Positions 1-64,000 of a stretch of DNA of 64,000 bases are shown here, piece by piece (the stretch's first letter is position 1; each line of letters starts with the position of its first letter). The stretch comes from Nitrospirota bacterium. GTDB lineage: Bacteria > Nitrospirota > Thermodesulfovibrionia > Thermodesulfovibrionales > JdFR-86. A model generated the notes under the pieces. It ran no database searches and was not told the origin of the DNA. It was given only the letters and a program-made list of their open reading frames with translations. The translations under genes were made by a program, and so were the position numbers. The stretch is taken from NCBI GenBank assembly GCA_963721805.1, contig CAVRJY010000002.1, positions 96,001-160,000 on the forward strand, written 5' to 3'.

Positions 1-534
1 AGGCAGCGACATGAGCCTCTTGTACGACTGCTTTGAGCTTCTGCCATGCTGCCGCCGGGGAAGTCCGTCCTGCCGACCGAGCCCATGAAGAGCGTGTCTC
101 CGGTGAGCACGACGCCCTGCGCATAGAGGCTGATGCTGCCGGGGCTGTGGCCCGGAGTGTGGATTACGGTGAAGGACAGCTCTCCGGCGTCGACCGTGTC
201 GCCTTCTTTCAGGAGCACGTCGGGCGGGGGCATCGCGGGCATCTTGTACCCCCACATCGCGCCCTGCTCCGTGACGGCCGCGTACATCTCGCTGCTCGTC
301 GCGGTGCAGGGCCAGCTTCGCGCCGGTCTTCTCCTTGAGCGCGGGCACCGCGCCCACGTGGTCGAAGTGGCCGTGCGTGAGCACGATCATGCGGACGTCG
401 AGCCCCTCGATGGCCTCTTCAATGGTATCGGGGTCGTCGCCGGGGTCCACGATTATCGCCTTGCCGGTCGCCTCGTCGGCCAGTATGTAGCAGTTGACCT
501 CAAGCGGCCCGGTCTGCACGCTGGTTACGATCAT
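1..534 (-). CDS. MBL-fold metallo-hydrolase (glyoxalase II-like), runs off the window edge, probably with an internal frameshift
   Basis: Manual reverse translation from ATG 534 gives [20 protein letters not shown]..., [10 protein letters not shown] (HxHxDH) and HTPGHSPGS...[15 protein letters not shown]. Confidence 0.85.
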
Positions 535-2108
535 CCGTTTGCTCTCCCGGAGAATTTTCTCTTTGCCGCCGCGAGCAGGAAATCGAACTCGTCGCTGCGA
601 AGCAGCCTGCTTGCGCCCGCGTATACCGCGGCGCACAGTATAATCGTACCACACAGCCAGAGCGCCTTCACGGCCGAGTGGCCCGGGGCCTCCCATATGC
701 GGGCCGCGCACCACGGCCCACGCCAGGGCGCCCATCACGGCCGAGGCCAGCGCGGAGCGCGCGACCGAGATGAGCGTCCCGCGCGCCCCGATGCCCCCGA
801 GCTGGCGGCGCAGCAGATAAAACAGCACGCTGAAGTTGAGCATCGAGGCCAGCGCGTTTGCGAGCGCCAGGCCGTCGTGCTTCATCGGGCCCATCAGGGC
901 GAGGCTCAGGACGATGTTCGCCCCCAGCGCGCAGGCGGCCACCATCACCGGGGTCCGCGTGTTCTGCATCGAATAGAACGTGGCCACGACGACGCGCACG
1001 CCGACGTACGCCCATATCCCGAGCGAATAGTACAGAAGCGCGCTCGCGGTGCCGAGCGTCGCGGCGTGGTCGAACCTCCCGCGCTCGAAGAGCATGTTTA
1101 TGATCGGCACCCGAAGCGCGATGAGCCCGGCCATCGCGGGCAGGCAGATAAACAGCAGCAGCCGGAGCGCGAACGCGAAGTCCTCCTTGAGCTTGCCGTA
1201 CTCGCGCCGCGCGGCGTGGCCCGAAAGCGAGGGCAGCACGGCCGTGCTCATCGCCACGCCGAAAACCCCGATGGGAAACTGCGCGAGCCGCATCGAGTAA
1301 AACAGGTACGTGATGCTGCCCTCGTGCAGGTACGAGGCCATGATGTTGCTGACCACGGTGTTGAGCTGCGCCACGGCCATCCCGACCGTGGCCGGCAGGA
1401 CGAGCTTCAGTATCTTGATGAGGCCCGGGTGCCGCAGGTCGCTGCTCAGGCTCAGGCTGTAGCCCTCGCGCCGGAACGCCGGGTGCTGTATCGCGAACTG
1501 CACCATGCCGCCGAGCACGACCCCGAGCGCCACCGCTGTAAGCGGGTCGACCCCCTGCCATCGAGAGCCCGACCATCGTGACGATGATCGCGACGTTAAG
1601 CGCGGCCGGGGCGAGCGCCGGGATGAAGAACACGCGCCTGCACGTTCAGCGCGCCCATCTGCAGCGCCGCGAGGCTGATGAACAGCAGGAAGGGCATCAT
1701 GATGCGCGTGAGCGCCACGGTGGTCGCGAACTTCTCCGGCTGCCCGGCGAAGCCCGGCGCTATCAGGGCTACTACGGCCGGGGCGAACACGATGCCAGCG
1801 ATACATACCGCCCCGGCCGCGATCAGTATGAACGTAAAGCACGACCTCACGACGTTTTTGGACTCGGCGGGGTTGGTGGCCTCGTACTCAGAGAGCACCG
1901 GGATCACGGCCGCGGACATCGAGCCCTCGGCGAAGAGGTCGCGCATGAGGTTCGGCACCCGGAAGGCGACGAAGAACGTGTCCGAGAGCCCGGTGGCGCC
2001 AAGGTAAAACGCGATCAGCATGTCGCGCATGTACCCCAGCACGCGGCTGATCATCGTCGCCGCGGACATCACGCCCGCGGCCCGCGCGATTTTCCCTTGT
2101 TCGCTCAT
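531..2108 (-). CDS. murJ: Lipid II flippase MurJ (MviN), split by frameshifts
   Basis: N-terminus SRVLGYMRDM...FFVAFRVPNLMRDLFAEG is typical of MurJ; continues in other frames (FFIPALAPAALNV...) to TGA at 531-533. Confidence 0.9.
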
Positions 2109-2180
2109 TTACCAGAACCGCTCATCGCTCATTTACCAGAACCGCTCATCGCTCATTTATCAGATCCGCTCATCGCTCAT
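2101..2180 (-). repeat. 24-bp tandem repeat (about 3.3 copies) overlapping the murJ start
   Basis: TCGCTCATTTACCAGAACCGCTCA at 2101 and 2125, a variant at 2149, partial copy at 2173. Confidence 0.95.
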
Positions 2181-2279
2181 CCGTAATTATACACAAGGGG
2201 CGCAGGATATTTATGTTATTAATCAGGCTTATAAAACGTGCTTGCAAAGCGCGCGGTTAATTACTTATAATAAAAACTA

Positions 2280-3194
2280 ATGGGAATGGAAGACCACAAG
2301 CTGCGCGTGTTCTGCACCGTGGCCGAGACCAAGAGCTTTTCGAAGGCCTCGGAGATCATCCACCTGACCCAGCCCGCCGTGAGCCTCCAGATTCAGGCCC
2401 TCGAGGAGATCTACGAGACCAAGTTCTTCGACCGTTCGAGCAACACCGTCACGATGACGCCGGCCGGGGAGGCGCTCTACCGCTACGCCAAGGAGATCCT
2501 CACGCTGTATGCCACGCTGGACAAGGAGATCGGCGAGATCACGAACCTCGTCAAGGGCAGCATCAGCATCGGGGCGAGCACGACGATAGGCAACTACGTC
2601 CTGCCTGCCGTGATCTCGGAGTTCAAGCTCAAAAACCCGAAGCTCAAGATCCACCTCCTCGTCGGCAACACCAAGCGCATCGTCGACATGCTGAATTCCG
2701 GCAACGTGGACCTGGGGCTCGTCGAGGGCGAGGTCAGCAAATACCGGATCACGACCGAGAAGCTCGTAGGCGACGAGCTCACGTTGATCGTCCCGGCCAA
2801 CCACCCGTGGGCCAAGCGCAAGGAGGTCTCGATGGGGGAGCTCGCGCGCGAGCCGTTCATCTTCCGCGAGGAGGGCTCCGGCACCCGGCAGGTGATCGAG
2901 AAATACCTGTTAAAGCGCGGCATCACGGCCAACAGCATGAACATCACGACCGTGCTCGGCAGCACCGAGGCGCTCAAGGAGGCCGTGGAGAGCGGCATCG
3001 GGGTGTCTATCGTGTCGAGGTGGGCCGTGCGCCGCGAGAACCGCTACGGGAGCCTCAAGATCGTGAAGTTCAAGGAAGGCAAGATGCCGCGCGATTTCAG
3101 CCTGATCTTCAACAAAAACGCGATTTCCACCTATCCGGTCGAGGAGTTCCTCGCGTTCATCAGGAAGTTCAATTATTCAAAGCTTCTATCTTAA
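2280..3194 (+). CDS. LysR-family transcriptional regulator (CysL-like)
   Basis: HTH KSFSKASEIIHLTQPAVSLQI; substrate domain GASTTIGNY...REEGSGTR. Confidence 0.9.
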   Translation: MGMEDHKLRVFCTVAETKSFSKASEIIHLTQPAVSLQIQALEEIYETKFFDRSSNTVTMTPAGEALYRYAKEILTLYATLDKEIGEITNLVKGSISIGASTTIGNYVLPAVISEFKLKNPKLKIHLLVGNTKRIVDMLNSGNVDLGLVEGEVSKYRITTEKLVGDELTLIVPANHPWAKRKEVSMGELAREPFIFREEGSGTRQVIEKYLLKRGITANSMNITTVLGSTEALKEAVESGIGVSIVSRWAVRRENRYGSLKIVKFKEGKMPRDFSLIFNKNAISTYPVEEFLAFIRKFNYSKLLS

Positions 3195-3239
3195 CCCCCA
3201 GGCACCTCTCGTAATCCGCAAAAAAATTACCTCGTACGA

Positions 3240-4317
3240 TCACTCCGGAATTTTCGTGTAAAAACGCACTCCCACGACAGCGAAGACCGCCGGCACCGTC
3301 CATGCCGCAACGGCCGGCGGCACGATCCCGGCGTACCCCAGCGAGACCATCATCGCGTATCCGAAGAAATACAGCAGGCTTATCATGATGCCGAAGGCCG
3401 CCGCCACCATGCCCTTTAGCGTCCCTCGCCGCGGCGAACGAGACGCCGAGCATGACCATGATGAAGGATATCAGCGGGTATGCCACTTTCCCGTGCAGGT
3501 CGACCTCGAGGCTCTGGTTTTTGAAACCCGCGGACTTCAGCCTGCCGAGGTATGACGAAAGCTCGACGATGCCCATCTCGTTTGAATCCTGGGTGCTTTC
3601 CTTCAGCAGCTCGGGCGAGCCCAGGGAGTTGAAGATCATGCTCTTTTCGGTTGTAGTGACTCCGGTGTCGGTATCGAGCCTCGTCACGCCGCTGAGCGTC
3701 CAGTGCGGCGGGTTGCCCCCGGGCGCGTAGGTGGCCTCGGCGGCCTCTACTATCTCGGCCACGCGGTCGTCCGCGATGCGGTATATGCTCAGGCCCTTAA
3801 ACGTGTCGGTGTGCGGGACGTACAGGTCTATGCGCACCAGCGAGCCGTCGTCGGCCCTGATCCACATCGAGCCGTCTTTAAACATCGTGGTGGCGCTATG
3901 CCGGTGCTTGAGCTTGTCTTTGAGCACCCGCGCGGCGTGCGCGGTCTTGGGCACGCCGAACTCCCCGAGCGCGAACCCCCCGAGGCTGATCAGGACGCCG
4001 GCTATGAGGAAGGGCGCGAAGATGACCTTCAGCCTCCCACCCGCGGCCATCGCGGCCACGGTCTCTCTGGCGCGCACCGCGTTGCTCACGACGAAGATGC
4101 TGCACAGCAGCGACGACATCGGGATGACGTAGAGCAGGAACCCCGGAAACTTCAGGGCCGCGTACTTAAGCAGGCCGCTCGGGGGCGGGTCGAACTGTAT
4201 GAATCCGCCCAGTGACGAGAGCAGGTCCAGCAGGCTCACCGAGACCGAGAGCCCCAGCGAGAGCACCACGAAGAGCACTATGAAGTCCTTTAGGAAATAC
4301 CGCTGGAGGATGCTCAC
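3240..4317 (-). CDS. lptG: LPS export ABC permease LptG, frameshift near the 3' end (~3420)
   Basis: YjgP/YjgQ-type membrane protein directly after lptF; GTG 4317 overlaps the lptF stop. Confidence 0.8.
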
Positions 4318-5381
4318 AGCCTGTCGGCCCTCCTGAAGGTCCAAAACGATATCGCGCCCAGGACCATAGCGGGCCCCCAGGCCCCGAGCCATACCGGCAC
4401 CTTCCCGCCTAGCGCGAGGTTCTCGGCGTACATCAGCGACGCGTAATAGGAGGCGAACACCGCGATGCCGAGCACGAGGCCGCCGAGCCTCCCGGTCTTG
4501 CCGGCCTTGAGCGAGAGCGGAGGGCCGAGCACCATCAGGAGCATGCATATCGCGGGCATCGTGATCCGCCGCCAGAACTCCAGCAGCGCCCGTAGTTTGT
4601 CCTTGCCCGCGGCCTTCCCGGCCTCCTCAAGCAGCGAGAGCGTGCCGGCCTCGGTGTACCGCTCCGAGGGCCCCTCGTCCATCGCGCTTAGAGGCAGGCT
4701 GTAGCTGCCGAACTTAATCTCCGTCACGGCGCCGCCGCGTATGGCCTCGATCTGCCCGTCCCTGAGTTCGAGGACCGGGCCGCCCGCGCCTGCGGCGTTG
4801 ATGAGCCCGGTCTTCGCATAGAGCACCACCGGGGAGTCCTTGCGCCGCTGGTCGCGTATGAATACGCCGCCCAGGGTGTCGGGCGTGGGCTTGTCCCTGA
4901 CGTAGAGCACGACGTCTCCAAACGCGGTCTGGAATATCCCGGCCTCTATGGCGTACGGCGCGCGCCGGGCGAAGATGTCGTGGATCGAGAGGCGCAGCTC
5001 GCGCACGCACGCCGGGGCGAGCGAGGTGCTGAGTATTATCGAGCAGATGAACGCCCCGGCGCCCATCACTACCGAGCCGAGCGCGATGCGCCTGAAGGGC
5101 ATCCCGCTTGCGCGCAGCACGATCAGCTCGCTGTCCGTGTTCATGCGGCCGAAGCACAGCAGGATCGAGATCAGGAGCGCCATCGGTATCGTCAGCACCG
5201 TCACCTGCGGCTGGATCAGCGAGATGATGCGCATGAAGTCCGCGGCCGAGGCCCCCACAGAGGAAAGCGTCTGCGTCAGGCGGAGTATCTGCTCGGTCAT
5301 CATGATGAAATTCAGCGCGACCACCGAAAGCAGGAACGTGTGCATGAGCTCTTTGATGATCGCGCGGTCGATGGTCTTCAT
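4314..5381 (-). CDS. lptF: LPS export ABC permease LptF
   Basis: MKTIDRAIIKEL..., TIPMALLISILLCFGRMNTDSELIVLRASG motif; start could be slightly upstream. Confidence 0.85.
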   Translation of the reverse strand: MKTIDRAIIKELMHTFLLSVVALNFIMMTEQILRLTQTLSSVGASAADFMRIISLIQPQVTVLTIPMALLISILLCFGRMNTDSELIVLRASGMPFRRIALGSVVMGAGAFICSIILSTSLAPACVRELRLSIHDIFARRAPYAIEAGIFQTAFGDVVLYVRDKPTPDTLGGVFIRDQRRKDSPVVLYAKTGLINAAGAGGPVLELRDGQIEAIRGGAVTEIKFGSYSLPLSAMDEGPSERYTEAGTLSLLEEAGKAAGKDKLRALLEFWRRITMPAICMLLMVLGPPLSLKAGKTGRLGGLVLGIAVFASYYASLMYAENLALGGKVPVWLGAWGPAMVLGAISFWTFRRADRL

Positions 5382-5688
5382 TACGGATATGATCCTCATA
5401 ACAATGGAGATTTTACCGTAACCCCCCCGCATTTGAAAAGCAGGCGGCCCGGTGTGTTGTTTTTATGCCTCCAGTGTTGCAGATTTCATACGGTCTCTCG
5501 CCCCGCAATAATCGGAAATCGTTACGTTTTAGCGATATTCCCTTTGGCGTGCATATTGCATGCAATTATTTGCGTGCTTATGCTGCTAGACTGTGTGTGT
5601 GTGGCAGGGTGCGTTGCCGGGTTGATGCCGGCTGCGTTCGGGAATACAAGGAGAATCCCGGAGGCATGGCGGGCGTAAGCCAAAAAGC

Positions 5689-5720
5689 TTGACAAAAAAA
5701 GCGGCGGCATGTTATATATT
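5689..5720 (+). promoter_or_regulatory. Probable sigma70 promoter of the porin gene
   Basis: TTGACA at 5689-5694, TATA-like box at about 5712-5720. Confidence 0.55.
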
Positions 5721-5936
5721 CTGCCAATAGGTTAAACGGCGTATCTTTAAATGATTCATTAATTTATAGATCCCCGCCTCGGCGGGGGCCATAAAACTTA
5801 ATGGAGGTGATAGGAGGACGAGAGGGGCATCAAGGTAACGAACTGGCTTTCCCCGCCCCTGAAAAGGGGTGATTGAGACCGCCATAGGCGGCAGAGCCCG
5901 AGGGGGCGACCCCGAAGGCAAAAGATTCAAGGAGGG

Positions 5937-7262
5937 GTGAACTTGAAGAAGTTTATCGCAATAATACTTGGCACGATGTTCGTGCTTGCCCTCGCCGGAA
6001 GCGTATACGCTGCCGATCTCAGGGTCGGCGGGGACGCATACGTCGAAGGCGTCTGGACGGATAACTACGGCGGCATGCCGGGCGAGATACCGAACGGTGC
6101 AACCTTCGACAAGAACGAGAGATCCGACAGCAGGTATTGGGCTGAGAGGGTCGTCCTGAAGCTCGACGCGGTTTTGGAGAACGGCATCGAACTCAGGACC
6201 GCCTATGACGTCGTAGGCGGGTTCAAGTACCCCGCCCCGTGGGGCGAGGCGTACAGCAGTAGCAACAACCTTTTCGCAACGACCTATAACGACGGTTTCA
6301 TGACCGAGTACGCCTATATCCACGTGCCGCTCGGCAAGTTCACGGTCGACGCCGGCCACATGCTCTCAAGCTGGGGCGACGGCTTCGACAGCTTCGAGAC
6401 CCCCTGCGACCGCCTGAAGGTCTACTACAAAGTCAACGACACGGTCACCGTCGCCGGCTACGTCCGCAAGGACTACGAGTCGTTCTCGGTTGACAACGGC
6501 AAGGGCGACACCGACACCTATGAGCTGGAAGCCGTAGTCACCCCCGATGCCGCGACCAAGGCCGGCCTGGCCCTCTACTTCACGCAGGACCAGCAGGACA
6601 AGAGCTTCGACGATAGAGGCCCCGTATCACGTTCCAGGACGACCTGGAAGGCTGACGTATTTGCTAACACCAAGGTCGGCCCGGTGGCCGTCATGTCCGA
6701 GTTTGCCTACAGGAGCGCCAACAAGTCTTACGATCCGTCGAATAGTGCCGCTGATTCCCAGGGCTATGTCAACGGCTTCGGCCAGTTCGGCGGCTTCGTG
6801 CTCGTGCAGGGCGACGTAGCCCCCGTGACCCTGACCGGCGCGGTCGCGTTTGCGACTAACGGTTACGCCGCTGACGACGACTTCCAGCCGACGCTGCTGT
6901 TCGGCACGCGCAACAACCCGGTTGCCCTCATGGACTTCCAGTCCCTCGGCCGCCGCTCGACCACCTGGGCCGCACTTGCAGCCGCCGACTTCAAGGCCAA
7001 TGACTGCACGACCCTCCACGGCCTGCTCGCATATGCAAGCCTGGGCGATGGCCTGGGTGACGTAGCTGAGCATCCGGATGCGGACAAGGCCCTCGGCCTG
7101 GTCGAGGCCGACGCCACTGTCAAGTATCAGATCTCAAAGAGCACCGCATGGACCGTCGGCGCGACGATCGGAATCCCGACCGTCGTCCCGCACGAGACCG
7201 TATTTGACGGCCACAACAACAACGTCTACGGCGCGTTCCAGAGGCTGAGCGTCAGCTTCTAA
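5937..7262 (+). CDS. Outer-membrane beta-barrel porin of uncharacterised family
   Basis: Signal peptide (…SVYA/AD), alternating beta-strand pattern, C-terminal Phe (LSVSF), RBS AGGAGG. Confidence 0.75.
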   Translation: MNLKKFIAIILGTMFVLALAGSVYAADLRVGGDAYVEGVWTDNYGGMPGEIPNGATFDKNERSDSRYWAERVVLKLDAVLENGIELRTAYDVVGGFKYPAPWGEAYSSSNNLFATTYNDGFMTEYAYIHVPLGKFTVDAGHMLSSWGDGFDSFETPCDRLKVYYKVNDTVTVAGYVRKDYESFSVDNGKGDTDTYELEAVVTPDAATKAGLALYFTQDQQDKSFDDRGPVSRSRTTWKADVFANTKVGPVAVMSEFAYRSANKSYDPSNSAADSQGYVNGFGQFGGFVLVQGDVAPVTLTGAVAFATNGYAADDDFQPTLLFGTRNNPVALMDFQSLGRRSTTWAALAAADFKANDCTTLHGLLAYASLGDGLGDVAEHPDADKALGLVEADATVKYQISKSTAWTVGATIGIPTVVPHETVFDGHNNNVYGAFQRLSVSF

Positions 7263-7291
7263 GACAAACCGCATAAGCAGTCCCCTTGAGA

Positions 7292-7328
7292 CGGGGCGGG
7301 CCATGAAAAGCCCGCCCCGTTTTTTTGT
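7292..7328 (+). terminator. Rho-independent terminator
   Basis: GGGGCGGGC...GCCCGCCCC hairpin followed by a T run. Confidence 0.85.
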
Positions 7329-7586
7329 TGTCCGCGCGGCCCGGCGGGCCGCAATGAGCTGCCCCGCAGGCCCCCGCCGCAGGCCCTGACAGGGGCGCAT
7401 TTTTTGTCCCCCCTGGCGCAATGCAAAAAAACCTTTATTTCCCCGGCGATTTGGTCTATACTTTAAGCCAATACAGACAGAACGATAAGTTTCGCAACAC
7501 TGAAACCGTGTCGGCGCCTGTGGCGCGGGCACCCGGTGGTGCCGGACTTTTCCGGCAGGGGACGAAAAGCATGAAGGAGGGAGTGA

Positions 7587-8978
7587 ATGCACAGGAAGGG
7601 ATTATTGTTTTTGATGGTTTTCGTGGCGGCGGCATTATGTCTGGGGACCGCCCCGGCATGGGCCACCAACGGGTATCAGCTTATCGGAGTAGGAGCCGAG
7701 GAGATCGGCATGGGCGGCGCGGACACCGCGGCCCCGATGGACGCCATGACCGCGGTGACGAACCCGGCCGGGATGTCGCGCGTCGGCAGCAGGGCGGACT
7801 TCAGCCTGGAGGCATTCATGCCCGCGCGCAGGGCGGACTTCAGGGATTCAGGCGAGGGCTTCGGAGTGCCGGGCGGAGATAAGGTCTCCGGCGGTACGCC
7901 GCTTTACGGCATACCCGCGATCGGCTGGACCGCGCCTGCCTTCGGCACGAGCAACGTCTATTTCGGCGGAGGCATGTATGTCACGTCAGGCCTCGGAGTC
8001 GACTACGGCCAGACGGTCTTCATACCGTCCTCGTCCCTGGGCCTGCCGGATGACGTCACCTTCAGCGGGTACAGTTCGATACAGTTCTGGAAGATGGCCC
8101 CCTGCGTCGCCTGGAACATCACGCCGAGCCTCAGCGTCGGCCTCGCGGCGAACATCGACTACCAGTCCGTCACGATAGACGAGCGGATCAACGGCGTGCC
8201 GTTTTCAGCGGGCCCGTTAGCCGGGACGCAGCAGGACGTGAAGTTCGACCTCGGCCGCCCGACCAACCAGATAGGCGGCGGCGCGAGCTTGGGCCTCATA
8301 TATGACGTCAACAAATACCTAAGCGTCGGCGCGGTCTATACCTCCGAGCAGTTCTTCGCGCCCGGCGAGTACCGCCTCGGCGATGGCGACATCTACCTGT
8401 TTAACGGCGCCACCGGCAAGGCCGGCACTTACAAGCTGGACCTCAACTTCCCGCAGCAGGCCTCGGTCGGCATCGCGGTCAAGCCGATCGCGCCGCTCCT
8501 CATAGCGATGGACGTCAAGTGGATCGACTGGTCATCGACCCACGACAAGGTAAGGCTTGACGGTCCTAGCGACTCATTCCAGAAGAGCGACGGATCGTTC
8601 ACCGACCACACCGACCTGAACTTCGGCTGGTCCGACCAGTGGGTCTATGCCATCGGCGTGCAGTACACCCCGATCACGCCGCTCAGCCTCCGCCTGGGCT
8701 ACAACTACGCCAACTCCCCCATCGGCAAGAGCGACGTGTTCAACAACCTCGTATTCCCGGCCGTTGTTACGCAGCACGCCACAGCGGGCATGAGCTACAT
8801 GCTCGGCGACCACTGGGGGGTCTCGCTGGCCTACGAGAAGGCGTTTAAAAACACGATCAAGGGCAAGCACGACGTTAGCAGCGACTTCCAGGCCGTAACC
8901 CCGTTTAAGGCTGACTCCAATACGAAGATATCACTGGAGGAAGACGCGGTCAGCATGCAGCTGACCTATAAGTTCTAG
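7587..8978 (+). CDS. OmpP1/FadL/TodX family outer-membrane transporter
   Basis: Signal peptide then ATNGYQLIGVG...GMGGA...NPAG hatch motif; C-terminal YKF. Confidence 0.85.
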   Translation: MHRKGLLFLMVFVAAALCLGTAPAWATNGYQLIGVGAEEIGMGGADTAAPMDAMTAVTNPAGMSRVGSRADFSLEAFMPARRADFRDSGEGFGVPGGDKVSGGTPLYGIPAIGWTAPAFGTSNVYFGGGMYVTSGLGVDYGQTVFIPSSSLGLPDDVTFSGYSSIQFWKMAPCVAWNITPSLSVGLAANIDYQSVTIDERINGVPFSAGPLAGTQQDVKFDLGRPTNQIGGGASLGLIYDVNKYLSVGAVYTSEQFFAPGEYRLGDGDIYLFNGATGKAGTYKLDLNFPQQASVGIAVKPIAPLLIAMDVKWIDWSSTHDKVRLDGPSDSFQKSDGSFTDHTDLNFGWSDQWVYAIGVQYTPITPLSLRLGYNYANSPIGKSDVFNNLVFPAVVTQHATAGMSYMLGDHWGVSLAYEKAFKNTIKGKHDVSSDFQAVTPFKADSNTKISLEEDAVSMQLTYKF

Positions 8979-9001
8979 GCTGACCTCACAAATGACCTTG
9001 C

Positions 9002-9040
9002 GCTAAGGCGGGCTCCTGAGAACGGGGCCCGCCTTAGCCG
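9002..9040. terminator. Terminator-like hairpin
   Basis: GCTAAGGCGGGC...GCCCGCCTTAGC inverted repeat after the FadL-like gene. Confidence 0.65.
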
Positions 9041-9151
9041 TTTATAAGCGGGACGCAGCCCCATGATAAGATGGTGCCCGCGGCGTTCCTGAAGGAAGGG
9101 TGGCGGTCCGCCACCTTTACACATCTATCATTACCGGGGTAGACTTAAATC

Positions 9152-10420
9152 ATGGAACTCTTTGACTCGCTGCCCGAGGACGAACCGGCATCAGCCCCGC
9201 CGGAGGGCCGTGACGCGCCGCTTGCCTACCGCATGAGCCCTCGGACGCTCGACGAGTACGCCGGGCAGTCCCACATCGTCGGCGAGGGACGGCTGCTGAG
9301 GCGTGCTATCGAGGCCGACCGCGTGACCTCGATCATCCTCTACGGCCCGCCCGGCACCGGGAAGACCGCGCTTGCTCGCATCATCGCGCACATGACGCGC
9401 TCGACCTTCAGGTGGCTCAATGCGGCCACCATCGGGCTGGACGACCTCAGGAAGGTCCTCCGCGAGGCCCGCGCGCTGAAGTCCAAGGGCAGAAAGACCA
9501 TCCTCTTCCTCGACGAGATCCACCGCTTCAACAAGCTGCAGCAGGACGCCCTGCTGCCGGACGTCGAGGAGGGCGCGCTCACGCTAATCGCCGCGACGGT
9601 CGAAAACCCGTATTTCTACGTCAACTCCGCTCTGCTTTCGCGAAGCCAGGTCTTCGAGCTCAAGAGCCTCGGCCGAGACGACATAGTCGCGCTCCTTAAC
9701 AGAGCCATAACCGACAAGGAACGAGGCCTGGGCTCGATGGGCATCGAGGCCGACCCCGAGGCGCTCGAGCACATAGCGATCCTCTCGGACGGCGACGCCA
9801 GAAAGGCGCTCTCCGCGCTCGAACTCGCGGCGCTTACCACCTTGCCTGACGAACGGGGCGTGAAACATATCACGCGCTCCGTGGCTGAGGAGTCGATACA
9901 GAAAAAGGCGATAGTCTATGACCGCGACGGCGACCGCCACTACGACACCGCATCGGCGTTCATCAAAAGCATGCGCGGCGGCGACCCGGACGCCGTGGTC
10001 TACTACATTGCCAAGATGCTCACCGGGGGCGAGGACCCGCGGTTCATAGCGCGCCGGGTGGTGATATGCGCCTCGGAGGACGTCGGAGACGCCGACCCGA
10101 TGGCGCTCGTGCTGGCGACCTCGGCGCTTAAGGCGATTGAGTTCGTCGGGATGCCGGAGGCCCGCATACCGCTTGCGCAGGCCGCGATATACGTCGCGAT
10201 GGCGCCCAAGAGCAACGCGTGCTACGTCGCCATAGAGGCCGCGATGGCCGACATCCAGAAGGAGGAGACCGAGGAGGTCCCGGACTACCTGAAGGATGCG
10301 AGCTACAAGAGCGCGAAGAAGCTGGGGCATGGGGAGGGGTACTTATACACCCACGACCACCCCAACGAACCGCAGGAGTTTACTCGGAAGAAGAGGTCGT
10401 ATTATAAAAAACCCAAGTAA
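9152..10420 (+). CDS. rarA: Replication-associated recombination protein A (MgsA/RarA AAA+ ATPase)
   Basis: GPPGTGKT, DEIHRFNKLQQDALLP, SAFIKSMRG, ASEDVG motifs. Confidence 0.95.
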   Translation: MELFDSLPEDEPASAPPEGRDAPLAYRMSPRTLDEYAGQSHIVGEGRLLRRAIEADRVTSIILYGPPGTGKTALARIIAHMTRSTFRWLNAATIGLDDLRKVLREARALKSKGRKTILFLDEIHRFNKLQQDALLPDVEEGALTLIAATVENPYFYVNSALLSRSQVFELKSLGRDDIVALLNRAITDKERGLGSMGIEADPEALEHIAILSDGDARKALSALELAALTTLPDERGVKHITRSVAEESIQKKAIVYDRDGDRHYDTASAFIKSMRGGDPDAVVYYIAKMLTGGEDPRFIARRVVICASEDVGDADPMALVLATSALKAIEFVGMPEARIPLAQAAIYVAMAPKSNACYVAIEAAMADIQKEETEEVPDYLKDASYKSAKKLGHGEGYLYTHDHPNEPQEFTRKKRSYYKKPK

Positions 10421-10440
10421 GCCCTTATGCAGTCTTTTTC

Positions 10441-10605
10441 AAAGCCGCACTAAATCGCTTGATACTGCGTCATCAGTCGAAAATCGCCCTCGGAGTACAT
10501 CCCAGTACACCTGCGGGACGATTTTCTCCTTCTTCCTTGTCTGACGCGATTTATCGCGCTTTAAGTTTCTATCGCATAATCGTGCGAGCGGTCAATGGCA
10601 TTGAT
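10441..10605 (+). repeat. Dispersed palindromic repeat, copy A
   Basis: AAATCGCTTGATACTGCGT...GTAC..GTAC...CCTTGTCTGA..CGATTT..CGC.CTTT, tail GGTCAATGGCATTGAT. Confidence 0.85.
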
Positions 10606-10620
10606 TGGATTATATGAAAA

Positions 10621-10652
10621 GCGCCCCGCATGCCATCGAGCATGCGGGGCGC
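10621..10652. terminator. Hairpin terminator between convergent genes
   Basis: GCGCCCCGCATGC-catcga-GCATGCGGGGCGC. Confidence 0.7.
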
Positions 10653-10675
10653 TTAATTTTAGCCGCTAGTGCTTC

Positions 10676-11110
10676 TTACGCCGCTGCCGCGCCTAAGACC
10701 AGCACAGGGCAGGGTGCGTTGCGGATGACCTTCTCGACCGTACGGTCGCCGCCGAACAGCTTTCTGATGATGCCCGGCTTCTCGGCCGCGCCCATCACGA
10801 TCAGGTCGCAGCGCTCCTCAGAGGCGGCCTCGATGATCCTCTCTGAGGGCTCGCCGTGCTCGATGCGGGTCTTTACGAGCGACCGCTCAGAGCGGGCCTC
10901 GCCGTCGATGCTGCAGTATGCAGAGCGCTCTCCGCCGGTCAGCACGTCCTCTATGTCCTTGATGCCGGTCAGGCAGACGTCGCCCTCATACGCGGGCAGG
11001 ACCTTCACGACCGTTACCCAGGTCTGCTCGTCCTGTGCAAGACGCAGCCCGTCATGGAGCACGCCCATCCTGCCGTTTACCGCGATGAGGATCTTCCTGA
11101 CCTGTTTCAC
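10676..11110 (-). CDS. Universal stress protein (single USP domain)
   Basis: VKQVRKILIAVNG...GEPSERIIEAA...DLIVMGA...VIRNAPCPVLV; GTG overlaps the upstream TAG. Confidence 0.8.
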   Translation of the reverse strand: MKQVRKILIAVNGRMGVLHDGLRLAQDEQTWVTVVKVLPAYEGDVCLTGIKDIEDVLTGGERSAYCSIDGEARSERSLVKTRIEHGEPSERIIEAASEERCDLIVMGAAEKPGIIRKLFGGDRTVEKVIRNAPCPVLVLGAAAA

Positions 11111-11978
11111 TACAGTATCCTCCTTGCCACGAGCACCGGGCACGGGGCGTTGATTATGACGTGCTGCGCGGTGCTGCCAAGCAGGGCGCGGTTCATGCCC
11201 CTGTAGCCGTGGCTGCCCATCACGATTATGTCCGCCCCGATCTTCGCTGCGGTCTCGGTGATCACGTCCGCGGCGTTGCCCTCGGCGGTGAGCGTCTTGA
11301 TCTTCATGCCCTTGGCCGAGGCCGCCCCGGAGGCCATCGCCAAAAGCCGCTGCGCCTCTTTGTCCAGGGCCTGCCTTACGCTCTTGGTCTTGATGAAGTC
11401 GATCATCTCCTCGTAGCGCGGGATGACGTACAGCGCGGTCACCTCTCCGCCGTCGAGCTTCGATAGCTCGACCGCGAGTGTCTAGGGCCGCGGCGCTGTA
11501 TGGCGAGCCGTCATATGAGACGAGGGACGAGACGTAGGTGCCGCTGCAGTCCTCGCACGGCTTCTTGACCACGAGGACGTCGCACGAGGAGCTGGTGACG
11601 ACGTGGGCCGTGACGCTGCCCAAAAGCAGGCGCGTTAAGCCCTTGCGGCCGTGAGTGCCGATCACTATCAGGTCGGGCTTCACCTCGGTCGCGACGTCGC
11701 TGATGACGTCGGCGGGCTCGCCCTCGCGTATCACAGTTGTGACCTTCACGCCGGTTGCGGAGGTTACTTCACCGGCCGCGCGCGCGCAGAGCTCCTGCAG
11801 CGTGCTTGATGCGTTTGTCGCGGTGCGTCTTCATGATCCCGAACTCCTCGGTGTCGAAGTACACGGCATGGAGCATGGTGAGTTCGCCGCCGTGCTTCTT
11901 GACCCATAGGGCCGCTTCGCGCAGCGCGGCGCGGCCCTGTTCAGAGCCGTCATAACATGTCAGAAGTTTCTTGTACAT
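11110..11978 (-). CDS. Universal stress protein with tandem USP domains, frameshifted
   Basis: Fragments MYKKLLTCYDGS, DLIVIGTHGRKG...LLGSVT and DIIVMGSHGYRG...LLGSTA in different frames. Confidence 0.8.
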
Positions 11979-11980
11979 GA

Positions 11981-12755
11981 TCAGTGTGACCCCCCGCCGC
12001 CCTTGCCGAATATAAGTCCGACGCCGACGCCCGCGGCAATGGCCGCCGCTATGGATAGCACGCCGTATAAGGCGCCGTTGTTTTTGGCCATGTTCGATAG
12101 GTACTTCACCGACCCGACCTGTTCGACCGTTATGGCGGCGTCCGAGACCTCTACGACCTTGCCGCCGCGCACCGCGTAGACCGTCGCCTTATAGTCGCCG
12201 GGCGGGGCCTGATAGGGCCACTGGGTCATTATGCTGTATTCGGCCTTGCCGTCCTTGGTGCTGACCGTTATGTCGCTGGCGCTCTCGCTATAAAGGCCCG
12301 TCGCCTCCTTGTACTTGACGAACTCGGCCATGAGCGTCATCCTTGCGGGCCGGGTCCTTGAGGTCCTCGATCTCGGCCACGTGGGTCAGGGCCGCGAGGC
12401 CGAGGCCGTACTTCTGGGCCTCCTCGGGGCTGAGTATGTCCTCGACCTTCTTGGTTGCAGTGGATGAAGTAGACGTTCGGGACCTTTGCGAACTCGAACG
12501 ACTCGGTGTTCATCCATAGCACGCCGCCGACCTTGTTCTTGCGCTTCAGGGCGTCCTTCGTCTCCGGGGAGGCTATCTTTATGATCAAGTCCGTATCCGG
12601 GTCGGCTCACGCCCTGGACGCTGACGCTGCTCGCCGTGGTAGAAAAATCCTATCGAAATGTGGTCATGGTCTGTCGAGATCGAAAGCTGGGCCGAGGCCG
12701 TCGAGGCCACGAGCAGCACGAGGGCCGCGATCAGTATTATCATGCGTGTCTTCAT
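11981..12755 (-). CDS. TIGR02186-family membrane protein, frameshifted
   Basis: Signal-like N-terminus, IGFFYHG, KNKVGGVLWMN, PYQAPPGDY, C-terminal TM helix; follows TauE as usual for this family. Confidence 0.7.
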
Positions 12756-12756
12756 A

Positions 12757-13678
12757 TTAGTGGCCGCCTCCGTGCGAAAGCAGAATCTCCGGGGTCAGCG
12801 TGAGGTCGAATATCATCTTGACGGTAACGGCGAGCACGATGCTCGCGAGGATTATCTTCAGCTGGTCGGCCTTGAGCTTGCGGCCGAACACGGTGCCGAT
12901 CTGCGCGCCGAAGGTCGAGCCCAGCAGCAGGATCACCGCGAGGATGAAGTCGACGTTGTGGTTCGTCGTCGCCTGCAGGAACGTGACCTCGATGCAGTTA
13001 AAGAGTATCTGGAAAAGGCTGGTCCCGACGACGACGTGCATCGGCATCCTGAGCATGTAGACCATGACCGGGACCATCAGAAAACCGCCGCCGACGCCCA
13101 TTACGGCCGCAAGCACGCCGACGAACACGCCGAACAGCAGCGGCAGCAGCGCCGAGTGCTTTACGCCGGACTTCTCAAACATGGTCTGAAACGGCAGGGA
13201 CGCCAGGAACTGGCCTATGCCGGACGCCTTCTTCGGGGCCTCGGGGGCCGCGTCTTTCTTTGCGCGTCATCGCCTTGACGGCGTCATAGAACATGTATGC
13301 GCCGACGATGCCGAGCATCAGGACGTACGTGACCTTGATGAGGAAGTCCGCGTTGCCGGTGGCCCTGAGGATCTTGATCGCGTAGACGCCGCCGAAGCCG
13401 CCGAGGAAACCGCCCGCGAGCAGGTAGAGGCCCATCTTGAAGTCCACGTTGCCGACCTTCCAGTGGGCGTATGTGCCCGAGGTCGATGCCGCGACGATCT
13501 GGTTTGAGTCGGTTGCGGCGGCTACGGTCGAGGGGATGCCGAGCATTATAAGCAGCGGGGTCATCAGAAACCCGCCTCCGACCCCGAAGAGGCCGGAGAG
13601 GAGCCCTACAGCGAGCCCCAGCCCCAGCGGTATGAGAACGTTAACACTGGTTAATGCGACTGGCAGGTAAAGGTACAT
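12757..13678 (-). CDS. Sulfite exporter TauE/SafE family permease, frameshifted around 13180-13270
   Basis: GLLSGLFGVGGGFLMTP and GVGGGFLMVP repeats across ORFs 13175-13678 and 12757-13182. Confidence 0.85.
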
Positions 13679-14184
13679 TTAGGCAGCGGCCTCCTTTGTG
13701 GCCGCAGAGGTGCGGCCGTTATTAGTGATCGTGACGATCGGGATTGAGCTGCTTTTCAGCAGCTTTGCCAGGGTGCGGACGCTCTTGCCCCCCGCCGTGG
13801 TTATCGAGGGGCTCAGAATCACCATGTCGATCCCCTTGTTTTTCGCTAGTACGGCCTTGATCGCATCCGGGGCCTCATCGGTCGAGGTCATGACTGCGGG
13901 CTTCATGCCCGGAGTTCTTAAAGAGCGCCTCGATCAGTTTAAGGCCCTCTTCGTTTTGCTTCGTGGCCGGCGTGCCTAGGAGCTCCCTCGCGGTCTCGGT
14001 GCTCTCCGGAGTCGGCGAACGTGATCGCGCTTATCACGGCGTCGAAGCTTTCGCCCAGGGTCTTGCGCCTGAGGAGCAGGACCTCGACCCCCTTGCTGAT
14101 CATCCTTGCCAGGTCCATCGTGTAGGAGAAGCCCTCACTGATGTCCCCGTCGAGGTCCGCTACGAACAAGATGTTTCTGCTCAT
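13679..14184 (-). CDS. Hypothetical protein with USP-like fold, frameshifted
   Basis: ORFs 13939-14184 and 13679-13906 probably form one gene; RBS AGGAGG upstream. Confidence 0.55.
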
Positions 14185-14231
14185 AAGTTTGAAACCTCCT
14201 TATTGAGAGTACGCTTCTGCTTATTAATGGA

Positions 14232-14248
14232 AGCACGATTGATGCCAA
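14232..14248 (-). promoter_or_regulatory. Sigma54 (-24/-12) promoter
   Basis: Minus strand TTGGCATCAATCGTGCT fits GG-N10-GC, about 50 nt upstream of the operon start. Confidence 0.65.
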
Positions 14249-14480
14249 TACCAAACTGCTTGAATAATAATGATTATTTTGAAGGTGCTTAAGCAGCGTT
14301 CATATTATGAACGGTAGGGCGTTTTATGGAAACATCTTGTATTAATTGAAAATTACGGCATATAATGCCGCGATTCTGGCCGAAACGATACTGTTCATAA
14401 TATGAACGTTGAACGGAAGCGGGCGGGGATGCCGCGCCATGTTATTGATTGTCCGGGCGCAAGGGAGTAGAATCATACAT

Positions 14481-15155
14481 ATGACGGTCGAGATATTGCT
14501 GCTTGCGCTGGAATCCGCGCTGCTCGTCTTTACGATAGCGCTCCTGATCCTGAGCCGCAGGGAGGGGAAGGGCCGCGACGCCCTGATCATGCAGGTCACC
14601 TCGGCCATGCGCATGCTCACCCGCCACGAGTACTTCATCAGCGTCATCGACTGCATGATGGACGCTAAGGAGGAGATCGTGGCGAGCATCACCGGCCGCA
14701 TGCCGAGCAACCCCGACGACGCAAAGCGCGTGCGCGAGATCGCCGATACGATCGAGAAGTTCACCTCGCAGGGCGTCATCGTGCGCTACCTGATGCCGAA
14801 GTTCCAGGACCGCCTGCACATGGGCTGGCTCTATACCAAGGCCGGGGCCGAGGTGCGCTACAACAGCTGCCCGAGCTCGCTCGGGTTCCGCTACACGGTC
14901 GTGGACGCGAAGGTCGTGATCGTCGGCATCCCGGAGGAGACCGGGGAGCGCGAGGCCACGCGCAAGGGCGACCGCCTGCCGTCGGAGGAACTCGGCGCCA
15001 TCCTTAAGAAGTACTTCTACGACTGCTGGGACACGCAGGTCACGTTCGAGGCCTACCTGAAAGAGACGATGCTGCACACCGGGGCCTCGGCCAAGACGCT
15101 CAGCCACGAACTGCAGATCGACGAGTCATACCTGGAGCGGATCTCGGCGGATTAG
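14481..15155 (+). CDS. Membrane-anchored hypothetical protein (possible TrmB/PLD-like domain)
   Basis: N-terminal TM helix, host-like codon usage, RYTVVDAKVVIVG segment. Confidence 0.6.
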   Translation: MTVEILLLALESALLVFTIALLILSRREGKGRDALIMQVTSAMRMLTRHEYFISVIDCMMDAKEEIVASITGRMPSNPDDAKRVREIADTIEKFTSQGVIVRYLMPKFQDRLHMGWLYTKAGAEVRYNSCPSSLGFRYTVVDAKVVIVGIPEETGEREATRKGDRLPSEELGAILKKYFYDCWDTQVTFEAYLKETMLHTGASAKTLSHELQIDESYLERISAD

Positions 15156-15697
15156 CGGCCGCCGATCTCCTCCAAGGCGCGCACCAGCTCCACGGTCGCG
15201 TCTCGGTTGAGGTATATCTCCTCCGGTGGGACCATATCAAGGCTCTCTATAACGCGCTCGACCGGCACCTGAAAGGCGCTGGCGAGGGCCGTCGCGGTGA
15301 CAAACAGCTCCTTGCGCCTCATCATGTCCTCGGGTGCGGTGCCCGCACGGGAGAGGGCAATGTCCATGCCCCTCAGGCGCTGCACCGCGGCCCTGATGAC
15401 CGCGGTGACTATCGGAGGGGTCTTTGAGAGTATGGCCTTAAAATCCTCGGCGCTGATCTCGACGAGCTCGGAGTCGGCTATCGCGCGCACCGTCGCGCTC
15501 CTCGTGTGGTCGGGGCTGAATATCGACATCTCGCCCACGATCTCGCCCTCGCCGATCTCGCCCAGTACGATCCTGTGGTCGCCCGCAAGCCGCGTGGCCT
15601 GCAGCCTCCCTGAGCGGACGATATATAGCATCTCGCCCTTCTGGCCCTCGGCGAGCACCGTGTCCCCGGCGCGGTATGTCCTGAGCGGAAAACGCAT
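15152..15697 (-). CDS. Cyclic-nucleotide-binding domain protein
   Basis: EGQKGEMLYIVRSG...GEIVGEMS...RSATVRA. Confidence 0.85.
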   Translation of the reverse strand: MRFPLRTYRAGDTVLAEGQKGEMLYIVRSGRLQATRLAGDHRIVLGEIGEGEIVGEMSIFSPDHTRSATVRAIADSELVEISAEDFKAILSKTPPIVTAVIRAAVQRLRGMDIALSRAGTAPEDMMRRKELFVTATALASAFQVPVERVIESLDMVPPEEIYLNRDATVELVRALEEIGGR

Positions 15698-15731
15698 GGC
15701 TAATTATAGACCTTCCGGCACGCTGAGTGTC

Positions 15732-15920
15732 TCATGAACCGCTCCGTGGCGGCTTGGGTTTGAAGCTCCGGCATTCGCTGCCCGAGGACTCGAACACCAG
15801 CCTTGAGGGCATCTCCTTGGACTTGAACTTCATGGCCTTGCACCCGTGCGGCTTCGCCGGGTCCCACGTGACGACGTAATACGCGCACCTTGTGCACTGC
15901 GGCCGCTTGAGCTCTGCCAT
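15732..15920 (-). CDS. Small four-Cys protein, likely Zn or Fe binding
   Basis: CTRC..YYVVTWDPAKPHGC..FKSK..PS..V..SSGSEC. Confidence 0.65.
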   Translation of the reverse strand: MAELKRPQCTRCAYYVVTWDPAKPHGCKAMKFKSKEMPSRLVFESSGSECRSFKPKPPRSGS

Positions 15921-15978
15921 GGGCAATATAATACACGATTTTTAATGCGGCCGCGGGCGTCTGCTGATATAATCGGCT

Positions 15979-17004
15979 ATGAAGGAAGCACTGCTCTGGG
16001 AGAAGCTCGACCGAGACCGCGTCAAGTGCGCGATGTGCGCCCACCGCTGCACGATCGAGCCAGGCCGCCGCGGGATATGCGGTGTGCGCGAAAACCGGGA
16101 AGGCACGCTCTACTCCCTCGTCTACGGAGTGCTCGTCTCGGGCAACGTCGACCCGATAGAGAAAAAGCCGCTCTTTAACTTCCTTCCCGGCACGAAGTCC
16201 TACTCCATAGCCACGGTCGGCTGCAACCTGCGCTGCGCCCATTGCCAGAACGCGGACATCTCGCAGTTCCCGATCAACGCCGTACCCGGCGAGGAGATGC
16301 CCGGCGAGCGGATGACGCCCGAACAGGTCGTCGCGGCGGCCGAGCGCACCGGATGCGCGAGCATCGCCTACACCTACACAGAGCCCACGATCTTCATGGA
16401 GTTCTGCCTCGACACGGCGAAGCTCGCCCGCGGGCGCGGGATCAGGAACGTCTTCGTGAGCAACGGTTTTATGACGCCCGAGAGCGCCCGCCTCATCGCC
16501 CCTTACCTCGACGCCGACAACATCGACCTCAAGGGCAACGACGAGTTCTACCACAAGGTCTGCAAGGCCCGCCTGGGCCCGGTGCTCGACACGATCCGCC
16601 TGATGAAGGAACTCGGCGTATGGGTCGAGGTGACTACTCTGGTAATCCCCGGCTGGAACGACTCGGACAAGGACCTGACCGAGATCGCCGCGTTCATCCA
16701 TTCCGTGGACCCGGCGATGCCCTGGCACGTTACCGGGTTTTATCCCACATACCACATGCTCGACCGGCCCTCGACACCGGTCGAGACGCTCAGGCGCGCA
16801 CGCAAGATCGGCATTGACGCGGGGCTCAAATACGTATATGAGGGCAACAGGCCGGGGGAGGGCGGGGAGAACACGTATTGTCCCCAATGCCACGAACTCC
16901 TGATCGAGCGGATGGGATTCTATTTGTCCCGCATCGCTCTCATGAACGGGAAGTGCCCGAAGTGCGGGACTCTCCAATCTGGCGTGTGGGGTTCTGATAC
17001 CTAA
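15979..17004 (+). CDS. amrS: AmmeMemoRadiSam system radical SAM enzyme
   Basis: CAMCAHRC..., DPIEKKPL, CNLRCAHCQN (CxxxCxxC), AYTYTEP, C-terminal CPQC/CPKC. Confidence 0.9.
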   Translation: MKEALLWEKLDRDRVKCAMCAHRCTIEPGRRGICGVRENREGTLYSLVYGVLVSGNVDPIEKKPLFNFLPGTKSYSIATVGCNLRCAHCQNADISQFPINAVPGEEMPGERMTPEQVVAAAERTGCASIAYTYTEPTIFMEFCLDTAKLARGRGIRNVFVSNGFMTPESARLIAPYLDADNIDLKGNDEFYHKVCKARLGPVLDTIRLMKELGVWVEVTTLVIPGWNDSDKDLTEIAAFIHSVDPAMPWHVTGFYPTYHMLDRPSTPVETLRRARKIGIDAGLKYVYEGNRPGEGGENTYCPQCHELLIERMGFYLSRIALMNGKCPKCGTLQSGVWGSDT

Positions 17005-17026
17005 GTCTGTTATCGTGACTTTCTTC

Positions 17027-17207
17027 AAAGCGCACCAAATCGCTTGATACTGCGTTGGGCATCAAAGACTCGCCCTCTATGTACGCCCAAGTACACCATC
17101 GGGCGGTCTTCTCGCCCTGCCTTGTCTTAAGCCGATTTGGGCGCGCTTTCGGGGGTGTGGAAGCCAACATACGCCCCCCGGCCCCCCAAGGTCAAAGGCA
17201 TGATTGG
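17027..17207 (+). repeat. Dispersed palindromic repeat, copy B
   Basis: AAAGCGCACCAAATCGCTTGATACTGCGT...CGATTTGGGCGCGCTTTC, tail GGTCAAAGGCATGAT. Confidence 0.85.
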
Positions 17208-17244
17208 AATAGGCAACTCGTGAGACAGTAACCGCGCTCCGTCT

Positions 17245-17368
17245 GAAAGCGAGCGATATTTCGGCAGACAAGGAACGCCGAGGAAAACGTCCGAAGGTGT
17301 ACTGATTGTACATCGAGGACGGATTTCCGAGGCAGTGACGCAGTATCCCGGAATTGCAGCCGCTTTCA
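17245..17368 (-). repeat. Dispersed palindromic repeat, copy C (inverted, core only)
   Basis: CAGACAAGGAA...GTAC..GTAC...TGACGCAGTATC is the reverse complement of the core. Confidence 0.75.
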
Positions 17369-17649
17369 GCGCGCTTAGGCATATATACGCATACCCCGCG
17401 CGCGCGCCTTTTATTTTATAGTGTTCGGATGTCAGCGTTAAAACGGCCCTAACATTGCGGAAAACAACGCTATTATGGGTTCCACCCTGTTCGGATGTTC
17501 GGATGTTTTTGACCGAAAAAAGGGTAATGTTCGAGTCCAGTTTTGCGGTTGGTTTAAGTCCGTAATCGTTCCCAATCTCCGGCGTTATTAAATTGGTGTT
17601 TTTGTATATCACGCGCGAGGATAGAACGCAAAAGCGGAACCCGTCAATG

Positions 17650-17703
17650 GGAACTGGTTCCTAGGAACCAGTTCCATGGAACCAGTTCCTAGGAGTTGGT
17701 TCC
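17650..17703. repeat. Four 12-bp palindromic boxes GGAAC-NN-GTTCC at 14-bp period
   Basis: Boxes at 17650, 17664, 17678 and a degenerate one at 17692. Confidence 0.9.
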
Positions 17704-17706
17704 GCT

Positions 17707-18906
17707 TGTAAAGGTTACGCTCTTACCGGACAGTATCAGGCTGGAAAAAGCAGGCGGCAGCCAGCCCTTCCATCGGTTAGAATGTTTCACCACAAAACAC
17801 AGACCGAAGGAGGAAGGGCATGACTGCCAAAGAAAAGATATCACAAGGGAGGCTTTCAATGCTTCAGCTGGCCGAGAGGCTCAGGAACGTGTCGGAGGCC
17901 TGTCGCCGCCGGGGGGTGAGCCGCAGCCAGTTTTACGAGTACAAGCGGGCGTTTCAGGAGCAGGGGTTTGCGGGGCTCGCGGACCTTCCGCCGATAGCGC
18001 GTAGCTGTCCCCACAAGACGCCTGAGGAGGCCCGCAAGCGAGTGATCGAGATGAGCCTTGCTCACCCCCGGTGGGGGAAGCAGCGCATCTTCGAGCACCT
18101 GCTTCTGGAGGGCATATTGGTGCGTCCCTCAACTGTGTATCGCATCCAGGTTCGCGAGGGGCTGGAGTCGAAGGCCAAGCGCATCCTCCGGCTTGAGCAG
18201 GAGGCTAACGGCAAGGAGATCGAGCTAACGGAGGAGCAGGTCAAGCTCATCGAGCGGGCCAATCCGTGCTTCAGGGAAAGGCATGTGGAGAGCGCATATC
18301 CGGGCTATCTGCTCAGCCAGGACACCTTCACGGTGGGCAAGCTCAAGGGCATCGGGACCGTGTATCTGCAGGCCGTGGTGGACACGTACGGCTCTTATGC
18401 CTTCGGCAAGCTGTACACGTCGAAGAGGCCCGAGACGGCGGCCGACGTGCTCTACGACCGCGTGCTGCCGTTTTACGAGGACCATGGCATCAGGGTCCAG
18501 CATGTCCTGACGGACAACGGCTCGGAGTACTGCGGCAAGCTGCTGCGGCATCCGTACGAGCTGTTTCTGGCGCTTCACGACATCGCGCATCGAAGGACGA
18601 AGGTGGCGACACCGAGGACAAACGGATTCGTGGAGCGGTTTAATCGCACCATCCTGGACGAGTTCTTCTCGGAGACGTTCAGGTACCGGTTCTACGCATC
18701 GCTCGATGAGCTGCAGTATGACCTCGACCGGTGGCTGCACCACTACAACAACGAGCGCCCTCACAAGGGCTATCGCAACATGGGCAGACGGCCAATAGAA
18801 ACTATCGAGCTGGGCAAAAAGCTAAGACAGAAAGCTGAGGAGGAGGCCGCCTGATCAGTGCGACCGATGAGATGGAAAACTGTCCGGAGAGCACTGGACT
18901 TTTACA
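17707..18906 (+). mobile_element. IS481-family insertion sequence, apparently intact
   Basis: 28-bp imperfect TIRs TGTAAAGG...CCGGACAGT / ACTGTCCGG...TTTTACA (20/28 match); flanking direct repeat TTCCGCT at 17700-17706 and 18907-18913. Confidence 0.9.
17820..18854 (+). CDS. IS481-family DDE transposase (HTH + rve)
   Basis: NVSEACRRRGVSRSQFY, SQDTF, VLTDNGSEYCG, PRTNGFVERFNRTILDEF. Confidence 0.95.
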   Translation: MTAKEKISQGRLSMLQLAERLRNVSEACRRRGVSRSQFYEYKRAFQEQGFAGLADLPPIARSCPHKTPEEARKRVIEMSLAHPRWGKQRIFEHLLLEGILVRPSTVYRIQVREGLESKAKRILRLEQEANGKEIELTEEQVKLIERANPCFRERHVESAYPGYLLSQDTFTVGKLKGIGTVYLQAVVDTYGSYAFGKLYTSKRPETAADVLYDRVLPFYEDHGIRVQHVLTDNGSEYCGKLLRHPYELFLALHDIAHRRTKVATPRTNGFVERFNRTILDEFFSETFRYRFYASLDELQYDLDRWLHHYNNERPHKGYRNMGRRPIETIELGKKLRQKAEEEAA

Positions 18907-18986
18907 TTCCGCTAACGGCGTGGTCGGAGGGCCAACAATTTTTCTTTCCCTTTCATTCCCAATACACAGCGATGTAAAATAGATGC

Positions 18987-20447
18987 ATGTTGGCCAATAT
19001 TGACTCGATGAGGATTGAAGCCTCTTCACGACTTCATCCAACTAGAAAATCAGCCTTGGGACAATTCATGACCCCAAATTCAATCGCCGAGTTTATGGTT
19101 ACACTTTTTAACAAATTCGATAAAGATATACGGCTATTGGATGCAGGTGCGGGAATAGGTTCACTTTCCCTTGCGTTCCTTGATAAAGCTATTTCTAATG
19201 CAGCCTCAATTCATATAGATGCATGGGAAATGGAACAGATACTATTGCCGTATTTGAAATCAAATTTAATTCATTATCAAAAAGAAGCAATGTATAATGG
19301 TGCGCTTTTGCAGTTCAATATTCATGATGATGATTTCATTGAGAATGCAGTTTTGAGTTTAGCCGCCAACAGGAGCAGCCAATACACCCATTGCATTATT
19401 AATCCTCCGTACAAAAAGATAAACTCTAATTCAAAGCATAGGTTTCTTTTGCGGAAATTAGGCATAGAAACAGTCAACCTCTATACAGCTTTTCTTGCTC
19501 TATGTATTCGGCAGCTTCAAAGTAAAGGGCAATTAGTTGCGATAGTACCGCGCAGTTTTTGCAATGGCACATACTATAAACCATTTAGACAGCTTCTTCT
19601 TGAAACCTGCTGCATTTCTCATATCCATGTATTTGAGTCAAGAAAAAAAGCATTCAAGGACGAAGGTGTATTGCAGGAGAACATTATTGTTAAACTCATT
19701 AAGAATCGTCCTCAATCAAAGATTAGAATTTCATCATCTCACGATGATAGCTTTTTAGATTACACTGTTCGTGAGGTTGAGGCGAATGATGTAATAATGA
19801 ATGGAGAGACTGATTATTTTATCCGCATACCAATAAAATCAAAACCTGTGACAAGTTCACCCCTATTCGAGTACTCACTTGGTCAGCTTCTACTCGGGGT
19901 CTCTACTGGGCCAGTGGTTGATTTTAGGGTTAAAGAATATTGCTCTAATAAGCCCAATAGCAAATCTGTTCCATTGCTATATCCAAAGCACTTCTCCAAT
20001 GGTGAACTTATTCATCCAAAGGAAATAAAAAAGCCAAGTTGGATCACATTAAATTCTGAAACAAGCAAATGGTTGATGCCGAAAGGCTTCTATACTCTTG
20101 TGAAACGTTTTTCTGCGAAAGAAGAAAAAAAGAGAATTGTCGCCTATGTTGTAAATCCAAATGAATTAATAGGAGACTATTTTGGATTCGAAAATCATTT
20201 CAATATATTTCATGTCAATAAACATGGCTTAGATGAGAACATGGCATACGGACTTGCTTTGTTTCTCAACTCATCCTTAGTCGATAACTATTTCAGAACT
20301 TTTTCAGGACATACCCAAGTTAATGCAAATGATTTACGTTTAATCAAATATCCAAGTAAGAGGTTATTGATGGAGCTTGGCAGAAAGTATAAACATAAGA
20401 TACTTACTCAAACACAAATAGACCAAGCAATTTCCATCAATGAGTAA
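18987..20447 (+). CDS. Type II N6-adenine DNA methyltransferase, BsuBI/PstI-like
   Basis: LGQFMTP, LDAGAGIG (motif I), NPPY (motif IV), VSTGPVVDFR, RTFSGHTQVNA; AT-rich. Confidence 0.9.
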   Translation: MLANIDSMRIEASSRLHPTRKSALGQFMTPNSIAEFMVTLFNKFDKDIRLLDAGAGIGSLSLAFLDKAISNAASIHIDAWEMEQILLPYLKSNLIHYQKEAMYNGALLQFNIHDDDFIENAVLSLAANRSSQYTHCIINPPYKKINSNSKHRFLLRKLGIETVNLYTAFLALCIRQLQSKGQLVAIVPRSFCNGTYYKPFRQLLLETCCISHIHVFESRKKAFKDEGVLQENIIVKLIKNRPQSKIRISSSHDDSFLDYTVREVEANDVIMNGETDYFIRIPIKSKPVTSSPLFEYSLGQLLLGVSTGPVVDFRVKEYCSNKPNSKSVPLLYPKHFSNGELIHPKEIKKPSWITLNSETSKWLMPKGFYTLVKRFSAKEEKKRIVAYVVNPNELIGDYFGFENHFNIFHVNKHGLDENMAYGLALFLNSSLVDNYFRTFSGHTQVNANDLRLIKYPSKRLLMELGRKYKHKILTQTQIDQAISINE

Positions 20448-21380
20448 AAAGCAACGAATAAAAGAAGCGCTTAGCATTTTAGCTGACCTTGGAATGCCAC
20501 GTGCGCAATTGAATGAACGGAGTGCACTCTGTCTTTTGGCCTTATTAAATTTGCGCCCCGACAAAGGTTGGGCTTCGTCGGAAAGCCCTCTTATCGGAAT
20601 TACTCCGATTATGGATTGGAGCAGAGATTTTTATGGTACACATTATGCGCCGAATACACGAGAAACATTTCGAAGGCAAACAATACACCAATTCATTCAG
20701 GCTGGGATTGCATTGATAAATCCAGATAAGCTTGACAGAGCAGTGAATAGCCCTCACACTGTATATCAGATAGAGCCTCAGCTATTGAATATACTAAAAC
20801 AGTTTGGGACTAAGCGCTATAGAACGCAACTCGCGTCTTTTCAAGAAAAACGACCCTCTTTAGCAAAGCAATATGCTAAGAATAGAGATATGCTACAAAT
20901 TCCCGTCAAGTTAACCGATAAATTGGAGATTCGGCTAAGTGCTGGGCATCATAGCCAGCTTATTACGGCTATCATTGAAGAATTTGCTTCTAGATTCGTC
21001 CCTGGCGGGATTCCGATTTATGTGGGTGACACAGGGGATAAATTTGCATATTTTGATGAGGTAAAGTTATCCGGCCTTGGAGTGCAAACGGACAACCACG
21101 GCAAAATGCCTGATGTTGTGATTTATTACCGTGAAAAAAACTGGCTTGTTCTTGTAGAGGCTGTTACAAGCCATGGGCCTATGGATGGGAAGCGGCATCT
21201 TGAACTTTCAGAGTTATTTAACAAATGTTCCGCTGGTTTAGTGTTTGTTTCAGCATTTCCTGATAAAAAACGATGAATAAATACCTTGAAGTAATTGCTT
21301 GGGAGACGGAAGTATGGATAGCCGATAATCCAACACATTTAATTCATTTTAACGGTATAAGATTCTTAGGCCCATACTGA
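20440..21380 (+). CDS. BsuBI/PstI-family type II restriction endonuclease, frameshift in an A6 run at about 21265-21270
   Basis: [29 protein letters not shown]; the remainder IAWETEVW...HLIHFNG.RFLGPY* lies in a shifted frame ending at 21380. Confidence 0.9.
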
Positions 21381-21678
21381 CGGGAAAATAGTGACAGAGC
21401 TCATTGTCTGACGGAAACAGGGACGTTCCTATCTATCCAAGTTCTAACTAGCTATTCAAAAAATCCTCATTGCATATTGGAATAATTACTAATTCATCGG
21501 ATCTGTTTGGTAAATGGCATCACGAGCTCGGTGCGGGGGCGCATAGCATCCCGCCTAAGATCAAATGGGTTTTAATCGCATTACGCTAGTGTCGCGTGCT
21601 TTCACATGCCCCATTGCCATGCGCTAGTGAAAATGCTTTAATATATTGACAGGTCGAATCAACAGGAGGCTGATGCAC

Positions 21679-21855
21679 ATGGGCAAGGCGGCAGACATGG
21701 TGGAGATACCGAAAGAGGAGTACTCGCTTCTGAAGGAACTGTTCAGGACCGTAAAGCGGCAGAACCTGCTCCTTCGTATCTCCGAGGCTGAGAAGAACCT
21801 CAAGGCGGGCAAGGTCAAAAAGGTCTCGGCGGACAAATTCATCGACGGCATATAA
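21679..21855 (+). CDS. Putative type II antitoxin
   Basis: Short ORF with RBS AGGAGG directly upstream of a RelE-like toxin; AEKNLKAGKVK tail. Confidence 0.65.
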   Translation: MGKAADMVEIPKEEYSLLKELFRTVKRQNLLLRISEAEKNLKAGKVKKVSADKFIDGI

Positions 21856-21862
21856 TCCCCCT

Positions 21863-22141
21863 GTGAAACCCAGATACATACTCTTTGATTCGGCGTTTGA
21901 AAAACGATTTTCCAAGTATAAATCCCGCCTTGACGAAGCCGGACGAAGTCACCTTAAGCAAAGGTTTGAACTTTTCAAGGAAGATGTTTTTGACAAGCGG
22001 CTCAAGACGCATAAGCTGAAAGGCAACCTTGGTGCGTACTATGCCTTCTCAGTAAACCATTCCGACAGGATAGTCTTCAAGGTACTCGACGATGAGGGCG
22101 TGTTTCTCATCGAGGTAGGAAGCCACGACGAGTGTTATTGA
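21863..22141 (+). CDS. RelE/YafQ-type mRNA interferase toxin
   Basis: LKTHKLKGNL..YYAFSVN..DRIVF...EVGSHDECY. Confidence 0.8.
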   Translation: MKPRYILFDSAFEKRFSKYKSRLDEAGRSHLKQRFELFKEDVFDKRLKTHKLKGNLGAYYAFSVNHSDRIVFKVLDDEGVFLIEVGSHDECY

Positions 22142-22163
22142 TCTGAGGGGAAAACAGGGACAG

Positions 22164-22958
22164 TCATCGGATCTGTTTCGTGAATGGCATCAAGATGAGG
22201 GTTGGGAGGCCGAGCTTGTCCGGTTCGCGGTAAGGGCCGACGCCGATTACGATGGTTTCCTGTGACACGTCCCTGACCAGCGTGCCTAACATCCTGTCCC
22301 ACACAGAGAGGATCGTCCCATAGTTCGTGTCGCGCTCGAAGACCTTCACGGAATGGTGTATGCGGTGCATCGATGGCGGGACGAAGACCGTCCAAAACAC
22401 GCTTTCAAGCGATTTCGGCACACGGAGGCTGCTGTGCTGAAACTGGGCCGCGAGCACAAGCAGGCTCTCAAAAATAATGACGCCGACCATTCCGGCTCCA
22501 AGGAAATAGATGAGCCCAAGCTTGATGACCGCGGAGATCGAGAGTTCCCCGATGTGGAACCGTGATGCCGTCGAGACATCCATGTTGATGTCGCTGTGGT
22601 GCACGCGGTGAAAGCGCCAAAACAGCGGGACCTTGTGGTTCAGCATATGCCAGACATAGAGCATGAAGTCCATGACCAAAACCGTCAATGTGACATTCGC
22701 CCATAGCGGCAGCGCGACCATATTAAGGAGCCCGACCCGGTGTTCGGTCACGTACGCGGCTTCATTGGCCGTGGCGGCGGCGAATAAGATTGTGAGGATC
22801 GCGCTGTTTATGATCGCGAGCGAGATGTTCGTCATGACCCGCTTCGCCTTCGCGACCGTCGGGTTGCGATAAGGCCTGACGTATTCCAGCAGCAGGAAAA
22901 AGAAGAACCCACCCCAAAAGGCCATGAGGCGTATCAAGACGGCGTTTAGGTGGATCAT
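22164..22958 (-). CDS. Sterol desaturase / fatty-acid hydroxylase family protein
   Basis: His boxes HMLNH, HRVHH, HRIHH; NYG...WDRMLGT. Confidence 0.9.
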   Translation of the reverse strand: MIHLNAVLIRLMAFWGGFFFFLLLEYVRPYRNPTVAKAKRVMTNISLAIINSAILTILFAAATANEAAYVTEHRVGLLNMVALPLWANVTLTVLVMDFMLYVWHMLNHKVPLFWRFHRVHHSDINMDVSTASRFHIGELSISAVIKLGLIYFLGAGMVGVIIFESLLVLAAQFQHSSLRVPKSLESVFWTVFVPPSMHRIHHSVKVFERDTNYGTILSVWDRMLGTLVRDVSQETIVIGVGPYREPDKLGLPTLILMPFTKQIR

Positions 22959-23095
22959 TAAAACATTGTAGGCTAATCCGTATGCTAAGACAAGATCAGC
23001 TCAATTAGCGATCTGCCCCGAAAAGACTTATTATTTCACTATTAACGCGAGCGAAATTCCGGCAGACAAGGGGCGCTGCCCCCTAAAATTATAAC

Positions 23096-23133
23096 TTGAC
23101 TATTGCGCAGAAATCGGATAAGATTGATCTTAT
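23096..23133 (+). promoter_or_regulatory. Sigma70 promoter with overlapping palindromic operator
   Basis: TTGACT (23096)-17 nt-TAAGAT (23119); inverted repeat ATAAGAT-TG-ATCTTAT at 23118-23133 abuts the ATG. Confidence 0.7.
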
Positions 23134-23547
23134 ATGCAGGTGACGCGACTTTCAGACTACGCGATCCGTGCGGTGCTGCACCTCTCCCAAAACGAGGGGC
23201 GCGTCGTAGGCGTGCCCGATATAGTCAAAGAGCAGGGCATCCCAAAGCCCTTCGCATCGAAGATCCTCCAGAGGCTGGCCAAGGCGGGAATCGTGCGCTC
23301 GGTGCAGGGGGTGCGCGGCGGCTACGTGCTCGCCCGCAAGGCCTCCGAGATCACGCTACTCGACGTATACGAGGCCGCCTCGGGGCCCCTGTGCCTCAAC
23401 GTCTGCGTCGACCGCTCCAGGGGCTGCGACCGGAGCAATGAATGCCCTGCCCACCCGGTATGGAGCAAGCTCACTTCACAATTGCGGCAAAGCATGAGAC
23501 AATGGACCATTAAGAAGGTCCTGGATTCTTGCGGACGCGATAAATGA
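23134..23547 (+). CDS. Rrf2-family transcriptional regulator with Fe-S-type Cys motif
   Basis: DYAIRAVLHL...KILQRLAKAGIVRSVQGVRGGYVL; C-x6-C-x5-C-x2-H. Confidence 0.9.
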   Translation: MQVTRLSDYAIRAVLHLSQNEGRVVGVPDIVKEQGIPKPFASKILQRLAKAGIVRSVQGVRGGYVLARKASEITLLDVYEAASGPLCLNVCVDRSRGCDRSNECPAHPVWSKLTSQLRQSMRQWTIKKVLDSCGRDK

Positions 23548-23560
23548 AAGGAGCGTTCAG

Positions 23561-24986
23561 ATGCAAACTGAAGGGGGTTACCACTACTCGGTAGTGCGGG
23601 GCTTCACGCTCTCGGCCCTGTTCTGGCTGATCATCGGGCTCGTCGTCGGCCTATGGATCTCGGCCGAGCTGTTCATGCCCGGCCTGAACCTGACCTCATG
23701 GCTCGGATACGGAAGGCTGCGCGTCATCCACGTCAACGGCCTCGCGTTCGGCTTCGGCCTCGCCGGGATATTCGCGTGCAGCTATTACATCCTGCAGAAG
23801 CTCGGCCGCACGCCGCTTGCCTTCCCCGGCCTCGCGCGCTTCCACCTCTGGCTGTTTAACGCCGCGATCACGCTGGCCGCCCTGAGCCTGTTTATGGGCA
23901 TGAACACCTCCAAGGAATACGCTGAGCTCGAATGGCCGCTGGACATCGGGGTCGTGATCATGTGGGTGATATTCGCGATAAACGTCTTCGGCACCCTGAT
24001 TAAGCGCAAAGAGAAGGACATGTACATCTCGATCTGGTACATCCTGGCCACGACCGTCACGGTCGCGGTCATCTACATCGGCAACAACCTCGAGATCCCG
24101 GTCAACCTCTTTAAGTCCTACCCGGTCTACGCCGGGCGTAAACGACGCCAACGTCGAGTGGTGGTACGCGCATAACGCGGTCGGGTTCGTCTTCACCGTC
24201 CCGATACTCGCGATGTTCTACTACTTCCTCCCCAAGTCCACCGGGCTGCCGATCTTCAGCCACCGCCTCTCGATAGTCGCGTTCTGGTCGCTGGTGTTCG
24301 CCTACCTCTGGACGGGCGCGCACCACCTTATGCTCACCCCGCTTCCGGAGTGGATACAGACCGTCGGCATAGCGTTCAGCATATTTTTGATCGCGCCCTC
24401 GTGGGGCTCGGTCGTAAACGGCTACTACACGATGCGCGGCAACTGGGGGCAGCTCCAGAGCAACTACCTCGCGAAGTTCTTCCTGCTCGGGGTCACGTTC
24501 TACGGCCTGCAGACGATACAGGGCCCGACGCAGGGCCTCCGCACGCTGACCGCGTTTTTCCACTACAGCGACTACATCATCGGCCACGTCCACATGGGCA
24601 CGATGGGCTGGGTGACGATGATCATCTCGGGCTCGTTCTACTACATGATCCCCAAGACGACCGGCCGCGAGGTATACAGCGTGCAGCTCGCCAACGTGCA
24701 CTTCTACCTCGTCCTGATCGGGCAGCTCCTCTATACCGTGACGATGTGGATGGCCGGGATCGAGCAGGGCGCGATGCTCAAGGCCACGAACGCCGACGGC
24801 TCGCTAACCTACAGCTTCCTCGAGACGATGCAGACCCTCCTGCCGTACTGGAAGATCAGGTTCATAGGCGGGGCGGTCTACTTCATCGGGATCATCGTGT
24901 TTGCGTACAACATCGTCATGACCATACGCGCGGGCAGGCCCGTCGGAGAGAAGCCCGCGCCAGCCGTGGCCGAGGGGGTGCAATAA
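23561..24986 (+). CDS. ccoN: cbb3-type cytochrome c oxidase subunit I, frameshift at about 24135
   Basis: YGRLRVIHVNG, SKEYAELEWPLD, WWYAHNAVGF, WTGAHHL, IIGHVHMG. Confidence 0.92.
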
Positions 24987-24987
24987 G

Positions 24988-25701
24988 ATGAGCGACAGCG
25001 TATACAGCAGACCCATCGTATTTGCGGTGCTCTCGGCGGTCGTGATCCTGGTGGGCACGGTTGTCACGACGTTCTACCCTATGGTCATGCCCTCTACCCA
25101 GCCCAAGAGCGGGTACGTCAAGCCCTATACCGCGCTCGAGCTCGAGGGCCGCGACGTCTATATCCGCGAGGGCTGCAACAACTGTCACACGCAGACGATC
25201 CGCCCGCTTCGCACCGAGGTCCTCAGGTACGGCGACTACTCCAAGCCCGAGGAGTTCGCCTACGACAGCCCGCACCTCTGGGGCTCGCGGCGCGTCGGGC
25301 CGGACCTGGCGCGCATAGGCGGCAAGTACGCCGACAGCTGGCACTACGTCCATACCGTCGACCCGCAGAAGATGTTCGCGGCCTCGAACATGCCGCGCTA
25401 CGTGTGGCTCGCGGACTCAAAGCTCGACACCTCATACACGCTCAAAAAGTCCCAAGTCCTCGGCTTCGGCTACTCGGAGGCCGACGTGCAAAAGCAGCTC
25501 GACGACGAGCGTGCGCGGCTTACTTCGCCGCAGTACCGGTACAAGCCGCAGCGCGACAACGCCATCCCGGCCGGGCTGCGCGGAGACCTGACCGAGCTTG
25601 ACGCCCTCATCGCGTACCTCCAGAAGCTCGGGCGCGACTACAAGGACAGCCAGAAGACCGAGGCGGCGGTGGCCTCGGCCGCTCCGGCCGGGGGCAACTG
25701 A
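24988..25701 (+). CDS. ccoO: cbb3 oxidase subunit II (monoheme)
   Basis: ELEGRDVYIREGCNNCHTQTIRP, LWGSRRVGPDLARIG. Confidence 0.95.
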   Translation: MSDSVYSRPIVFAVLSAVVILVGTVVTTFYPMVMPSTQPKSGYVKPYTALELEGRDVYIREGCNNCHTQTIRPLRTEVLRYGDYSKPEEFAYDSPHLWGSRRVGPDLARIGGKYADSWHYVHTVDPQKMFAASNMPRYVWLADSKLDTSYTLKKSQVLGFGYSEADVQKQLDDERARLTSPQYRYKPQRDNAIPAGLRGDLTELDALIAYLQKLGRDYKDSQKTEAAVASAAPAGGN

Positions 25702-25702
25702 C

Positions 25703-25849
25703 ATGCACTGGAGCGCTCTGGTTTATCTGGGCTTCACGGCGGCGCTTCTGGCGGTGCTTGGCGGAATCGCGTATTATAGCTATAAACCATCTCGCAGAGA
25801 TGCGGTCGAGGAGCCGAAGTTCCGGATGCTCGACGACAACGACGAGTAA
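25703..25849 (+). CDS. ccoQ: cbb3 oxidase small subunit
   Basis: Single TM helix plus VEEPKFRMLDD, between ccoO and ccoP. Confidence 0.75.
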   Translation: MHWSALVYLGFTAALLAVLGGIAYYSYKPSRRDAVEEPKFRMLDDNDE

Positions 25850-25864
25850 GGAAGGGGACGCCCG

Positions 25865-26695
25865 ATGAGCGATATAGCCAAGATGGAGCTGGAAAACAAG
25901 ATTCCCAAAGGTTGGGCGGCGTTTTACATCGCGGCCATCCTGTTCGTGATCGTATACGTTGCCTCATACACGCCCGAATTCAGCGGGTGGTCGTTCAACA
26001 AGCGCTTCGACGCTGCCCACTCGGCCGAGCTGGCGGGCATGGCCCATCCCGTACAAAACGTCAACCCATACGCCGGCGACCTGAAGGCTATCGAGGAGGG
26101 CGAGGCCCACTATAAGAGCATGTGCGCGGGCTGCCACGGCGAGGGCCTGAAAAACCCTGCGATAGGCCAGGACATCCTCAAGGCGCCGGCCCTTACTGAC
26201 GAGGCGATCTACGATTTCATATACAAAGGGAGCGTCAACGGGATGCCGGCCTTCGGCTCGCAGCTCGGCCCGGACCGCACCTGGAAGCTCGTCGCATACA
26301 TCCAGCACGAGCGCGCCGAGGGGGGCATGGCCCCGTCAACCGAGGCTGGTGAGAATAACCCAGTGCAGATGGCCGCGAAGGGCGGGGGCGGATCGCACGG
26401 GGGCGGCAGCGGAGGCGTTGGCGGACAACAGGGCAACAAAAGGAAGAACATGACCGAGGACGGGCTGATCGTCTATAACAGGACCTGCGCCGGATGCCAC
26501 GGCCTCGGGCTTAAAAACCCGCCGGTCGGGGCGGACCTCCTCGGTACGCTCAAATACGGTGACACCACCCTGGCGCTCACCGAGACGATCACAAACGGCA
26601 GGCCGGGCGGCATGCCCAGCTTCGGCTCGCAATTCAGCCCGGAGCAAATACATAAGATAGTCATATATATCCAGCAAGAGCGCATGAGGCGCTAA
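25865..26695 (+). CDS. ccoP: cbb3 oxidase subunit III (diheme cytochrome c)
   Basis: ENKIPKGW N-terminus, two CAGCH motifs each followed by GMPxFG, Gly-rich linker. Confidence 0.85.
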   Translation: MSDIAKMELENKIPKGWAAFYIAAILFVIVYVASYTPEFSGWSFNKRFDAAHSAELAGMAHPVQNVNPYAGDLKAIEEGEAHYKSMCAGCHGEGLKNPAIGQDILKAPALTDEAIYDFIYKGSVNGMPAFGSQLGPDRTWKLVAYIQHERAEGGMAPSTEAGENNPVQMAAKGGGGSHGGGSGGVGGQQGNKRKNMTEDGLIVYNRTCAGCHGLGLKNPPVGADLLGTLKYGDTTLALTETITNGRPGGMPSFGSQFSPEQIHKIVIYIQQERMRR

Positions 26696-26762
26696 GGGGC
26701 TCGGGCCCGGCCGCTCCCCCCTCACATGGTGGGGCCGCCGGGCGCCGCCACTCGGACCTGTC

Positions 26763-27896
26763 ATGCAACAGCACTCCAGGGCGCACCACGACAGATGGCT
26801 CACCAGGAGGCGCGCGGCCGCGGCGCTCGAGGCCGCCGTGATCCTGGGCCTGCCGTTTCTGACCATCCACGGGCAGAGCGCGCTTCGCTTCGACATCCCC
26901 AGCCTCACGCTCTTCGCCTTCGGGGCCGAGATCCCGATCAGCCAGTTCCTCTCGGTGCTGTTGATCATGCTGTTTCTGGGGGTGCTGTTTATCGGCATCA
27001 CGACGGTATTCGGCCGCATCTGGTGCGGGTGGCTCTGCCCTCAGAGCGTGCTGGAGGAATTCGCCGAGGACCTGTCCTCGGCCATAAACAGGAAACACCG
27101 CCTGCTCATCAAGCGCCTGATCCTCGTGCCGGTCTCGGCGCTCGTCTCGGTCTCTATGATCTGGTATTTCATCCCCCCGGCCGGGAGCCTCGATGCGATA
27201 GCCTCGGGCGGCGCGGCCATGTGGTTTTTCATCGTCATGGCGCTCGCGATTTACGCGATGCTCGCGCTTCTGGGCAGGCGGTTCTGCGCCACGGTCTGCC
27301 CCTACTCGATGCTGCAGAGCGCGTTTTTCGACCGCGACACGGTCGTGGTCGGGTTCGACCCCGCGCGGGCGGACGAGTGCATGGGCTGCGAGATGTGCGT
27401 AAAGTCCTGCCCGATGGGCATAGACATCAGGCGCGGCCTCCAGCGCGAGTGCATCGCCTGCGCGCGGTGCATAGACGCGTGCGAGACGATGAGGCGCGGC
27501 CTCCCCCCGCTCGTGCGCTACATGGGCAGGCCGCTGAGGGCGAAGGCGGCCGTCTGGGCCGCGGCGGCGGCGCTGTTCGCCCTGGCCGCGATCGTAGCCG
27601 TCGGTGCGAGGCCGAGCGCCGAGGTCACTTTTTACAGGAACGCCGTGCAGCCCGCCAAGGGCCACGTCAACACCTATACCTACAGCATCCGCAACAACAC
27701 CTCCGCGCCGCTGGATTTTACGGTAGTGCCGGGCCCGCCGTTTGAGGTCGTGGGCGGAGCCGTCGAGGTCATGGTCCTGCCCGCAGAGCGGGCGAACGGC
27801 ATCATCGTCCTCTCGCCTGCCGGCCCCGCGACGAGCGTGCGCGTGACGTTCCGCGCACGGGGGGTCGAGATCACGAAGGAGGCCGGATACCTTTGA
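26763..27896 (+). CDS. ccoG: Cytochrome oxidase accessory 4Fe-4S protein CcoG/FixG
   Basis: GRIWCGWLCPQ, FCATVCPY, two CxxCxxCxxxC ferredoxin motifs. Confidence 0.88.
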   Translation: MQQHSRAHHDRWLTRRRAAAALEAAVILGLPFLTIHGQSALRFDIPSLTLFAFGAEIPISQFLSVLLIMLFLGVLFIGITTVFGRIWCGWLCPQSVLEEFAEDLSSAINRKHRLLIKRLILVPVSALVSVSMIWYFIPPAGSLDAIASGGAAMWFFIVMALAIYAMLALLGRRFCATVCPYSMLQSAFFDRDTVVVGFDPARADECMGCEMCVKSCPMGIDIRRGLQRECIACARCIDACETMRRGLPPLVRYMGRPLRAKAAVWAAAAALFALAAIVAVGARPSAEVTFYRNAVQPAKGHVNTYTYSIRNNTSAPLDFTVVPGPPFEVVGGAVEVMVLPAERANGIIVLSPAGPATSVRVTFRARGVEITKEAGYL

Positions 27897-28333
27897 AACG
27901 CTTCATCTACGCGCTTTTTATAGGCTTCGCGCTGATCACGGCATATACGTTTTATAAGGCCAGTTCGGTCTACGACGGACTGGTCGAGCCCTCATACTAC
28001 GAGCGCAGCAAGGACTGGTTCGAGACCCGCAAGGCCGAGGTCAGCATGGGACTCGCCATAGACCTCCGGAAGATGCCGGTCTCGGCAGGCACGCAGGAGA
28101 TGGCGGTCTCGGTCCGAAACGCCAAGGGCCCGCTTACCTCAGGCCATGCGACGCTCACGCTCGGCAGGCCGAGTTCGTCGTCGACCGACCGGGCGTACGA
28201 GGCAGGCGAGGTCTCGCCCGGCGTATATTCGGCCAGCGTCGAACTCCCTGAGCGCGGGATATGGCTCGTTCGGTTTGAGCTTCAGCACCCCTCGATATCG
28301 ACCGAGCGGCGATGGACCATAACCATAAACTGA
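27893..28333 (+). CDS. ccoH: FixH/CcoH-family protein
   Basis: N-terminal TM, DGLVEPSYYE, GVYSA...GIW; operon position. Confidence 0.7.
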   Translation: MKRFIYALFIGFALITAYTFYKASSVYDGLVEPSYYERSKDWFETRKAEVSMGLAIDLRKMPVSAGTQEMAVSVRNAKGPLTSGHATLTLGRPSSSSTDRAYEAGEVSPGVYSASVELPERGIWLVRFELQHPSISTERRWTITIN

Positions 28334-28707
28334 TAACGCTCTGCGTCCTGATATTGCTGATGGGCTGCTCCGCGCAGGCCCCGCCCCCGGCCGACTGCGA
28401 CCCGGACGCCGGGCCGTGCGCCAAGCCCGCCGCTACTCTTGAGATCACGCCGCGCCCCGTGGCCGCTATGCGCGAGCTGACCTTCAGCGTGATAACGAAA
28501 GGCGCGCCCGCGCCGGACATGATCGACCTCTCGATGCCGGGTATGACGATGGGGGTCAACCGCGTGCCGCTTAAGCGGGTAGCGCCCGGTACTTACGCGG
28601 GCCAAGGCGTGATCGTGCGCTGCCCGAGCGGGGCCACGCTGTGGCGTGCGGCGGTGTATAACGGCGATGCGCTGGTCGCGGAGTATCTCTTCGATGTCAG
28701 GCGGTAG
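28312..28707 (+). CDS. Putative lipoprotein with Cys/Met motifs
   Basis: Lipobox LMGC; CDPDAGPC, DLSMPGMTMG, IVRCPSG. Confidence 0.7.
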   Translation: MDHNHKLITLCVLILLMGCSAQAPPPADCDPDAGPCAKPAATLEITPRPVAAMRELTFSVITKGAPAPDMIDLSMPGMTMGVNRVPLKRVAPGTYAGQGVIVRCPSGATLWRAAVYNGDALVAEYLFDVRR

Positions 28708-31096
28708 GCTCTGCTGCAGCCACTGCGAGCTGCCAGTCCCCGAGGCCGAGGCGATCCGCGAGGGCCCGCTCGCGTTTTGCTGCGAGGGCTGCCGCTCCGT
28801 GTACCATATACTGCGCGCCGGGGGCTTCGACGAGTTCTACTCGCACCGCCCGGGCTGGAGGCCCGGCCCGCCGCCGGATGCCGCCGAACTAGAGCCCTCG
28901 GCCTTCGCAGGCTCGGTGCGGCAGGCCGGGGATACTCTTACGCTCGACGTGCAGATCAGCGGGATCAGGTGCGCCTCGTGCGTCTGGCTGATAGAGAACT
29001 TCCTCAAGCGCAAGGTCGGGGTGAGCGAGGCGCGCATCAACTACGCCACGCACCGCGGCCGCATCACATGGCGCTCCGCCGGCCCTTCACTTAAGGACAT
29101 CCTCCACGCGATCCGCTCTATCGGGTATATCGCGCTGCCGTATTCCGCGGCAGCCCGTGACTCGCTCATAGACCGCGAGCGGCGCGACCTCCTCTTGCGC
29201 TTCGGCACGGCCGCGTTTTTCTCGATGCAGCTGATGCTCTTTACGGTCGCGCTCTACGCCGGGTACTTCAAGGGCATGGACCCGTCGCTCAAGAGCTTTT
29301 TCCAGTACGTCACCTGGGCGCTCGCCACCCCGGTCGTGTTCTATTCGGGCTGGCCGTTTTTCGTCAACTCGATCAGGTCGGTCCGCAACCGCGTGCTCGG
29401 CATGGACGTGCTCGTGTTCGCGGGCTCGTTCTCTGCGTATCTCTACAGCATCGCGATGATATTCTATGGCGGCGAGGTCTACTTCGACACCTCCGCGATG
29501 ATCATCACCCTGATCCTGCTGGGCCGCTACATCGAGGCCAATGCCAAGGGCCGCGCCTCGGAGGCCATAACCGCGATGCTCGGGCTTCAGCCGCGCGAGG
29601 TAAGGCTCCGCGGCGGCGGAGCTGCGGCCATCGAGTCCGTCAAGGCCGGAGACGAGATCGAGGTGATGCCCGGCGGCCGCGTGCCGCTCGACGGTGAGAT
29701 CGCAGAGGGCGAGGCCGAGATAGACGAGTCGATGCTCACCGGAGAGTCCCGCCCTGTATCGAAGCGCCGCGGCGACGAGGCGCTCGCCGGCACGGTATGC
29801 CTCAACGGCCACCTCACCCTGAAGGTGACGCGCACGGGCGACGAGACCGTGCTCTCCTCTATCGTGCGTGCGGTGGAGGAGGCCCAATCCAGGCGCGCGC
29901 CGATACAGGCTGTTTCGGACCGCGTGGTCGGGTGGTTCGTCCCGGCCGTGCTCGCGATAGCCGCGGGCACGGCGGCATGGTGGCTGCACGCGGGTGGGGG
30001 GCCGTCGCGCGCGCTATCGGCCTCGGTCGCGGTGCTCGTGATAGCCTGCCCGTGCGCGCTGGGGCTCGCGACCCCGCTTGCGGTGCTGCGCGGTACGTGG
30101 CTCGCCTCTGCGCGCGGGATACTCGTGCGAGGCGGCGACGTGCTGGAGCGCGCGGCGCATACCGACACGCTCGTGTTCGACAAGACCGGGACGCTCACGC
30201 GCGGCAGCCCTGTGCTGACGGACGTGATCGAGACCGGCAACCATACCGCCGAAGACGTGCTGCGCCTCGCGGCATCCCTTGAGGCGCACTCCGAGCACTC
30301 CTTCGGCCGCGCGGTGCTCGCGGCCTCGCGCGCTGTCGAGCCCCTGCCCGTTGAGGCATTCAGCGTGGTCGCGGGACGCGGAGTGGTCGGCATGGCCAAC
30401 GGCTGGCGCGCGCTGCTCGGCACGAAAGGGTTGCTCGAAGACGAAGGCGTGGCCATACCCGAGGCGCTCGTCGAGCAGGCGAGGAAGCTCGCGCTTCAGG
30501 GCAAGACAGTCTCGTTTCTCGCCTCGGGCGGGCGGGCCGCCGGGCTGGTCGCGGTGGCCGACGGCATCAGGGACGAGGCGCGCGATATAGGCAAGACGGC
30601 TGATGCGATAGACCTGCGCATGGTCACCGGAGACAACGCCGCCGCTGCGGCGCATATCGCGGCCGAGGCCGGGCTGAAGGCCGTGCACGCGGGCGTCACG
30701 CCGGAGGGCAAGGCGCGGCTCATCCGGGAACTCAAGGACCATGACCGCACGGTGATGATGCTCGGAGACGGGATCAACGACGCCCCGGCGCTGAGCGAGG
30801 CGCAGGTGGGGGTATCGATGGGCCGCGCCTCGGACATCGCGCTGCTGAGCTCCGACGCGGTGCTGATGCGCAACGACCCGCGCGCAGCGCTCGAGCTAGT
30901 CGATATCGCGCGGCGCACCCTGCGGCTGATCAAGCAAAACCTCTTCTGGGCGTTCTCTTATAACCTGCTGGCGATACCCCTTGCCGCGGCCGGGCTGCTG
31001 CACCCGATAGTCTCGGCCCTGTGCATGGCCGCCAGTTCGCTCCTGGTCGTCGCCAACTCCATGAGGCTCCGCCCTCGCCGCACCGGGGCGCGATAG
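28694..31096 (+). CDS. ccoI: Heavy-metal (Cu) P1B-type ATPase CcoI/FixI
   Basis: CSHC/FCCEGC, CASC HMA domain, TGES, CPC, DKTGT, GDGINDAP. Confidence 0.92.
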   Translation: MSGGRLCCSHCELPVPEAEAIREGPLAFCCEGCRSVYHILRAGGFDEFYSHRPGWRPGPPPDAAELEPSAFAGSVRQAGDTLTLDVQISGIRCASCVWLIENFLKRKVGVSEARINYATHRGRITWRSAGPSLKDILHAIRSIGYIALPYSAAARDSLIDRERRDLLLRFGTAAFFSMQLMLFTVALYAGYFKGMDPSLKSFFQYVTWALATPVVFYSGWPFFVNSIRSVRNRVLGMDVLVFAGSFSAYLYSIAMIFYGGEVYFDTSAMIITLILLGRYIEANAKGRASEAITAMLGLQPREVRLRGGGAAAIESVKAGDEIEVMPGGRVPLDGEIAEGEAEIDESMLTGESRPVSKRRGDEALAGTVCLNGHLTLKVTRTGDETVLSSIVRAVEEAQSRRAPIQAVSDRVVGWFVPAVLAIAAGTAAWWLHAGGGPSRALSASVAVLVIACPCALGLATPLAVLRGTWLASARGILVRGGDVLERAAHTDTLVFDKTGTLTRGSPVLTDVIETGNHTAEDVLRLAASLEAHSEHSFGRAVLAASRAVEPLPVEAFSVVAGRGVVGMANGWRALLGTKGLLEDEGVAIPEALVEQARKLALQGKTVSFLASGGRAAGLVAVADGIRDEARDIGKTADAIDLRMVTGDNAAAAAHIAAEAGLKAVHAGVTPEGKARLIRELKDHDRTVMMLGDGINDAPALSEAQVGVSMGRASDIALLSSDAVLMRNDPRAALELVDIARRTLRLIKQNLFWAFSYNLLAIPLAAAGLLHPIVSALCMAASSLLVVANSMRLRPRRTGAR

Positions 31097-31098
31097 CT

Positions 31099-31311
31099 GT
31101 GTGGAGCGTGTATTTTCTCGTGCTCGTGGCGGGATTCCTCGGGCTCGCGGCATGGCTGATATTCCTGTGGGCCGCCAAGAGCGGACAGTACGACGACCCC
31201 GAGGGCCCCAAGTACCGCATGCTCGATGACGATGACGGGCCCACGGGGCCGACTGGCCCCCCTCCGGACACGGCCAGGAAACCTCCAACCGAGCCTTCGC
31301 CAAAGGGCTGA
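31099..31311 (+). CDS. ccoS: cbb3 oxidase maturation protein CcoS/FixS
   Basis: FLWAAKSGQYDDPEGPKYRML. Confidence 0.88.
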   Translation: MWSVYFLVLVAGFLGLAAWLIFLWAAKSGQYDDPEGPKYRMLDDDDGPTGPTGPPPDTARKPPTEPSPKG

Positions 31312-31316
31312 GCGCA

Positions 31317-31997
31317 ATGCCCTCTGACCTGCTCTGGCTCTCGGCCCTGATGCTCGGCACCGGTCTCAGCGGCGGCTTCGGCCACTGCCTCGGGATGTGC
31401 GGCCCTATCGTTGTGACGTATGCCTCGGCATACCGCGTGGCTGGCATCCGGCCCCACGTACTCTACGGGCTCGGGCGCGTGACCACATACGCGCTGATGG
31501 GCGCTGCGGCAGGGCTCGCGGGCTCGCTCGTGCCCGTGGCCAGCCCGGCCGCCCAGCGCTGGGTGATGGCCGGGGCCGGGGCGCTCGTAGTGCTGATGGG
31601 GCTCGGGATGGCCGGGCGTGGGCCGGTGCTCAGGGTGCTCGAGCGCGTTGGGCTGGGCATCGGATTCATCAGGCGCGCCGGAGCTTTCTTCGGCGCTGGG
31701 CTCACGGCCGGGGCGTACTATCCGCTTGGGGTGGTGATGGGCTTCATACCCTGCGGGCTCGTATACACCGCGCTTGTGGCCTCGGCTCGCGCCTCGATGG
31801 ATGCGGCGCCGCCGGCCGCCGTGGCGCGCGGGATGGTGCTGATGGCCGCGTTCGGCGCGGGCACGATGCCGGGTATGGTGCTCGCCGGGCGGGCCTCGGC
31901 CCTGATCGGCACGCGCATGCGCGGCGCGCTCACGGCCGTAGGCGCGGCCCTGATGGTCGCGGCCGGGGTGATGTTCATCATAAGGGCTCTCCGGTAG
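31317..31997 (+). CDS. DsbD_2 / sulfite-exporter-like membrane protein (cco-associated)
   Basis: GHCLGMCGP, GRVTTY, GFIPCGLVY, FGAGT. Confidence 0.85.
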   Translation: MPSDLLWLSALMLGTGLSGGFGHCLGMCGPIVVTYASAYRVAGIRPHVLYGLGRVTTYALMGAAAGLAGSLVPVASPAAQRWVMAGAGALVVLMGLGMAGRGPVLRVLERVGLGIGFIRRAGAFFGAGLTAGAYYPLGVVMGFIPCGLVYTALVASARASMDAAPPAAVARGMVLMAAFGAGTMPGMVLAGRASALIGTRMRGALTAVGAALMVAAGVMFIIRALR

Positions 31998-32073
31998 CAG
32001 GTTTTCAGAGGATGGTGCCCGTGGCACCCCCCTTGACCGGGTCGGATCATAGCGGCTAATATATCTCTCTTAC

Positions 32074-32160
32074 GCCGAAGTGGTGGAACTGGCAGACACG
32101 CCAGGTTCAGGGTCTGGTGAGGGTAACCTTGTGGGGGTTCGAATCCCCCCTTCGGCACCA
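32074..32160 (+). tRNA. tRNA-Leu(CAG)
   Basis: GCCGAAG acceptor stem, anticodon loop TT-CAG-GG, long variable arm, GGTTCGAATCC T-loop, encoded CCA. Confidence 0.95.
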
Positions 32161-32181
32161 ACTTTATATCTTCCATATCGA

Positions 32182-32219
32182 GCCCCCATTGTGCCCCTCA
32201 TTCGGGGCGCAATGGGGGC
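32182..32219 (+). terminator. Hairpin downstream of the tRNA
   Basis: GCCCCCATTGTGCCCC-tcattc-GGGGCGCAATGGGGGC. Confidence 0.6.
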
Positions 32220-32308
32220 GCACAGCTCCTGCATCACAAACCATGCCGCCTGTTGACAAACCCTCCATATGGCGATAGCATTGCTATAAACGCACAAGGA
32301 GGCAGTCA

Positions 32309-33166
32309 ATGGGCGCAACTGATGACGCGGGTTCGGGCCTCACAAGGCGCAGGTTTCTGGGCACGACGCTAGGCATCGCGGCGGCGGGTACGGTATCAAT
32401 GCTTCTTCCCAACGCGATGGCAGCGGGCGGCGGTACGGAGCAGCCGAAACTCACGACCTACAACGGCTCGACCGACCCCTATCCGATCCCCTGGCTGGAC
32501 AAAAACGGCAGCCACAACCAGCCGGCCGGGCCGCACCTCGAGCCGTCGCACATCTTCCATTTCAAGGGGCGGGTCGCCCGCAACTCGGGCTTCGTCGGGA
32601 TGGGCACCGACAACGAGGGCAACCGCATACCGTTTGGGTCGCCGACGACCGATTACGGGTATATGCAGGGCGAGTACTGGGCCGCGCGCGCCCCGCAGCG
32701 AGGGACGTTCACCCATATATGACTCACGCTCTTTAAGGGGCAGGCTGCCCCTGCTAACCAGATCCACGATTTCCATCCCCCGATAGCGCCCTCAGGGCTC
32801 TACTGGGTAGTGCCGGTCCCGGAAGGCGGGCTCGTCATCAGCCCTGACGGCAGGACAGCTACGCTCCAGATGAAGGACGTGGCAGTCGTCGACCAGCCCA
32901 AATGGCCCGCGCTCGATGCGCTCGGCACCCCGGCTATAATGAGCTTCAAGATGGTATGGACCGCGACGGACGAAAAAGTCGTCTATGACGACCCGCAGAA
33001 GATGTTCCGTGTCGAGGGCTACCTCGCCAAGGCGCAGCTCGAGGCGCAGGTCGAGGTCCCATCGACCGGCTTCTCCTGGAAGTCCGATCCGCTGGCGAGC
33101 TCGAGTGCCAATTTCGCGGTCATCGGCGACGAGGTCAACGGGCGTTACTATACCCCGATGAAGTAA
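32309..33166 (+). CDS. Tat-exported protein with an in-frame TGA at codon 138 (candidate selenoprotein, 285 aa)
   Basis: TRRRFL twin-arginine signal; ORFs 32309-32722 and 32810-33166 share a frame and are joined by 29 sense codons after the TGA. Confidence 0.7.
32736..32752 (+). promoter_or_regulatory. Candidate bacterial SECIS hairpin
   Basis: AGGGGCA-GGC-TGCCCCT stem starts 13 nt after the TGA (32720-32722); G-containing apical loop. Confidence 0.55.
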
Positions 33167-33211
33167 GGGAATGCATACCCGGCCTTCGGTATTCTGCGTT
33201 ATACTCTCCTT

Positions 33212-33962
33212 ATGGCCGGAAACAGGAAGATATCCGAGCTCCCGCGCTCAAGCAGCGGGGACGTGGTCTTCAGCGCCCATGGGCTGACGAAGACATACCA
33301 CATGGGCGAGGTCGACGTGCTGGCCCTGCGCGGCGTGGACGCGGACGTATACGCCGGGGAGTTCATGGTCCTGCTGGGGCCCTCGGGCTCGGGCAAATCC
33401 ACGTTTCTAAACATACTGGGCGGCCTCGACACCGCGACCGGCGGCCAGGTGCTATACAAGGGCTGGGACATCACGCACGCCACCGAGCGCGAGCTGACCG
33501 AGTACCGCCGCCACCACGTGGGGTTCGTCTTTCAGTTTTACAACCTCATCCCCAGCCTGAGCGCGCTCGAAAACGTATCGGTCGTGACCGAGATCGTACA
33601 AAGCCCGATGAAGCCGCAAGACGCGCTCGCCCTGGTCGGGCTCGCGCGAGCGGCTCAACCACTTTCCGTCGCAGCTCTCGGGCGGGGAGCAGCAGCGCGT
33701 CGCCATAGCCCGCGCCATAGCCAAAAACCCCGCCGTGTTGCTCTGTGACGAGCCTACAGGCGCGCTGGACTCCGAGACCGGCGTGCTCGTGCTCGAGGCC
33801 CTGCACACGATCAACCGCGACCTCGGCACGACGACGGTCGTCATCACCCATAACGTCGATATCGGCTCGATCGCCGACAGGGTCGTCAGGCTCAGCGGCG
33901 GGCTCATCGCCGAGATCCGCAAGAACCCCGCCAAGAAGTCCCCGAGCGAGCTTCACTGGTAG
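33212..33962 (+). CDS. ABC transporter ATP-binding protein (LolD/MacB-like), frameshift at about 33645
   Basis: [31 protein letters not shown] and [11 protein letters not shown] in a shifted frame. Confidence 0.9.
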
Positions 33963-33971
33963 CGCCGCGCG

Positions 33972-36335
33972 ATGAAGGCATTAGACAAGAAGGTCCTGCG
34001 CACGCTATGGAGGATGAAGGGGCAGGCCCTCGCGATAGCGCTCGTGATCGTGGGCGGGGTCGCGACGTTCGTCATGTACCTCAGCGTGATGCAGTCGCTA
34101 AGGTACACGCAGCAGACCTTTTACGCCGAGCACCGGTTCCCGGACGTCTTCGCGACGCTCAAGCGCGCGCCCGAGGACATCAGGCACAGCATCGAGGTCA
34201 TCCCCGGGGTCGAGCGCGTCGAGACGCGCATCGTGGCGTGGGTGAAGGTCGAGGTCGCGGGCTACACCAAGCCGATCACCGGGAAGCTCGTATCGGTGCC
34301 GGACGTGGGCGAGCCCGCCTTCGACACGATCTATCTGCAGAGCGGCAGGTACCTCAGGCCGTGGGCGCTGGATGAGGTGATCATCAGCGACGGCTTCGCC
34401 AAGGCCCAGCACCTCGGCGCCGGAGACCATCTGGTCGTGATCCTCAATGGCAGGGAGCAGCGGTTTAAGATCGTCGGCGTAGGGGTGACGCCGGAGTACA
34501 TCTACCAGCTCGCCCCCGGCTCGCTGATACCGGACTTCGAGCGGTTCGCGATCATGTGGATCGGCAGGCGCGCGATAGAGAACGCCTACGACATGGGCGG
34601 GGCGTTCAACGACGTCACGCTCAGGATCTCAAACGACGTCAACGAGCAGTCGGTCATAAGCCGCCTCGACATGCTGCTCGCCCCGTTCGGGGGCGGCGGC
34701 GCTTACGGCAGGAGCGAGCAGCTCTCGCACCTGTACCTCTCGGAGGAGTTCAAGCAGCTCCAGAAGATGAGCTATATCGCGCCGATCATATTCCTGTCGG
34801 TCGCGGCGTTCCTGCTTAACGTGGTCATAAGCCGGGTCATAAGCACCGAGCGCGAGCAGGCCGCGACATTAAAGGCATTCGGATATTCGAACACCGACAT
34901 AACCATACACTATACGAAGCTCGTGATGGTCATCGTCGCCATCGGCACCATGGGGGGCATCGCGCTCGGGGCCTGGTTCGGCACGAAGGTCAGCGCGATA
35001 TACCAGGACTTCTACCACTTCCCGTTCATCGACTACGTGCTGAGCCCCTGGGTGGCCGGGGCCTCGTTTGTGGTGAGCTTCAGCGCGGCCGCCCTGGGCA
35101 CGGTGTTTTCGATATGGAGGACGACGCGGCTGAGCCCGGCCGAGGCGATGAGGCCGGAGCCCCCGGCCAGGTTCCGGGTGACGCTCATCGAACGCATGGG
35201 GCTCGGCCCCTACCTCTCGGAGCCGACGCGCATCATCGCCCGCAACATAGGCAGGCGGCCCGTGCACTCGGCCCTGACCGTGCTGGGCATCGCGCTCGCC
35301 GGAGGCATCCTCATGATGGGCCAGATGTTCGGGGACTCGATGAACTTCATCATAGCCACGCAGTTCGGGCTCGCCGAGCGCGAGGACATGGTGGTGACCT
35401 TCATAGAGCCCTCGGCCGGCCGCACGCTCTATGAGCTTAAGAGCGTGGGCGGGGTGCGCGACGCCGAGCCGTTCCGCTCGGTGCCGGTGAGGCTCCGGCA
35501 CGGCTACCGCAACTACCTCACCTCGATCAGCGGGCTTCAGAGCAGCCCGGTGCTCTACAGGCTCATCGACGCGAACCTGCGCGTCATGCGCGTGCCCGAA
35601 GACGGCGTGCTGCTTACGGACCACCTCGCGGACGTCCTCGGCGTGAAGGCCGGCGACGAGCTTACGGTAGAGGCGCTCGAGGGCGCAAGGCCGGTGCGGA
35701 GCGTCACCGTGGCCGGCACTGTCCACCAGTTTATCGGGATGAACGCGTTTATGAACATCCATGCCCTGAACAGGCTGATGCGCGAGGGCGACGTCGTCTC
35801 GGGCGCCTACCTCTCGATAGACGCGCCGAGGCAGAAGGACATATTTCAGGCGCTCTTTGAGATGCCGCACGTGCTCGGCATCGACGTGACCGCGCTGGCG
35901 GTCGAGAACTTCAAAAAGACGATGAGCCGCCAGATGCTCGTGTTCGCGTTTTACCTGACGCTGTTTGCGACCTCGATAGCCTTCGGCGTGCTATACAACA
36001 GCGCGCGCATCATGCTCGCCGAGCGCAGCCGCGAGCTTGCGAGCCTCCGCGTCCTGGGCTTTACACGCGCCGAGATAGCCTATATACTTCTTGGTGAGCT
36101 CTCTGTGCTGACGCTGCTTGCGATACCGGTGGGGTTTGCGCTGGGCTACGCGCTGTGCGCATACTTGATAATGAACCTCGCGACCGACATATACAGGATA
36201 CCGCTCGTGGTGTCCTCATCGACCTACGCCTTCTCGGCCACGGTCGTGCTCGTCTCGATGGTGCTCTCTGCCATAATCAGCAAGCGCAAGCTCGACAGGC
36301 TTGACCTGATAAGCGTGCTCAAGGCGAAGGAATAG
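33972..36335 (+). CDS. FtsX/MacB-like ABC permease
   Basis: Two periplasmic plus FtsX repeats; ATLKAFGY, ERSRELASLRVLGF. Confidence 0.88.
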   Translation: MKALDKKVLRTLWRMKGQALAIALVIVGGVATFVMYLSVMQSLRYTQQTFYAEHRFPDVFATLKRAPEDIRHSIEVIPGVERVETRIVAWVKVEVAGYTKPITGKLVSVPDVGEPAFDTIYLQSGRYLRPWALDEVIISDGFAKAQHLGAGDHLVVILNGREQRFKIVGVGVTPEYIYQLAPGSLIPDFERFAIMWIGRRAIENAYDMGGAFNDVTLRISNDVNEQSVISRLDMLLAPFGGGGAYGRSEQLSHLYLSEEFKQLQKMSYIAPIIFLSVAAFLLNVVISRVISTEREQAATLKAFGYSNTDITIHYTKLVMVIVAIGTMGGIALGAWFGTKVSAIYQDFYHFPFIDYVLSPWVAGASFVVSFSAAALGTVFSIWRTTRLSPAEAMRPEPPARFRVTLIERMGLGPYLSEPTRIIARNIGRRPVHSALTVLGIALAGGILMMGQMFGDSMNFIIATQFGLAEREDMVVTFIEPSAGRTLYELKSVGGVRDAEPFRSVPVRLRHGYRNYLTSISGLQSSPVLYRLIDANLRVMRVPEDGVLLTDHLADVLGVKAGDELTVEALEGARPVRSVTVAGTVHQFIGMNAFMNIHALNRLMREGDVVSGAYLSIDAPRQKDIFQALFEMPHVLGIDVTALAVENFKKTMSRQMLVFAFYLTLFATSIAFGVLYNSARIMLAERSRELASLRVLGFTRAEIAYILLGELSVLTLLAIPVGFALGYALCAYLIMNLATDIYRIPLVVSSSTYAFSATVVLVSMVLSAIISKRKLDRLDLISVLKAKE

Positions 36336-36338
36336 GCG

Positions 36339-37526
36339 ATGAAACTCTGGAGAAAGCTGATTGCGGTAATTATCGCGCTGCTCATAGCGGGTCTGATAGC
36401 CTATGGCTTCATGCCCAAGCCGACGATGGTAGAGGCCGTGCGCATCACGCGCGGGGACCTGCGCGTGACCGTCTCGGAGGAGGGCATGACGCGCGAGAAG
36501 GACAGATACGTTATATCCGCCCCGGTGGCCGGATACCTCGGGCGCATAGCGCTAGAGAACGGCGCTGCGGTCGAGGCGGGCGGGGTCGTGGCGGTGATAG
36601 GCCCCGCGCCGTCGGTGCCGCTCGACCCCCGGAGCCGCGAGATGGCCCTCGCGAACGTCAGCGGGGCCGCGGCGGCCCTGAGCGCGGCCTCTGAGAACGC
36701 GAAGTCCGCCAGCGCGCAGGCCGTATACGCCGAGGCCCAGCAAAAGCGCGAGAGCGAACTGCTCGCAAGCGGGTTCGTGTCCAAAGACGACGCCGAACGC
36801 GCCGAGAGCTCGGCCAAGAGCGCGCGGGCCTCTTACGAGTCGGCCAGATATAACGTACAGGCCGCAAGCGATGCGCTTAAGGCCGCGAAGGCCGTGCTCA
36901 GGAGCTTCGGGGCCTCCGGCGGCAGGCAGGACGCGGTCAGGGTGACCGCGCCGGTCGCGGGCGCAGTCTTGAGGATCATCAAAAAGAGCGAGGGCATGGT
37001 AGTGCCGGGCGATCCTATCATGGAGGTCGGCAACCCGGCCTCGCTCGAGGTCGAGGTCGACCTGCTGTCGAGCGACGCGCTGCGCGTCAGGCCGGGCATG
37101 CGGGTGCTGCTAGACCGCCGCGACGGACAGCCGCCGCTTGAGGGCGTCGCGCGCGTGGTCGAGCCCTCGGGGTTTACGAAGATCTCGGCCCTCGGGGTCG
37201 AGGAGCAGAGGGTCTGGGTGATCTGCGACATAACCTCCCCGCACGAGCAATGGAAGAACCTAGGCGACGCCTACAGGCTGGAGGCCACGTTCATAATCGA
37301 CGAGGGCAAAAACCTGCTGCTGGCCCCGGAGGGCGCGCTGTTTCAGCACGAGGGGGGATGGGCCGCGTTCCTGTACGACGACGGGAAGGCCCGGATGGTG
37401 CTTGTGAAGGTCGGCCGCAGAAACGGCATAAACGCCGAGGTCCTGGGCGGTCTGGGCGAGGGGCAGCTCGTGATAAATTACCCGGACAGGTCGCTTACGG
37501 ACGGCGCGAAGGTGAAGCTCAGGTAA
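36339..37526 (+). CDS. Efflux periplasmic adaptor (HlyD/MFP)
   Basis: N-terminal anchor, ISAPVAG, coiled coil, GFTKISALGVEEQRV. Confidence 0.88.
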   Translation: MKLWRKLIAVIIALLIAGLIAYGFMPKPTMVEAVRITRGDLRVTVSEEGMTREKDRYVISAPVAGYLGRIALENGAAVEAGGVVAVIGPAPSVPLDPRSREMALANVSGAAAALSAASENAKSASAQAVYAEAQQKRESELLASGFVSKDDAERAESSAKSARASYESARYNVQAASDALKAAKAVLRSFGASGGRQDAVRVTAPVAGAVLRIIKKSEGMVVPGDPIMEVGNPASLEVEVDLLSSDALRVRPGMRVLLDRRDGQPPLEGVARVVEPSGFTKISALGVEEQRVWVICDITSPHEQWKNLGDAYRLEATFIIDEGKNLLLAPEGALFQHEGGWAAFLYDDGKARMVLVKVGRRNGINAEVLGGLGEGQLVINYPDRSLTDGAKVKLR

Positions 37527-37569
37527 ACCGGACCACCTCCGGTGCGGCGGGCTGCGCTATAATCTGATA

Positions 37570-38490
37570 ATGGACGGAAAATCCCATGCAGGCCACACGC
37601 ACTCCCATGCCGCGCCCGACCCCGCCGCGATAGACAGGGCGTTTGCCGTAAGCATCGCAGTAAACGGGGCGTTCGTCGCGGTCGAGGCCGTATGGGGGTT
37701 TATGACCGGCTCGCTCGCGCTGCTCTCCGACGCGGGCCACAACCTCGGCGACGTCGCAACGCTGCTGATGGCCCTGATAGCGCACAAGCTCCACGAGATC
37801 AAGCCGAGCCTCAGGTTCACCTACGGCTTCCGCAAGAGCACGATACTCGTCTCGCTCCTGAACTCTGTGTTCCTGCTCATAACCGTCGGCGTCATCGGAT
37901 ACGAGGCCGCAAGAAGGCTCATCAGCCCGACCGCGGTAAACGGGATCACGATAGCGGTCGTCTCGGCCATAGGCATAGCCGTAAACGGCCTGACCGCGCT
38001 GCTGTTTAGGCGCGGCAAGGACAGCGACCTGAACGTCAAGGGGGCGTTTCTGCACCTCGCGGGCGACGCGGTACTCTCGGGCGGGGTCGTGCTGGCCGGG
38101 GTGGCTATCTACCTTACGGGATGGGCATGGCTTGACAGCGCCGTGAGCTTCGTGATCATAGGGTTCATCACGTACAGCACCTGGGGGCTGCTAAAAGACA
38201 GCCTGATGCTCTCGCTCCTCGGCGTCCCTGGCCACATAGACATGGACCTCGTCAGGGAGGCCGCGCTCGGTGTCGCAGGCGTCAGGGACATCCACCATAT
38301 CCATGTCTGGGCGATCAGCACGACGCAGACCGCCCTGACCGCGCATGTCGTTGTCTCTGCGGTCTACCGCAACGGCTTCGAGGGCATCCTCCATGAGCTC
38401 AGGCACAGGTTTGAGGCGATGGGGATCACGCACAGCACGATAGAGATCGAGTCCGAGAGCGCGAAGTGCGACAACGAGGTCTGCGCCTGA
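37570..38490 (+). CDS. Cation diffusion facilitator (CzcD/ZitB-like)
   Basis: SLALLSDAGHNLGD, NVKGAFLHLAGD, HHIHVW. Confidence 0.92.
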   Translation: MDGKSHAGHTHSHAAPDPAAIDRAFAVSIAVNGAFVAVEAVWGFMTGSLALLSDAGHNLGDVATLLMALIAHKLHEIKPSLRFTYGFRKSTILVSLLNSVFLLITVGVIGYEAARRLISPTAVNGITIAVVSAIGIAVNGLTALLFRRGKDSDLNVKGAFLHLAGDAVLSGGVVLAGVAIYLTGWAWLDSAVSFVIIGFITYSTWGLLKDSLMLSLLGVPGHIDMDLVREAALGVAGVRDIHHIHVWAISTTQTALTAHVVVSAVYRNGFEGILHELRHRFEAMGITHSTIEIESESAKCDNEVCA

Positions 38491-38497
38491 TGCTCCG

Positions 38498-39253
38498 CTA
38501 CTTGCCCCCGCGCTGCCTGACGACCTCGTAAAGCAGTATCCCGGCCGCGACAGAGGTGTTAAGCGAATTCACCTTGCCCCGCATCGGGAGGCTCAGGATC
38601 ATGTTGCAGCGCTCGCGCACCGTACGCCTGAGGCCCTTGCCCTCCGAGCCTATCACGACCGCGACCGGGCCCTTCAAGTCGGCCCCCCACGGCGTGCGCT
38701 CGCCCCCGGCCTCGGCCCCGACGATCAGCACTCCCTGGTCCTTCATCGCGTCCATTGCGTGCTTGATGTTCGAAAGCACGCATATCGGCACGTGCTCTGC
38801 CGCGCCAGCGGACGCCTTGATCGCTTCGCCTGTGACGGGTGCGGTGCGGCGCTCCTGCATCACGACGCCGTGCGCCCCCGAGGCATCGACCGAACGCAGC
38901 ACAGCACCAAGGTTGCGAGGGTCTTCTATAAGGTCTATGATCACGAAAAACGGCTGCTCACCCTTCTTTGCCGGGATTGCCAGCAGGGCATCGAGCTCTA
39001 TATTGCCGCCGCGCGCGCCGGCCTCCTCGCTACGCTGCACCTCGGCCGCGACGCCCTGATGCCCCTTCGGGAACTTGGCGTCGAAGAACGCGCCGTCGTG
39101 CATCACGCGGGGCTTGATGCCGGCCGTCTCGGCCTGCTTGATGATCTCGGAGAGAGCGCCCCGCCGCGCGGCCAGTACGTATAGCGACTTCAGCCTGGTC
39201 CCTGCTCGCAGGGCCTCTTTTATCGGATTTACGCCATATATCCAGCCTCGCAT
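38498..39253 (-). CDS. rlmB: 23S rRNA (Gm2251) methyltransferase RlmB
   Basis: IYGVNPIKEAL, HQGVAA, EDPRNLGAVLRS, GSEGKG, SLNTSVAAG. Confidence 0.92.
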   Translation of the reverse strand: MRGWIYGVNPIKEALRAGTRLKSLYVLAARRGALSEIIKQAETAGIKPRVMHDGAFFDAKFPKGHQGVAAEVQRSEEAGARGGNIELDALLAIPAKKGEQPFFVIIDLIEDPRNLGAVLRSVDASGAHGVVMQERRTAPVTGEAIKASAGAAEHVPICVLSNIKHAMDAMKDQGVLIVGAEAGGERTPWGADLKGPVAVVIGSEGKGLRRTVRERCNMILSLPMRGKVNSLNTSVAAGILLYEVVRQRGGK

Positions 39254-39254
39254 G

Positions 39255-41381
39255 CTATGCACCTGCCTTAATGCGCCATGCGGTACCGCTCGCGCGGTCC
39301 TCAAGCACTATGCCATGTCCGTCGAGTTCGGCCCTGATAGCGTCCGATGCGGCCCAGTCCTTGGCCTCGCGCGCCTCGTTGCGGAGGCGAAGCCTCTCCT
39401 CTATTTCAGCCTCAGTAATACCTATGTCCTTCACCCGCATAAGCGCGCGGGCCCACTCGCCGGGCGTCCGCTGAAACACGCGCAGCACCGTCCCCGTGTC
39501 CTTGAGCGCGCTTAAGGCCTTCTTTACAAGCTCGTTCGCCGCGGCCCCCGAGGGTTTCCTGTCGAGGAAGCGGTTGATCTCGCGTATAAGCTCGAACATG
39601 TAGCCCACGGCCATCGCGGTGTTGAAGTCGTCGTCCATCGCGGCCTCCCACTGCGGGATGAACCTCGAGAGCACCTCATCGAGTTCGGCCGAGCCGTCCG
39701 TGCGCTCTTTGCCGCCCTTGCCCTCGCAGAAGCCCTCGCAGCGCGATATCGTGAGATAGAACCTGTCTATCGAGCTCTCGGTCTCTTTAAGCTGCTCGTC
39801 CGAGAACTCTATCGGGCTCCTATAATGGGTCTGAAGGAGGAAGAGCCTGATGACCTCGGCGTCGAACCGCGCCAGTATCTCCTCTATCGTGAAGAAGTTG
39901 CCCAGGGACTTCGACATCTTCTCCTTGTCCACGGTGATGAAGCCGTTGTGCACCCAGTACCTAACGAAGGGCTTGCCTGTATACGCCTCTGACTGCGCGA
40001 GCTCGTTTTCGTGGTGCGGGAATATGAGGTCAGCCCCGCCGCCGTGGATGTCAAACGTAGGGCCCAAGTGCTTTATGCTCATCGCGGAGCACTCGATGTG
40101 CCATCCGGGGCGTCCCGGCCCCCACGGGCTCTGCCACGAGGGCTCGCCCGGCTTCGACGACTTCCAGAGAGCGAAGTCCATCGGGTGGCGCTTGCGCGTA
40201 TCGACGTCCACGCGCGCCCCGGCCAGCATGTCATCGAGGTTCCGGCCCGAGAGCTTGCCGTATGACGGGTATGTGCTGATCTCGAAGTATACGTCGCCCT
40301 CGACCTCATACGCGTGGCCGCGCTCGATCAGCCCGGCGACGAGCTCGATGATCTCGGGGATATGCTCGGTCGCCTTGGGCTCGACGTCCGCGGGCTCGAC
40401 GCCCAGCGCGCCCATGTCGATCTGGTATTTCTCGGTATACATGGCTGCGAGCGCGTCCCAAGCCACGCCGCGTTCGCGGGCGCGGTTGATGATCTTATCG
40501 TCTATGTCCGTGAAGTTCTTGACGAACTTCACTTCGAGGCCCTTGCGCCTGAGGTACTGGCGCATCATGTCAAAGACGATCGCGCTGCGCGCGTGTCCGA
40601 TGTGGCATACGTCGTATACCGTCACGCCGCAGGCGTATATGCCGACCTTGCCCGGCGTGATCGGGATGAACTCCTCCTTGCGGCCGGACATCGTGTTAAA
40701 GACCTTCATTATGGCTCCTTTGGATTCCTCTACAGTGGCCCTGTGGCCGCGTTCGAGCTCTGCGATGCGGTGCTCCAAATCTATAAACCGTTCCTCGACG
40801 GGGTCGGGCATATGCACGTGGTCGAGCATCTCGACGATCCCCTCGTCCTGCAGTTGGAAGACCTTTTTCTTGATGACGCGGCCCGGCACTCCGACCACTA
40901 TCGCGTGCGAGGGCACGGGTTTTAAGACCACGGAATTAGCGCCTATTTTAGCATAATCGCCTATCGTGATAGCCCCGAGGACCTTCGCCCCCGCGCCCAC
41001 GACCACGCCCGTGCCGAGCGTGGGATGGCGCTTGCCCTTCTCCTTGCCGGTGCCGCCGAGCGTCACGCCCTGATAGAGCAGGCAGCCGGGGCCGACCTCG
41101 GCGGTCTCGCCGATAACGAGCCCCACGCCATGGTCGATGCAGACGCCGCCCGCGATCTTCGCAGCCGGGTGTATCTCGATCCCGCAGATGATCTTCACTA
41201 CCGTCGAGATGATCGCCGGCACTAGCGGCACGCCGAGGTTATACAGCCGGTGGCCGACGCGGTGACATATCAGGGCGTGCAGCCCGGAATAAGTCAGCGC
41301 AACCGTAACCCGACTGCGCGCGGCGGGGTCTTTCTCGAAGATTTCCCTGAAATCGGCAGCTATTTCGGTAAATAGAGACAT
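39255..41381 (-). CDS. cysE-cysS: Serine O-acetyltransferase CysE fused in frame to cysteine-tRNA ligase CysS
   Basis: N-part DPAARS...IEIHPAA..IDHG..GETAEVG..GGTGKEKGKRHPT; C-part CGVTVYD.CHIGH, PGWHIECSAM, KMSKS; internal SD and ATG at 40709. Confidence 0.9.
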   Translation of the reverse strand: MSLFTEIAADFREIFEKDPAARSRVTVALTYSGLHALICHRVGHRLYNLGVPLVPAIISTVVKIICGIEIHPAAKIAGGVCIDHGVGLVIGETAEVGPGCLLYQGVTLGGTGKEKGKRHPTLGTGVVVGAGAKVLGAITIGDYAKIGANSVVLKPVPSHAIVVGVPGRVIKKKVFQLQDEGIVEMLDHVHMPDPVEERFIDLEHRIAELERGHRATVEESKGAIMKVFNTMSGRKEEFIPITPGKVGIYACGVTVYDVCHIGHARSAIVFDMMRQYLRRKGLEVKFVKNFTDIDDKIINRARERGVAWDALAAMYTEKYQIDMGALGVEPADVEPKATEHIPEIIELVAGLIERGHAYEVEGDVYFEISTYPSYGKLSGRNLDDMLAGARVDVDTRKRHPMDFALWKSSKPGEPSWQSPWGPGRPGWHIECSAMSIKHLGPTFDIHGGGADLIFPHHENELAQSEAYTGKPFVRYWVHNGFITVDKEKMSKSLGNFFTIEEILARFDAEVIRLFLLQTHYRSPIEFSDEQLKETESSIDRFYLTISRCEGFCEGKGGKERTDGSAELDEVLSRFIPQWEAAMDDDFNTAMAVGYMFELIREINRFLDRKPSGAAANELVKKALSALKDTGTVLRVFQRTPGEWARALMRVKDIGITEAEIEERLRLRNEAREAKDWAASDAIRAELDGHGIVLEDRASGTAWRIKAGA

Positions 41382-41402
41382 CCTCAATTATAACCTTTTT
41401 TG

Positions 41403-41569
41403 AAAGTCGCGCGAAATCGCTTGATACTGCGTCACGGCTCGCAGCCGCGTCCTCAACGTACGTCACAGTACGCCTCCGGGCGGTCTTCTCGCCGTTCCTT
41501 GTCTGAAGACGATTTCTCGCACTTTAAGTTGCTGATGCGGGATCGTGCGAGCGGTCAACGGCATTGATG
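41403..41569 (+). repeat. Dispersed palindromic repeat, copy D
   Basis: AAATCGCTTGATACTGCGTC...CCTTGTCTGAAGACGATTT..., tail ATCGTGCGAGCGGTCAACGGCATTGAT as in copy A. Confidence 0.88.
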
Positions 41570-41626
41570 TGATTTTCGTGCGGGATATGCGGCCTAAACG
41601 CTGCCCCGATACTCCAAGAAAGTGAC

Positions 41627-42088
41627 CTAACCCTCGCCTTTACTCTTGCGTGGCAATCCATTGCTTTGGAGACCACTTTCAAGATTTCCTAATCTCTCCC
41701 ACACCCAATCTCGCGTTAAATCCAATTCTGCGCTCACTTTCTGACCGTTGCACAATGCGTGTTCAGCGTCTACGATCTCCTGAACCAATGATATGCACCA
41801 GTCACGCGCAAATTCAGCCTCTTCAAGAGGCATAAGGTCAGTGCCACGTCCTGTATTTACCACAGTGCAAATACGATTCCACCTTTCGCGTAGTTTCATT
41901 AGTTCATCTCTTAGACTCAAATCATTAAGGAGTTGGTTATCAATTGTCCCAAAATGCAGAAGGTGTATCGCTTCGTTACGTCGTTGTTCTTTGTGTGCAT
42001 ATTCTGCATGATGTTCTTCACAAAGACCACCCAAGTAAGGTTTATTGTGACATGTGCTATTACGGCATTCCTTTTGTTGTTTAGCCAT
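41627..42088 (-). CDS. Low-GC hypothetical protein with N-terminal C-x4-C-x9-C-x2-H
   Basis: 153-aa ORF, AT-rich relative to neighbours, TATAAT 5 nt before the ATG. Confidence 0.65.
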   Translation of the reverse strand: MAKQQKECRNSTCHNKPYLGGLCEEHHAEYAHKEQRRNEAIHLLHFGTIDNQLLNDLSLRDELMKLRERWNRICTVVNTGRGTDLMPLEEAEFARDWCISLVQEIVDAEHALCNGQKVSAELDLTRDWVWERLGNLESGLQSNGLPRKSKGEG

Positions 42089-42132
42089 ATTTAATTATAC
42101 AACTTATATAAAGTTACACACCAAGCTCAAAA

Positions 42133-42312
42133 ATGACTTTGACCACGGGGCGCGGGGGTCCAGCTGCGTAGCAGCTATCAACCCCCGAAAGCGCGCCCAA
42201 ATCGTCTTCAGACAAGGAACACCGAGCAGACCGACCGGAGGCGTATCGAGCATACGTTGAGGATCGGGCTGCGAGGCGTGACGCAGTATCAAGCGATTTG
42301 GAGCGCTTTAAA
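42133..42312 (-). repeat. Dispersed palindromic repeat, copy E (inverted)
   Basis: GAAAGCGCGCCCAAATCGTCTTCAGACAAGG...GACGCAGTATCAAGCGATTT. Confidence 0.88.
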
Positions 42313-42320
42313 AGAGGCTA

Positions 42321-43535
42321 CTATTGCACGGAAAGGTTACGCAGAATCTCCCCCATCCCACGGGCCATGACCCCGTGGGGATAGCGCGCAACTACGGGTA
42401 CTAGGTCTATCACGCTCTGCTCGATCTCGATCTGGGCCGGGATCGCGCCGAGGCACGGTACCTCTTTGCTGAGGTATCTCCTGATAACGCCCTGGAGCTT
42501 GTCGACGACCAGCGAGGCTGCGACGCCGGGCGGGATCTTGTTTACGACGAGGCAGGGCGAGAACTCCCTGATCGCCTCCTCGGCGGTGCTTGCGGCATAC
42601 TCGTTTAAGGCGCGAAGCTTGTCGAGGAACTCCGGGATGCTCTTAAACGCGGGCTCGATGTCCTGCGGGCCCATCAGAGAGTTAAGCGCGTGCTCGGCGT
42701 CAGGGTCGCGCTTGAACCGGCTCTCGGGGCTGAATAATCTCATTAGTTTGCGGTACATCGCGGCCTTTATAAAGTGATACGCCCCGATGTATGAGGCCGA
42801 GTCGCGCGTGGTGACGACTATGCCGTAGTCAGCGGCGAGGAAGAAATCGAGGATGTTGTATGTCGTGTCGCCGCCGAGGTCGATAATCACGTAGTCGGCC
42901 TCGATATTTCTGAGCGCCTTTACGAGCCGCATCTTCTTCGCGTGGGCCAAATTCGCGATGCCGAGCTCGGAGCTGTCGCCGCCGATCAGGCCGGGGCCGT
43001 ACTTGCACATTACCATCGCCTCGCCGAGCGCGTCTATGCGCTTGTGGATGAAGTCGTTTATGCTGTGCTTAAGCACGGTGCGCTCGCCGAGATACAGGTG
43101 CTGGTTCGCGCCGCCCAGATCCAGGTCCACGACCACGGCCTTCTGGCCGCGCGAGGCGAGGTACACCGCGAGGTTGCTCGTGAGTATGCTCTTGCCGATC
43201 CCGCCCTTGGCCCCGCCCACGGCGATCACCCGTCCGCGCCTGAGCGTGGCGCGGCCCGCCTCGGTGGCGGCCTCCCCGGTGGCTTGCAGGTATGCCACGA
43301 GCAGTTTGTATGCCGCGTGTATGCGCATGAACCGTTCGCGCGCCAGGCGGCTTAGGCCGTCGGGGGCGGCCATGTCAGGGTGGACGAGCTTCGCGCGCTT
43401 TCTAAACTCGCTTTTGACGCGGTCGAGCTCGAGCGCGTCGATGAACTCCGGCGTCGGCGCGCAGCCCGGAAACAGGGCCATGCACGCGCGCTCGATCTCG
43501 GTGCGCTCCGCTGGTTTCAGATTAGAGTGTTCCAT
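42321..43535 (-). CDS. J-domain fused to MinD/FlhG-type P-loop ATPase
   Basis: KSEFRKRAKLVHPD..RERFMRIHAAY then GGAKGGIGKS, VDLDLGGANQH, IIDLG. Confidence 0.85.
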   Translation of the reverse strand: MEHSNLKPAERTEIERACMALFPGCAPTPEFIDALELDRVKSEFRKRAKLVHPDMAAPDGLSRLARERFMRIHAAYKLLVAYLQATGEAATEAGRATLRRGRVIAVGGAKGGIGKSILTSNLAVYLASRGQKAVVVDLDLGGANQHLYLGERTVLKHSINDFIHKRIDALGEAMVMCKYGPGLIGGDSSELGIANLAHAKKMRLVKALRNIEADYVIIDLGGDTTYNILDFFLAADYGIVVTTRDSASYIGAYHFIKAAMYRKLMRLFSPESRFKRDPDAEHALNSLMGPQDIEPAFKSIPEFLDKLRALNEYAASTAEEAIREFSPCLVVNKIPPGVAASLVVDKLQGVIRRYLSKEVPCLGAIPAQIEIEQSVIDLVPVVARYPHGVMARGMGEILRNLSVQ

Positions 43536-43594
43536 ATGGCCGACACACAGTATAATATATCGGTGAAACGATCCTCCAACATAAGAGGGCGGCT

Positions 43595-44983
43595 GTGACG
43601 GACGACGAACGCGACCGGCTGATCCGGGCCGACCACCGCACGCTCTGGCACCCCTTCACGCAGCAGCGCGACTGGGAGGCCGCCGATCCGCTCATCATAG
43701 ACGAGGCGCGCGGCTGCTACGTGCGCGACGTGCGCGGCAGGTGGTACCTCGACGGCGTCTCGTCGCTCTGGGTGAATATCCACGGCCACCGCAGGCCGGA
43801 GCTCGACGACGCCATACGCAGTCAGCTCGACCGCGTCGCGCATACCACGATGCTCGGGCTCGGAAGCGTCCCCGCGATACAGCTCGGCGAACGGCTGATC
43901 GGGATCATGGATAAGTCCTTCGGAGAAGGCAGCCTCACGCGGGTCTTCTACTCTGACAACGGCTCGACAGCGGTAGAGGTCGCGCTGAAGATGGCGTTCC
44001 AGTACTGGCAACATAAAGGCCAGCCCGGCCGCACAGCGTTCATGGCGCTGGATCAGGCATACCACGGCGACACGGTCGGGGCGATGAGCGTGGGCGGGAT
44101 AGACACCTTCCACGCCGCGTTCGGGCCGCTGTTTTTCAAGACCTTCCGCGCCCCTTCGCCCTCATGCTATAGATGCAAGGACAAGGGGGCCACGGGCCCT
44201 CTCTCTTGTCTCGCCGGGGCCAATGGCCCGCTTAATTGTCTCACCGCTGCCGAGGAGATATTGAAGGCCCACGCCTCGGAGATCGCGGCCGTGATAGTCG
44301 AGCCGCTCGTGCAGGCCGCCGGAGGGATGCTCGTCGCCAGGCCCGGATATCTTCGCGGTTTAAGGGCGCTTTGCGACCGGTACAATGTGCTGCTGATCGC
44401 GGATGAGGTCGCGACCGGGTTTGGCCGCACCGGACGGATGTTCGCCTGCGAGCACGAGGCGGTAGCGCCGGACATCATCTGCCTCTCAAAGGGGATCACG
44501 GGCGGGTACATGCCGCTTGCCGCTACCATAGCTACCGAGGAGATATACTCGGCATTTTTGGGTGAGTTTGCTGAATTAAAGACCTTCTTCCACGGCCATT
44601 CGTACACCGGAAACCCGCTCGGCTGCGCCGCCGCGCTAGCTGCGATGGACATATTCGACCGCGACCGCACGATAGAGCTCATGCCCCCGAAGGTCGCGCT
44701 GCTGGAGGGCTGGCTCCACGGGATGGCCACCCACCCGCACGTGGGCGACGCCAGAAACCGCGGCCTGATGACCGGGGTAGAGCTCGTCCAGGACGGCGGG
44801 GAGCCGTATCGCTGGGAGGAGCGCATCGGCTGGCGGGTGGCCGAGGCGGCCGCCGAACAGGGCGTCCTGATCCGCCCGCTTGGCAACGTCGTGGTCATCA
44901 TGCCGCCTCTGGTTATCACCTCCGACGAGCTGACCCGCATGCTCGACGTCCTGCGCTTCGCCATCGAAAGCGCAACCGGATAG
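43595..44983 (+). CDS. bioA: Adenosylmethionine-8-amino-7-oxononanoate transaminase
   Basis: LWHPFTQ, DGVSSLWVNIHGH, DNGSTAVEVALKMA, DEVATGFGRTG, SKGITGG. Confidence 0.95.
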   Translation: MTDDERDRLIRADHRTLWHPFTQQRDWEAADPLIIDEARGCYVRDVRGRWYLDGVSSLWVNIHGHRRPELDDAIRSQLDRVAHTTMLGLGSVPAIQLGERLIGIMDKSFGEGSLTRVFYSDNGSTAVEVALKMAFQYWQHKGQPGRTAFMALDQAYHGDTVGAMSVGGIDTFHAAFGPLFFKTFRAPSPSCYRCKDKGATGPLSCLAGANGPLNCLTAAEEILKAHASEIAAVIVEPLVQAAGGMLVARPGYLRGLRALCDRYNVLLIADEVATGFGRTGRMFACEHEAVAPDIICLSKGITGGYMPLAATIATEEIYSAFLGEFAELKTFFHGHSYTGNPLGCAAALAAMDIFDRDRTIELMPPKVALLEGWLHGMATHPHVGDARNRGLMTGVELVQDGGEPYRWEERIGWRVAEAAAEQGVLIRPLGNVVVIMPPLVITSDELTRMLDVLRFAIESATG

Positions 44984-45004
44984 GGATGTCTGATAAAATA
45001 GGGT

Positions 45005-46201
45005 ATGCCCTTTTTCAGCTACGAAGCCGCCAGGCCCGACGGCAAGAAGGTTAAGGAGACGGCAGAGGCCGCAAACGAGGCCGTGCTGCGCGCGGACATC
45101 AAGGCCAAGGGTCTGATACCGATCCGCATCTCCCCGGCCTCGGAAAAGAAGAGTTTTTCGTTCTCTCGCGTCTCGAGCAAGGACATGCTGATGTTCACGC
45201 AGGAACTCGGAAACCTGCTCGAAAGCGGCCTGCCCGTCGACCGGGCGCTCCTGATCCTGGCCGAGCACGCTGACAAAAAATCCATGCGCGACGTGCTGCG
45301 CAACACGTACATAAGCGTGCAGAAGGGCGAGTCGCTCTCGCAGGCCCTCAGCCGCCACCCGGCCGTATTCCCGAAGCTTTACGTAAACATGGTCCGCGCC
45401 GGAGAGGCCGGAGGCATCATGGACGTGGTCATAAAGCGGCTGGCCGCGTTCATCCAGACCACCGTGGAGTTCAAGGAAGAGGTGACCTCGGCCCTCATAT
45501 ACCCGATACTGCTGACCGTCGTCGGCGGCGCCGCGGTCACGGTCCTGATGGTCTACGTCGTGCCGAAGTTCGCCACGATATTCGCGGACATGGGCCAGGC
45601 CCTCCCGACCCCGACGGCCGTGCTGATGCAGGTGAGCCATGCGTTCGCGACATACTGGTGGGCCGGCCTCGGCGCGATAGCCGGGGCGGTCTTTGCGGTC
45701 AACGCATACGCCAAGACCGAGGAGGGCAAGCTCTTCATCGACGAGATCAAGCTCCACATCCCGGTATTCAAGGACCTGCACATGAAGCTGATCATAGCGC
45801 GTTTTTCGCGCACGCTCGGCACCCTGCTTCAAAGCGGCGTCAACGTGCTGGAGGCCATACGCGTATCGCGCGAGGTCATAGGCAACGAGGTCGTCGCGCG
45901 CAAGCTCGCGGGCATCGACGAGGGCGTCAGGAAGGGCCGGGGCATATCGGGGCCGCTGATGCAGTGCGGCGTCTTCCCTCCGGTGGTATCGCACATGATC
46001 GCGGTAGGCGAGGAGGCGGGCAGGCTCGAGGAGACCTTCCTCATGGTCGCCGACCGGTACGAGGGCGAGAGCCGCTCGGCCATAAAGCGCACCGTGAGCC
46101 TGATCGAGCCCCTTATGATCCTTTTCATGGGCCTCGTAGTCGGGTTCATCGTGATCTCGATGCTCATGGCAGTATTCAGCATAAATGACATCCCGCTCTG
46201 A
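45005..46201 (+). CDS. gspF: Type II secretion system inner-membrane protein F
   Basis: FTQELGNLLESGLP, AGEAGG, ARFSRTLGTLLQSGV, VGEEAGRL. Confidence 0.88.
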   Translation: MPFFSYEAARPDGKKVKETAEAANEAVLRADIKAKGLIPIRISPASEKKSFSFSRVSSKDMLMFTQELGNLLESGLPVDRALLILAEHADKKSMRDVLRNTYISVQKGESLSQALSRHPAVFPKLYVNMVRAGEAGGIMDVVIKRLAAFIQTTVEFKEEVTSALIYPILLTVVGGAAVTVLMVYVVPKFATIFADMGQALPTPTAVLMQVSHAFATYWWAGLGAIAGAVFAVNAYAKTEEGKLFIDEIKLHIPVFKDLHMKLIIARFSRTLGTLLQSGVNVLEAIRVSREVIGNEVVARKLAGIDEGVRKGRGISGPLMQCGVFPPVVSHMIAVGEEAGRLEETFLMVADRYEGESRSAIKRTVSLIEPLMILFMGLVVGFIVISMLMAVFSINDIPL

Positions 46202-46625
46202 TACCGGCGGCTTCACCATGCTCGAGCTCGTCATCGTGCTCGTCATCGTGGCGCTCGGCGCGGGGCTCGTGGTGATGTCGCTTGGGGACACGAAGGGGCG
46301 CGAGGAGCTCAGGAGCGAGTCAGTAGGGATATACACCGAGCTCCGTCACCTGCGCGAGCGGGCGCTGATCGAGCGCATGCCGTTCGCGCTGGTTGCGAAC
46401 GCCGAGGACGGCTCGTACGGCGTGCTTAAAAACGGCCAGCCCTCCGGCCCTGTGCACCACGTACGCGAGGGCTTGAAGATCGGGGGCGGCCCGGTGGTCT
46501 TTTATTCCAAGGGCAGCGCCGCGGGGCCGCCCTTCACGGTGCAGGACAAGAAAGGCAAGGGATTTTCGATTGGGGTCGACAGCGTCACGGGCACAGCGGA
46601 GATCAAAAGGCTTCAGCCTTCTTGA
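46185..46625 (+). CDS. T2SS minor pseudopilin (GspH-like)
   Basis: Prepilin motif GFTMLELVIV. Confidence 0.75.
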   Translation: MTSRSDTGGFTMLELVIVLVIVALGAGLVVMSLGDTKGREELRSESVGIYTELRHLRERALIERMPFALVANAEDGSYGVLKNGQPSGPVHHVREGLKIGGGPVVFYSKGSAAGPPFTVQDKKGKGFSIGVDSVTGTAEIKRLQPS

Positions 46626-46977
46626 GGTCATTGTCACGCTTGCGGTGCTCGGCATCGGGCTTAGCGCCCTGATGCAGCTTTATTCGATCACGCTTCGCAC
46701 GGTCAAGAAGGCCGAGGACCATACCGTGGCCACGATACAGGCCCGCTCGCTGCTTGAGGAGTCCATCGCGAGCTCCCACCCGGCCGATACCGCCAAGACC
46801 TTCGAGCTGAGCGGAGGGATGCGCGCCGAGCGCACCGTGGGCATCGTATACCAGACGGACAATAACATCGAGTACGAGATCCGCGTGAAGGTCGAGCTAG
46901 GCCGCGGCGAGTCGGTCGAGCTGACCGGGCTTCGGAGCATCTTCATCAACACCCCGGCGAGCGCCAATGCGCCTTAA
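46570..46977 (+). CDS. T2SS minor pseudopilin (GspI-like)
   Basis: GFSLLEVIVTL; exact start uncertain. Confidence 0.75.
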   Translation: MGSTASRAQRRSKGFSLLEVIVTLAVLGIGLSALMQLYSITLRTVKKAEDHTVATIQARSLLEESIASSHPADTAKTFELSGGMRAERTVGIVYQTDNNIEYEIRVKVELGRGESVELTGLRSIFINTPASANAP

Positions 46978-47689
46978 TTCACGCGGCCTGACCCTCATTG
47001 AGGTCACTATCGCGATCATGCTCGCCGTCATCGTGCTCAGCATGCTCCTTGGGGCGATGCGCCTGGCGTACCGCTCGGAGGAGAAGGGCCGCGAGCGCTC
47101 CGAGGTCAGCCAGCGCATGCGCATCATCACGGACCGCCTGAGCTGGATCCTGCACGGCGCATACCCGTTTCGCATGTTAAGGGACGAAGGCTCTCAGCAG
47201 GGCGCCACTGCCCCCGTCGCCAACGTCGCAGGCGCGGGCTTGGACATCCAGAACAAGCCCACGCTGGTCTTCGACGGCAGCCCGGAGAGCCTCACGCTCG
47301 TCACTACGAGCGTGGACCCCTACTCCCACGGTCCCATCGACAACCCCGGGCTCAAGCGCGTGAGCATCGGCCTCGCAAACGGCCTCGCTGTGCAGGAGGG
47401 GGTCTACTACATGGAGGCGCAGATGGGGATACAGAACACCTACTTCGTCGTCGACCCCACGGTCAAGAGCCTGGAGTTCAGCTACCTCTACGTCTCTGAC
47501 CAGAAGGAGGGCTGGACCGACAGCTGGGACACGAGCGTGGACGACTGCCTGCCGGCCGCGGTGAAGGCCACGGTGAGCTTTGATTTCAACGGCAATACGA
47601 TCAAGATGCCGCCGATCATCACCGCGCTGAAGACCGGCGGGACATGCGTCGAGAAGACGGACGAGACGGCGGCCCCCAAGCTGAGGTAG
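46967..47689 (+). CDS. T2SS minor pseudopilin (GspJ-like)
   Basis: GLTLIEVTIA; W..SW....LPAAV. Confidence 0.75.
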   Translation: MRLNSRGLTLIEVTIAIMLAVIVLSMLLGAMRLAYRSEEKGRERSEVSQRMRIITDRLSWILHGAYPFRMLRDEGSQQGATAPVANVAGAGLDIQNKPTLVFDGSPESLTLVTTSVDPYSHGPIDNPGLKRVSIGLANGLAVQEGVYYMEAQMGIQNTYFVVDPTVKSLEFSYLYVSDQKEGWTDSWDTSVDDCLPAAVKATVSFDFNGNTIKMPPIITALKTGGTCVEKTDETAAPKLR

Positions 47690-47772
47690 CCAGCCTGTCT
47701 GCACCGCCTCCCCGGCCTGTGGCGCACCCGAAGATTGGGGAAGGGGCACGTGGCCCCGGGGGGAGATGACCT

Positions 47773-48351
47773 CTATCGCCCGCTGAGCGCCCGTTCGATC
47801 CTGCGGTCCGGGACGAGCCACATCAGCGCCACGGAAACGTATATCCCGCCCGCGATCCAGGGCTCATAGAATGCCGCGAAGATCGCTATCGCATAAAGCA
47901 CGGGCGAGATCTTTCCCTTGAGGTCGCGCCCCACGGCCTTCTTAAGCAGCGACTCCGCGCCCTGGCTTGCGATGATGGCGCGCTGGAGCACGAAATACGC
48001 AATGGCCGCCATGAGCAGGACGAACCCGTACAGGGCCATCGGGGCGGGGGCAAGATGGTTCTCGCCCATCCAGCCAGTGACGAACGGAAACAGCGAGAGC
48101 CAGAACAGCAGGTGCAGGTTTGCCCAGAGTATCGCACCTGTCACGCCCTGTGCGGTGTGCAGCATGTGATGGTGGTTGTTCCAGTAGATCCCGAGATAGG
48201 CAAAGCTCAGCACGTAGCTCAGGAATACGGGCAGCAGGGGGCTCAGTGCCATGAGGCCGTCACCGTGCGGCACCTTCAGCTCCAGCACCATGACGGTTAT
48301 GATGATCGCCAGGACGCCGTCGCTGAAGGATTCTAGCCTGTTTTTTCCCAT
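47773..48351 (-). CDS. TMEM175 (DUF1211) family potassium channel
   Basis: RLESFSDGVLAIIITVMVLEL, YWNNHHH. Confidence 0.92.
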   Translation of the reverse strand: MGKNRLESFSDGVLAIIITVMVLELKVPHGDGLMALSPLLPVFLSYVLSFAYLGIYWNNHHHMLHTAQGVTGAILWANLHLLFWLSLFPFVTGWMGENHLAPAPMALYGFVLLMAAIAYFVLQRAIIASQGAESLLKKAVGRDLKGKISPVLYAIAIFAAFYEPWIAGGIYVSVALMWLVPDRRIERALSGR

Positions 48352-48409
48352 GGCCTGATCAGCCCCGCCCTGGCGCTCGCGAGATTAGTGGAAAGGGGCC
48401 CGTGGCCCC

Positions 48410-50579
48410 CTACTGGCACTCGAACATGAGCATCCCCAGAGGCGGGAGCGTTATCTCGATCGAGTACTGCCACTGGTTGAGCCTGCGCTCCTCGGCCTGC
48501 ACCCATCCGGCGTTGCCCTTGTTTGATCCGCCGTAGAACTCGGAGTCCGAGTTGAAGACCTCGCGGTAGCCGCGCATCTCGGGGACGCCCACGCGGTAGC
48601 CCTCTCGCAGCACAGGGGTGAAGTTAAAGACGAACAGGACGTGGCGGCCGGGGTCCTTGCCCCGCCTGATGAACGATACGACCGAGCTCTCGGCGTCGCT
48701 GAAGTCCACCCACTCGAAGCCGCGGTAGTCGAAGTCCACCTCGTACATCTCCGGGGTCGAGGCATAGACCGCGTTAAGGTCCTCGACGAACTTCTGGAGC
48801 TTCCTGTGCGGCTCGTACTCAAGGAGGTTCCAGTCGAGGCTGTGCTCGCTGTCCCACTCGTTCCACTGCCCGATCTCGCCGCCCATGAACATGAGCTTCT
48901 TCCCTGGGTGCGCGAACATGAAGGCAAACAGCAGACGCAGGTTCGCGAACTTCTGCCAGGTGTCGCCGGGCATCTTGTCCAGCAGCGAGCGCTTGCCGTG
49001 CACGACCTCGTCGTGCGAGAGCACGAGGATGAAGTTTTCGTGGAACGCGTACAGCAGCCCGAACGTCAGGTGGTACTGGTGGAACTTGCGGTAGATCGCG
49101 TCCTTCGAAAAATACGAGAGTATGTCGTTCATCCAGCCCATGTTCCACTTGAGGCTGAAGCCGAGCCCGCCGGCGTACGTCGGCCGCGAGACCATCGGCC
49201 AGGCCGTGGACTCCTCGGCTATAGTCAGCACTCCGGGGTTGCGCTCGTGGCACAAGCGGTTGAAGTGCTTGATAAACGCGATCGCCTCGAGGTTCTCGTT
49301 GCCTCCGTATTTGTTCGGTATCCACTCGCCTTCCTTGCGCGAATAGTCCAGATACAGCATCGAGGCCACGGCGTCCACGCGCAGCCCGTCGATGTGGTAC
49401 TTCTCGAGCCAGAACAGGGCGCTGTTGAGCAGGAAGCTCGCGACCTCGTTTCGGCCGTAGTTGAAGATGTGAGTGCCCCAGTCGCGGTGCTCGCGCTGGA
49501 ACGGGTGCTCGTGCTCGTAGAGGAACGAGCCGTCGAAGTACGCCAGGCCGTGCGCGTCCTTGGGGAAGTGCGCCGGGACCCAGTCGACGATCACGCCGAT
49601 GCCGTTTTGGTGGCAGAGGTCGACGAAGTACATGAAGTCCTCCGGCGTGCCGTGGCGGCTGGTCACAGAGAAATACCCGAGCGTCTGGTATCCCCACGAT
49701 TGGTCGTATGGGTGCTCCATTATCGGCAGCAGCTCGATATGCGTATAGTGCATGCGCAGGACGTACGCGATCAGCTTGTCCGCGAACTCGCGGTAGGTCA
49801 GGAACCGGTCGCCCTCGCCCCTCATCCACGAGCCCATATGCAGCTCGTATATCGAGATCGGGGCGTCGAGCCAGTTCCGGTCCGGCCTCGAGCGCATCCA
49901 GCCCTCGTCCTGCCATTGGTATTTATCGAGGTTCCATACTATCGAGGCGGTGTTGGGGCGCACCTCGGAGTAGAAGCCGTAGGGGTCGGCCTTGATGAAG
50001 AGTTCGCCCTCGCTCTTGATCTCGAACTTGTAGAGGTCGCCCTCCTGCATGCCGGGGATGAAGAGCTCCCATATGCCGGAGGCCCCGCGCGTGCGCATCG
50101 GGTGGCGGCGGCCGTCCCAGCCGTTGAGGTCCGAGACCACGCTGACGCCCTTCGCGTTCGGGGCCCATACCGCGAAGTTCACGCCGGCCACGCCCTGTAT
50201 CTCGGTGATATGCGCCCCCAGGCGCTCGTATTTTTCGTAGTGCGTGCCCTCGCCCATCAGGTGCAGGTCGAAGTCCGTCAGCACCGGCGGGAAGCAGTAG
50301 GGGTCGTACGACTCGCGGACCTCGCCGTGATGGCCGCTGATGCGGATGCGGTACGGGCAGATGTTCTCCGCGCCCTCGACGAGAGCCTCGAAGAACCCCT
50401 CCTCGGAGGCGCTGGACATCTGCTTCTCCCCGCCCGTGTAGACGACCCACGCCTCGCGGGCCTCGGGCAGGTACGCGCGCACCGTGATGCCGCGCTTGCC
50501 CTTGTGCGGGCCGAGGAATTCAAACGGGTTATAATGGCGGGCCGATGAGGATTTTTTCTATATGTTCCTGTGCTTTCAT
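48410..50579 (-). CDS. glgB: 1,4-alpha-glucan branching enzyme, frameshift near the 5' end (~50540)
   Basis: [47 protein letters not shown]. Confidence 0.95.
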
Positions 50580-50745
50580 ACATTTGAGGATACTTCAAGC
50601 AGGCTGCCCTGTCAACCGGGGGGCAGGGGCCGACTGGCCCCTTTCTCTCAGGGGGCAGCGCCCCCTTGGCCCCTGAGAGCTATCGTAAATCAAAATGCCC
50701 CTTAAGAGTGAGGAGCGCTATAGCGCTGCGGGGCCATCCGGCCCC

Positions 50746-52191
50746 CTATCCCTGCAACCCGATCCTGAACTCTGTGCCGCCCTCGCGGATGAGTTCGATC
50801 TCGCCGCGGACCTGTTTTGCGAGCGAGCCTACGATCCTCATCCCGAGCGTCGAGGTCCCCTCAAGCTCAAACCCCGGCGGGAGCCCCGCGCCGTCGTCCC
50901 TGACCGAGAGCGCGATGCGGCCTGCCCCGGTGCGCCGGAGCGAGACGCACACGCTGCCCTCGCGGCCTTCGGGGAAGGCGTGTTTCAGGGAGTTCGAGAC
51001 CAGCTCGTTGACTATCAGCCCGACGGGTATGACGGTATCGACGTCGAGCGTCAAGTCCTCCACCTCGAAGCAGAGCTTGACGGCCGGGATGCCGCCCTGG
51101 TAGACCTGAAACAGCCTCGTGACCATCGCGCGCAGGTAGTCCGAGAGGCTCAAGCTCCTCGGGTCCGGCGAGCGGTGCAGCATGTCGTGAATGATGCTCA
51201 TCGACTGCACCCTGTTCTGGCTCTCGATCAATAGCTCGCGCGCCGCGCCGTCATCGGCGGTGTTGCTCTGGAGCCTCAGGAGGCTCTGTACCACCATGAG
51301 GTTGTTCTTGGCCCTGTGGTGGACCTCGCGGATGAGCATTTCCTTCTCGGCCAGCGACGCCCGCAGCTGCTCGTCCGAGCGCATGAGGGCCTCTTGCGCC
51401 TCGAACCTCTCGGCCACCTTCCAGATGTGGTCCATGAACATCCCCACCTGCCGGACGTCCTCGTCCGTATACTCTCCGGGCTTGTTCGCCGCGCCCACGA
51501 CCGCCACTATCCGCCCGCCGCTCAGGACCGGCACGGTCATGAACCTCTTGAGCCTCGCGTGGCCCTCCGGGTAGCCCTTCTTAAGCGGGTTCGGGGCATC
51601 GAATTCGTTGACCACTATCGCCCTGCGCTGCCTGACCGCCTCGCCCCATATGCCGGTTAGCGGGAGGTGGTAGGCCTTCCGGGGGTTCGGTATGGTGCAC
51701 TCCGGCATGACGCCTGGCGACCAGGCATGGAGCGTGAAGACCTCGGTGGCCTCGTCGTAATAGTAGATATAGCCGTACGCGCTCCCGCAAAGCGAGACCG
51801 CCTCTTCGAGCGCCGCGTCCAGCAGCGCGTGCAGCGACGCGTGCGTCTGCGCCGAGAGCTTGTTCGCGCTTTCGAGCCGGGCGCGCTCGGCCAGCAACAG
51901 ACGTTCGGCCTCGGCGTTGGCGATTATCAGCCGCGAGAGGTAGAGCACGCCGAGGAAGAACATGGCCGAGACCGCAAACGCGATCAACTCGGCGAACAGG
52001 TCCACCCTGATCTCGGCGCCCTCGATCACCCTGTAGAGCGAGACAAACCTGCGGATGGCCATCAGGACTATCGTGGCGAGTATCAGCAGGCAGGCCAGAC
52101 ACCTGCGCGTGCGCACCCTGAGCCTGACGGCCACGACAGCGGAGGCGAGCTGCACGAGGATCGAGAGGGCAATGACCAAAGTTGCGATCAT
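50746..52191 (-). CDS. Membrane sensor kinase (TM-GAF-HisKA_2-HATPase)
   Basis: GYPEGH GAF motif, EVHHRAKNNL, NELVSNSLKHAF, DDGAG. Confidence 0.88.
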   Translation of the reverse strand: MIATLVIALSILVQLASAVVAVRLRVRTRRCLACLLILATIVLMAIRRFVSLYRVIEGAEIRVDLFAELIAFAVSAMFFLGVLYLSRLIIANAEAERLLLAERARLESANKLSAQTHASLHALLDAALEEAVSLCGSAYGYIYYYDEATEVFTLHAWSPGVMPECTIPNPRKAYHLPLTGIWGEAVRQRRAIVVNEFDAPNPLKKGYPEGHARLKRFMTVPVLSGGRIVAVVGAANKPGEYTDEDVRQVGMFMDHIWKVAERFEAQEALMRSDEQLRASLAEKEMLIREVHHRAKNNLMVVQSLLRLQSNTADDGAARELLIESQNRVQSMSIIHDMLHRSPDPRSLSLSDYLRAMVTRLFQVYQGGIPAVKLCFEVEDLTLDVDTVIPVGLIVNELVSNSLKHAFPEGREGSVCVSLRRTGAGRIALSVRDDGAGLPPGFELEGTSTLGMRIVGSLAKQVRGEIELIREGGTEFRIGLQG

Positions 52192-52254
52192 CCGAATATG
52201 ATATAGCAAAACGGCTGCATTGACAATAGAGGGTCAAGGGCGGGGTGCGCGGCG

Positions 52255-52629
52255 CTAGGACTTCAGGGCGGCCTCTATGGCGTCAATAAGTTCGCCGATC
52301 TCATAGGGTTTCAGCAGGAACCCGGCGGTCTTTGCGTTGCAGGCTTTTTGGTATACCTCTGGACTGTCATAGCCGGTCGTGAGGATGACCGGTATTCCGA
52401 ACCTCTCGCCTATGTCGCGGGCCGTGTCGATGCCGTCCTGGGCGCCCTGTATGCTGACGTCCATCAGGACCAGGTCGGGGATCGAGGCGCGCGCCATATC
52501 GAGGGCCTCGACGCCCGTGGAGGCCGGGCCGCAGACCTCGTAGCCGTGCTCCTCCATCAGCTCCTGAAGCGACAGGAACTGTATGAACTCGTCCTCGACT
52601 ATCAGTATCTTGCCCTTCGTCGCGGTCAT
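52255..52629 (-). CDS. Single-domain response regulator
   Basis: ILIVEDE, DLVLMDV, PVILTTGY, FLLKP. Confidence 0.92.
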   Translation of the reverse strand: MTATKGKILIVEDEFIQFLSLQELMEEHGYEVCGPASTGVEALDMARASIPDLVLMDVSIQGAQDGIDTARDIGERFGIPVILTTGYDSPEVYQKACNAKTAGFLLKPYEIGELIDAIEAALKS

Positions 52630-52635
52630 GTGCGG

Positions 52636-55600
52636 CTAGAGCCTCTTTTCGTACTCGGGTTCGCGGAACGTGAAGGTGAAGGCCGCGCCGGGGCGCGCCG
52701 TGATCTCGACCTTGCCGCGAAGCTGGCTGGTCATCAGGCCTTTTATCAGTTTGAGGCCCAGGGTGCCGGTGGACGTCATGTCGAAGCCCTCCGGGAACCC
52801 CACGCCGTTGTCGGCATATGCCAGCCTGATCTCGCCATCGTGCGAGATGTGGCCGCTGATCGTGATCTCGCCGCTTCGGCCGTCCGGGAAGGCGTACTTG
52901 AAGGAGTTGGCCATGAGTTCGTTTATCACAAGGCCGCAGGGCAGGAGCGTGTCGATAGAGAGCTCGAAGTCAGCTATGTCGAGCTTCACCGCAACGCTGC
53001 CGGGGCGGACCTTGTATGCCCTCAGCATGGCGTCGGTCAGGTCGCCGACGTAGTCGCGGAGCCTGACGTGCGAGAGGTCCTGGGAGCGGTAGAGCCTCTC
53101 GTGCACGAGCGACATCGACATGATCCGGTTTTGGAGGTCGCGGAACATCTGGTGGATTTTTTCGTCCGCGACCAGAGAGGAGGTCTGCAGGTTGATGAGG
53201 CTCCTGATGACGTTCATGTTGTTCTTGGTGCGGTGGTAGAGCTCGCGCAGGAGGGTCTCGCGCTCGATGAGCGACTTCCTGAGCTGCTCCTCCATCAGCA
53301 CGCGCTCGGTGATGTCGCGGGAGATGCCCAAGAGCCCTGTATGCCTGCCCTCGTCGTCATAGATGCAGGTCTTGATCGTGTCGAGGTATATCATCTGTCC
53401 GTCGGGGCCTTTGAAGTGTTCCTCTGAGTGCTCGGGCCTGATGCTCTTTATCGCGGCCTCGTCGCTTTGGATGCACATCTCGGCCATCTCGCGCGGCATA
53501 AAGTCGTAATTCGTCTTGCCGATCAGGTCCTCCATTGGGAGCCCCATTGATACGGCAGTCATGCGGTTGGCCATAACGTAGCGGCCCTCGGCATCCCTGT
53601 AATAAACCATGTCGGGGATGGCCTGCATCAGGCTATGAAGCAGCCTGTTGGTCTCCCTGATCTCCTCTTCCATTCGCTTGCGCTCGGTGATGTCGCGGAA
53701 CACGCCGAGCAGGCACTGTCTGCCGCCTAGCGTGATCCGGGCCGTGCCGACGTCGGCGAAGAAGACCGTGCCGTCCTTCCTCTGGACCGGCAGGTCGGAG
53801 GCTATTATGATCTCGCCGCTTGCCTGTTTTTCGAACTCCTCCATGACGTGCGGCAGGGCGTCCCTGGGGTGGATATCCTCGACGCCCAGCCCGGTGAGTT
53901 CATCTGCCGTGTAGCCGAGCATCTCGCAAATCGCCCGGTTTGCGGCCACGAACCGCCTGTCTGAGGGGTCGGCGATGAGTATCCCGTCGTTTACGCTCTC
54001 AAAGATGGTCCGGAACTTCTCCTCGCTATCGCGTAGAATGGCCTCGGCCTTCTTGCGCTCTGTAATGTCCCTAAACGCGCCGACCGAGTAACGCCTCCCG
54101 CCGAACATGAAGGCCGCGGTGCTGATGTCGGCGTAGAATACGGTGCCGTCCTTCCTCAGGACCGGCAGGTCAGGCGCAACGATCTTCTCGCCTGCCACCT
54201 GCCTTTTGAATTCCTCGATAACACGCGGCAGGGCGTCCTTCGGGTGGATCTCTTCTATGTCCAGCCCCAGGAGCTCATCTTCCGAGTAGCCGAGCATCTC
54301 GCATATCCTGCGGTTGGCGGCCACAAACCTCCTGCTCGAGACGTCCGCGATGAGGATGCCGTCGTTGGCATATTCGAATATGGCCCTGAACTTCTCCTCG
54401 CTATCACGGAGAATGTCCTCGGTCTTCTTCCGCTCGGTGATGTCCTGCACCATGCCCACCATGCGCCGGGGTCTGCCGCTTTCGTCACGGAACACCTCAC
54501 CCATGGTGTGCAGGAAAGCGACCGAGCCGTCCTGGCGGAAAAAGCTGTATTCCAGATCGAACGGCCGCTCACCCTTCAGCGCCGCGTCTATAGCGGAGAG
54601 GAATGCCTCCCTCGTATCGGGGTGCATCTTCGAAAGGACGAGGGCATAGTCCGGCGCGATCTCGCCGGGCTGCAAGCCGTTGATGCGGTAGAGCTCGTCG
54701 GACCACTGCACCTTGTTCGTCTCGATGTCCCATTCCCACGAGCCGACGTGCGCTATGCGCTGCGAGGCGGCGAGGCTCGACTCGCTGCGCCTGATTGCAT
54801 GCTCGGCGCGCTTGCGCTCGGTGATGTCGCGGGCGATGCTCAGAAGCACCCGCTCACCGCCCAGCTCCACCAGTCGCACGCTGGCCTCCATGGGTATCAC
54901 CGCGCCGTCTTTCCTGACATGGCCGACCTCGAAGGTCGCCTTGCCCTCGGCATGGATCTTCGCTATCCTCTCAGGCACGAGGGCGGCGGACTCGGGGGAG
55001 TCGATATCGGTTATATGGAACCCAAGCATCTCCTGTTTGGTGTACCCGAGGCGCTCATGGGCGGCCGTATTCATATCAAGGAACCTGCCGTCGAGGGACA
55101 TGATTATGATGCCGTCGCTCGCGCTCTCAAAGAGCGTACGGAACTTTTCCTCGCTCTCGCGCTGCGTCCGCTCCATCCGCTTGCGCTCGGTGATGTCGCG
55201 CGCGATGCTCAGGAGGACTTTCTCGCCGCCCAGGTCAACAAGTCGCACGTTGGCCTCGACCGGCATGACAGTGCCGTCTTTCCTCAGATGGGCGACCTCG
55301 AAGATGCCCTTGCCATGCTCGAGGATCGCCGCCACCCGCGCGGGGATCCCGGAGGTAAACTCGGAGGAGTCGATCTGGTTGATGCGCATCCCGAGCATCT
55401 CCTGCCTGGTGTATCCGAGGCGCTCGTGGGCGACGGTGTTCATGTCGATGATCCTGCCTTCGAGAGAGGCTATCATTATGCCGTCGCTTGCGCCCTCGAA
55501 AAGCGTGCGGAACTTCTCCTCGCTCTCGCGCTGCGTCCGCTCCATCCGCTTGCGTTCGGATATGTCGCGGACGATGCTTAAAAGCACCTTTTCGCCCGCG

Positions 55601-56322
55601 ATCTCGGTCACCCGCGCGTTGACCTCGACCGGCAGCAGCGTGCCGTCCTTCCGCTTGTGGGCGATCTCGAATATGGCCTTGCCCTGCTCGCGGATCGCGG
55701 CCAGCCGCTCCGGCACGCCGGGGGCGAATTCGGGGGAGTCGATCTCGGTCAGGTGCATGCCGAACAGCTCATCCCTCGTGTAGCCCAGGCGCTCGTAAAT
55801 GACGCTGTTCATGTCCAGGACCCGGCCTTCGAGCGAGATGATCATGATGCCGTCTGCGGCGCTCTCAAAGAGCGTGCGGAACTTCTCCTCGCTCTCGTGC
55901 TGCGTGCGCTCCATGCGCCTCTCGTCGGTGACGTCGATCCATAGGGCGTGTGAATAGACCCGGCCCGAGAGTACGATCATCTGGGTTATGACGTGGACGT
56001 CACGCACTTCGCCCATTTTGGTCTTGTGCTTGACGAAGAAATCGGCCTTGCCATCCCGGAGTATCCTCGCTATCCTAGCGCGGATCTCCTCGATGTCCTC
56101 GACGGGGTCGATATCGGCGAGGGTCAGGCGCTCGAACTCGGCCCTCGAATACCCGAGCTGCTGGTGGGCGGCTTCGTTGAACTCGACTATCTGGCCCTTG
56201 TCGTCTACGAGGAGGACGCCGTAGGGGCACTGCTCGAACAGGACGTGGTAGCGCTTTTCGCTCTCGCCCAGCGTCTCTATGATCCGCCTGAGACCGTCGA
56301 TATCCTGCGGGGGCATTTCCAC
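52636..56322 (-). CDS. Soluble multi-PAS (about 8) sensor kinase, HisKA_2 type
   Basis: Repeated SEEKFRTLFE...RDITERK PAS-PAC units, ELYHRTKNN, NELMANSFKYAF. Confidence 0.9.
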   Translation of the reverse strand: MEMPPQDIDGLRRIIETLGESEKRYHVLFEQCPYGVLLVDDKGQIVEFNEAAHQQLGYSRAEFERLTLADIDPVEDIEEIRARIARILRDGKADFFVKHKTKMGEVRDVHVITQMIVLSGRVYSHALWIDVTDERRMERTQHESEEKFRTLFESAADGIMIISLEGRVLDMNSVIYERLGYTRDELFGMHLTEIDSPEFAPGVPERLAAIREQGKAIFEIAHKRKDGTLLPVEVNARVTEIAGEKVLLSIVRDISERKRMERTQRESEEKFRTLFEGASDGIMIASLEGRIIDMNTVAHERLGYTRQEMLGMRINQIDSSEFTSGIPARVAAILEHGKGIFEVAHLRKDGTVMPVEANVRLVDLGGEKVLLSIARDITERKRMERTQRESEEKFRTLFESASDGIIIMSLDGRFLDMNTAAHERLGYTKQEMLGFHITDIDSPESAALVPERIAKIHAEGKATFEVGHVRKDGAVIPMEASVRLVELGGERVLLSIARDITERKRAEHAIRRSESSLAASQRIAHVGSWEWDIETNKVQWSDELYRINGLQPGEIAPDYALVLSKMHPDTREAFLSAIDAALKGERPFDLEYSFFRQDGSVAFLHTMGEVFRDESGRPRRMVGMVQDITERKKTEDILRDSEEKFRAIFEYANDGILIADVSSRRFVAANRRICEMLGYSEDELLGLDIEEIHPKDALPRVIEEFKRQVAGEKIVAPDLPVLRKDGTVFYADISTAAFMFGGRRYSVGAFRDITERKKAEAILRDSEEKFRTIFESVNDGILIADPSDRRFVAANRAICEMLGYTADELTGLGVEDIHPRDALPHVMEEFEKQASGEIIIASDLPVQRKDGTVFFADVGTARITLGGRQCLLGVFRDITERKRMEEEIRETNRLLHSLMQAIPDMVYYRDAEGRYVMANRMTAVSMGLPMEDLIGKTNYDFMPREMAEMCIQSDEAAIKSIRPEHSEEHFKGPDGQMIYLDTIKTCIYDDEGRHTGLLGISRDITERVLMEEQLRKSLIERETLLRELYHRTKNNMNVIRSLINLQTSSLVADEKIHQMFRDLQNRIMSMSLVHERLYRSQDLSHVRLRDYVGDLTDAMLRAYKVRPGSVAVKLDIADFELSIDTLLPCGLVINELMANSFKYAFPDGRSGEITISGHISHDGEIRLAYADNGVGFPEGFDMTSTGTLGLKLIKGLMTSQLRGKVEITARPGAAFTFTFREPEYEKRL

Positions 56323-56420
56323 GTGGCTACTCCCTGTGAGCCTTAGAGGATGAATACATCTACGATGATAACAAAAATGTGGCTATTAAGCAATAAAGAA
56401 TGAGCACGGGCGCGGGATTG

Positions 56421-56790
56421 CTAGGCGTTGCCCTTCTTGCCGATCGAGTCGTAATAGGCCTCGACCGCGGCGGCCTTGACGTCGATCATCATCTCGGCGC
56501 GCGCCTTATTGAGCAGCGGCATCGGGACGCGAAGCGTCTTTGAGAGCTCCTCCAGCGGCTTTCCGCCGTTGAAGTGCATCTCCCCGATCAGGACCTTGAG
56601 GATGTCGTCGAGGGCCGCGTCCTTCGTCTCGGCGTCGGGGAAGCTTATCATCCCGGCCGCCTCGTCGAAGGAGAGGCCGTTTTTGATCGCCGAGCGCATC
56701 TTGACAAGGGTTTCGCGGAGGAACTTCACGTCCTCGGGCTCGGTGTCGTCAAACCAGGATTTATCGTCTTTTTTGCCGGTGTACCGCCAT
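56421..56790 (-). CDS. Hypothetical protein, likely frameshifted right after the ATG
   Basis: Host-like codon usage; RBS GAGAGG plus ATG 56790 out of frame with the downstream ORF. Confidence 0.6.
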
Positions 56791-56817
56791 GTTGCACCTC
56801 TCTGTCTAAAAAAGTGA

Positions 56818-56849
56818 CGAGGGCGGGGACCGCACATTCCCCGCCCTCG
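56818..56849 (-). terminator. Terminator after atpE
   Basis: CGAGGGCGGGGA...TCCCCGCCCTCG hairpin with a T run on the minus strand. Confidence 0.7.
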
Positions 56850-56867
56850 CCGGATATGTTTAGTAAA

Positions 56868-57227
56868 TTATACGTGAAACGGATTTGCGTATAAAACGAT
56901 CAGGACCACGACGAGTGCGTAGATGCAGAGTGATTCGATCATCGCCATACCAACGATCATCGTCGTCATGATCTTGCCGGATACTCCCGGATTTCTTGCA
57001 ACGCCTTCGCAGGCGCCGCCCAGACCGCTACCCATGCCGATGCCGGTGCCGAGTGCCGCAAGGCCGATGCCAAAGCCGCAACCCAGAACTGCCAGTGCAT
57101 AGTAGAAAATCTTGTTAAAACCCGCCGCAGCGGCCGCAGCCGGTGCAGCCTCCTCGGCGGATGCCAGGGTGGCCATTATTGCGACGCCAGCCAGCGCGAG
57201 GAGCGATATTACAAGAGACTTCTTCAT
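56868..57227 (-). CDS. atpE: ATP synthase F0 subunit c with N-terminal signal-like extension
   Basis: GxGxG motif, ARNP loop, MIESL catalytic Glu. Confidence 0.95.
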   Translation of the reverse strand: MKKSLVISLLALAGVAIMATLASAEEAAPAAAAAAGFNKIFYYALAVLGCGFGIGLAALGTGIGMGSGLGGACEGVARNPGVSGKIMTTMIVGMAMIESLCIYALVVVLIVLYANPFHV

Positions 57228-57312
57228 AGTGTGTTTCCTCCTTTCCTCTAAGAGTTTGTGATGCCTATCGTTATAAACCCCGCCGGATCGGCTTGACCTG
57301 ACGCGGGCGCTA

Positions 57313-57999
57313 TTAGTGTCCCTCTTCCACGGCCTGCGAGAGATAGATCGTCGAGAGCAGCGAGAACACGAAGGCCTGCACGACGCAGACGAGCGTGCCG
57401 AGGCCGAGGATCGCGGTCGGGATGATTGCCGGAGCCAGGACGCCGAGGACCAGGAGCAGGTAGTGCTTGGCGATCATGTTGCCGAAGAGCCTGACCGAGA
57501 GCGTGACCGGCCGCGCCAGGTGCGAGATGATCTCGATAAGGAACATCATGATCATCAGGGGCAGCGCCGACCACTTCTGGATCGGGCCCATGAAGTGCAT
57601 GATGTACTTGGGGCCGTGGACCCTGATGCCGTAGAAGTGGACGACCAGGAATACCGGCACGGCCATCGAGGCGGTCATGTTGATGTTGGCGGTCGGCGAA
57701 ACGAAGCCCGGTATCAGCCCCATGAAGTTGCAGGTGAGGATGTACATGAAGAGCGTGGCGATCAGGGGGTAGAACGTCTTGCCCCAGTGGTGGCCGATCG
57801 TCTCCTCGGCAAGGTTGAGCATGCCCTCGGCGATGACCTCGACGAAGTTCTGCACCCCGGTCGGGACCAGCTTCATCGAGCCGCGTATGACGAGCGCGAC
57901 CGCGATAAGGATGATCGAGGCCAGAAACGCGTAAGATACGTACGGCGGCACCTTCTCGGAGTTAACGATAAGGTCCATCAACAGTTTTTCTTCATGCAT
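57313..57999 (-). CDS. atpB: ATP synthase F0 subunit a
   Basis: PTGVQN, SPTAN, RPVTLSVRLFGNM, VQAFVFSLL. Confidence 0.95.
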   Translation of the reverse strand: MHEEKLLMDLIVNSEKVPPYVSYAFLASIILIAVALVIRGSMKLVPTGVQNFVEVIAEGMLNLAEETIGHHWGKTFYPLIATLFMYILTCNFMGLIPGFVSPTANINMTASMAVPVFLVVHFYGIRVHGPKYIMHFMGPIQKWSALPLMIMMFLIEIISHLARPVTLSVRLFGNMIAKHYLLLVLGVLAPAIIPTAILGLGTLVCVVQAFVFSLLSTIYLSQAVEEGH

Positions 58000-58283
58000 A
58001 TATAAATCCCCCTCTTGGAAAAATCGGGCTTATGTTAACCCGGTTCTGCGGGTAATGTCAATAAATGGGTACATTAATACTTTAAATGGGCGCCGACCGG
58101 CGGCTTGCGCCCCCCGGGGCATGGGCTTAATCCGGTCCCGCCTCCCCGGCATGACCTGCGATCAGCCTGGCAGCGGCCACGGTTTAGTTTACAGCAAATG
58201 CGCCCAAACAGCCAGGCCTTTTAAGGATAATAGGCGCGCACGCGGTATGCGCATATATGTCTAAGCCGGCGAGCGCAAATCCG

Positions 58284-58463
58284 ATCATGCCGTTGACCGC
58301 GGGGGGCGGTGCCACGGGCACCTTCCTCTTCCCCCCGAAAGCGCGCCAGATCGCCTGAAGCCTTGGCAGGGCGAAAAGCCGCCCGAAGTGAGCGGGCCTG
58401 TAAGCGCCGCGGATAGGAGCGAGGGGGCGCTGCCCCCTATCAAGCGATTTGGGCGCGCTTTAA
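58284..58463 (-). repeat. Dispersed palindromic repeat, copy F (inverted, diverged core)
   Basis: Reverse complement starts AAAGCGCGCCCAAATCGCTTGATA and ends GGTCAACGGCATGAT, as in copy B. Confidence 0.8.
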
Positions 58464-58512
58464 AAGTGCGCGGGGAGTTTACATTTCGAGCATGGATACG
58501 GTATCTTTTTAG

Positions 58513-59175
58513 GTGATCGATTTGCATACCCATACACTATTCAGCGACGGCGAGCTCATCCCGTTCGAACTCGTGCGCAGGGCCGCGATGAAGGGCTATA
58601 CCGCTATCGCGATCACGGACCACATGGACTCCTCGAACATGGAGTTCATCATCCCGCGCATAGCGCGCGCGGCGGCCGACCTGCTGGATGCGAGTCCGGT
58701 GAAGGTCGTGCCGGGCGCGGAGCTTACGCACATCCCGCCGCCGCTGTTCACTCGATTGGTGGCGGAGGCGCGGCGGCTCGGGGCGCTGATCGTCGTGGCG
58801 CACGGCGAGACGATAGCCGAGCCGGTCGAGCCGGGCACGAACCGCGCGGCCATAATGGCGGGCGTGGACATACTCTCGCACCCCGGCCTGATCGAGGAGG
58901 ACGACGTGGCGCTCGCGGCAGAGCGCGGCGTTGCTCTGGAGATCACCTCGCGGCGGGGGCATTCGATAACCAACGGGCACGTGGCCCGGCTGGCGCTTAA
59001 GCACGGCGCGCGCATGGTCGTCAACACCGACGCGCACGCGCCCGGAGATCTGATTGACGACGAAACGGCTAGAAACGTGCTTCGTGGAGCAGGCGTCCCC
59101 CGCGAGATGATCGAGGCGGCGTTTGAGAACTCCGAGGCACTCGTCTTTAAGGCACTGGGGAGGAAAAATGCCTAA
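58513..59175 (+). CDS. PHP-domain protein (histidinol-phosphatase-like)
   Basis: DLHTHT..SDG, AITDH, VAHGET, SHPG, NTDAH. Confidence 0.88.
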   Translation: MIDLHTHTLFSDGELIPFELVRRAAMKGYTAIAITDHMDSSNMEFIIPRIARAAADLLDASPVKVVPGAELTHIPPPLFTRLVAEARRLGALIVVAHGETIAEPVEPGTNRAAIMAGVDILSHPGLIEEDDVALAAERGVALEITSRRGHSITNGHVARLALKHGARMVVNTDAHAPGDLIDDETARNVLRGAGVPREMIEAAFENSEALVFKALGRKNA

Positions 59176-59910
59176 GCTTATAAAAAAGAGGGTCGAGAAA
59201 CCGGAAGAACTACAGACCGAGGAAGAGGTCAAGAGCTTCCTGACCTCGATGCAGCAGAAGGCCGCGGCCAGGACCCGCGACGTGACGATAGCGGCCATAG
59301 TGGCGGCGGTCATCATCGTCGCGGTGGCCGGGACGTTCTATTATAAGAGGTCGCGGACCGAGGACGCCAACGCGCACGAGTACGCGGGCTACAAGCTCTA
59401 CTACGGGCTCTATGACAAGCAGGGCGGCGCAAGGTCGCAGAGGCTCGCGATGGCCCTCGACGAGTTCAAGAAGGCGGCCGAGATCAGAAAGACCCCGGCC
59501 ACGCTCTATTACATCGGCAGCACGTATTTTTCGATGGGCAAGTACCCGGAGGCCGTCACGGCCCTCAATGCGATGGTCGCCGCGTTCCCGGCCGACCAGG
59601 AGTTCGTGCCGCTCGCGAGATACCGTGTAGCCACGGCCGAGGAGTTCATGGGCAAGAACGACGAGGCCCTTAAGGACTTCGACGCCATCGCTGCCAGCTC
59701 GGGCTCGCTGCGCGACCTCGCGCTCTCCGAATCCGCGCAGCTGCTCGTAAAGCTCGGCCGCCGGCCGAGGCAAAGGCGAAGTATGAGGCGCTGCTCAAGC
59801 AGTTCCCGGGCTCGTCATACGCCGACGTAGCCGAGGCGTACATCAAGCGCGCAAACGGGATATCGAACAGCCCGCTTGAGGCCCCGTCCCCGGCGCAGAA
59901 AAAGAAATAG
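59168..59910 (+). CDS. Membrane-anchored TPR protein (YfgM-like), frameshift at about 59765
   Basis: Single TM helix followed by TPR helices; C-terminus AKAKYEALLKQFPGS in a shifted frame. Confidence 0.7.
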
Positions 59911-60068
59911 GCCGGCAGCACGGCCTTATCTGACGCCGCGCGCCCGACGGGCATCCAGGGCCACGCTCTGATTGGTTGTATTGAAACGGCTTGACCTCCA
60001 CGGCAAAGTGTGATAGATTCTGATTGAAATACAAGGTCAGAACGCATGGCGCACGCAGGAGGCTGCCG

Positions 60069-60953
60069 ATGCCTTTCATCGATTTCGCGGGAGACCTTCC
60101 GCGCAGAGACGCATGTGAAAAGATAGCCGACGAGATCAGGGGGTTCATCGACCTTTCGCTGCATGCCGGAGAGTTCGCGTGGGACGACTGGGTGCGCGCG
60201 CTCATCAAGCCCCCGCAGGTCTCGTGCTGGATCATGAAGGGATGCGGCAATACCGGCTGTCCGGCCTATGAGGTGCAGGGCTTGCGGTGCTGGCTGGTGG
60301 CCGGCATGATGGGCGGCAGCGAGCCCACGTGCGACTATGCGATAAAGTACCAGGGCTGCACCAACTGCGAGGTCTACCAGGAGGCCGTATACCGCGACCC
60401 CGAGGTCGAGATATACGAACACCTCGTGACGCTCGTCCACAACCTCAAGACCTCGCAGGACAAGCTGGCGGCGATGGCCACGCGCGACAACCTGACGGGG
60501 CTCTACAACCGCAACCACTTCAACGAGATCATCGGCCGCGAGGTCGGCCGCGCCCGGAGGCACGGCGAGGAGCTGGCCTTCCTGCTCATAGACCTCGACC
60601 ACTTCAAGCAGTTAAACGACGACTACGGCCACCTGCACGGAGACGGCGTCCTGAAGACCTTCGCCGGTATACTGCGGGGCTGCGTCAGGAGTTCGGACAT
60701 CCTGTGCAGGTTCGGCGGTGACGAGTTCGTGATCGTCTCCCCCAGGTGCGACTGCGGCGCCGGCAACTCGGTCAAGGCGCGCATAGCCGGCAGCCTCGCC
60801 CAGTGGAACGCGGAGTTCGCTTGCGCGGACTACAGGATCGAGTGCAGCATCGGGTGCGCAAACCTCATGGAAGGGATGTCGATAGTGGACGCCATCGCCG
60901 TGGCCGACAGGCTGATGTACGAGGAGAAGAACGCCAAGCGCCGGATTGCCTGA
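60069..60953 (+). CDS. Diguanylate cyclase with Cys-rich (two CW motifs) N-terminal domain
   Basis: CW...C..CPAY...CWLVAG...CxxC; D.LTGLYNR, RSSD, GGDEF. Confidence 0.9.
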   Translation: MPFIDFAGDLPRRDACEKIADEIRGFIDLSLHAGEFAWDDWVRALIKPPQVSCWIMKGCGNTGCPAYEVQGLRCWLVAGMMGGSEPTCDYAIKYQGCTNCEVYQEAVYRDPEVEIYEHLVTLVHNLKTSQDKLAAMATRDNLTGLYNRNHFNEIIGREVGRARRHGEELAFLLIDLDHFKQLNDDYGHLHGDGVLKTFAGILRGCVRSSDILCRFGGDEFVIVSPRCDCGAGNSVKARIAGSLAQWNAEFACADYRIECSIGCANLMEGMSIVDAIAVADRLMYEEKNAKRRIA

Positions 60954-61095
60954 TACCCGGCAAACCCCGTCCAGCCATGATTTTAGGCGGTTTCATAACC
61001 ATATTTAGGCGTTGACCGCCGCCCGCCCGCGTGCTAGATTTGAATCAGGAAGAGTTCATCGGTTTCGCACATTGAATACTCGGGGGAGGCGGCCA

Positions 61096-61980
61096 ATGGA
61101 GTCCATCGACGGGGCAGGGGGCAATCCGCTCAGGGCGGCATGCGAGAAGCTGGTCACGGAAATCCGGGAGTTCATAGACCTCTCGCTTGAGGCGGACGAG
61201 CACCGGTGGGAGGACTGGGTCAGCTCGCTAGTGAAGCCACCGCTGGTCTCGTGCTGGCTGGAGAAGGGCTGCCGCAAGGCCGCCTGTCCGGCGTATGAGG
61301 TCGAGAACGCCAGGTGCTGGCTCGTGGCCGGGACGATGTGCGGCTGCGAGCCCACCGGAGACTTCGCGATCAAGTACCGCAGCTGCACGAAGTGCGACGT
61401 GTATCAGGAGGCCGTATACGGCGACCCGGTCGTAGAGATATACGAGCACATCCTGACGCTCGTCCACAACCTCAAGAGCAGGCAGGACAGGCTCCTCACG
61501 ATGGCTACCCGCGACCTCCTGACGGGGCTGTTCAACCGCAACCACTTCAACGATGTCATAGGCAGGGAGGTCGAGCGGGCGCGGAGGTACGGCGAGAGCC
61601 TCTCGTTCATGGTCATAGACCTCGACCGCTTCAAGCAGATAAACGACGAGTACGGCCACCTGCACGGAGACGGAGTCCTCAGGACCTTCGCCGGGATCCT
61701 TGAGAGTTCAGTGAGGCGCTCCGACATGCTCAGCCGGTTCGGGGGGGACGAGTTCGTGGTCGTCTCGCCCAGGAGCGACTGTGCAGCCAACCGCTCGCTG
61801 ATCGAGCGCGTGCAGAGCCAGCTCGCGGCATGGAACGCGGAGTTCGCAAGCAGGGACTACAGGCTCTCGTGCAGCATCGGCTGCGCCGAGATCGGCTCCG
61901 GGATGTCGGTCAATGACGCGCTGGCCAAGGCCGACAGGCTGATGTTCGAGGAGAAGAACGCCAAGCGCGCGACGAGCTGA
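61096..61980 (+). CDS. Paralogous diguanylate cyclase with Cys-rich N-terminal domain
   Basis: Same architecture; RRSD I-site, GGDEF. Confidence 0.9.
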   Translation: MESIDGAGGNPLRAACEKLVTEIREFIDLSLEADEHRWEDWVSSLVKPPLVSCWLEKGCRKAACPAYEVENARCWLVAGTMCGCEPTGDFAIKYRSCTKCDVYQEAVYGDPVVEIYEHILTLVHNLKSRQDRLLTMATRDLLTGLFNRNHFNDVIGREVERARRYGESLSFMVIDLDRFKQINDEYGHLHGDGVLRTFAGILESSVRRSDMLSRFGGDEFVVVSPRSDCAANRSLIERVQSQLAAWNAEFASRDYRLSCSIGCAEIGSGMSVNDALAKADRLMFEEKNAKRATS

Positions 61981-61987
61981 ACGGCCC

Positions 61988-62824
61988 CTAGCGGCTGGGC
62001 GGGAACACGAGGCTGAACGTCGTCCAGCCCTCCGAGCCCGAGACCTCGAGCCTGCCCCCGAGCTGTCCGGCCAGGCTCTCGACTATCGTCAGCCCTATGC
62101 CGGGCCCCTCCGCCAGTTCGAACCCGCCCGGCAGCCCCTTGCCGTTGTCCGAGATCGTGTAGCTCAGCATGCCGTCCGGGAGCCTGCGGAGCGTCAGGCG
62201 TATCCGCGGGCTCGCGTGGCCCTCGAAGGCGTGCAGCAGGGCGTTGGTCAGGGTCTCGTTTATCACGAGCCCAAGCGGGATGAGCGTATCCATGTCGAGG
62301 CTGAGCTGCTCGACGTCGAGCGCGATGTCCGTGTCCCGCTGCGCGGGCAAGGAGCCCCGGACCTCCTCGACGAGCGAGAGGATATAGTCCTTCGCGTCTA
62401 TCGCGGCGACGTCCCCTTTTTCATATAGCTTGTTGTGCACGAGGGCCATCGAGCGAATGCGGCCCCGGCTTTTTTTGAGCAGCTCGCGGCAGGCCCCGTC
62501 GCCGGCCGAGCGGGCCTGCATGCTCAGGAGCGAGTCTATGACCGCGAGGTTGTTCTTCACGCGGTGGTGGACCTCCTGCAGCAGGAGGACCTTCTCTTTG
62601 AGCGCGGCCTCGATGTGGCTGGCGTACCTGGTGATGAGGACGTAGAGCAGCCACGAGGTCACGGCCACGTAGACCCAGCCCTTGAGCACCGCGAGCCGGG
62701 TCATCGTCTCCGGGGAGCGGGAGATGAGGGGGAGCATAGAGTCCGAGAGCAGGATCCAGAGCCCCCCGACCACAGCGTAGATCAATACGATGGATAATGG
62801 CCCAAGCGCCCCCCGTTTGCCCAT
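61988..62824 (-). CDS. Membrane sensor kinase, HisKA_2 type
   Basis: Two TM helices, EVHHRVKNNL, NETLTNALLHAF, DNGKG. Confidence 0.88.
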   Translation of the reverse strand: MGKRGALGPLSIVLIYAVVGGLWILLSDSMLPLISRSPETMTRLAVLKGWVYVAVTSWLLYVLITRYASHIEAALKEKVLLLQEVHHRVKNNLAVIDSLLSMQARSAGDGACRELLKKSRGRIRSMALVHNKLYEKGDVAAIDAKDYILSLVEEVRGSLPAQRDTDIALDVEQLSLDMDTLIPLGLVINETLTNALLHAFEGHASPRIRLTLRRLPDGMLSYTISDNGKGLPGGFELAEGPGIGLTIVESLAGQLGGRLEVSGSEGWTTFSLVFPPSR

Positions 62825-62913
62825 AGGATATCGTATCACAAAGCGTAGCGCGCAGGGCAATGCAGGTGCGCCGGTCGATTTATAATCCGCGCCCCGATTG
62901 GTTATAATCAGTC

Positions 62914-64000
62914 ATGTTGATGGAACATATTCACAGGACGATCCTCAACAACATGAGCGAGGCCGTATACGTCGTAGACCGCGGCCTCAGGATCACCTAC
63001 GCAAACCCCGCCGCCGAGACGCTCACCGGTTACGGCCATGACGAATCAGTCGGCACGATGTGCCACGACATATTTTGCGAGAGGTCCTTCAGGTGCGCCT
63101 CGGGCTGCCCGCCCCGCACCGCGATCGAGACCGCGACGCCCATCCTGCACCGCGAGGCCGAGACCAAGACCCGCTCCGGAGAGGTGCGGCAGACCCAGAT
63201 CTCGATATCACCGTTTTTCGAGCGCGGCGAGTGCCAGGGCGCGGTCATCGTAATCAAGGACATAACGGAACTGCGCCAGGCCGAGGAGTCCGTAAAGAGG
63301 CAGAACAAGTTCCTCACCACGGTCATCGACTCGCTGCCGCACCCGTTTTGCGTCATCGACGCCGAGAGCCTCGAGGTGAAGGCGGCCAACGCCGCGGCAT
63401 GCGACGGCCCCATCCCCGGTGGGCTAAAATGCTACGAGATGTCGCACCACAGCACCGAGCCGTGCTCGGGCAGAGAGCACCCCTGCCCCTGCCGCGAGGT
63501 CAGGGTCCACAAGCTTCCGGTGGTCGTCGAGCACACGCACGTCGGCCACGACGGCATCGAAACGACCGTGGAGGTCCACGGCGTGCCGGTCTTTGACGAG
63601 CGGCAGCACGTCCGCGAGATCATCGAATACAGCCTCGATGTCTCGGAGCGCAAGAGGTTTGAGAAGAACCTCAAGCACCTCGCGTACTTCGACCAGCTTA
63701 CGGGGGTGGCCAACCGCACGCTTTTTTTCGACAGGCTCGGCCACGAGATCAAGGGAGCGGCAAGAAACTCGCGCATGCTCGCGGTGCTGTTTATGGACCT
63801 GGACCGTTTTAAGGCCGTAAACGACTCGTTCGGACACGACGCCGGCGACCTGCTGCTTAAGGAGTCCGCCGAAAGGATCGCGTCGTGCCTGCGCGCCTCT
63901 GACACCCTCGCCCGTATCGGCGGCGACGAGTTCGCGGTAATCTTGTCTGAGATTAAAAACCCTCTCGACGCCAAGCTGGTTGCGAAGAAGATCGCGGGGG
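62914..64000 (+). CDS. PAS-PAS-GGDEF diguanylate cyclase, truncated by the window end
   Basis: Open frame from ATG 62914 (ILNNMSEAVYVVD...YANPAA) through DQLTGVANR and RIGGDEF; absent from the ORF track because it has no stop in the window. Confidence 0.9.
   Translation, partial: MLMEHIHRTILNNMSEAVYVVDRGLRITYANPAAETLTGYGHDESVGTMCHDIFCERSFRCASGCPPRTAIETATPILHREAETKTRSGEVRQTQISISPFFERGECQGAVIVIKDITELRQAEESVKRQNKFLTTVIDSLPHPFCVIDAESLEVKAANAAACDGPIPGGLKCYEMSHHSTEPCSGREHPCPCREVRVHKLPVVVEHTHVGHDGIETTVEVHGVPVFDERQHVREIIEYSLDVSERKRFEKNLKHLAYFDQLTGVANRTLFFDRLGHEIKGAARNSRMLAVLFMDLDRFKAVNDSFGHDAGDLLLKESAERIASCLRASDTLARIGGDEFAVILSEIKNPLDAKLVAKKIAG

Follow-up and report, generated by a model that had tools for sequence, protein, structure and literature searches.

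A reading frame interrupted by an in-frame UGA

Within the 64,000-nucleotide stretch of DNA analysed here (the window), positions 32309–33166 form one reading frame of 285 codons and a TAA terminator, interrupted by an in-frame TGA (Table 1). The upstream half runs from ATG 32309 to the residues GTFTHI and meets the TGA at 32720–32722, from which 29 sense codons (32723–32809) lead in frame into a second open reading frame (ORF) that starts at GTG 32810 and closes with TAA 33164–33166. When re-read, the layout proved to be as an earlier note on this DNA had described it, with two 'hypothetical' ORFs sharing one frame across the 29 codons and yielding a 285-aa product upon read-through. The second ORF had been said to lack a clear ribosome-binding site, and by eye we saw no Shine-Dalgarno-like sequence in front of its GTG. 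The gene does lie between a tRNA-Leu and ABC genes, with tRNA-Leu(CAG) at 32074–32160 on its upstream side and an ABC ATPase and a MacB/FtsX permease on its downstream side. Preceding the frame is a stretch that matches the sigma-70 consensus and is listed as a candidate promoter; the region around it contains two promoter-like sites, against 0.3 expected from shuffled sequences. The TGA was also checked in contigs from public runs, none of the runs listed for the stretch being an RNA run; contig X1 spans it with 0 differences, and the other public-run contigs are relatives at 90–95%. Other genes of the window are broken as well, for example the ABC ATPase at 33212–33962.

Table 1. Features of the locus, with positions in the window.
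Feature	Position	Strand	Description
Single probable selenoprotein gene	32309..33166	+	285 codons + TAA; split by table-11 ORF calling into 137 aa and 118 aa
Candidate sigma-70-like promoter, TTGACA, 17 nt, TAGCAT	32253..32281	+	Consensus match, 10/12; between tRNA-Leu and the selenoprotein gene
Shine-Dalgarno sequence AAGGAGG	32296..32302	+	6 nt before ATG 32309; read directly from the sequence
Predicted twin-arginine (Tat) signal peptide	32309..32422	+	TRRRFL at residues 12–17, hydrophobic stretch, AMA at residues 36–38
UGA codon probably read as selenocysteine, residue 138	32720..32722	+	TGA at the aligned column of homologs
Predicted bacterial SECIS stem-loop, 7-bp stem AGGGGCA/TGCCCCT, apical GGC at 32743–32745	32736..32752	+	Consensus model and covariation

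The UGA is retained across homologous loci

The earlier note had expected homologs to keep TGA or Cys at the column of the UGA, with similarity on both sides. We found TGA at the aligned column in 81/81 loci from reference genomes (the best 80 of 174 relatives in species-representative genomes, together with one locus from a relative of the window's genome) and in 80/80 loci from metagenomes (the best 80 of at least 573 relatives), that is, in 161 of 161 loci encoding 150 distinct proteins. Every one of these loci carries exactly one internal stop; five apparent second stops turned out to be natural terminators. A separate sample of Acidobacteriota genomes gave TGA in 5/5 matches, including L182, a member of a deeply diverged sister clade. 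Both sides of the UGA contain residues that are invariant among the 161 loci, and the peptide that follows it, beginning LTLF.G, is almost invariant. In the part of the frame that follows the TGA, bases deviating from the consensus of the homologous loci make up a share of 0.042 at first, 0.086 at second and 0.336 at third codon positions, and on this comparison coding constraint continues past the UGA. Predicted proteins carry the same mark: among the 120 proteins listed out of 131 matches, 72 are N-terminal fragments that stop at the position aligned with residue 137, a further 20 are N-terminal fragments with other ends, nine are C-terminal fragments and 19 span the UGA column.

Database proteins that span the column mostly show Trp there (17 proteins), a residue that the earlier note had named as speaking against selenocysteine (Sec). 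The objection is superficial. One such protein, P0006, is identical letter for letter to four fetched loci only when TGA is read as Trp, which proves that its Trp is a TGA translated under code 4. All Trp forms that we looked up come from contigs of 1.1–6.5 kb (JGI or Logan), and in the distant 'VWLDLF' clade the member from genome G275 has TGA where its database relatives show Trp. For the other Trp proteins we infer the same gene-calling artefact, in which the gene caller, faced with a short contig, would have settled on another genetic code and so have produced the Trp.

Apart from Trp, a handful of other residues occupy the column, each known from proteins alone. Cys, as the earlier note had anticipated for some homologs, appears in P0012 (HLCLTIF; 10 cluster members, contigs up to 10.5 kb) and P0158, and is rare, these being two clusters among 276 proteins gathered. 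Ser is found in P0122 (266-kb contig, sources including NCBI) and P0193, Gly in P0010 (675-kb contig) and Glu in P0123. The natural replacements seen on long contigs are Cys and Ser, with no TGG-encoded Trp among them. Distant full-length relatives have Ser, Gly, Glu or Lys at the column, so the Sec residue would not be indispensable across the whole superfamily.

A covarying hairpin follows the UGA

The hairpin AGGGGCA-GGC-TGCCCCT begins 13 nt after the UGA and folds with −12.2 kcal/mol. Taken as a single sequence it folds no better than shuffled versions (z −0.33, with 74 of 200 shuffles equalling it), so that the case for the hairpin is made solely by comparison of homologs. We therefore rely on an alignment of 82 sequences that covers the TGA with 6 nt on its 5' side and 57 nt on its 3' side. 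In this alignment the stem positions pair in 93.1% of 640 cells, compared to 33.8–53.1% when the 3' partner is slid by one to three columns, and none of 500 shuffles attained the observed paired share or the observed covariation score. Two further measures, which count pairs or pair types, did not exceed the shuffles (335 and 500 of 500), as is expected because the stem has only eight pairs. Three of these pairs switch in large blocks of sequences (GC 45/AU 29; AU 40/GC 24/GU 8; AU 45/CG 31), and in each of them one partner alters the encoded residue (Gln/Pro, Ala/Val and Lys-Gln/Arg) while the other, on the opposite arm, is a synonymous third position. Since missense and synonymous bases are joined in this way, selection on the protein alone hardly explains the switches. 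RNAalifold independently predicts the same stem, and the result was replicated on 56 distinct metagenome stretches that had no part in defining it (92.9% paired, compared to 41.7–49.1% when slid).

The main text of PMC13188914 gives a consensus for bacterial SECIS elements (bSECIS): a loop of 3–9 nt, a stem of 4–16 bp, a G in the first two loop positions, 16–37 nt from the UGA to the loop and a minimum free energy of at most −7.5 kcal/mol. With its 3-nt loop, 7–8 bp stem, 20-nt spacing and −12.2 kcal/mol, the hairpin fits all four criteria set out there. The loop G is invariant and is followed by G or U; the loop reads GGC, or AGGCU with a closing A-U pair. In the sister-clade locus L182 the hairpin has another sequence, UUGACC-AGUCU-GGUCAA, at the same offset. 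The SECIS-like element proposed in the earlier note is thereby found to be conserved, and on this comparative evidence we take the hairpin to be the SECIS element of the gene.

Selenocysteine machinery in carrier genomes

The genome that contains the window (2.78 Mb, 9 contigs) encodes selA, selB, selD and tRNA-Sec, all scoring over curated cut-offs. The selA gene lies ~6 kb upstream of the window, selD is of the Sec type with one in-frame TGA of its own, and tRNA-Sec scores 71 bits. Among other genomes carrying the family, selB was over the cut-off in 5/5 and, at a strict threshold of E ≤ 1e-75, in 41 of 50 further carriers. The nine misses were traced to fragmented genes: all nine genomes have selA (frameshifted in two), and six of the nine retain the SelB-specific winged-helix domain. 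Over all carriers tested, selA is present in 57 of 59 genomes and the two misses have selB, every one of the 59 thus having selA or selB.

How much weight this bears depends on the background. In 251 Acidobacteriota genomes, a tally that includes three unpublished genomes, selB was found in 194 and selA in 199. The link between the family and selA is real but modest (57/59 carriers vs 194/246 non-carriers; one-sided Fisher p = 3.7e-4, with phyla mixed and related genomes treated as independent), and selB by itself did not separate the 50 further carriers from the background (41/50 vs 194/251 at E ≤ 1e-75). Because ~78% of the background phylum sample has selA or selB, the association is a weak discriminator. 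As to the genetic code, TGA is an ordinary stop codon in the window, since it closes 19 of the 46 long open frames there.

A large and patchily distributed family

A profile search of 1.84 billion cluster representatives returned 1025 proteins (50% identity clusters, E ≤ 0.001), most of them halves that break at the UGA column. Carriers comprise 174 species-representative genomes and at least 573 metagenome contigs. By name, the majority belong to Acidobacteriota, with others in Nitrospirota, Syntrophales/Syntrophorhabdales and Verrucomicrobiota, and with single metagenome-assembled genomes (MAGs) from Betaproteobacteria and Dormiibacterota. As the family occurs in 5 of 251 genomes of the Acidobacteriota sample and in 1 of 40 relatives of the window's genome, its distribution is patchy.

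A quick tree was built from 50 rows, namely the window protein, 30 of the 161 loci (picked at <80% mutual identity and a length of at least 225 aa), four loci of the Acidobacteriota sample and 15 database proteins. It separates two clades with 99% SH-aLRT support, both containing Sec forms verified at the DNA level, and places the Cys, Ser, Gly and Glu forms as scattered long branches. This topology fits an old Sec residue with occasional replacement, the tree being unrooted and its long branches unreliable. The phyla are intermixed, which suggests horizontal transfer of the family. Crude ORF calling and clustering over 82 loci revealed no conserved gene neighbour; the commonest were an upstream DUF302 protein (9/82) and an ABC ATPase (6/82), with others at 5/82 or below. 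Other loci do not share the neighbours found in the window itself (a DsbD_2 membrane protein, tRNA-Leu and an ABC/MacB transporter). Gene context therefore gives no functional clue.

A protein predicted to be exported and to fold as a beta-barrel

The read-through product of 285 aa begins with a predicted Tat signal, as the earlier note had stated. In the window protein a motif of the S/T-R-R-x-F-L-K type precedes a hydrophobic region, behind which comes an AxA site as the likely point of cleavage, as judged by eye. Profile scores fall below the model cut-offs (TIGR01409, 14.7 bits vs 16.7; PF10399, 12.2 vs 24), and the RR motif recurs in 156 of the 161 homologous loci, three of the remaining ones being cut by contig ends and two being without it. 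The product was also described as Cys-free and His-rich. The former holds for this copy (0 Cys) but not for its homologs, in which position 92, Asn in the window protein, is Cys in 150 of 161 loci, Ser in 10 and Ala in 1. Cys92 is absent from the sister clade and so cannot be a universal resolving cysteine. The latter is overstated for a protein with seven His residues in 285, although several of them are conserved in homologs.

AlphaFold2, run on a 33-row alignment, gave a model with a mean pLDDT of 73.8, in which residues 1–81 score <50 and residues 82–285 form an all-beta domain, mostly near 90. On this model the fold class is a closed antiparallel barrel for which we identified no specific relative: Foldseek gave no match in the PDB at E ≤ 0.001, and a profile search of PDB sequences gave nothing below E 0.17. 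A wide structural search (VIA) returned small closed barrels with Z up to 9.1, the tool quoting a typical best Z of 7–8 as background. The small barrels NspA (1p4t), OmpW (2f1t) and AttH (2ich) superpose on model residues 80–280, as do fungal pericyclases (6kbc, 7dmo) and acetoacetate-decarboxylase-like enzymes (4zbo, 3cmb); with Z from 9.1 to 5.7, rmsd of 4.1–5.9 Å over 128–157 aligned residues and identities of 3–12%, these matches lie at background level. A search of the ESM Atlas with the Cys homolog P0012 pointed to CIA30, DUF3047 and DUF6623, all with scores <0.9 and to be read as leads only. Apolar and polar residues take turns along the long strands, as judged by eye, and the model suggests a soluble barrel with an apolar core and polar outward faces and not a membrane barrel. 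For the eight-stranded outer-membrane barrels of the OmpX, NspA and OmpW kind, which would call for an apolar belt facing outwards, the best Z of 9.1 is close to the background of 7–8, and the strands of the window protein suggest, by eye, polar outward faces.

Conservation singles out a set of polar residues. His69, His84, Asp154, His156 and Asp195 are unchanged in 161/161 main-clade loci, His136 and His153 in 160/161, and Glu275 and Asn277 in all 158 loci that cover them. Residues invariant in both clades are F85, G87, G97, G121, F134, L139, D195, G273, E275, N277 and G278. Of the histidines, His153 is nearly invariant across both clades and His69 is usually kept, whereas His84, His136 and His156 are not. 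The modelled strand limits (128–142 and 151–156) would put Sec138, His136 and His153 on one face.

Alternative explanations

Two readings would do away with selenocysteine altogether. The TGA could be a genuine stop, left by a pseudogene or a sequencing error or separating two small genes, as would be in keeping with the two ORFs called under table 11, with the like splitting of most database gene calls and with the breaks in other window genes such as the ABC ATPase at 33212–33962. A stop of this kind is hard to reconcile with the same TGA in all 161 loci from several phyla, with 29 post-TGA codons that are highly conserved as protein and evolve under coding constraint, and with full-length Cys, Ser and Gly forms on long contigs; moreover, contig X1 confirms the base calls, and the second ORF showed no Shine-Dalgarno-like sequence by eye. 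We regard this reading as extremely improbable. The UGA could, on the other hand, be decoded as something other than Sec, by near-cognate or suppressor read-through (to Trp, for example) or under an alternative code, with the hairpin doing no more than stimulating read-through. The 17 database proteins with Trp would be in line with this, the case for Sec is one of sequence comparison, and the association with selA and selB is only moderately discriminating. Against it, the Trp of P0006 is a TGA translated under another code, the Trp forms looked up all sit on contigs of 1.1–6.5 kb, and long-contig replacements are Cys and Ser with no TGG Trp seen. Furthermore, 19 of the 46 long frames in the window end in TGA, loop sequence and spacing of the hairpin fit a SelB-type SECIS model, and selA or selB is present in 59/59 carrier genomes. 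Such decoding is very unlikely, if slightly less so than a plain stop. The TGA column, the hairpin, the Sec machinery of the genome and its fellow carriers and the existence of Cys forms all favour a selenoprotein, as first proposed, and we put the probability that the locus is a genuine Sec-encoding gene of this family at about 90%.

A third reading accepts the selenoprotein and holds that its family has already been described and gone unrecognised here. The literature comparison on which we can draw comprises the main text of PMC13188914, including its whole Table 1, and passages of PMC12013277 and PMC9312934, and this leaves the reading some room. The 2026 catalogue in Table 1 of PMC13188914 comprises 119 prokaryotic selenoprotein families and subfamilies, all of which carry a Pfam, TIGRFAM, NCBIfam, CDD or PANTHER identifier. 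A scan of the window protein against Pfam-A and NCBIfam 20.0 at E ≤ 1 gave no match besides the sub-threshold Tat signal, and that table has no entry with a local motif H-I/L-U-L/F-T or with this architecture, the direct scan covering the entries defined by Pfam, TIGRFAM or NCBIfam models. The portions covered of the three papers make no mention of Tat-exported or Cys-less families, and searches of the open full-text literature gave nothing relevant, subscription-journal papers lying outside this scope. Among the listed protein matches with source names, all are called 'hypothetical protein' except P0117, which is named S1-C serine protease because of its unrelated N-terminal domain. According to a passage of PMC12013277, the method used there may miss selenoproteins without Cys homologs, and the dependence of such methods on Cys homologs is stated to cost families with few of them. 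An already described family is therefore improbable, although appreciably less so than either reading without Sec. The preferred reading is that of a selenoprotein family which had so far escaped recognition and which relies on standard bacterial Sec insertion, in agreement with the earlier claim that the protein matches no recognised selenoprotein family. A large family with two deep clades, both carrying Sec, appears from these comparisons to have been missed by current catalogues and annotation models. The catalogued prokaryotic families are mostly thioredoxin-like redox proteins found via Sec/Cys pairing, and the new family, being exported, not thioredoxin-like and almost without Cys forms, has a profile that published methods may miss. 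It is also an annotation problem in its own right, stored as hundreds of half-genes and as some full-length entries with an artefactual Trp.

Proposed mechanism and comparison with known selenoproteins

In the mechanism that we propose for the selenoprotein, SelB charged with Sec-tRNA(Sec) would bind the hairpin at 32736–32752 and insert selenocysteine at the UGA 32720–32722 to give the 285-aa precursor, which the twin-arginine signal would direct, already folded, to the periplasm via the Tat pathway. Once mature, the protein would consist of a conserved Pro/His-rich N-terminal arm (approximately residues 45–84) and a soluble beta-barrel (85–280). Sec138 would be placed close to where a barrel strand ends, with His136 and His153 facing the same way by strand register, and with His69, His84, His156, Asp154, Asp195, Glu275 and Asn277 conserved alongside it. 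The recoding step of this scheme is well supported; actual Sec incorporation, the export and the character of the active site are inferred.

Regarding the chemistry, our leading guess, at slightly less than even odds, is a metal centre ligated by Sec and His and loaded before Tat export. Loading before export is suggested by the combination of a Tat signal, a small protein and invariant His, Asp and Glu residues around the selenolate, and the Tat signal and these residues make the metallo-selenoprotein proposed in the earlier note plausible, whereas a simple multi-His site is weakened by the loss of His136 and His156 in the sister clade. A metal-free redox or chalcogen-transfer centre comes next, at about one chance in three, and chemistry of some other kind may be given the smaller remaining share. 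A more specific version of the leading guess is tentative and would, in our view, more probably fail than hold: Sec138 with His69 and His153 (and with His84, His136 and His156 in the main clade) may form a new selenolate-histidine metal centre on a soluble beta-barrel, assembled in the cytoplasm, with a Sec residue that was present before the two deep clades parted and for which Cys can hardly ever substitute. Cytoplasmic assembly of such a centre would explain the export by Tat. If true, the family would be a founding example of metalloproteins with obligate Sec other than the molybdopterin and NiFe enzymes, and one that is common in soil and sediment Acidobacteriota, Nitrospirota and Thermodesulfobacteriota.

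With respect to the persistence of Sec, a close parallel is offered by families such as glycine reductase selenoprotein A (GrdA), where Cys is hardly ever known to take the place of Sec. Similarly, Sec forms dominate the family described here, with TGA in 161/161 orthologous loci and Cys forms rare. GrdA, however, is small and cytoplasmic, has a CxxU motif and serves as a redox protein in a defined pathway, whereas the window protein is predicted to be exported and has neither a CxxU or UxxC motif nor a pathway context. The family lends itself well to the question of what makes soil, peat and sediment organisms retain Sec with such strictness in a protein predicted to be periplasmic.

With respect to export, the periplasmic formate dehydrogenase FdnG/FdhA is a Tat-exported selenoprotein. 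Like the window protein it combines a UGA recoded via a SECIS hairpin directly downstream with a twin-arginine signal. Its Sec works on the periplasmic side, as a ligand of a metal cofactor that is inserted prior to export, an arrangement that for the window protein is proposed. With ~1000 aa, a UHxP motif and both molybdo/tungstopterin and Fe-S cofactors, formate dehydrogenase contrasts with the 285-aa beta-barrel predicted here, and there is no detectable homology between the two by Pfam, NCBIfam or PDB-sequence profile. The formate dehydrogenase family is listed in Table 1 of PMC13188914. Metal-binding selenoproteins predicted in the same table include MbdU, YHS-domain proteins, CopZ-like proteins and the SO_0444 Cu/Zn efflux family. 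These have CU, GxU, UxC or UxxU motifs and NCBIfam or Pfam models of their own, none of which match the window protein, and in them, too, Sec is presumed to bind metal in a protein that lacks the thioredoxin fold, which sets a precedent.

Tryptophan at the selenocysteine column of database proteins

A Trp occupies the Sec column (residue 138 of the window protein) in the full-length predicted family proteins P0002-P0011, P0013, P0119, P0124, P0134, P0170, P0252, P0254 and P0258, all of which originate from short metagenome contigs. For P0006, this Trp can be shown to come from a TGA read with a different genetic code. Such W-for-TGA entries may represent a general trap when Sec candidates are assessed from protein databases. 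Two further family members could each be either a real fusion or the product of a chimeric contig. P0234 (547 aa) contains the family domain twice in tandem, the aligned copy having Lys at the Sec column, while P0117 (198 aa) combines a trypsin-like protease domain (PF13365) with family residues 79-137 and stops at the Sec column.

A second cysteine in Acidobacteriota members

Besides Cys92, many Acidobacteriota loci, including L038, L041 and L044, encode a second Cys in a late strand (R-A-S/T-C-Q), which aligns near position 242 in the window protein. The two residues could form a structural disulfide confined to that Acidobacteriota subclade; the window protein has neither.

Selenocysteine genes and genomic surroundings

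Features in the window and Sec genes elsewhere in its genome (G000; C1 and C2, contigs)
Feature	Position	Location	Remark
DsbD_2 (PF13386) membrane protein	31317-31997	just upstream of selenoprotein gene	
Long G+C-rich inverted repeat	32170-32222	immediately 3' of tRNA-Leu(CAG)	GCCCCCATTGTGCCCC ... GGGGCGCAATGGGGGC
Split ABC-transporter ATPase	33212-33962	downstream of selenoprotein gene	two overlapping ORFs, different frames
selA	G000:C2:88985-90340	~6 kb before window start, ~38 kb from selenoprotein gene	
selD	G000:C1:1484881-1485801		one in-frame TGA

Because of the TGA within selD, we assign its product as a Sec-type SelD. In several metagenome-assembled genomes (MAGs) carrying the family, selA lies in adjacent pieces in different frames (selA loci of G043, G323, G333, G328, G332, G335, G340 and G202), probably owing to assembly indel errors, and the same errors also explain why selB is seemingly missing at strict thresholds.

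Upstream of the selenoprotein gene, the DsbD_2 protein harbors a GHCLGMCGP motif and one further Cys. Members of this family are able to carry reducing power across the membrane, and the position of the gene next to that of a predicted exported selenoprotein is suggestive, but other loci of the selenoprotein family do not share this neighbor. The inverted repeat flanking the tRNA, which lacks a T-run and was not among the sites reported by the terminator scan, may serve in tRNA 3' processing or in termination. Further downstream, ORF 33212-33748 covers the first 101 of the 137 positions of the ABC_tran profile, and the overlapping ORF 33735-33962 carries a Walker B-like segment in another frame. 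This break looks like a frameshift, arising either from a pseudogene or from an assembly indel.
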